Shown: positions 1-28,063 of the stretch, piece by piece
How the letters are laid out: each line of letters opens with the position of its first letter
Position numbering within the stretch: position 1 is the first letter of the stretch
Source of the DNA: an uncultured Pseudobdellovibrionaceae bacterium
GTDB lineage: Bacteria > Bdellovibrionota > Bdellovibrionia > Bdellovibrionales > Bdellovibrionaceae
DNA length: 28,063 nt
Direction: 5' to 3'
Assembly: GCA_964390435.1 (NCBI GenBank)
Contig: CAYMKD010000002.1
Coordinates: forward strand, 1 to 28,063
Position numbers and translations under genes: made by a program
The notes under the pieces: generated by a model
Seen by the model: only the letters and a program-made list of their open reading frames with translations
Told to the model about the DNA's origin: nothing
The model's database searches: none

Positions 1-225
1 TTAGAAAAACGTTTAAAAGGTCGTGAATGGATTGCTTGCGAAGACTTCACTGTTGCAGACATTCTACTCACGTGTGTGTTGCGCGAAATTCGCAAAACGG
101 ATTTGCTTAAATCCTATCCACTTCTTAGCATATATTATGACCGTGCGTTGACGCGCCCGGCATGGAGTCGCACACTGAAATCATACGCAGAATTATTAGG
201 TAAAGATCTTGAGACAATTCAGTAA
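1..225 (+). CDS. Glutathione S-transferase family protein, C-terminal part (5' truncated by window edge)
   Basis: Frame +1 is open from base 1 to TAA at 223-225: LEKRLKGREWIACEDFTVADILLTCVL...YPLLSIYYDRALTRPAW. Matches the GST C-terminal helix pattern L....W...d.FT.ADI and the yP.L..y..r...RPaw tail. Not in the ORF track because it has no start codon. Confidence 0.85.
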   Translation, partial: LEKRLKGREWIACEDFTVADILLTCVLREIRKTDLLKSYPLLSIYYDRALTRPAWSRTLKSYAELLGKDLETIQ

Positions 226-299
226 ATAGGTTGAATCATCTTTAAATAATAAGGTAAATATTAATTCAAAATACGTGTACTACTTTATAAGGAGAAAAT

Positions 300-659
300 A
301 TGGCTCAGTATGTAGATGGATTTGTTATTCCGATTAAGCGCAAAAACTTGCAGGCCTATAAAAAATTAGCAACCTGGGGTTGCAAAGTATGGATGAAGCA
401 CGGAGCACTTAGCTACTATGAGTGTTATGTTGATGATTTTAGCAAATATGGCTTAGGCTTTAAAAAAATGTGTAAGCTTAAAAGTGGAGAAACCGCTATT
501 TTTGCTTACATTGTTTATAAATCTAAAGCTCATCGTAATGCAGTAAATAAAAAAGTCTTTAAAGATATGGAAAAAATGAAAGTACCAACAAAAATGCCAT
601 TCGATATGAAGCGCTTTGCAATGGCAGGCTGTAAAGTCATGGTAAATTCAAAAAAATAA
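300..659 (+). CDS. DUF1428 (YbaA-like) family protein, 119 aa
   Basis: YVDGFVIPI start, W.KHGAL.Y.EC..DD, H R..VN.K and MPFDMKR motifs typical of DUF1428. SD AAGGAG upstream. Confidence 0.9.
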   Translation: MAQYVDGFVIPIKRKNLQAYKKLATWGCKVWMKHGALSYYECYVDDFSKYGLGFKKMCKLKSGETAIFAYIVYKSKAHRNAVNKKVFKDMEKMKVPTKMPFDMKRFAMAGCKVMVNSKK

Positions 660-739
660 GTATATTAAAGTTAATATAATGAGTTTTTCATGAGTCTTGT
701 GCTCTGCAAATCATAGGAGACCATATACAGTAAAACTCG

Positions 740-2053
740 ATGAAAACATATTCGCTTTATTTATTACTTACTTTTGTATTTATAACATCCAACTCTTGGG
801 GGGCGAAGGATCAACTTTGTCCTGCGGATAGCTTGTTAATAATTAAGTCCATTGAAATCTCAGGCAATGCCAAAACGAGCACTAAAATCATTAAAAGAGA
901 ACTTGATTTTGACCAAGACGAAAAGGTTTGTGAAGGCCAGATCCAAGAAGGTATTGGAAGAATTAAAAGAACAGGCCTTTTCTCTACAGTTGATCATAGT
1001 ATTTTAAAATCACCCCAAGATGAGTCTGTTATACTCAAAATCACGGTTAGCGAAAAGTGGACTACAATTCCTATTTTAAAAGTTAATTCTGGAGGAGGAG
1101 TTTCGCAGTACACACTTGGAGTTTACGATCCAAATATTCTTGGTGAGTTTCTTGAGGCAGGAACTCAATATGAAAATCTCGGTGGTGCAAGCTCTGGAGT
1201 TATATGGTTTAAGAATCCAAGACTTTTTGGGCAACGTCAGGGTATTGACCTGCAATATTGGAATACCAAACGAATTCGCATCAAATATGATCAAGAAACA
1301 GATAATTCAGAGATCAAGCGTGGATTCTTGCATGAACGAGAGAAGCTTTATGCTGATTATTTTAAAGAGGTTTCAACAGATTTAACTGCAAGGATTTCTT
1401 TTGATTATAACAAAGATAGTTTTTCAACAGAAGTATTACCAGATTCTGTTTTAGAGAAAATAGGATCAAACCCAGATCTTCCACCTGCAACTAAATTTTT
1501 AATTTCTAAGATTGGCTTTGAACTTGGTCGAATCGAGGGAGATCCTCAGTCTCTTAATGGACAAGTTTTTGGTGCGTATTTGGGATACGCTCAATCGCTT
1601 GATGAAAATGCAGACTCCTTTGTTCAAGGAGATTTAACTTTTAATTTATTCAGACCCCTTTCATCACGGTGGCAATACGGGCAAAGACTCCTCGCAGGTG
1701 TAACAACTACGAAGGTGCTTCAATACTGGCACTACTTAGGTGGGCTTGATCGTATTCGAGGATTTGCAGATAATCGGTTTGCAGGAAGCCACTTTGGCCT
1801 AAGTAATTCAGAAATCAGATATCTATTGCTCGAAAAACCGTTTGTGTTGGTTCAAGGAGCGGGATTTTTGGATTTAGCTGCAGTTGGGGATGAGGCAACT
1901 GCTTTATCTGAGCTAAAAGCTGCAAGTGTTGGTGCAGGCGTAAGATTAATTTTGCCAAAGTTCTATAGATTTATTGTGCGTTTAGATTATGCAAAACCCA
2001 TTGTTAAAAATGATACTATGAATTGGAGTTTCGGCGTTCAACAGTTTTTTTAA
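740..2053 (+). CDS. Omp85/BamA-TamA superfamily outer-membrane protein with a single POTRA domain, 437 aa
   Basis: Signal peptide (MKTYSLYLLLTFVFITSNSWG), one POTRA (IKSIEISGNAKT..KII.REL...GLFSTV...LKITVSEK), loop-6 motif LGGLDRIRGF, amphipathic terminal strands ending in F. Confidence 0.85.
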   Translation: MKTYSLYLLLTFVFITSNSWGAKDQLCPADSLLIIKSIEISGNAKTSTKIIKRELDFDQDEKVCEGQIQEGIGRIKRTGLFSTVDHSILKSPQDESVILKITVSEKWTTIPILKVNSGGGVSQYTLGVYDPNILGEFLEAGTQYENLGGASSGVIWFKNPRLFGQRQGIDLQYWNTKRIRIKYDQETDNSEIKRGFLHEREKLYADYFKEVSTDLTARISFDYNKDSFSTEVLPDSVLEKIGSNPDLPPATKFLISKIGFELGRIEGDPQSLNGQVFGAYLGYAQSLDENADSFVQGDLTFNLFRPLSSRWQYGQRLLAGVTTTKVLQYWHYLGGLDRIRGFADNRFAGSHFGLSNSEIRYLLLEKPFVLVQGAGFLDLAAVGDEATALSELKAASVGAGVRLILPKFYRFIVRLDYAKPIVKNDTMNWSFGVQQFF

Positions 2054-2279
2054 TTCAAATTTTATTTACCTAGTATCTACAGATTAGTAGAGTCTAAAAT
2101 ACTGTTGGATTTTTGATAAAGTACTGAATAAGATAGGCCTACTGATGCTAGATCGTACATAAAAAATTCTGGCATTTTTTAGAAAAATTAATTGTTTGCT
2201 GAAAGTTATTTTTCTTTTTAAAAGAAAAGTTTTCATAACTGCCTGACTCTTCTTTGATCTTTAAAAAATTAATATTTAT

Positions 2280-2630
2280 CTAGTCCTGTTCTTCTACAAA
2301 AATCCTTAGATTGTTAAGTGCTTCGTCCCATTGATTTGCAATAACATTTAAATATTCTTGCATTGATTTCAACGGCTTCTCATCGAGCTCATATAGGCTT
2401 TCTCGTCCTTCTTTAATTTTTGAGACAAGTCCCACGTTCTCAAGTACACATAGGTGCTTGGTAACTGCTTGGCGTGTAATTTTTGTTCCTACTGTAAGCT
2501 CTGAAATTGAATGAGGTCTTCCATCATTAAGTTTAGAAACCAAGGACAATCGCACAGGATCGCCGAGAGCTGCAAAGGCATTGGCCTGCTGTTGAATTTT
2601 TAGAGCTGCAGAGTTATTTCTCTTCGACAA
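2280..2630 (-). CDS. ArsR/SmtB-family transcriptional regulator (non-metal-type), about 116 aa
   Basis: FAALGDPVRLSLV...SISEL...ITRQAVTKHL.VLE..GLV...KEGRESLYEL winged HTH. The ORF track begins at 2708 inside the upstream gene. A TTG at 2630 preceded by GAGAAG gives a typical length and a 17-nt overlap with the SRPBCC stop. Confidence 0.9.
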   Translation of the reverse strand: MSKRNNSAALKIQQQANAFAALGDPVRLSLVSKLNDGRPHSISELTVGTKITRQAVTKHLCVLENVGLVSKIKEGRESLYELDEKPLKSMQEYLNVIANQWDEALNNLRIFVEEQD

Positions 2631-3072
2631 GGAACTTCTCGATATTTTTAAGTTGAGCTTCCCATCCACCTGTATGCATTTTAAATGCTTCGGCACGACG
2701 GCTAGCACTGACTTTATTAAATCCAGATTCTTTTACTTTTAAAAGAGTTCCTGATTCGTGTTTTTCAAGAAAGAACTCAACAAGAGTTGGCTCCTCTTTG
2801 CTGTAATCAAAAGTTCTATCCATAGGAAAGGGGGTCCATGCGTAAGAGAAATATGTTTGTGGTTTGATTTCTTTAATATGAAATGACATATCCATTTCAA
2901 AGCCCTTGCTGGTATTCTTAGCCTTAGTAGTTTTTCCGGCCACAAACTCAGATTGAAACTCTGCCTTAAACCACTGCCCAAATAATTTAGAATCAGTCAA
3001 TGCGGCCCATACTTTACTTATAGAAGCCTTTATAACAATTTGCTTTTCTATTGAGTTATCTATTTTTTCCAC
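2614..3072 (-). CDS. SRPBCC/AHSA1-like (START-fold) ligand-binding protein, 152 aa
   Basis: IEKQIVIKASISKVWAALTDSKLFGQWF...FSYAW...TLVEFFLE...GTLLKVKESGF...GGWEAQLKNI. SD AGGAGG lies 0 nt from the track's TTG (3078) but 6 nt from GTG at 3072, so GTG is preferred. Confidence 0.92.
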   Translation of the reverse strand: MEKIDNSIEKQIVIKASISKVWAALTDSKLFGQWFKAEFQSEFVAGKTTKAKNTSKGFEMDMSFHIKEIKPQTYFSYAWTPFPMDRTFDYSKEEPTLVEFFLEKHESGTLLKVKESGFNKVSASRRAEAFKMHTGGWEAQLKNIEKFLVEEK

Positions 3073-3074
3073 AC

Positions 3075-3137
3075 GCAACCTCCTAGTTGCATATTATCTT
3101 AGTGTCTTTTAATATGCAACAAAATAGTTGCATATTA
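3075..3137 (-). promoter_or_regulatory. Predicted sigma70 promoter overlapped by two ArsR operator sites (GCAAC-N6-GTTGC)
   Basis: Perfect inverted repeat TAATATGCAAC-aaaata-GTTGCATATTA at 3110-3137 and a second GCAAC-ctccta-GTTGC at 3075-3090. On the minus strand TTGCAT (3119-3114), 17 nt, TAATAT (3096-3091). Operator role is inferred from the position ahead of the SRPBCC-ArsR pair. Confidence 0.7.
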
Positions 3138-3277
3138 ATTTGATCGTCTTAATATGGGGAGAGAACAACCTGATTTCAGGGGTTTAGGTCTTTTTCTTCT
3201 TTTAAGTTGCTACTAGTTAAATTTTTAGAGTTAATAATAAGGCTGCATCACTGTTTAACTAAGTTGGGAGAAAGTAT

Positions 3278-3625
3278 ATGAAACATACGGGTGGTTGTCA
3301 CTGTGGCAAAGTTAAATATGAAGTTGAAATGGAGATCGGCAAGCCGCTCTCTTGTAACTGTTCTATTTGTCAAAAAAAAGGAACGCTTCTTTCATTTGTG
3401 CCATCTAATCAATTTAAACTTCTTCAAGGTGAAAATTCTTTAACAGATTACCTGTTTAATAAACACATTATTCATCATCTTTTTTGTTCAACTTGTGGAG
3501 TTACCTCCTTTGCAAAAGGAGCCACTTCGGATGGTCAAGAAATGATAGCCATAAATGTCAGATGTCTTGATGGCGTTGATTTAGATAACATTGAAATTAC
3601 CAAATACGATGGACGATCGATTTAA
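3278..3625 (+). CDS. GFA/CENP-V family zinc protein, 115 aa
   Basis: GGCHCG, CNCSIC and FCSTCG zinc motifs; INVRCLD near the C-terminus; SD GGGAG. Confidence 0.93.
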   Translation: MKHTGGCHCGKVKYEVEMEIGKPLSCNCSICQKKGTLLSFVPSNQFKLLQGENSLTDYLFNKHIIHHLFCSTCGVTSFAKGATSDGQEMIAINVRCLDGVDLDNIEITKYDGRSI

Positions 3626-3769
3626 AATTTTTCTAGGTAAAAACCTACTTGCAATGGAAGTTGATAGCACAGTAGTCCGAATGGCTTTGGCTGGTAGCTA
3701 TGGTTTAACGATGAAGATCAGACTTTCGCTTGACGGAGTATCCCTTATCACGTCAGAGTTATAAATAAG

Positions 3770-4183
3770 ATGAGTAAATTAATAGAAGCCCTAGAGAACT
3801 GGGTGAGTGAAGGTTTGCCTCTTAAAGAGGGGCACAAAGTTCTTATTTTTTTTATTATTGTTTCGGCCGTTCTAATTTATTTTGGTGCTAAGGTATTAAA
3901 TGAGGTCAAGCCTACGGCTTGTTCTCCAGAGCCTTACCCAGCACGTTGTTATTATGTAAATCAAGATGCCTGCGAGATTATTTGGAGTAAGTCTGAGCTG
4001 ACATGCAAAGAGTATATTCAAAAATTACCTATGGCTCCAGGTCGCTTAAGTGGACCTCTTCTTTTTAACTGTCAACTTATGAACCTAGATAATGCTTTCG
4101 CAAGCAGTCGTAAGCTAAATCCAGAGTGCAATAAGATGTTCAGTGAACTAAAGGATTGGAAAAGACGCCACGATTTTCAGTAG
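3770..4183 (+). CDS. Hypothetical membrane-anchored protein with six cysteines, 137 aa
   Basis: One hydrophobic segment (VLIFFIIVSAVLIYFGA) followed by a domain with 6 Cys. No family recognised. No clear SD, so the start is uncertain. Confidence 0.7.
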   Translation: MSKLIEALENWVSEGLPLKEGHKVLIFFIIVSAVLIYFGAKVLNEVKPTACSPEPYPARCYYVNQDACEIIWSKSELTCKEYIQKLPMAPGRLSGPLLFNCQLMNLDNAFASSRKLNPECNKMFSELKDWKRRHDFQ

Positions 4184-4383
4184 CTACTGGGCTTCTATTT
4201 CGCGGCAGAGATTTTTAATAAGCCTGTCAATTACCTAAATCATTAAATTATATAGAATTAATATTTTGCGTACTAAAAATGGGTGCTTCTCCTTTGTACA
4301 AGGGGCGCCATTACACAGATATCGCTTGCTTTTTACGGCTTTCAGAATCAAATTTAGTGTCTTTTGATGCGGGGGAAAGCACC

Positions 4384-5832
4384 ATGAAATGTGACAATTT
4401 TATTGAAGGACGATGGCAGGCTGGCCAATCCGGAACACATGATATTCACTCTCCTCATAATGGAAAAAAGTTAGGTTCCTACAGTGTTCCCTCTGTGTCA
4501 CAAATAGATCAAGCCATCAAAGCCGCCGCTGTTGCTCAAAAAGAATGGGCGCTTTTGACAATGAAGGATCGTGGTAAAGTATTATTTAATTTTCGTAATA
4601 TTCTTTTACGTGAGCAAGATGCAATTGCTCGTTTAAAAAGTTCTGAATGTGGCAAAACCTTTGATGAAGCCAAAGCAGGTCTCATGAAGGGGATTGAAGT
4701 TTTAGAGTTTGCACTTTCAATTCAAAATTTAGATTTAGGCGGACGTGTTGAGGTTTCTCGCGGCGTAAGTTGTGAGTATCGCAGAGAGCCCTTAGGTGTT
4801 GTGGCTAATATAACTCCATTTAATTTTCCCGCAATGGTGCCCATGTGGACTATTCCCATTGCACTTGCTTTAGGCAATGCTTATGTGTGGAAGCCTTCTG
4901 ATAAAACACCACTCACTGCTTATAAAATTGCTGAAGCACTTTCTGAAGCGGGCTTACCAGCTGGAGTATTTACCGTTCTTCATGGCAACTCAGATACAGT
5001 GAATGCCATTATTGATCATCCTTTAGTTAAAGCCATTGGCTTTGTGGGCTCAACAAAAGTTGCAAAATTAGTATATCAAAGAGGAACTTCGCTAGGTAAA
5101 CGAGTGCTTGCACTTGGTGGAGCTAAAAATCACATTGTTCTTTTACCGGATGCAAACCCTGAACTCAGTGGCGTTGGGATTTCAGATTCATTCACAGGTT
5201 GTGCAGGGCAAAGATGTATGGCCGCTTCTGTTTTATTAGCTGTGGGCGATGTAAATCATCATATCGAAAAAATCGTGCAAAGAGCCTCTTCGCTTAAGCT
5301 CGGTGAACAAATGGGAGCAATGATTACTACAGAGCAAATTGAATTTTTAAATCAAGCAATTGCGCGAGCTGAAAAAGCAGGAGCTAAAATTCTCTTAGAT
5401 GGTCGCAAAGTAAAAGCCCCGCAAGGGATGGAAGAAGGTCACTGGCTTGGGCCAACTATTTTGGATCATGTTAAGTCTGGTTCAGAAGCAGCAACTATAG
5501 AACTCTTTGGTCCGATTTTAAGTGTAGTTCGTTGCAAAGACCTTTCTGAAGCCATGCAAATAGAAAATAGTGTTGAGTATGGTAATGCTTGCAGTGTGTT
5601 TACTTCAAGTGGTCCACTTGCTGATCGTGTGGTTCGTGAAGCTTCAACGGGAATGGTTGGAGTTAATGTCGGAGTGCCAGTGCCACGTGAGCCATTTTCT
5701 TTTGGCGGAATTAATGCCTCTAAGTTTGGTCACGGAGATATTACGGGTCACCATAGTCTTGATTTTTGGTCTGATATTAAAAAAGTAACAACGAAATGGG
5801 AAAAGCAAGACGACTCAAATTGGATGTCTTAA
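4384..5832 (+). CDS. mmsA: CoA-acylating (methyl)malonate-semialdehyde dehydrogenase (MMSDH, ALDH6 family), 482 aa
   Basis: ITPFNFPAMVPMW, KPS, FVGST, ALGGAKNH, catalytic-Cys motif GCAGQRCMA, ELFGP, FSFGG...SKFG. Start refined from 4279 to ATG 4384 (GGGGGA SD at 4371-4376). Confidence 0.93.
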   Translation: MKCDNFIEGRWQAGQSGTHDIHSPHNGKKLGSYSVPSVSQIDQAIKAAAVAQKEWALLTMKDRGKVLFNFRNILLREQDAIARLKSSECGKTFDEAKAGLMKGIEVLEFALSIQNLDLGGRVEVSRGVSCEYRREPLGVVANITPFNFPAMVPMWTIPIALALGNAYVWKPSDKTPLTAYKIAEALSEAGLPAGVFTVLHGNSDTVNAIIDHPLVKAIGFVGSTKVAKLVYQRGTSLGKRVLALGGAKNHIVLLPDANPELSGVGISDSFTGCAGQRCMAASVLLAVGDVNHHIEKIVQRASSLKLGEQMGAMITTEQIEFLNQAIARAEKAGAKILLDGRKVKAPQGMEEGHWLGPTILDHVKSGSEAATIELFGPILSVVRCKDLSEAMQIENSVEYGNACSVFTSSGPLADRVVREASTGMVGVNVGVPVPREPFSFGGINASKFGHGDITGHHSLDFWSDIKKVTTKWEKQDDSNWMS

Positions 5833-5857
5833 TTTAAAAAATCTTATAGAGGGATTT

Positions 5858-7120
5858 ATGATAAAAGCAAAAAAAAGTTCTAATCATATTATTTTGGCTT
5901 CACATGCTAATTTAAAATACAAAGAAACTCTGCCAATTAAATGGGGAGCTCGTACAGCCATGGAGCGCGGTCCTGTAGTGGCTTCAGTTACAGATTCAAA
6001 ATCTCGCAATGCTATTGGCGCTCACAGTGGAAGCTACACTGTTTACCGTGCGCTTTCTATTGCCAGTGGGAAGTTTCCAACACTTCATCGCCCAGATTTG
6101 CATAATACAGAAAGTCCTGTAGCTATTGGGCCTTATGAAAGCTGGTTTAATCCCACAAAAATAGTTTCTATTGATCCTTGGGGTTTAGACCCACAAGTTC
6201 ATTTTAAACCCTTGTTTGATAAGGGTTATGATATTCGCCCTTCGATTGCAGTCACTCAAGCTCACTTGCAAATTCCTGAAATTGACAATGCTATTTCTTT
6301 AGGGCGACTTAAAATTGATGGAAAGATTATTAAAGAAAATAAAGATGTTCGCGTAACTAAAGTTGCTTTTGAGCCTGTTTGGTACTTACCAGGAATAGCT
6401 GAAAGATTAAATATTGCTGAAGGGGATTTACGCCGTATTCTCTTTCAAGAAACAGGTGGGATGTATCCTGAATTTATCACGCGTCCTGATTTAAAAGCAT
6501 GGTTGCCACCCATTGGCAGTACCACAGCATATATTTTTGGTAACCCCAAAGATCTTGCAACTTCTAAGGTTGAACTCACTTGTCGTGTGCATGATGAGTG
6601 TAATGGCTCAGACGTTTTTGGTTCTGATATTTGCACCTGTCGACCTTATTTAATGTATGGAATTGAAGATGCAGCTCGCACAGCACAAAGAGGTGGCGTG
6701 GGTATTATTGTTTATTACCGTAAAGAAGGTCGTGCTCTTGGTGAAGTTACAAAATTCTTGGTTTATAATGCCAGAAAGCGCCAAGAAGGTGGCGATACAG
6801 CAGCAACTTACTTTCATCGCACAGAGTGTGTTGCCGGGACCGAGGATGCCAGATTTCAAGAGTTTATGCCAGATTGTCTGCATTTCTTTGGAATTAAAAA
6901 AATTCATAATCTTCATTCAATGAGTAATATGAAGTATGACGCAATTGTAGGCAGTGGTATCGAAGTTGTGAATCGTATTTCTATCCCAGATGATTTAATT
7001 CCTCATGATGCCAAAGTAGAAATGGAAGCTAAAAAAGCTGCAGGATACTTTAGCAAAGAACCACAAAAATCAAAAGATGATTTAAAGAAAGTAAAAGGAC
7101 GGGCCATTGTCGATGAGTAA
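5858..7120 (+). CDS. urc1: GTP cyclohydrolase II-like protein with N-terminal extension (Urc1-type; probably not riboflavin RibA), 420 aa
   Basis: RVHDECNGSDVFGSDICTCRPYL (three Zn cysteines), KEGRALG and EDAR (catalytic Arg position). About 240-aa N-terminal region (IGAHSGSY, KIVSIDPWG, IRPSIAVT, GGMYPE) of the GTP_CH_N type seen in fungal URC1. No rib genes nearby. Confidence 0.88.
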   Translation: MIKAKKSSNHIILASHANLKYKETLPIKWGARTAMERGPVVASVTDSKSRNAIGAHSGSYTVYRALSIASGKFPTLHRPDLHNTESPVAIGPYESWFNPTKIVSIDPWGLDPQVHFKPLFDKGYDIRPSIAVTQAHLQIPEIDNAISLGRLKIDGKIIKENKDVRVTKVAFEPVWYLPGIAERLNIAEGDLRRILFQETGGMYPEFITRPDLKAWLPPIGSTTAYIFGNPKDLATSKVELTCRVHDECNGSDVFGSDICTCRPYLMYGIEDAARTAQRGGVGIIVYYRKEGRALGEVTKFLVYNARKRQEGGDTAATYFHRTECVAGTEDARFQEFMPDCLHFFGIKKIHNLHSMSNMKYDAIVGSGIEVVNRISIPDDLIPHDAKVEMEAKKAAGYFSKEPQKSKDDLKKVKGRAIVDE

Positions 7121-8339
7121 GCTTAATCTTTCAACGGCTGAGATCGATTACCTGCTTTCACCTAAAGCTATTAGAGATAAAGCTGAGCAAATATTTAATC
7201 TGACAACAAAAGGTCAAACAGCTTTTTGTTATCACCCAGAAAAGCTTAAACCCACAGTGGATTATGTGCTTGATGTGATACAAAAAAAATATCCAGATTT
7301 AAATATCCCCTTTCATTCTCGTTGGGGTCATTTTCAAGTGGGCAATATTGACCGTGTGAATAAACTCAATCAAATGCTCGCAAAATTTGATCCTTTAGAG
7401 CGCGCACGAATCAAATTAGATCTCGTGATCACTTCTGTTTTATTAGATGCTGGTGCAGGGGCTCGCTGGAGTTTTTTTGAAGAGTCTGAGGCTAAATCAT
7501 TTTCGCGCTCTGAGGGCTTAGGAGTCGCAAGTTATTATATGTTTTTGTCAGGTATTATGAGCAATGATCACAAATCTTCGTGTGCCGAGAGTGAAGCTCT
7601 AAAGAAAATCACCACAAAGGATTTAGAAAAATATTTTCAAGTGAGTGAAAAAAATCCTTTAGTGGGCGTTGAAGGCCGCGTGAAGTTACTCAATAATTTA
7701 GGCACAGCCGTGGAGAACAAAAAAATATTTCCCCTTGGACGTCCGGGGAGCATAATTGATTCACTTAAAGAGCGCTTTGGAAACACTATCCCTGCTCCGC
7801 AAATTTTACGCATGGTTTTAGATGGTTTAGGTTCTATTTGGCCAGGTCGTCTTGAGGCCCAAGGAGTGAATCTTGGTGATGTGTGGAAGTATTCAAAGTT
7901 ACAATCCTCTCAAGAGCTAGATTCTTTGGTTCCTTTGCATAAGCTATCACAATGGATGACGTACTCACTAATTGAGCCCATTGTTGAGGCTGGGTTTAAG
8001 GTGACGGGAGTTGAAGATCTTACCGGCCTTGCGGAGTATCGAAATGGTGGCCTCTTAATTGATTCTGGTCTATTAAGTTTACGCAATCCAGAGGATTTAA
8101 CTAAGAGTTGGGAGCCTAGCTCAGATTTAATTATTGAGTGGCGAGCTTTAACAGTGTATTTGCTCGATCAAATTGGGGCTCAAGTGCAAGCGGCTATTAA
8201 AAAAACTCCTGAAGAGTTCCCTCTTGCAAAAGTGTTAGAGGGTGGAACTTGGTGGGCTGGGCGATTTATTGCAAAAGAAAAGCGTCCTGCAGATGGTGAG
8301 CCGCCGCTACAAATTAAAAGTGATGGAACAGTTTTTTAA
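7113..8339 (+). CDS. urc4: URC4/Urg3 family protein (DUF1688), about 408 aa
   Basis: IPFHSRWGHF, SVLLDAGAG..W, RSEGLGVAS, HKLSQWMTYSLIEP, LTGLAEYRNGGLLID, EWRALTV, KVLEGGTW and terminal SDGTVF. Start is ATG 7113 or TTG 7107; it overlaps the upstream stop. Confidence 0.9.
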   Translation: MSKLNLSTAEIDYLLSPKAIRDKAEQIFNLTTKGQTAFCYHPEKLKPTVDYVLDVIQKKYPDLNIPFHSRWGHFQVGNIDRVNKLNQMLAKFDPLERARIKLDLVITSVLLDAGAGARWSFFEESEAKSFSRSEGLGVASYYMFLSGIMSNDHKSSCAESEALKKITTKDLEKYFQVSEKNPLVGVEGRVKLLNNLGTAVENKKIFPLGRPGSIIDSLKERFGNTIPAPQILRMVLDGLGSIWPGRLEAQGVNLGDVWKYSKLQSSQELDSLVPLHKLSQWMTYSLIEPIVEAGFKVTGVEDLTGLAEYRNGGLLIDSGLLSLRNPEDLTKSWEPSSDLIIEWRALTVYLLDQIGAQVQAAIKKTPEEFPLAKVLEGGTWWAGRFIAKEKRPADGEPPLQIKSDGTVF

Positions 8340-8348
8340 GAGGTGAAA

Positions 8349-8984
8349 ATGGAAAAAGGTAAAGTTTTAGTACTCTCGCACCCTTTACTTAAACATAAAC
8401 TTGGGTACTTGCGTGATAAAAACACAAGTTCAGCTGAGTTTCGTGAACTAGTTAAAGAGATCAGCCGTATTCTTGCTCACGAAGTAATGCGTGATTGGCA
8501 GGATATGAAAACTGTGGATATTGAAACACCAATTGCTAAAGCAACGGTGGACCGAATTCAAAATGCTCCGGTTGTTGTCTCAATTTTAAGAGCAGGCAGT
8601 GGAATGCTTGATCCTGTGCTCTCCATGATTCCATTTGCAGCTGCGGGCTTTATTGGTATTTACCGTGATCGTTTTATTAATAACACGGTTGAGTATTATT
8701 TTAAGATGCCAGCAGACATAAAAGGGAAAATGGCCATTTTGTGTGATCCGTTGGTGGCGACCGCAGATACGATGATCGCAGCCATTGAGCGTCTTAAAAG
8801 TTATGAAGTTAAGCAAATTAAAGTTCTTAGTATATTAGTTAGTCAAAACGCCATAGATCGAATTCATGAAAGTCATCCTGATGTAGATATTTATACATTA
8901 AATATTGAGAATGAAGTTAATGAGCACGGTTACCTCGTGCCTGGTCTTGGAGATGCCGGTGACCGACTATACCAAACAAAATAA
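8349..8984 (+). CDS. upp: Uracil phosphoribosyltransferase, 211 aa
   Basis: HPLLKHKLGYLRD..T....FRELV.E, SILRAG.GM, GIYRD, GYLVPGLGDAGDR. PRPP loop is atypical (DPLVATADT). SD GAGG, then ATG at 8349 (track starts at GTG 8343). Confidence 0.92.
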   Translation: MEKGKVLVLSHPLLKHKLGYLRDKNTSSAEFRELVKEISRILAHEVMRDWQDMKTVDIETPIAKATVDRIQNAPVVVSILRAGSGMLDPVLSMIPFAAAGFIGIYRDRFINNTVEYYFKMPADIKGKMAILCDPLVATADTMIAAIERLKSYEVKQIKVLSILVSQNAIDRIHESHPDVDIYTLNIENEVNEHGYLVPGLGDAGDRLYQTK

Positions 8985-9612
8985 CAAAAGCCCTTATCTC
9001 ATTGGCGTTGCTGGTGGGAGTGGTTCGGGCAAAACTTATTTTGCAAAAGCTTTAATGAACAACTTAGGGCTTAATTTCTGCTCTATTGTTTATCAAGATA
9101 GTTTTTATATTGATCAATCTCATCGTTTTGACTTTGATGGTGGATCAGTTAATTTTGATCATCCAAGTAGTATTGATTTTAGTTTTTTAGGCCGTTGCTT
9201 AGCGCAGCTTAAGCAGGGCCAAGCCACAGAAATTCCTATCTACGACTTTGTTACACATAAAAGAAAACCTGAAACTGTGAGCTTGCAACCAAAACCTATT
9301 ATTATTGTCGATGGAATTTTAATTTTTAATGCTCCTGAGGTTCGCTGTCATTTAGATGATCTTGTTTTTTTTGATACTCCAGAAGAGCTTCGTTATCAAA
9401 GACGCCTTGAACGCGACGTTAAAGAGCGAGGCCGTACACCCGATGGAGTGAGGGCCCAGTTTCTTCAGCAAGTTAAGCCTATGCACGATCAGTTTGTTGA
9501 ACCTTCAAAAACTCATGCTCATACCATTGTTTCAGAACTCAATGATTATGACAGAGTTTTAAAAGATTACTCTGCAAGATGTGCTAAGAAGTGTGCTGGT
9601 ATAAAATTTTAA
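8959..9612 (+). CDS. udk: Uridine kinase (uridine-cytidine kinase), 217 aa
   Basis: IGVAGGSGSGKT P-loop, QDSFY, NFDHP, YDFVTHKR, IIVDGIL, RRLERDVKERGRT, VKPMHDQFVEPSK. GTG at 8959 lies 6 nt after GGAG (8949-8952) and gives a 26-nt overlap with upp. The track's 8905 start is too long. Confidence 0.93.
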   Translation: MTDYTKQNNKSPYLIGVAGGSGSGKTYFAKALMNNLGLNFCSIVYQDSFYIDQSHRFDFDGGSVNFDHPSSIDFSFLGRCLAQLKQGQATEIPIYDFVTHKRKPETVSLQPKPIIIVDGILIFNAPEVRCHLDDLVFFDTPEELRYQRRLERDVKERGRTPDGVRAQFLQQVKPMHDQFVEPSKTHAHTIVSELNDYDRVLKDYSARCAKKCAGIKF

Positions 9613-9616
9613 GGTC

Positions 9617-10894
9617 TTAGTAAAATTTTGCCCTAGTTCCTAATTGATCTTTTAGAAGCTGCATAGTTTCTTTTGAAAAATTATTTTCTTTTAAAAATAC
9701 AACAGCATTTGAAGAAAACACCTGAGGGTGAAAAACTTCCTCTGAGAGATCTACCAAGTTATTGCTATACAAGTAGAGAGTCTTTAAAGTCACCAGACCA
9801 TGAAAAGTTTTGTTGCTAATATGGCTGAGCCTGTTCTTACTAAGTTGTAGCCACCAAAGAGATGATAAATCAAAAAAGATACTTTCTGGCAGCTCAGTAA
9901 ATTTATTAGAGTGTAGAGATAAAGATTCGAGCTTTCTAAGGCCTTTAAACAAGTCCTCTGGCAGTTGCGTTAGTTTATTTTCTTCAAGGCTAATTTCTTT
10001 TAATTTAATTAAATTGCGAAATAACTCTTCATGGACTTCCGTAAGTTGATTTCTACTTAAATCAATTCTTTCTAACAAATAAGAATCTCTAAAAAAGTTT
10101 TCAGGTAAAGAGCTCAATTGTAAATCTGAGAGGCTAATATTTTTTAATGATTTAAGACCCACTAAAAAATCTTTTGGTAGGGACCCCAAGTGATTTCCGC
10201 TAAGACTTAAGGATACTAAGCTGGGTAAATATTGAGCTGATAAAGTCTTTGGAAGATAAGTGAGTTTGTTATAGAACAGCATAAGATAACTTAAACTTGG
10301 CAAGGAGCCAAAAACTTCATCTGGAAGTTGATTTAAATTATTCTCATAGAGTAGAAGTGAGTGCAAAGATTTAAGATCTTTAAAAGCACTTCCAGAAATT
10401 TCAACAAGTTGATTTTTTGCGAGATTTAATCTCTCTAGTGCAAAGAGATTTTGAAAAGTTTTATTTGAAATGTGAGAAATACTATTTTGCGACAAATCAA
10501 GCTCTTGTAAAGAGATTAAGTCATTAAAGATTCCATCAGGCAGATTAGTTAATCGATTCCCAAAAAGATATAAACGTTTTAAGTTGTTTAAGCCCTTAAA
10601 TAAATTTTCAGGCAGCTCTGTAAGCTGATTTTGAAATAATGAGATGACCTCTACATTTACAAGTCCCTGAAAGTCACTATCCTCAAGAGAGGAGATTCCT
10701 AGCATACCAAGTTGAAGAAAATCGATCTTTGCAAGATCTTGCTCGGTAATGTCAGCACAAGGCTTTTTTGTTTGTTCAACTAAGGCATCCCGCACAGCAG
10801 ATGTGCGAAGACAAACATCTTTTACCAAAGCATTTGCTGAAAAAGACAAGATCATCGTGCTAAAAAATAAATTTAAAGCAATAAATTTACTCAT
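9617..10894 (-). CDS. Secreted leucine-rich-repeat protein (about 14 typical 24-aa LRRs), 425 aa
   Basis: SD AAGGAGG then MSKFIALNLFFSTMILSFSANA signal peptide (start refined from 10948). Cys-containing N-cap (VCLRT...KPC) and repeats of LxxLxLxxNxLxxLPxxxFxx. Confidence 0.92.
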   Translation of the reverse strand: MSKFIALNLFFSTMILSFSANALVKDVCLRTSAVRDALVEQTKKPCADITEQDLAKIDFLQLGMLGISSLEDSDFQGLVNVEVISLFQNQLTELPENLFKGLNNLKRLYLFGNRLTNLPDGIFNDLISLQELDLSQNSISHISNKTFQNLFALERLNLAKNQLVEISGSAFKDLKSLHSLLLYENNLNQLPDEVFGSLPSLSYLMLFYNKLTYLPKTLSAQYLPSLVSLSLSGNHLGSLPKDFLVGLKSLKNISLSDLQLSSLPENFFRDSYLLERIDLSRNQLTEVHEELFRNLIKLKEISLEENKLTQLPEDLFKGLRKLESLSLHSNKFTELPESIFFDLSSLWWLQLSKNRLSHISNKTFHGLVTLKTLYLYSNNLVDLSEEVFHPQVFSSNAVVFLKENNFSKETMQLLKDQLGTRAKFY

Positions 10895-10975
10895 ATTTCC
10901 TCCTTGATATAGAGTTAAACTGTATTGATTCATACAGCTTATTGTCAAAGAGAATCTAGTTTGTGTATTTCTTAG

Positions 10976-11005
10976 GGATCTGCAGTTAAATTTAAATGCA
11001 GATCC
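10976..11005 (-). terminator. Stem-loop 12 nt downstream of the mddA-like stop (terminator-like, no U-tract)
   Basis: GGATCTGCA / TGCAGATCC 9-bp perfect stem around an AT-rich loop; no poly-T follows on the minus strand. Confidence 0.45.
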
Positions 11006-11017
11006 TCTTACTAGCTA

Positions 11018-11746
11018 TTATAATCGAATAGTAGGAACGAGGCTTTTTACTCGCTTTTTATAATTTAAATAACTATCGCCCCACTGCGTAATAAGAGACT
11101 TTTCTTCAAGTGAAACACCAAAAATTATGTAAGCAGTTACAATAAGATTAAACATAAGATGATCCATTCTCATTACAGGTGTTGACCAACTTCCAATCAG
11201 AGAGCCTGTCATTAGTGGATGGCGGTCAAATTTATACATAAGACGTTCAACAAAAGGAACTTTAGCAGAGGTTTTGTTTCTAAAATAATTAAAAGTCTGC
11301 TGTAGTCCAAAGAGTTCAAAATGGTTAATCGCAAAACTTGCTGCAAATAAATAAATCCAGCCAAATACAGCAAAGCCAATCATTAATTTATAAATTAGGG
11401 GGCTACTAATTTCCCAAATGATTTCATTGTTATAAGGCCAAAAAATAAGAACGCCCCATAAAACAATTCCAGTTAATAATACAAATAAAGAGCGTTCTGC
11501 AGCTGCAGGAATAATTTTACTAATCTTAGCTTTAAAATTAGATCTAGCCATAATTGTGTGCTGAAGTGCAAAAATACTCATAAGAAAAAGGCCGATAGCT
11601 ATTTGAGTGCCAAGACTATTTGGGTAATGAATTGGTCCGGCTTCAAATGGCATAACTCTTAACATTGTAAGAATCCATCCAACAAGTGCAGAAACACCAA
11701 TTAAATAGCTAACCACTCCAAATACAAAAACACTCAGATTTTTCAC
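11018..11746 (-). CDS. mddA: MddA-like methanethiol S-methyltransferase / isoprenylcysteine carboxyl methyltransferase family membrane protein, 242 aa
   Basis: FALQHTIMAR..FK, ERSLFVL, FAINHFELFGLQQ, RHPLMTG, W.TP.M..DHL.F, TAYI..G..LEEK.L...GDSY..YK..V. Multiple TM helices; SD AAGGAGG then GTG. The family is confident; the exact substrate is inferred. Confidence 0.75.
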   Translation of the reverse strand: MKNLSVFVFGVVSYLIGVSALVGWILTMLRVMPFEAGPIHYPNSLGTQIAIGLFLMSIFALQHTIMARSNFKAKISKIIPAAAERSLFVLLTGIVLWGVLIFWPYNNEIIWEISSPLIYKLMIGFAVFGWIYLFAASFAINHFELFGLQQTFNYFRNKTSAKVPFVERLMYKFDRHPLMTGSLIGSWSTPVMRMDHLMFNLIVTAYIIFGVSLEEKSLITQWGDSYLNYKKRVKSLVPTIRL

Positions 11747-11939
11747 TCTGCCTCCTTTAGTCGCAACTGAATTTTATTTTTTAAAGCAAACTATACAAAA
11801 AGCTGAGTTAGGTCAAATCTGTAAGACCAACTTATTTAAAAGGAGTCTTATTTTGATCGATAAAATAAATCGTGATTTGAAGATGGTTTTTTGTGGGAAG
11901 CTATTTTAAGAGAAGATTTTAAGTAGATCGGTTTTTTAA

Positions 11940-11972
11940 AGAGGGTTCCAAACTTAAAATTTGGAACCCTCT
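11940..11972 (-). terminator. Intrinsic terminator downstream of the cold-shock gene (possibly bidirectional)
   Basis: 13-bp perfect stem AGAGGGTTCCAAA / TTTGGAACCCTCT with a 7-nt loop, 13 nt past the csp stop. T-rich tails are short on the minus strand and longer (GTTTATTT) on the plus strand. Confidence 0.75.
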
Positions 11973-11985
11973 GTTTATTTACGGA

Positions 11986-12183
11986 TTAAGATACAACGCG
12001 TACGTTGCTAGCTTGTGGGCCTTTTTTGCCTGGCACAACTTCAAATTCGACTTTATCGCCTTCATTAAGTTGAGCACCGTCAGTGTCATTAGCATGCACG
12101 AATACATCTTTCTCGCCATTATCTGGAGTGATGAATCCGAAGCCTTTGCCCCCGTTAAAAAACTTTACTTTACCTGTTTGCAT
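11986..12183 (-). CDS. csp: Cold-shock protein (CspA family), 65 aa
   Basis: [16 protein letters not shown] (RNP1), DVFVH (RNP2), [10 protein letters not shown]. Start refined from 12228 to ATG 12183. Confidence 0.96.
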
Positions 12184-12299
12184 ATTCTCTCGCTTGTTAT
12201 TCTGAATGGCACCGTGCCACCCATTCATTTTTAACTATGTCACAATTTATCCAAGAAGTTTAATCTTTCGTGCTTTTCACGCATTGCGAATCAAAATTG

Positions 12300-12410
12300 A
12301 AGGGCGTAGAGAGCTTAAAACGCAGTTCGCTAGCTGAGGTACAGATGATTTGAGCTTTAGTCGAGGTCTGACAGGACTGGAGGAGGGCCTGTGCCCCCCA
12401 CCAGGGTACG
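12300..12410. other. GC-rich structured intergenic element (candidate REP/MITE-like repeat or small RNA)
   Basis: About 55% GC by hand count (61 of 110 nt, 12301-12410) against AT-rich flanks. Strong hairpin CTGGAGGAGGGC-CTGT-GCCCCCACCAG (12377-12403) and a second imperfect stem (about 12342-12370). No RNA family recognised. Confidence 0.4.
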
Positions 12411-12411
12411 A

Positions 12412-12924
12412 TTACCAAGCTATTTGATAGAGCTTTTCAAACCAAATCATAGTTTGACCATCGTGATTCATAGATCCTGAGCGATAAAGCACACCATTGT
12501 AGGCGTCATAAGTAAAAGACTCATCAACTTTTACATTGTCCATACTATAATTATAATGGCAGGTGAGATACTGCTCATAAAATACATTGGTGTGCATGTC
12601 GCACATGCCCTCACCAATTTTTGTACTAGATTGACGCTCTGTAATTTCCATTACACCAGACTCATTTTCAGCAAAAAGAAGGCCTATGTACATGGTTTTT
12701 TTCTTACCCTCTTCATCTATAAATAAATAATCAGTTTTCATAGCTGTTGCGGGCTTATTAGTTAAAATGGTCTGAGCATCGGCAAAAGTGGTTGAAACCT
12801 CGTACATCCCGGTTTCGCCATTTGCTTTTTCCCAAACCCCTTCGCCTTTAAAAGTTCCCTCTAATGCATAGGCCGAGGCTGTTAATAAAAAACTTGAAAT
12901 AATAATAGAAAAAAACTGCTTCAT
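12412..12924 (-). CDS. Secreted hypothetical protein, beta-strand-rich, 170 aa
   Basis: SD AGGGAGG, signal peptide MKQFFSIIISSFLLTASAYA, acidic mature part with alternating hydrophobic strands and two Cys. Confidence 0.8.
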   Translation of the reverse strand: MKQFFSIIISSFLLTASAYALEGTFKGEGVWEKANGETGMYEVSTTFADAQTILTNKPATAMKTDYLFIDEEGKKKTMYIGLLFAENESGVMEITERQSSTKIGEGMCDMHTNVFYEQYLTCHYNYSMDNVKVDESFTYDAYNGVLYRSGSMNHDGQTMIWFEKLYQIAW

Positions 12925-13026
12925 GAATCCTCCCTTATTGTTAATAGTGAAAATCAGAGTAATTAGTTGCTTATGTTATAGCTTCATAATCTGGTGTAGA
13001 GATTGTGAAGATTTAGACGAATAAGT

Positions 13027-13710
13027 TTATTGCATATAAATTTGTGCAGATTTTTTAATACTTATGCTTATTAGATGAGCCATTTTTTGAATATTAGATT
13101 TTTTTAAAAGTCTTTGGTTAAGCTCCAAAAATAAGCCGTTAAATTGGGGCTCGCGGTTGTAGTGATCTAAAACATCATTTAAAAAACAATCCGTGATTCC
13201 AGAATAGGGACGATTCATATGAATCTTAAGTCCACAGTTAGTCTTCAATTCTTTTTGTAAAGATAAAGCTAAGTTTCGCTCTTTTTTTTTGCTAGGACGA
13301 TACAAAATACCAATATCTGTAGGTCGAGTTACCCCTTTCCATAGAGGAGTAAAAGAATGTACAGAAATGGCAATTGTAGGTGGTATTCTCTTAACATCTT
13401 GGATTACAGAATGACGATAAGGCTCATAATATTTTTTAATGAATTCGTGTTTTTCAGCAGAGCTAAGGTGCTTTGTGTATTCTGAGAATAAGTCAGGACT
13501 TTTTATATTACGATTGCAATCAACTACAAGACGAGAAACTACTGATTTAAAAAGTTTTGCTTGAAGCAATGGTTTCATCGCTTCGCATAACTCTAAAGCA
13601 CCGGCATCATAGCCCTGATGTGAATTTAAAACTCTTTGGGGAATTTTAAGATAATGAGGAGCCCAGGGCTTAGCATGCTCACAAGTTAGAATAAAACGAG
13701 ACATAGACAT
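13027..13710 (-). CDS. N-formylglutamate amidohydrolase family protein, about 227 aa
   Basis: ILTCEHA, H.GYD.GA, SRLVVDCNR, YYEPYR, SVHSFTP, DIGILY, N.PYSG, LELNQ.L motifs. Confidence 0.88.
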   Translation of the reverse strand: MSMSRFILTCEHAKPWAPHYLKIPQRVLNSHQGYDAGALELCEAMKPLLQAKLFKSVVSRLVVDCNRNIKSPDLFSEYTKHLSSAEKHEFIKKYYEPYRHSVIQDVKRIPPTIAISVHSFTPLWKGVTRPTDIGILYRPSKKKERNLALSLQKELKTNCGLKIHMNRPYSGITDCFLNDVLDHYNREPQFNGLFLELNQRLLKKSNIQKMAHLISISIKKSAQIYMQ

Positions 13711-13751
13711 TCTGCATATGTCTCACATCTTCTTATAGAAAAGAACAAATA

Positions 13752-14705
13752 TTACTGTTTTGTTAAATAAGAGTCGAGTTTCTCAAAGCTTCCACTCCAG
13801 CCTTGTGTCATTCCACCTTTAGCTTTATTGAAAGTTTCACGCTCAATATCTGTAGCGTGGCCTGAAATTTCCCACTTAATTTGAACTCGAGTTTTATTAG
13901 TATCCTCTGCTTCAAGAGAAATAGTTGTTAGCATTGTCTCAGGCCAAGTCGGGGCCATTGGATGCCTAGAAATTTTCTCGTTTTCGTCACAAAAAATCTG
14001 GGTGTACACAATGCGATTGGGTTTGGTAATTTCTTGATAACTTATTTTGCCGTACATTTTTACGCCTTCAGCGTTAAACATAGAGTAAAACGAAGTGCTC
14101 CCGGACTTAATCTCTGCATGAATATATTCCATCGTAAAACCTGTGGGTGCTAGCCATTGCGATAAATGCTTTGGGTTCGTGAACATTTCAAACATCAAAT
14201 TTAATGGCGCTTCAAAAGTGCGATTAATAACAAATACATCTTTTTTTGATGACTCCATTTCTAAGTACTCAGCTAGCCTATCCCAAGTAGAGTCTCCACC
14301 TGCTTTTTTGATGAATTTTTTAGTTTCCGCTGCAGCTTCTGCAGTGGCAAGAGCCATGGTCATTTCCATTTTAGTTTTTCCATTTTTTTCTGAAAAATTA
14401 ACAGTCACACGAAATAAAGCAGGTTGATCATCATTAGCGCCATGATCATATACAAGGCGTGAGTACTTTTCGACTTCATGAAATACAGTCTTATTTGGAT
14501 AATCAACTCCATCAGGTCCATGCATCGTATAGACCCAAGTGCCACCCGGTTTTACATCTTTGCTTTGAGTCGTCAGTGTAAAGCCACGCGGGCCCCACCA
14601 CTTGGCAACTTGTTTCGAATCGACCCAGGCGTCCCAGACCATTTTTACAGGAGCATCATATATACGCGTAATATAGAGTTCATTTGGCTTGTTTTTTGCG
14701 GCCAT
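13752..14705 (-). CDS. Tandem (two-domain) SRPBCC/AHSA1-like protein, 317 aa
   Basis: Two START-like units: ELYITRIYDAPVKMVWDAW...KWWGPRGF and VFVINRTFEAPLNLMFEMFT.P.HL.QW.AP.GF, each closing with a GW/TW..f.kL..YL helix. 26-nt overlap with the upstream ArsR. Confidence 0.92.
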   Translation of the reverse strand: MAAKNKPNELYITRIYDAPVKMVWDAWVDSKQVAKWWGPRGFTLTTQSKDVKPGGTWVYTMHGPDGVDYPNKTVFHEVEKYSRLVYDHGANDDQPALFRVTVNFSEKNGKTKMEMTMALATAEAAAETKKFIKKAGGDSTWDRLAEYLEMESSKKDVFVINRTFEAPLNLMFEMFTNPKHLSQWLAPTGFTMEYIHAEIKSGSTSFYSMFNAEGVKMYGKISYQEITKPNRIVYTQIFCDENEKISRHPMAPTWPETMLTTISLEAEDTNKTRVQIKWEISGHATDIERETFNKAKGGMTQGWSGSFEKLDSYLTKQ

Positions 14706-15045
14706 GTTTTTTACCCTTCTTTTGAGTCATTGTTTTTAAATAAGCATCAAGTCTATCAAAACTCTCTTCCCAAAATTTTCTATATTCTGAAACCCAATCG
14801 GCGACTTCTTTAAGGGCACCGGCCTCAATGTGGCAAGGGCGCCACTGAGCCTCTCGGCCCCTTGAGATAAGCCCTGCTTTTTCTAATACTTTTAAGTGCT
14901 TAGTGATCGCAGGTGCTGAAATATTAAAAGGTTTTGCTAGCTCTTTAACAGTCGCATCTCCACGAGAGAGCTTTGCTAAAATAGCTCGCCTGGTGGGGTC
15001 AGAGAGTGCTGTAAATGTAAGAGTTAGCCTATCTTGTGTTTGCAT
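14680..15045 (-). CDS. ArsR/SmtB-family transcriptional regulator (non-metal-type), 121 aa
   Basis: FTALSDPTRRAIL..L..GDATVKELAKPFNISAPAITKHLKVLEKAGLISRGREAQWRPC. Confidence 0.94.
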   Translation of the reverse strand: MQTQDRLTLTFTALSDPTRRAILAKLSRGDATVKELAKPFNISAPAITKHLKVLEKAGLISRGREAQWRPCHIEAGALKEVADWVSEYRKFWEESFDRLDAYLKTMTQKKGKKHGRKKQAK

Positions 15046-15050
15046 TATAA

Positions 15051-15104
15051 TTCACTTATCGGTTAATTAACCTATAAGTTAAATATAAATTAAAGTTTTG
15101 TCAA
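15051..15104 (-). promoter_or_regulatory. Predicted sigma70 promoter with two abutting ArsR operator sites (TTAAC-N6-GTTAA)
   Basis: Minus strand TTGACA (15104-15099), 17 nt, TAACTT (15081-15076). Sites are TTAAC-ctataa-GTTAA (15067-15082) and TTCAC-ttatcg-GTTAA (15051-15066), together forming a 26-bp near-perfect palindrome at 15054-15079. Confidence 0.72.
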
Positions 15105-15148
15105 TAGTCTTATTTTAAGACAAATATAAGCTTTGTAATTTTAAGGAC

Positions 15149-16945
15149 TTACTTAGGTTTTAAGGGTTTGCAGTCTTTAAGAGTCTGCATAAGTTTTGAA
15201 ATAACAATTGGTTTAGATAAAAAACCATCCATGCCTATATTAAAACACTTATGAATATCACTTTTCATTACACTGGCTGTAAGTGCAACTATTTTGGGCC
15301 GTTCTTTTTTGTCATATGTATCGATAATTTTTTTTGTAGCTTCAAAGCCATCCATTTCAGGCATGTGGCAATCCATGAAAATCAAATCGTATTTTTGTTG
15401 CTCAAGCTTTAATAAAACCTCTTTGCCATTTGTAGCTAAATCAGCCTTATAGCCCATTTTATTTAATAAACCGAGCGCAACTATTTGATTAACCTGATTA
15501 TCTTCTGCAACTAAAACTTTTAAAGGATATTTTTGACTTAAGTTAAAATCAATTTCTGTGTTAGATGGTCTTGCTAAAGCTTCTATAGGGTCAATATCTT
15601 GTCCAACAAAAGTAAAATGAAAAGCTGACCCTTTATTAGGTGAACTTTCAAGCCAAATAGTTCCGCCCATTCTTTCGCAAAGACCTTTTGAGATCGCAAG
15701 TCCTAGGCCTGTCCCACCAAACTTTCTAGTTGTAGATGCATCTACCTGCGAGAAAGTAAGAAATAATTTATTTCTTACTTCAAGTGGAATGCCAATTCCT
15801 GTATCTTTAACTGAAATTTGAATCTCTTTTTTACCTTTATTTAACTTTTTAAATGTTGATGAAATTTCAACTGAGCCACTCTCAGTAAATTTGATGGCAT
15901 TGGCAATGAGATTATTAAGAATTTGACGAAAACGATTGACGTCTCCGACTATCCATAAGGCCGCCTCGCTGTCATGCTTGAAGTAGAAATTAAGGCCTTT
16001 TTCTGACGCTCTTGTTTTAAATAACTCTACGGCTTCATGTATAGATTTTTGAACATCAAATGGTTTATTTTCAAGTTCAATTTTATTAGCTTCTAATCTT
16101 GAAAAATCCAAAATATCATTAACAAGATTAAGTAAAGTATTTCCAGATGCTTTTACTATTTTTAAGTATTCAACTTGTTGAGGAGAGTTGTTTTCTGAAT
16201 TAAGTAAAATATCAACTACACCTATAACACCATTTAAAGGAGTTCTTATTTCATGACTCATGTTAGCTAAAAATTCAGATTTTGTTTGTAGAGCTGTTTC
16301 AATAACTTGATTTTGATCTGTAATAAGTTTTCTAGAGTTTAAAAGATTCCAAAAAATGCGAGATTGATTTCTGATTTGCTGAGACAAAAATACAAAATAA
16401 GATATAAAAATAATCGTAAATGCTGCTGATGTATTAAAAATTGAAATGAGATAAAATGTTGGTATTCCAAGTATTATTGCAATAAAAGCTTGAGCGCGAA
16501 ACTTATGTGTATTTAGTGAAGTGGCGGCGGATGCAGTAATTCCACTGGTTATTAAAAGAAGTATTGATGTAGTTACTGAGCCAAAGCCATAAAATTTTAG
16601 AGCTAACAAACAAAAATAACCCCAAATGAGTGCTGTGGTGATTAAAAATATATCAAACAAAAATAGCCACAGAACTCTTTGTTCAGGATAAAAAGAAAGT
16701 TGTTTTTTACTTAAGAAAAATCTAAAAATATTTACCAAAACAAGCAGGCCGCCAAGGAAAATAGTAGGGTAGGTATGATCTTTTAAAAATGGAGTTAGAA
16801 AAAAAACTACTAAAAATAAAGCAATGTTTCCAATGCATCCAGAGAGTAAACGACTGCCCAGCTCATATTCAGCTTCAATTTGCACTTGTCCAGCTTTTAA
16901 AGCGTAGATAGGACTAATAGAAAGTAAGTGGGAAATCTTAGTCAT
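15149..16945 (-). CDS. Hybrid sensor histidine kinase/receiver with about six N-terminal TM helices, 598 aa
   Basis: H box FLANMSHEIRTPLNG, N box QILNNLIANAIKFT, G boxes DTGIGI and GGTGLGLAI, C-terminal REC (VAEDN, FMDCHMPEMDG, ALTA, FLSKP). No HPt domain. Confidence 0.95.
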   Translation of the reverse strand: MTKISHLLSISPIYALKAGQVQIEAEYELGSRLLSGCIGNIALFLVVFFLTPFLKDHTYPTIFLGGLLVLVNIFRFFLSKKQLSFYPEQRVLWLFLFDIFLITTALIWGYFCLLALKFYGFGSVTTSILLLITSGITASAATSLNTHKFRAQAFIAIILGIPTFYLISIFNTSAAFTIIFISYFVFLSQQIRNQSRIFWNLLNSRKLITDQNQVIETALQTKSEFLANMSHEIRTPLNGVIGVVDILLNSENNSPQQVEYLKIVKASGNTLLNLVNDILDFSRLEANKIELENKPFDVQKSIHEAVELFKTRASEKGLNFYFKHDSEAALWIVGDVNRFRQILNNLIANAIKFTESGSVEISSTFKKLNKGKKEIQISVKDTGIGIPLEVRNKLFLTFSQVDASTTRKFGGTGLGLAISKGLCERMGGTIWLESSPNKGSAFHFTFVGQDIDPIEALARPSNTEIDFNLSQKYPLKVLVAEDNQVNQIVALGLLNKMGYKADLATNGKEVLLKLEQQKYDLIFMDCHMPEMDGFEATKKIIDTYDKKERPKIVALTASVMKSDIHKCFNIGMDGFLSKPIVISKLMQTLKDCKPLKPK

Positions 16946-17195
16946 TGCCTAGACGGCTCCATATAAAAATATTAGCGCTTAGTCAGGTTAGCATGTGTAT
17001 GGAATCTAATCTGCAAAGTAAAAAAAATTAAATAAAGACTTAAAGCATTATGACTTTTATCTGGCTCTTTCAGACTTGAAAAAGTACTATTTTATCATTT
17101 TTTAGCTTAGATTAGTCATTTACACTAAAATTTTTTGGTCTAGATAGCTATTTTGAGAGCTTGTTTTATGATTCAATTACAGAAAGGGGATTTAA

Positions 17196-17534
17196 ATGAA
17201 AATTTTATTGGTAATTGCATTAATCGGATTGGGACTTAGCAGTTATGCGGCGAGTACAAAAAGAAAGCCATCTTCTAGTAACTGCTTTATGCAAATAGAA
17301 AATGCTGAAAAAAGCCCATTAGATGATAAGTTCTACGATTTAGCTGATTCTGCAATTGAAGTATGTAAGAAAGAAATGAGCAATCAAAATTTGGCGAGAA
17401 AAATGGCTGCATCTGCCATTTTAGGTATATGTGAAACAGGTACTTATGGACAAGCTGGAGCAGGCGGCGACTACAACATAAAAAGTTGTAAACTTAAGGC
17501 ATATAGTATTGCCCTGCTAATCTCAGATAAGTAA
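17196..17534 (+). CDS. Secreted hypothetical protein with four cysteines, 112 aa
   Basis: SD AAGGGA, signal peptide MKILLVIALIGLGLSSYA, basic KRKPSS linker, 4 Cys in a helical-looking mature region. Confidence 0.8.
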   Translation: MKILLVIALIGLGLSSYAASTKRKPSSSNCFMQIENAEKSPLDDKFYDLADSAIEVCKKEMSNQNLARKMAASAILGICETGTYGQAGAGGDYNIKSCKLKAYSIALLISDK

Positions 17535-17549
17535 TTTAGACAAAATCAA

Positions 17550-18653
17550 TTACTTAAATTTTAATGGCAGAAGAATAACAAAGCGAGTATTTGCGCATTG
17601 TTTATCAATATAAAGAGAGCCTTTATGGGCTTCAATGATACTTTTAGAAATACTGAGCCCTAAGCCAGTTCCTTTGCCAGGCTCTTTGGTTGTAAAAAAT
17701 GGGGTAAATATTTTCTCTGCATTTTCTTTTGAAATTCCTAGACCAGAATCTGTAATAGAAATTTCAATTTTATCATTTACAATGTGGATCTCAAGTTTGA
17801 TCCATTTTTTTTCAACAGAGTTCAAGATTGCATCGTGAGCATTATTAAGAAGATTTAATAATACTTGGCTAATCTCTGTTGATCTACAATCAATTACAGC
17901 ATCACGGCATGTATTTAAAACAGATAATTCAATATCATGATTGGCAATTCGCTCTCTAGAAAAAGCCATTGTATCTTCAATAATGTCTGCTGCTTTTGTG
18001 GCTACAAAGGCATCGTTCTTACCGTCGCGAGAAAAGGCTCTAAGGCCAGAGATAATTTTGCCAATTTTTTTTGATGTTTCTTCAATTATGGTAATATTTT
18101 TTTTAATAATTTCTAAGTCTGGGCTTTGATCATTTAGAATATCTTCACATGTTCCGGCTAGCATGCTAATAGCTGCTAAAGGTGTGTTTATTTCATGTGC
18201 AATACCGCCAGCCATTTCACCAAGAGTAGCCATTTTTGCTGAATACAAAGAGCGCTCTCTTTCAATTTTAATCTTTTCCTCATTCTCTATACGATCAGTT
18301 ATATCCCGAGAAATGCCCACAGTCATAATTACATTACCGCTGTTGTCAAAGATAGGTGATTTGACTGTATGAAATATTCTAATTTCGCCATCATAGCGAG
18401 TCGCTGGCTCTTCTGGTATATCTAAGATTTCACCATTTTCAAATACATAGGTGTCATCTCTTACAAAGTTTTGTGTTTGATCTGGCTCAACAAATGGAGC
18501 ATCAATTAATCCTTTAAGTTGTTCAGCACTCATTCCATAATATTCACAGAATTTTTTATTGGCCCAAAGGATTTTTGATTTTGGCCCTTTAACAAGAACC
18601 ATGTCGCCAAGAGCATCTAGTATTTGTAAGAAGTTTTCTTTATTCTTCATCAT
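17550..18653 (-). CDS. Cytoplasmic PAS-domain sensor histidine kinase (NtrB-like), 367 aa
   Basis: PAS/PAC (ILWANKKFCEYYG...K.PIFD..GNV...VGISRDIT), H box LGEMAGGIAHEINTPL, N box QVLLNLLNNA, DSG.GI, PFFTTK..GKGTGLGLSIS. No TM segment. Confidence 0.95.
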   Translation of the reverse strand: MMKNKENFLQILDALGDMVLVKGPKSKILWANKKFCEYYGMSAEQLKGLIDAPFVEPDQTQNFVRDDTYVFENGEILDIPEEPATRYDGEIRIFHTVKSPIFDNSGNVIMTVGISRDITDRIENEEKIKIERERSLYSAKMATLGEMAGGIAHEINTPLAAISMLAGTCEDILNDQSPDLEIIKKNITIIEETSKKIGKIISGLRAFSRDGKNDAFVATKAADIIEDTMAFSRERIANHDIELSVLNTCRDAVIDCRSTEISQVLLNLLNNAHDAILNSVEKKWIKLEIHIVNDKIEISITDSGLGISKENAEKIFTPFFTTKEPGKGTGLGLSISKSIIEAHKGSLYIDKQCANTRFVILLPLKFK

Positions 18654-18821
18654 ATTTTGTCATGATACACATTTATAATTGGGGTGTTATCTTAAAAAGA
18701 CTTAACTATTTTTTTAGCTTAAAATCTTATATGTGGGATGACAAAAGTCTGGTCAAGGTAAAATTAAATTTAGTGGTTTTACGAAATAATTTATGTCTTA
18801 AGAAAGTAAACATAATTGACC

Positions 18822-18847
18822 CAGAGCTCTTAGATAAAAGAGCTCTG
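18822..18847 (-). terminator. Stem-loop downstream of DoxX gene (terminator-like, no U-tract)
   Basis: CAGAGCTCTT / AAGAGCTCTG 10-bp perfect stem, 6-nt loop, 23 nt after the stop. Confidence 0.5.
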
Positions 18848-18870
18848 TTCAGGATGTGTAGTGTATTCGA

Positions 18871-19287
18871 TTAGGAATTCTTTTTCATCAAGGCTTCTTT
18901 CATAGGACAGCGAAAAATCTGCTTTACTATGTCGCTATATGGTTTTGCAAAAAAAGCTAAGTAAACTTCAAGCAAACCAATAACTATAGCAATAGGCAAA
19001 CCATCAGGCGCTACGAATGCATGAAGAAGAAAGATATTTAATATTATAGGTGCCAGAACAATAAGTGCTAAGGGCACAAAGGCTCCAATTAATAAAAGTA
19101 GTCCACAAAGAACCTCTGTTCCTTTAAGAAGAGGGAAAAAATAACCCATAGCCATAAAACCATTCATGATCGTTGTCATATTTTCAGGCATTTCTGGTGT
19201 TGGAATAAAATTTAAAAATCCATTAAGACCAAACACAAAAAATATTAGACCTAGTAGCATCCTTGCAATTAGTGGAAGCTTTTTCAT
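18871..19287 (-). CDS. DoxX family membrane protein, 138 aa
   Basis: ARMLLGLIFFVFGLNGF...GYFFPLLKGTEVLCGLLLL.G.FVPLAL.VLAPI..NI...H; four TM helices; SD AAGGAG. Confidence 0.9.
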   Translation of the reverse strand: MKKLPLIARMLLGLIFFVFGLNGFLNFIPTPEMPENMTTIMNGFMAMGYFFPLLKGTEVLCGLLLLIGAFVPLALIVLAPIILNIFLLHAFVAPDGLPIAIVIGLLEVYLAFFAKPYSDIVKQIFRCPMKEALMKKNS

Positions 19288-19460
19288 TAGTTGTATCTCC
19301 TTGTTGTTAGCTTTATATAAAATTGTACTTAAATTTTACATAATCTCAAATAAAAATATGTGCTTAACAACATAATATCTACACCTATTGCTCAATCATG
19401 ATGCTTTATATAGGCGCATTGTTCATTAAAGAACAATAAACATATTCGGGAGGATCTACA

Positions 19461-20816
19461 GTGATACAAAGAAAGTATTCATTTTCAAACATTATTATTG
19501 GTGGTGGACTTTTACTGGCCTTAGCTGGATGTCAATCAGCACCTAAGGCAGAGTTAACAAGCAACACGCCAGAGGCAGCCATTCTAGAGGTCACTCAAGA
19601 AAAGAATAATGCTCAACAAGTTCAGGCGGATCTTTTAGCACATAAAGAGTATAAAAAGGGGGCAAGTCATCTCGCGGATGCAAGGGAAGAGCTCGACAAT
19701 GGTGAAAAGGTCGAGTCTATTTTAGAAAAAGCTTCCATTGCAAAGGCTTACTTTCAAAAATCAAGAGAGATTGCTGCATCAAAAAAAGATGTTTCTGAGC
19801 CAATTTTAAAAGCTCGAAAAGCAGTTACAACAGCTGGAGTTAGAAATAGTAAAAATTTAAGTGAAAATCTCGAAGATATTGATGAAACATTTAGAGATGA
19901 GACCGATAATTTTACTACAAGTTTAGATCTGGAAGAATTTTCAAAAATTCAAAAATCTTATTTAGATTTAGAAGTGGATGCTATTGAATATGCAGAGTTG
20001 AACGGCGTTCGAAGCATTATAGAAATGGCAAAATCAGAAGATGCAGAAGACCGAGCACCACAAACACTTTCTCAAGCTAAGTTAGATGAAAGGGCAGCTA
20101 CAAATTTAATAGCGCAGAATACTCATAGTCCAGAACTCTACGCAGCAAGCGTAGCTAAAGCAAATAAGTCTGCAAACCTACTTAATGCTGTAATGCAAAA
20201 AATAAAAACAATGGGTCCAGAAACAACTGAAAAAGTAGCTCTAAATTTAGTAGAGAATGATAGAAAGATTGGTCGTTTAAATGAAAACCTTGAGGCTGTT
20301 GAGGCAAATCTAGATCAGTCACAAGCAACTACAGAGAGTTTGATGGGAGCGGTTGCTGAACAAGGTGCAGAGTTGATGAGTGCTTCAGAGAAAGTAAGTT
20401 TTCAACAAGAAATGGAAAGAGCCAGAGCAAAACTTCCTCAAGATAAAGTGGACGCTTATCAACAAGGTGATAAACTTGTTATACGCTTAAAAAAGATTAA
20501 TTTCCCGGTCGGTTCAGACGCTATACCTTCAGATTCAATTAGTTTACTTGAAGATGTAAGAAGCGTGATTAAAAACCTTAACCCAGAAAAGGTTGTAGTA
20601 GAAGGACACACTGATTCCACCGGAAGTAATGGTATTAATCAAAAGCTATCAACAGAGAGAGCTAAAGCCGTAGCGAGCTACATTCAATCGACAGAAAAAG
20701 ATGTAGAGGTTGATTCGGTTGGTTATGGTGAGTTAAAACCCATAGCTACTAATGATACAAAACAAGGACGAGCTTCAAATCGTCGTGTTGATATTGTTAT
20801 TTCAGTAAAAAAATAA
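19461..20816 (+). CDS. OmpA-family peptidoglycan-binding lipoprotein with long helical N-terminal region, 451 aa
   Basis: SD GGGAGG then GTG; lipobox LALAGC; helical/coiled-coil middle; OmpA_C motifs INFPVGS, VEGHTDSTG...N.KLS..RA..V, GYGE.KP...N....GR..NRRVDI. Confidence 0.92.
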   Translation: MIQRKYSFSNIIIGGGLLLALAGCQSAPKAELTSNTPEAAILEVTQEKNNAQQVQADLLAHKEYKKGASHLADAREELDNGEKVESILEKASIAKAYFQKSREIAASKKDVSEPILKARKAVTTAGVRNSKNLSENLEDIDETFRDETDNFTTSLDLEEFSKIQKSYLDLEVDAIEYAELNGVRSIIEMAKSEDAEDRAPQTLSQAKLDERAATNLIAQNTHSPELYAASVAKANKSANLLNAVMQKIKTMGPETTEKVALNLVENDRKIGRLNENLEAVEANLDQSQATTESLMGAVAEQGAELMSASEKVSFQQEMERARAKLPQDKVDAYQQGDKLVIRLKKINFPVGSDAIPSDSISLLEDVRSVIKNLNPEKVVVEGHTDSTGSNGINQKLSTERAKAVASYIQSTEKDVEVDSVGYGELKPIATNDTKQGRASNRRVDIVISVKK

Positions 20817-20839
20817 TAAATGAATAACAATGCCCGTAA

Positions 20840-20907
20840 AGACCCAAGAGAGCGCAAAAATAGAAGTATAAAATAATACTTTCTCGCTTTTTTGGGTTTG
20901 TTTTTTT
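20840..20907 (+). terminator. Long-stem intrinsic terminator after the OmpA gene
   Basis: AGACCCAAGAGAGCG pairs with CGCTTTTTTGGGTTT (15 bp including 3 G-U pairs, which favour the + strand), with an inner AGAAGTAT/ATACTT stem, followed by GTTTTTTT. Confidence 0.65.
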
Positions 20908-20955
20908 ATCTTTATCTTTATCTTTTTTTGCATATATAAGGATAAGGATAAGGAT
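20905..20955. repeat. Inverted hexamer arrays (TTTATC)x3 ... (ATAAGG)x3
   Basis: TTTATC at 20905, 20911, 20917; ATAAGG at 20936, 20942, 20948. The arrays are near-complements of each other. Confidence 0.75.
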
Positions 20956-21073
20956 TTCATAAATATTTTCATGTTAAGGTATTTAAATAAAAAATATAAA
21001 ATAGGTTAAATACATTTCTTCTTATTTTAGCTAGTCTTTCCGAAATCAAAAATTTTCAAAAAGGAGAGCGAAC

Positions 21074-21712
21074 ATGAAACTTTCAATAAGCATTTTATTA
21101 ACGACATTTATATTGGCCTTGGCCGGTTTTACATCTAAAGCTGCTTTTTCGGACAAATCAGATGGGGAGTTTGTGACTTTGACGGGAAAAGTAACAAAAG
21201 TAGGACCTGATGCATTCAACTTAAAAGTAAATGGTAAAACAATCCTTGTTGAAATGGATGATTATGATTGGGATGCAGATGGATATAAACTAGTAGTAGG
21301 AGATAATGTCGTTGTCACCGGCAGAGTAGACCAAGATTTTTTAGAAAAAAAGAAGGTAGAAGCAGGTAGTGTTTATGTAAAAGGCTTGAACACATATTTT
21401 TATGCTAGTAGCGCTGATGAAGAAGGGGCTCCATATTTAACTACAGCATACAGCTATTTAAAAACCTTACCAGAAAATGCTTTAGTAGATATTCAAGGTA
21501 AGGTAACTGATGTTAGTGGCCGCGAGTTTACTATTGATACGGGATTTAGAAAAATTAAAGTTGATACTAAAAATTTACTTTATAATCCCTTAGATAATAG
21601 GGGCTACACTCAGATTGATAAAGGAGATCGAGTCAGAGTTTCTGGAAGAGTTGAAGATAGTTTTTTTGAAGGAAAAGAAATTAAGGCTGATTTTGTATCA
21701 GAGATTTTATAG
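21074..21712 (+). CDS. Periplasmic tandem OB-fold protein (YgiW/YdeI/BOF-like), 212 aa
   Basis: Signal peptide, then two related units: VTLTGKVTKVGPDAFNL......I.VE.DD...GDNVVVTGRVD and VDIQGKVTDVSGREFTI......I.VD....GDRVRVSGRVE. SD AAGGAG. Confidence 0.78.
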   Translation: MKLSISILLTTFILALAGFTSKAAFSDKSDGEFVTLTGKVTKVGPDAFNLKVNGKTILVEMDDYDWDADGYKLVVGDNVVVTGRVDQDFLEKKKVEAGSVYVKGLNTYFYASSADEEGAPYLTTAYSYLKTLPENALVDIQGKVTDVSGREFTIDTGFRKIKVDTKNLLYNPLDNRGYTQIDKGDRVRVSGRVEDSFFEGKEIKADFVSEIL

Positions 21713-21741
21713 TTCAAAATTTTCAATTAAATCAATAAAGA

Positions 21742-21769
21742 TTCAAGAGGTATACAGTTACCTCTTGAA
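21742..21769 (+). terminator. Stem-loop between the OB-fold gene and yihY-like gene
   Basis: TTCAAGAGGTA / TACCTCTTGAA 11-bp perfect stem, 6-nt loop, followed by CTATTTATT and then the next ATG 9 nt later. Confidence 0.6.
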
Positions 21770-21778
21770 CTATTTATT

Positions 21779-22600
21779 ATGAAAAATTTTCTCAAACTAT
21801 TTTGGCAGCACTTGGATGTAGATCGTGTTTTGGATGGGGCTGCTATCCTTTCATTTTATTTCTTGTTTTCTTTATTTCCAGGACTCTTGGTTCTTTTTTC
21901 TCTAATATCTTATATTCCACCTGAAATTATTAATGATAATTCAGTGACGTGGTGGCTTCAATATACTCCAAAGTCTATTGCTAACTTAATAAACGGTATA
22001 CTGTCAGAAATCGGAGGCAAAAAAAGTGCTGGATTTCTATCAATTGGTACATTTTTAGCTTTGTGGACAGCCGGGAGTGGTATGGCTGCAGTTTTAAGGC
22101 AGTTAAACCTGATCTACGAAATTAAAGAAACTAGGGGCTTTATGAAGATTCGCCTAGTAGCCACACTCTTAACTATGGGGCTTGGGGTCTTAACTTTGGG
22201 ACCCTATCTTCTATATTCGTTAGTTGAATCGTTTAGTTTCTTGCTTACATCTAACTTTAAAGATATTTCCGACTTGCTTTTTAATTTATTGCGCTTGAAA
22301 TACGTTTTTTTGGGTACCCTTATGTTTGTTACTTTTATGCTCATTTATTATTTTGGCTTATGTGAGAAGCGTAAAATTAAATTTTTAGTTCCTGGTGGCA
22401 TTTTTGGAGCCATTGTACTTATTTTATTATTAGCGGGCTTTGATGTTTACTTGAAAACCTATGGAAATTATCAGGCAACCTACGGAAGTATCAGTGCCGT
22501 GATCATATTGCTATTGTGGTTATATATTGCAGGTCTTGTATTACTTTTAGGAGCGGAGATAAATGCGCAGTTTGAGCGCTTTTGTACACAAGAATCATGA
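21779..22600 (+). CDS. YihY/virulence factor BrkB family inner-membrane protein, 273 aa
   Basis: AAILSFYFLFSLFP.L, LALWTAGSGMA.V...LN.IY, PGGIFGA, Y..YGSISAVIILLLWLYIAG.VLLLGAEINA. Confidence 0.93.
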   Translation: MKNFLKLFWQHLDVDRVLDGAAILSFYFLFSLFPGLLVLFSLISYIPPEIINDNSVTWWLQYTPKSIANLINGILSEIGGKKSAGFLSIGTFLALWTAGSGMAAVLRQLNLIYEIKETRGFMKIRLVATLLTMGLGVLTLGPYLLYSLVESFSFLLTSNFKDISDLLFNLLRLKYVFLGTLMFVTFMLIYYFGLCEKRKIKFLVPGGIFGAIVLILLLAGFDVYLKTYGNYQATYGSISAVIILLLWLYIAGLVLLLGAEINAQFERFCTQES

Positions 22601-24360
22601 AAGAAGAGGATATTAAATTTTCAATAAATTTTAAATCTTTCTTATTATTTGTGCTAACCTTATTTTTTAGCTATTTTGTTAGCGCTGCGGACTCTAAAAT
22701 ATGTAAGAATATTATCATCAAAGGCGGCCACATTTCTCTAAATAAAAATGAGAAGGTTTTAATCTGTGGTTCTGATGACGGACCAGAGGGTTGGCAAGAA
22801 ATTCCACTCTTACAAGCTGAAATTCAGCTTAAAGCAGTTTTGCAAAACGCAGGTTATCTTAATCCAAAAATTCAAGCACAATCAGGAGTTCTCAATGTTT
22901 GGTTGGGTCAACAAACTAAAATAACAAAGCTTGAAGTAACGGGAGCTCAGGGAGTTCTAGATCCTAGAAAAAAACGCAATGTTGTTGGTGAAGCACTAAC
23001 ACCAGATAAACTAGATGAAGTTAAAGCTTGGGCAAATTTGAAAACCAAAACCAATGGTTATGCTTGTCCAGATTTAAACGTAGAGGCTTTTGGATGGAAT
23101 GGGAATGTATTTGTAAAAGCAAACCTCGGAGAGAAAAACCAAATTGGTAAACTATCTATCTCTGGCTTAGATGGCCTTAGTCCACATGTACTAGATAGAT
23201 ACAAAGCTTTTGAAGAGGGTGATTTTTATAATATTGAAAAAACCAGTTTAACAACTGATCGAATGTTATCTAGTGGTCTTTTTCAAAGTGCCTTTATTGA
23301 AACCGATTGTAGTAAAAATGATGTGGCTCTTTTTTTAAAAACCTCTGTAGCTAAACCTAGAATAATTCGTTTTGGAATTGGAGCTTCAACAGAAGATTTA
23401 GTTTTTATGAATCTCTCTTTTAGAAACGCAAGACTAGATGATGAGGCCTCCTCGTTTACAGCAAATCTTCAAGTATCTCAACGACTCTTAAGTCTTGCCG
23501 TAGATTCTGAGTTATATTGGTTTCCAAATTGGCATAAAATATTTTTATCTCCTAGATTTGAGATAGCTAGAGAGAATGAACCATCTTATCAAAGTGATTC
23601 GAGTCGAACAGGTATGGATTTAGGTTATAGGTGGGATGTATGGAGTACGAGGTTATTAGGTAAAATCGGGCCTACATACAACACAGTAGAAACAACACGT
23701 GGGATTGGTCCAACTGCAGAATATCCGACACTGGATGCTTCACTTACAGCTAAAAGTCACACTTATGAATTTCTATATGCACAACAATATGCGGGCTGGG
23801 AAGGCCGATTTTCTTATCGAGGGCATAGTAAGGGATTAAGTTCAGAAGCCGATGTAAGTCGCTACGATACAAGATACAAATATTTATGGAATATTGGTCA
23901 ATATGCACCTCCTCTCTTTGTGCTTAGCACTCGTTTGCAAGGAACTTTTGTTGATGCTATTGAGCCTATAGATGAAGAGAGTACGGCTAAAATTCCAATA
24001 GCAGATCGTATTTTTGTCGGTGGCGATAACAACTTAAGAGGCTTTCCTAGGCAAAGCATCAGCAATGATGGAAAGGGATACCTTAGTTTTCTTTATTCAG
24101 GATTTGAATTACGATTGGTTGAAGAGCTTCCGTACAATCTGCAACCTTTTTTATTATTTGATATTGGTAAAGTGGGACTGCAAAGATATACCTTAGATGC
24201 CACAACTTTTACTTCAGAAGGAATAGGCCTAAGATGGCTTTCACCACTTGGGACAATCAGAGGTTCTTTGGCAAGAGGAAGAGTGCAAAATGAACAAGCT
24301 TTGGGTGCAACATTTCCTGAGAGATTGATGCTTTTTTTAAGTTTTGGGAAGGAGTTTTAG
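22597..24360 (+). CDS. tamA: TamA-like Omp85 outer-membrane protein, about 587 aa
   Basis: Signal peptide, degenerate POTRA-like region (..GDFYNIEK...T...MLSSGLFQSA), loop-6 motif FVGGDNNLRGF, GIGLRWLSPLGTIR.SLARG, terminal FLSFGKEF. Followed by a TamB-like gene. ATG 22597 forms an ATGA overlap with the YihY stop (track starts at TTG 22582). Confidence 0.82.
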   Translation: MKEEDIKFSINFKSFLLFVLTLFFSYFVSAADSKICKNIIIKGGHISLNKNEKVLICGSDDGPEGWQEIPLLQAEIQLKAVLQNAGYLNPKIQAQSGVLNVWLGQQTKITKLEVTGAQGVLDPRKKRNVVGEALTPDKLDEVKAWANLKTKTNGYACPDLNVEAFGWNGNVFVKANLGEKNQIGKLSISGLDGLSPHVLDRYKAFEEGDFYNIEKTSLTTDRMLSSGLFQSAFIETDCSKNDVALFLKTSVAKPRIIRFGIGASTEDLVFMNLSFRNARLDDEASSFTANLQVSQRLLSLAVDSELYWFPNWHKIFLSPRFEIARENEPSYQSDSSRTGMDLGYRWDVWSTRLLGKIGPTYNTVETTRGIGPTAEYPTLDASLTAKSHTYEFLYAQQYAGWEGRFSYRGHSKGLSSEADVSRYDTRYKYLWNIGQYAPPLFVLSTRLQGTFVDAIEPIDEESTAKIPIADRIFVGGDNNLRGFPRQSISNDGKGYLSFLYSGFELRLVEELPYNLQPFLLFDIGKVGLQRYTLDATTFTSEGIGLRWLSPLGTIRGSLARGRVQNEQALGATFPERLMLFLSFGKEF

Positions 24361-24361
24361 C

Positions 24362-26719
24362 ATGAAGATGCTAAAAAAAATTCTCATATCTTTTTTTGCA
24401 GTCATTTTAGTGTTGTCGCTAACTATTTCTGGAACTGTGATTTGGGTCATTAATAATCCTGAAAAAGCCTGGGAAATAGCGCAGAAAAATTATCTTCCTG
24501 AAGATTTAAATATTACTTGGAGTAAAATTGATCTTTCTATCAAACATCTAAAAGGATTCAATTTTTACTTTAATTTAAAAATTTATGATTTTCGCTTGCA
24601 AAAAGAAAATCCATTTATGGATTTGCCTGCGGATTTTATCTGGCTTGAGACTTTAGTTAAGCCATTTAGCTCTGATTATAAAGTAGTTGCTCATAACTGG
24701 GAATTAAAAGCTTCAAAAGCTTTAAGGTTAAAGTTAAATTCTGAGCACGAAACCGAAGAAGAAAAAAATCCATTTCAACATTTTAAATCTTTATTAGAGG
24801 AAGTGAAAAGCTTTAGATCATTCGTTTTAATCGAAAGTATATTGGTGCAGATAAAGGAACTCAGGCTAGAGAGTAATAACTTAGATTATATTCTTATATC
24901 GCTTGATGCTGATGAAAATCGCAGTAGAGAATCAGAAATTTTAAACTACAATGCATCAGTAATATTAAAAAATAAGTTTGAACTATCTTCAGGTGGGAAA
25001 ATTTACTTTAATAATCTTAATAAAGATCAATTGGTACTACAAAGCAATTTTGTTTTTGATGGTCCTGAGTTACAAGCGAAACAAGAAATCAATCTAGATT
25101 TTAAAAATGAAACTGCTAGTTTTGATATGAAAGGTCCTATTAATTACAATAGCGGTAAAACAAAAGTTTCTACCAATATTCATACAGAATTAAAAATGAG
25201 TCCACAAAGTGCTGAGATTGGCTTAGATGTAGACATACTAAATATGCCTGGAAAACAAATTAAAATTAAATCATTAAAAGCTCAGATCAGCTCTCCATTT
25301 ACTACAAATATTCTGTGGAGTGAAAAACCTACGACGATGTCTTTGTCAGCTCCAATTTCACTTTATTTGTTAAACAAAAAAATGAAAAGTCAGCTAAATA
25401 AATCTTGTCAATGTGAAGTCCCTCAAGTTGTTAACTCACGCTTAAATGGCGAAATTTGGCTGTCACCTATGTTTGCAAACAACTCTGATCTTAAATTAAT
25501 AGCTGATTTAAAATTTGAAGTTGATGTCATAAAAAATAAATTATTTTTATTAGATATTAAAGCTGGATTGAAAGTTAATAAAAAATTAGAGCGGTATTAT
25601 TTTTTACCAAGTATAAACACAACAGCGCATATTTTGAGCTTTCAAGAAACCATAAAAATTTTAGCAGCGAATCGAATTTTAGTACCGGCTCCACTTGATG
25701 TCCTAGGTGGAACTATAAAGTTTCAGGCTGGTGGATCCCTTACAAGCTCATTAAATGGTCATAGTATTCCTATGCAGGCCACAATTGATCTAGCATCAGA
25801 GGATCAGCGGGTTGATATACAAACCAATGCCAATGTTCTGCTTGCAAAAAACTTTGAGTCAGCAAATATTGATTTAGATGTTGATGTCAGAAACTTATAT
25901 TTACAGTTGCCCCCTCTGGCTCCAGTTCAAGGCACACCGAGAGTCATTTCAGACTCAAGAATTTTAAAAAGCCCAAAGACTTTAGATAAAAAAAGTACAA
26001 ACAAATTTCAAGTTAACCTTACTTATCAAATAAATACAAATCGCCCTGGCGCAATTCACCTTTTATCAAAATATTTCAAACCTTACATGCCACTAAGTAT
26101 TTATATTAAGCGCATTCGGAACAAAAAAAAATTGACTCGTATTAGAATTGAACCATTCGATATAGTTTACTTAAGAAGGCGCGTTCATTTGGAACATATG
26201 TCTGTAGATTTATCAAAAGTTGATCAAAATATTTTTATTGTCGATGGGCGTCTCAGTGTTAAGCAAACACTTTATACTGTTTATATTGATATTAGTGGTA
26301 CATCTAAAAACCCTGCAATTCTTTTAAGCAGTGAGCCCTATTTACCAAGGTCAGAAATTATTTCAGTACTTTTATATGATCGAACGAGCGATAATTTAGC
26401 AGCAGCTGATGCGCAAACAGCAGGAGCGCTAGAAGAGGCTGTAGCGGATCGTGCTATTGGGCTTTTTGGCATTTGGGCTTTTGCCTCAACTCCGATTAAG
26501 AGCTTTTCTTATAATCCAACAACTAAGATGTATACAGCAACGGTTGAGTTAGCGAATAATGTGACCACCAGTATTGGTACTAATTGGGAAGAAGCAAGCC
26601 AACTAGAGTTAAGTAAACGTGTATCACGTAATTGGACAGTTACTGCAGCCTGGACACCTGGTGATGATGAAAAGGGTGAGCAAACTAAACTTATTTTACA
26701 ATGGGAACGTCATTATTAA
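24362..26719 (+). CDS. tamB: TamB-like (DUF490/AsmA-like) protein, 785 aa
   Basis: Uncleaved N-terminal TM anchor (KKILISFFAVILVLSLTISGTVIWV), beta-rich body, DUF490-like IDISGTSKNPAILLSSEPYLPRSEIISVLL motif, C-terminal beta strands ending WERHY. SD AAGGAG 8 nt before ATG 24362. Confidence 0.8.
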   Translation: MKMLKKILISFFAVILVLSLTISGTVIWVINNPEKAWEIAQKNYLPEDLNITWSKIDLSIKHLKGFNFYFNLKIYDFRLQKENPFMDLPADFIWLETLVKPFSSDYKVVAHNWELKASKALRLKLNSEHETEEEKNPFQHFKSLLEEVKSFRSFVLIESILVQIKELRLESNNLDYILISLDADENRSRESEILNYNASVILKNKFELSSGGKIYFNNLNKDQLVLQSNFVFDGPELQAKQEINLDFKNETASFDMKGPINYNSGKTKVSTNIHTELKMSPQSAEIGLDVDILNMPGKQIKIKSLKAQISSPFTTNILWSEKPTTMSLSAPISLYLLNKKMKSQLNKSCQCEVPQVVNSRLNGEIWLSPMFANNSDLKLIADLKFEVDVIKNKLFLLDIKAGLKVNKKLERYYFLPSINTTAHILSFQETIKILAANRILVPAPLDVLGGTIKFQAGGSLTSSLNGHSIPMQATIDLASEDQRVDIQTNANVLLAKNFESANIDLDVDVRNLYLQLPPLAPVQGTPRVISDSRILKSPKTLDKKSTNKFQVNLTYQINTNRPGAIHLLSKYFKPYMPLSIYIKRIRNKKKLTRIRIEPFDIVYLRRRVHLEHMSVDLSKVDQNIFIVDGRLSVKQTLYTVYIDISGTSKNPAILLSSEPYLPRSEIISVLLYDRTSDNLAAADAQTAGALEEAVADRAIGLFGIWAFASTPIKSFSYNPTTKMYTATVELANNVTTSIGTNWEEASQLELSKRVSRNWTVTAAWTPGDDEKGEQTKLILQWERHY

Positions 26720-26792
26720 AAACCATAAACACATGGCAGAAAATTATGAAAAACGTACTAGTTACTGAGCTGGTAGAGGGATTGGTAGGGAG

Positions 26793-28001
26793 TCACTCTT
26801 TTATTTTTGGGACTTTAAAAATCTTTAAAATTAGAAGCGCAGCAGATGAAGAGAAAAAGATAACTGCCGCAGTGGGCAGTGCTCCTTTAATATCAAACAA
26901 ACCAATGCAACCAGAGATAACAGCGCCAATTCCAAGCTGAAAAAAACCAAGCAAGGCAGAAGCACTACCAGCATTTTGGCTAAAGGGTGAAAGAGCAAGT
27001 GCTGCTGCGTTTGGATAGGTAATGCCGGCACAAGATAAAATTGCAAAAAGAAATATGATAGTTGTTAGAAGTCCATAAATATTAAACCACACGCCTAATA
27101 AAAATATGGAGCCAATACAAAATTGTACAAAAAGCGCATTTTTAAAAATATTTTGACTACTAAATTTACGCATTAAAATAATATTGAACTGACTGCCACC
27201 AATCATTCCCACAGCTAAAAAAGCAAAAATTGCACTATAAATTTGTGGACTAACTTGAAAGCCATCCATAAATATAGCAGGCGATCCTGCGACATAAACA
27301 AAAAGACCGGCAAAAGAAAAAGATCCAGCAAACGTATAAATATAAAATTCAGGTACGCGTAATATTATTTTGAAACTAGAAAAAATAGCTTTGGGATGAA
27401 GATCTACTGATCTATCGGCTTTATGAGCTTCTGGTAGAAAAAAGAAAATCATGGCTATAATAGCTAATGCCATAAATGTGAGAGTGGCAAAAACAGCTTG
27501 CCAGCCCCAAGCAATAGTAATGAAGCTGCCAATAGTTGGAGCAAGTAAAGGAGATGCGCTTAAAACCAACATTAAAAGTGAAAATACTTTGGCTCCTTCA
27601 TGAACAGCAAAAAAATCTTTTACCATGGATATTGAAGCAACACTTGCTACACATCCTCCAAGGGCTTGCAGAAACCGATATAGCATAAGTTGTTCTACTG
27701 AGCGTGAAAACATGCAGGCAATGGACGCTAATATATAAATAAAAAGCCCGACATATATAGGTGGTTTTCTGCCATAACGATCTAAAAGAGGACCATAAAA
27801 AATTTGACCAAAAGCATAGCCAATAAAATAAGTAGATACGGAAAAGGAAACTTGAGCGAGAGTGGTTTGTAGATCACGAGCAATTTCCGGAAAAGCAGGT
27901 AAATATAAATCGATAGAAAAGGGAGTTACGGCATTTAAAATGCCAAGCATAAGAATTAAAAAGAAATTTTCAGTCTTGCTGCGGTCCTTGATGTGAATCA
28001 T
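26793..28001 (-). CDS. Bcr/CflA family multidrug efflux MFS transporter, 402 aa
   Basis: LGIL.A..PFSIDLYLPAFP.IA.DL, GQIFYGPL.DRYGRKP, RFLQALGG, P.LAP.IG, AGSASALLG; 12 TM pattern. Confidence 0.95.
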   Translation of the reverse strand: MIHIKDRSKTENFFLILMLGILNAVTPFSIDLYLPAFPEIARDLQTTLAQVSFSVSTYFIGYAFGQIFYGPLLDRYGRKPPIYVGLFIYILASIACMFSRSVEQLMLYRFLQALGGCVASVASISMVKDFFAVHEGAKVFSLLMLVLSASPLLAPTIGSFITIAWGWQAVFATLTFMALAIIAMIFFFLPEAHKADRSVDLHPKAIFSSFKIILRVPEFYIYTFAGSFSFAGLFVYVAGSPAIFMDGFQVSPQIYSAIFAFLAVGMIGGSQFNIILMRKFSSQNIFKNALFVQFCIGSIFLLGVWFNIYGLLTTIIFLFAILSCAGITYPNAAALALSPFSQNAGSASALLGFFQLGIGAVISGCIGLFDIKGALPTAAVIFFSSSAALLILKIFKVPKIKE

Positions 28002-28063
28002 GAGAGTTTAAGATAGAGTGTATTGATCTTTTGGTCAACAAAAGCTAGATTCTAAACAACATA

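Follow-up and report, generated by a model that had tools for sequence, protein, structure and literature searches.

A five-gene cassette in a Bdellovibrionota genome

The window, that is, the whole stretch of 28,063 nucleotides analysed here, comes from a Bdellovibrionota MAG that is 88% complete, in keeping with the predator setting that an earlier, sequence-only reading of this DNA had proposed. Positions 4384–9612 of the + strand hold five co-oriented ORFs, which encode an MMSDH-like aldehyde dehydrogenase, an Urc1-type cyclohydrolase, a DUF1688/Urc4 protein, a uracil phosphoribosyltransferase (Upp) and a uridine kinase (Udk). These families had been named from the letters alone; profile searches (PF12471/PF00925, PF07958, UPRTase, PRK and Aldedh) uphold all of the ORFs and every domain call.

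The URC-linked dehydrogenase gene (4384–5832, 482 aa; PF00171, 417 bits) starts at ATG 4384 behind the Shine–Dalgarno sequence GGGGGA, and an in-frame GTG at 4357 may serve as an alternative start. A 25-nt gap containing a second Shine–Dalgarno sequence, AGAGGGA, leads to ATG 5858 of urc1 (5858–7120, 420 aa; PF12471, 266 bits, and PF00925, 57 bits). The end of urc1 overlaps urc4 (7113–8339, 408 aa; PF07958, 488 bits) by 8 nt (ATGAGTAA, 7113–7120). The motif GAGGTG lies within the 9-nt gap before ATG 8349 of upp (8349–8984, 211 aa; PF14681, 212 bits), and upp in turn overlaps udk (8953 or 8959–9612; PF00485, 126 bits) by 26 nt if udk begins at GTG 8959, or by 32 nt if it begins at the in-frame ATG 8953. 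The udk stop codon (TAA, 9610–9612) is 4 nt away from that of a convergent LRR gene. The spacings given previously (+25, −8, +9 and −26 nt) are thus reproduced, the last of them with the GTG start of udk. Such tight spacing suggests that the five genes are co-transcribed as one operon. Its promoter or leader is presumed to lie in the AT-rich intergenic stretch of 200 nt just upstream (4184–4383, + strand). We claim no specific promoter, since a consensus promoter scan returned 25 candidates for 21.2 expected, which is the chance level. The window gave no match to any Rfam family.

Conservation and co-inheritance of the cassette

The identical five-gene order is found in all 11 relatives of other genera in which the contig extends far enough. 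It recurs in about 25 further genomes, including Bdellovibrio, Bacteriovorax, Halobacteriovorax and two Acidobacteriota, so that the gene order read from this one sequence proves to be conserved in other genomes. Around DUF1688 in 91 loci, these five families recur and no other does. Urc1 adjoins Urc4 in 75 of 86 loci, and a natural Urc1–Urc4 fusion protein of 1031 aa exists (P0256), both of which speak for a functional coupling of the two. The arrangement is far beyond chance.

Within the order (41 genomes), DUF1688 occurs in 14 genomes and an MMSDH-like gene in 13, with all 13 copies inside the cassette, although such co-occurrence counts overstate their statistical weight, as related genomes are not independent samples. 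In the same 41 genomes, high-scoring Upp is confined to the cassettes of cassette-bearing genomes, with a single additional copy (in G026) as the exception, and Udk above the cut-off is found in the cassette-bearing genomes and in three others. Relatives of 96–100% completeness that lack the cassette have no canonical upp. These distributions support inheritance or loss of the cassette as a unit.

Assignment of the five enzymes

The Urc1/UrcA-type cyclohydrolase scores 713 bits against NF005536. It aligns over its full length (residues 7–416, 558 bits) with UrcA, a solved bacterial enzyme from another organism (PDB entries 7EJ3 and 7EEV), and the two proteins carry an identical C-X10-C-X-C cysteine motif. 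The solved enzyme is named a UTP cyclohydrolase in the work of Zhang et al. (ACS Catal 2021;11:8895), as cited in PMC12507026. This match predicts that the window homologue acts as a UTP cyclohydrolase and opens the uracil ring, which would place the entry into the pathway at UTP and not at UMP, the point to which the sequence-only reading had brought uracil and uridine before ring opening. PyrH and Ndk are both encoded in the host genome, outside the cassette.

For Urc4, an AlphaFold2 model (pLDDT 95, pTM 0.93) was compared with the PDB using Foldseek. The sole significant matches are 11 chains of Qng1/DUF2419, the queuosine-5′-phosphate N-glycosylase (PF10343; PDB entries 7U07, 7UGK and 7ULC), with a probability of 1.00 and TM-scores of 0.60–0.64 (query-normalized) and 0.74–0.78 (target-normalized). 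Homology also emerges at the profile level (hhalign of DUF1688 against Q_salvage, probability 97.8%, E = 8.7e-13), although Urc4 itself reaches only 19.2 bits against the Q_salvage Pfam profile, for a cut-off of 25. Residues Lys277 and Glu308 of Urc4 align with the Lys–Asp pair that is invariant in the Qng1 family and with which Qng1 cleaves, by hydrolysis, the N-glycosidic bond in a nucleoside 5′-monophosphate (PMC9881137). The two families nevertheless differ in several respects: sequence identity is 14–16%, Urc4 is longer by about 80 residues, a glutamate occupies the position of the catalytic, nucleophilic aspartate, and the proposed leaving group would be urea instead of a 7-deazapurine. 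DUF1688 proteins are named ‘URC4/urg3 family’ by NCBI, and work on yeast states that URC4 degrades ribosylurea to urea (PMC7530994). Because Qng1, a nucleoside-5′-phosphate N-glycosylase, is the sole match of both model and profile, Urc4 is probably a ribosylurea-5′-phosphate N-glycosylase yielding urea and ribose-5-phosphate. It most likely takes no part in ring opening, for which it had previously been considered to be required.

The closest family of the dehydrogenase is TIGR01722 (MMSDH), its top NCBIfam match, with a score of 443.2 bits that falls just below the cut-off of 448.5 bits. Its ten best PDB matches are all methylmalonate/malonate-semialdehyde dehydrogenases (E values down to 1e-106), and the motifs GGAKNH, RCMA and PFNFP are common to it and to this CoA-acylating family, to which B. 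subtilis IolA/MmsA and human ALDH6A1 belong. The URC-linked enzymes are, however, set apart from canonical mmsA: they form a clade of their own, split off by a branch whose SH-aLRT support is 100%, and score 427–498 bits against TIGR01722, compared with 660–720 bits for canonical alphaproteobacterial mmsA. The window dehydrogenase is 38–40% identical to canonical mmsA, and 31 substitutions are specific to the subfamily, including K102 (replacing Arg) and Q276 (replacing Glu) beside the catalytic Cys. It is a member of a distinct sister subfamily of canonical MMSDH and the sole MMSDH-like enzyme of the host genome. The MMSDH type proposed earlier stands, as does a position suited to taking the C3 fragment to acetyl-CoA; the activity itself is a prediction, that of a CoA-acylating malonate-semialdehyde dehydrogenase, with substrate and CoA dependence not secure.

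Upp passes the TIGR01091 cut-off (226 bits for 208) and is the only canonical Upp of the host genome. Its PRPP loop is a lineage-specific variant, DPLVATADT, kept in the Bdellovibrionota cassette copies, with Ala-Asp at the position of the Gly-Gly or Gly-Asn of most Upps. Udk, the single PRK-family match in the host genome, passes the cut-off of NF004018 (214.5 bits for 180) and misses that of TIGR00235 (187 bits for 220). The earlier proposal that Upp and Udk feed uracil and uridine, respectively, into UMP is supported.

We may ask whether either flanking enzyme could act on something else. The shortfall against TIGR00235, the stricter udk equivalog, together with ribosylurea being the yeast intermediate as summarized in PMC7530994, would suit a Udk-like kinase that acts on free ribosylurea, a ring-opened uridine analogue, instead of or besides uridine, returning dephosphorylated intermediate to Urc4. 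Such a role is most improbable: the NF004018 cut-off is passed, the protein is the one uridine kinase candidate of its genome, and the three relatives with udk but no cassette have equally high-scoring copies. The dehydrogenase, for its part, might oxidize malonate semialdehyde hydrolytically to malonate, use methylmalonate semialdehyde that derives from a substrate methylated at C5 or act on an unrelated aldehyde. Its score under the MMSDH cut-off and its subfamily-specific features leave some room for this, as does a close Bdellovibrionota relative (L031) that holds the Urc1–Urc4–Upp core without the dehydrogenase. We regard it as quite unlikely, given that MMSDH/MSDH structures are by far the best matches, that the Arg-Cys catalytic motif is kept and that GGAKNH is retained where hydrolytic enzymes of the ALDH family have a general-base Glu. 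Moreover, the gene immediately precedes urc1 in at least four phyla (42 of the 91 loci), and within the order it is confined to the cassette.

A proposed route from pyrimidines to acetyl-CoA

We consider it probable (about 0.7) that the operon encodes an extended URC route, which would convert uracil and uridine to urea, ribose phosphate and acetyl-CoA for carbon and energy rather than for nitrogen. Upp would form UMP from uracil and PRPP and Udk would form it from uridine and ATP, with PyrH and Ndk raising UMP to UTP. The Urc1-type UTP cyclohydrolase, which has the GTP cyclohydrolase II fold, would then hydrolyse the uracil ring; its products, which we propose by analogy with GTP cyclohydrolase II, would be the C4–C5–C6 fragment as malonate semialdehyde and ribosylurea 5′-phosphate, and the same analogy leads us to expect the release of pyrophosphate. 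Urc4 would cut the ribose–urea bond, giving urea and ribose-5-phosphate, and the dehydrogenase would convert malonate semialdehyde, CoA and NAD+ to acetyl-CoA, CO2 and NADH.

In the yeast Lachancea kluyveri the C3 aldehyde is reportedly converted to 3-hydroxypropionate by the reductase URC8, in whose place the window has the MMSDH-like dehydrogenase. The window also differs from yeast in having a uridine kinase as part of the operon and in that no urea-splitting enzyme was found in its phylum. The yeast systems (L. kluyveri URC1, URC4, URC6/UPRT, URC8 and URC3,5; S. pombe urg1–urg2–urg3) have three core families in common with it, namely the GTP-cyclohydrolase-II-like protein with a GTP_CH_N domain, DUF1688 and UPRT. 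A shared logic links them as well: coupling of the base to ribose phosphate comes first, ring opening second, and the release of urea and a C3 unit last; in yeast, urea amidolyase splits the urea and supplies nitrogen (PMC7530994). Among bacteria, the three-gene urc1–urc4–upp operon of Cyanobacteria, Alpha- and Gammaproteobacteria has the same core genes in the same order, with proteins 45–60% identical, but has neither a dehydrogenase upstream nor a udk downstream, and in the Urc4 tree it falls in the other half from the window form (split with 96% SH-aLRT). In Myxococcota an intermediate form of four genes includes the dehydrogenase and omits udk.

The fate of urea bears on what such a pathway would be for. 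Urease alpha, urea carboxylase and RutA were each found in none of the 201 genomes of the phylum, and neither of the two urea-splitting enzymes is present in the host genome or in five near-complete cassette-bearing relatives, whereas urease is present in the three-gene-form hosts checked (Prosthecomicrobium, Bosea and Nostoc); it is also present in Archangium. DUF1688 occurs in 73 of the 201 genomes and dihydropyrimidinase above the cut-off in 27, with no genome having both, a pattern to be expected if the two are alternative ways of reaching one outcome. Since the 201 genomes of the phylum gave no known urea-splitting enzyme, the most likely fate of urea is excretion. The pathway would then provide carbon and reducing power and return ribose phosphate for reuse, but no nitrogen, which favours the carbon and energy role proposed from the sequence; another, novel urea-using enzyme may nevertheless exist.

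These absences weigh against nitrogen scavenging as in yeast, in which released urea would be split to ammonia for assimilation and the dehydrogenase would merely remove a toxic aldehyde. That is the established URC role in L. kluyveri, which grows with uracil as sole nitrogen source (PMC7530994), and the urease of the three-gene-form hosts is in line with it; for this phylum we judge it very unlikely, all the more so as a predator that feeds on protein and nucleic acid would hardly run short of nitrogen. A salvage system with an overflow valve, in which Upp and Udk perform ordinary salvage of prey uracil and uridine while Urc1, Urc4 and the dehydrogenase drain surplus UTP, nutrition being a side effect, is also unlikely, if somewhat easier to entertain. 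As sole copies, the cassette upp and udk must serve any salvage too, and action at the level of UTP suits pool control. Yet the relatives lacking both cassette and canonical upp indicate that salvage through Upp is dispensable in the order, Upp travels with the catabolic genes, and a carbon-capturing, CoA-acylating dehydrogenase fits harvest better than disposal. Overflow control and catabolism are not mutually exclusive.

The core URC operon and its first enzyme have already been described, and the extended form with the dehydrogenase and udk builds on this known pathway. If the catabolic reading holds, prey RNA would supply these bacteria with carbon and reducing power, and its ribose phosphate would be recycled.

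Gene content and layout of the cassette

Five co-oriented ORFs lie on the + strand of the window between 4279/4384 and 9612. The first gene (4384–5832, +) encodes an aldehyde dehydrogenase (PF00171, 417 bits) whose top subfamily is that of the methylmalonate/malonate-semialdehyde dehydrogenases (MMSDHs; TIGR01722), with 443.2 bits, under the cut-off of 448.5, compared with 281 for the next family. It is followed by the gene for a 420-residue Urc1-like protein (5858–7120, +; PF12471, 265.8 bits; PF00925, 57.4 bits; NF005536, 713 bits), a DUF1688/Urc4 gene (7113–8339, +; PF07958, 488 bits), upp (8349–8984, +; TIGR01091, 226 bits for a cut-off of 208) and udk (8953 or 8959 to 9612, +; NF004018, 214.5 bits for a cut-off of 180; the older TIGR00235 cut-off of 220 is missed, with 187 bits). 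These Pfam and NCBIfam assignments agree for all five genes with the content proposed by the sequence-only reading. The arrangement is that of a URC gene cluster: GTP_CH_N and GTP cyclohydrolase II in one protein, an adjacent DUF1688 and a uracil phosphoribosyltransferase (UPRT) in the cluster.

The junctions are tight. The dehydrogenase and urc1 genes are separated by 25 nt, including a Shine–Dalgarno sequence (AGAGGGA) ahead of ATG 5858; urc1 and urc4 overlap by 8 nt (ATGAGTAA, 7113–7120); the 9 nt between urc4 and upp contain GAGGTG ahead of ATG 8349; and upp and udk overlap by 26 nt if udk starts at GTG 8959, or by 32 nt if it starts at ATG 8953. The spacings initially read from the sequence (+25, −8, +9 and −26) are thus reproduced, the last of them for the GTG start. 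From this layout the five genes are predicted to be co-transcribed. Among sequencing runs searched for the window, only the source metagenome contains it, and no RNA run does. Consensus promoter and terminator scans of the window stayed at chance level, including two internal terminator-like matches at 7450 and 8105, and an Rfam search of the window gave no match. Comparison of 32 loci over the stretch ahead of the dehydrogenase gene revealed no cassette-wide operator; a TTGGCA-type −35-like element found there is restricted to one genus.

None of the genes next to the cassette was identified by profile search as encoding a regulator, a transporter or a urea enzyme, and the flanking genes are unrelated to pyrimidines. 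The stop codon of udk is 4 nt from that of a convergent gene (9617–10948, −) encoding a 443-residue leucine-rich repeat (LRR) protein (LRR_8, 203 bits), whose best NCBIfam match, to a fibronectin-binding LRR family of Leptospira, is far under the cut-off. Further on, a 242-residue protein (11018–11746, −) matches the methanethiol S-methyltransferase MddA over its full length (196.5 bits for a cut-off of 270).

Conservation and co-inheritance of the five genes

The cassette belongs to a 2.87-Mb metagenome-assembled genome (MAG) of 517 contigs that is 88% complete. DUF1688 homologues at 66–74% identity, named ‘URC4/urg3 family protein’ at NCBI, come from MAGs labelled Bdellovibrionales, Pseudobdellovibrionaceae or Pseudobdellovibrio. 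The initial guess that the host is a predator is therefore apt, the closest homologues being from Bdellovibrionota MAGs. A Leptospira origin, at first suggested by an LRR-protein match, was rejected because these homologue names indicate Bdellovibrionota.

DUF1688 is present in 13 of 40 relatives from the same family and order, and in all 11 that have enough contig the order dehydrogenase–urc1–urc4–upp–udk is identical. We scanned one genome per species, which yielded at least 593 loci, and mapped the five proteins onto the best 80. Among these 80, the three-gene core urc1–urc4–upp is found in Cyanobacteria and in Alpha- and Gammaproteobacteria. In Myxococcota the dehydrogenase gene precedes this core, giving a four-gene form. 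The five-gene form is found in Bdellovibrio (three of these genomes being complete), Bacteriovorax, Halobacteriovorax, one Holophagaceae MAG and one Solibacteraceae MAG. The five-gene order, the conservation of which had been put forward as a check of the operon, is thus kept in further genera as well as in the 11 relatives. Only five families recur around DUF1688 when the ORFs of 91 loci are clustered: Urc4 (86), Urc1 (75), Upp (64), the dehydrogenase (42) and Udk (36), the next family being found 9 times. The Urc4 tree is split (96% SH-aLRT) into a Bdellovibrionota-type half, in which the five-gene form predominates, and a cyanobacterial/proteobacterial half with the three-gene form.

Two peculiarities were observed among these loci. 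On a 385-kb contig of a Bdellovibrionota MAG (L031, 6727–9877), urc1–urc4–upp occur without the upstream dehydrogenase and without the downstream udk; its Urc1 is 85% identical to that of the window, and the locus is a natural ‘core-only’ variant inside the five-gene clade. Two other loci, one labelled Bdellovibrionota (L074) and the other Pseudomonadota (L097), carry near-identical Urc4 and dehydrogenase genes (terminal branches of 0.018 and 0.13), which suggests either that binning or labelling is in conflict or that the genes were transferred very recently.

Co-inheritance was followed in 41 genomes of the order; kin genomes are not independent and the counts are therefore descriptive. Thirteen of the 41 genomes contain the MMSDH-like gene, each time as the cassette copy, and it is absent from every cassette-less genome. 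High-scoring Upp (approximately 200 bits) is limited to the DUF1688 genomes and lies inside the cassette, with the single exception of an extra copy in one genome (G026), and Udk above the cut-off occurs in the cassette genomes and in three others. In the genome of the window, the cassette copies are the sole upp, udk and MMSDH-like genes. This joint gain or loss of the five genes is the strongest evidence here for a joint function. In genomes that lack the cassette, the most that is found is a UPRTase-like paralogue with a weak score of about 50 bits. This distinct paralogue (260–290 residues, 45–64 bits, with an ATGNT loop) occurs in many of the relatives, whether or not they carry the cassette (for example L117, at G009:C1:3025687-3026310), and it could be the salvage enzyme of the cassette-less genomes.

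Predicted ring-opening and acetyl-CoA-forming steps

Urc1 of the window matches a solved bacterial homologue deposited as a 423-residue ‘GTP cyclohydrolase II’ (PDB entries 7EJ3 and 7EEV) with 558 bits over residues 7–416, and the two share the same C-X10-C-X-C motif. The spacing of this motif is that of the zinc-binding residues in RibA of E. coli. Classical RibA aligns only with the C-terminal domain of the window protein (E of about 1e-7). The solved homologue is named UTP cyclohydrolase in the literature and reportedly hydrolyses UTP in two steps. Ring opening by Urc1, first proposed jointly with Urc4, is thus upheld by homology, whereas UMP, the substrate suggested at that stage, gives way to UTP: the full-length match to the solved UTP cyclohydrolase makes UTP, not UMP, the predicted substrate. 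PyrH (331 bits) and Ndk (188 bits), both encoded elsewhere in the genome of the window, would supply the UTP. A natural fusion of 1031 residues found in the homologue search (P0256) carries GTP_CH_N, GTP cyclohydrolase II and DUF1688 in a single chain, which independently supports a joint action of Urc1 and Urc4.

The PRPP loop of Upp (8745–8771) reads DPLVATADT, compared with DPMLATGGS in E. coli. Most of the five-gene cassettes in Bdellovibrionota keep this Ala-Asp variant (or Ser-Thr-Ala-Asp); in the other URC-linked Upp proteins the loop reads ATGDT, ATGNS/T (Cyanobacteria) or ATANS (Alphaproteobacteria). The conservation of the variant argues for a retained, although not necessarily unchanged, function rather than decay.

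In the aldehyde dehydrogenase family, an Arg ahead of the catalytic Cys and the lack of a general-base Glu in the GGAKNH segment are marks of MMSDHs. The GQRCMA and ALGGAKNH segments of the window enzyme align with GERCMA and ALGGAKNH of the solved MMSDHs, and its ten best PDB matches are all methylmalonate/malonate-semialdehyde dehydrogenases. The cassette orthologues in relatives score 427–459 bits on TIGR01722, six of them above the cut-off. More broadly, URC-linked copies score 427–498 bits, compared with 660–720 bits for the canonical mmsA of three alphaproteobacteria. In an unrooted tree from which the outgroup rows were left out, a branch with 100% SH-aLRT separates 40 URC-linked from six canonical sequences. 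The two groups share 38–40% identity and are distinguished by 31 group-specific positions, including Lys102 (Arg in the canonical enzymes) and Gln276 (Glu in the canonical enzymes), the latter beside the catalytic Cys. The URC-linked enzyme thus has the ALGGAKNH and RCMA segments in common with canonical MMSDH but differs from it by its side of the tree and a lower TIGR01722 score, and its sequence points to a dedicated sister subfamily. The natural prediction is that it makes acetyl-CoA from malonate semialdehyde.

Urc4, Qng1 and the predicted fate of urea

Urc4 was modelled with AlphaFold2 from 36 diverse homologues (pLDDT 95, pTM 0.93). A Foldseek search of the PDB with this model gave 11 significant matches, all of which are chains of Qng1 (DUF2419), an enzyme of queuine salvage, with a probability of 1.00, E values down to 5.9e-9 and TM scores of 0.60–0.64 (query-normalised) and 0.74–0.78 (target-normalised); the next match has an E value of 0.4. 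We also gathered a Q_salvage family set starting from a copy in the same phylum, aligned it and compared it profile to profile with DUF1688. The two families match with a probability of 97.8% and an E value of 8.7e-13 over 285 columns (hhalign). A PDB sequence search with the DUF1688 profile gave nothing meaningful, so that Qng1 is reached only by fold and by profile–profile comparison.

The N-glycosidic bond that Qng1 hydrolyses is that of queuosine 5′-monophosphate, and catalysis by StQng1 involves an invariant lysine (Lys199) and a nucleophilic aspartate (Asp231) of its HhH motif (PMC9881137). In the profile–profile alignment, the invariant Lys of the Qng1 family (KRxQ) falls on Lys277 of DUF1688 (HKLSQW) and its invariant Asp (FADYR) on Glu308 (LAEYR), so that the Lys/Asp pair of Qng1 becomes a Lys/Glu pair in Urc4 with the carboxylate kept. 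Both residues are invariant or almost so across DUF1688 homologues. This Asp-to-Glu change, together with a Q_salvage (PF10343) score of 19.2 bits that does not reach the cut-off of 25, makes Urc4 a sister family of Qng1 rather than a member. A glycosylase would also fit what is stated, on the basis of yeast, in PMC7530994, namely that URC4 breaks ribosylurea down to urea. Taken together, the fold, the profiles, the aligned residues and the yeast statement make Urc4 most likely a ribosylurea-5′-phosphate N-glycosylase that yields urea and ribose-5-phosphate. No assigned activity for DUF1688/Urc4, a family of 569 clusters at 50% identity with E ≤ 1e-30, was found in the literature searched.

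The fate of the predicted urea was considered in 201 genomes taken evenly from Bdellovibrionota. DUF1688 is found in 73 of them (40 of 119 genera), and none of the 201 has urease alpha, urea carboxylase or RutA. Prosthecomicrobium, Bosea, Nostoc and Archangium, by contrast, do have urease; it is absent from one complete Bdellovibrio bacteriovorus genome. Dihydropyrimidinase exceeds its cut-off in 27 of the 201 genomes, mostly in one family (f17) where DUF1688 occurs in 0 of 32, and no genome has both. Five of the dihydropyrimidinase genomes fall in families in which DUF1688 is otherwise common, yet they are without it. This exclusion suggests that the two are alternative pyrimidine-catabolic routes in the phylum. 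A URC route from which these predators would gain carbon, NADH and ribose phosphate, the urea being discarded, fits these counts.

Descriptions already exist of the core operon, of the pathway and of its first enzyme, all five families are known and the pathway chemistry is not new. What is added here is the co-inheritance counts, the phylum-wide lack of urease, urea carboxylase and RutA, the dihydropyrimidinase exclusion and the split of the dehydrogenase subfamily. In the literature searched, we did not encounter the five-gene form, the dehydrogenase subfamily, the lack of urea-splitting enzymes or the Qng1 link, although Zhang et al. (2021) may already have shown the five-gene cluster; in the open full-text literature searched, bacterial URC operons appear only as citations.

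We give about even odds (roughly 50%) to the following overall reading, every enzymatic activity and intermediate of which is a prediction. In predatory Bdellovibrionota, the URC pathway would have been rebuilt from nitrogen scavenging into a urea-excreting carbon and energy pathway for the pyrimidine nucleotides of the prey, converting UTP to acetyl-CoA, CO2, ribose-5-phosphate and urea. It would use a dedicated MMSDH sister subfamily and DUF1688/Urc4 as a ribosylurea-5′-phosphate N-glycosylase of the Qng1/HhH superfamily, the first chemistry assigned to that family, and would be an alternative to the reductive pathway. If this is true, the widespread DUF1688/Urc4 family gains a concrete, testable reaction, and the same ring opening would serve as a nitrogen supply in urease-containing hosts and as a source of carbon and energy where an acetyl-CoA-forming dehydrogenase is present and urease is not. 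It would also explain what Bdellovibrio-like predators gain from the pyrimidines in prey RNA, with urea predicted to be an excreted end product of predation.
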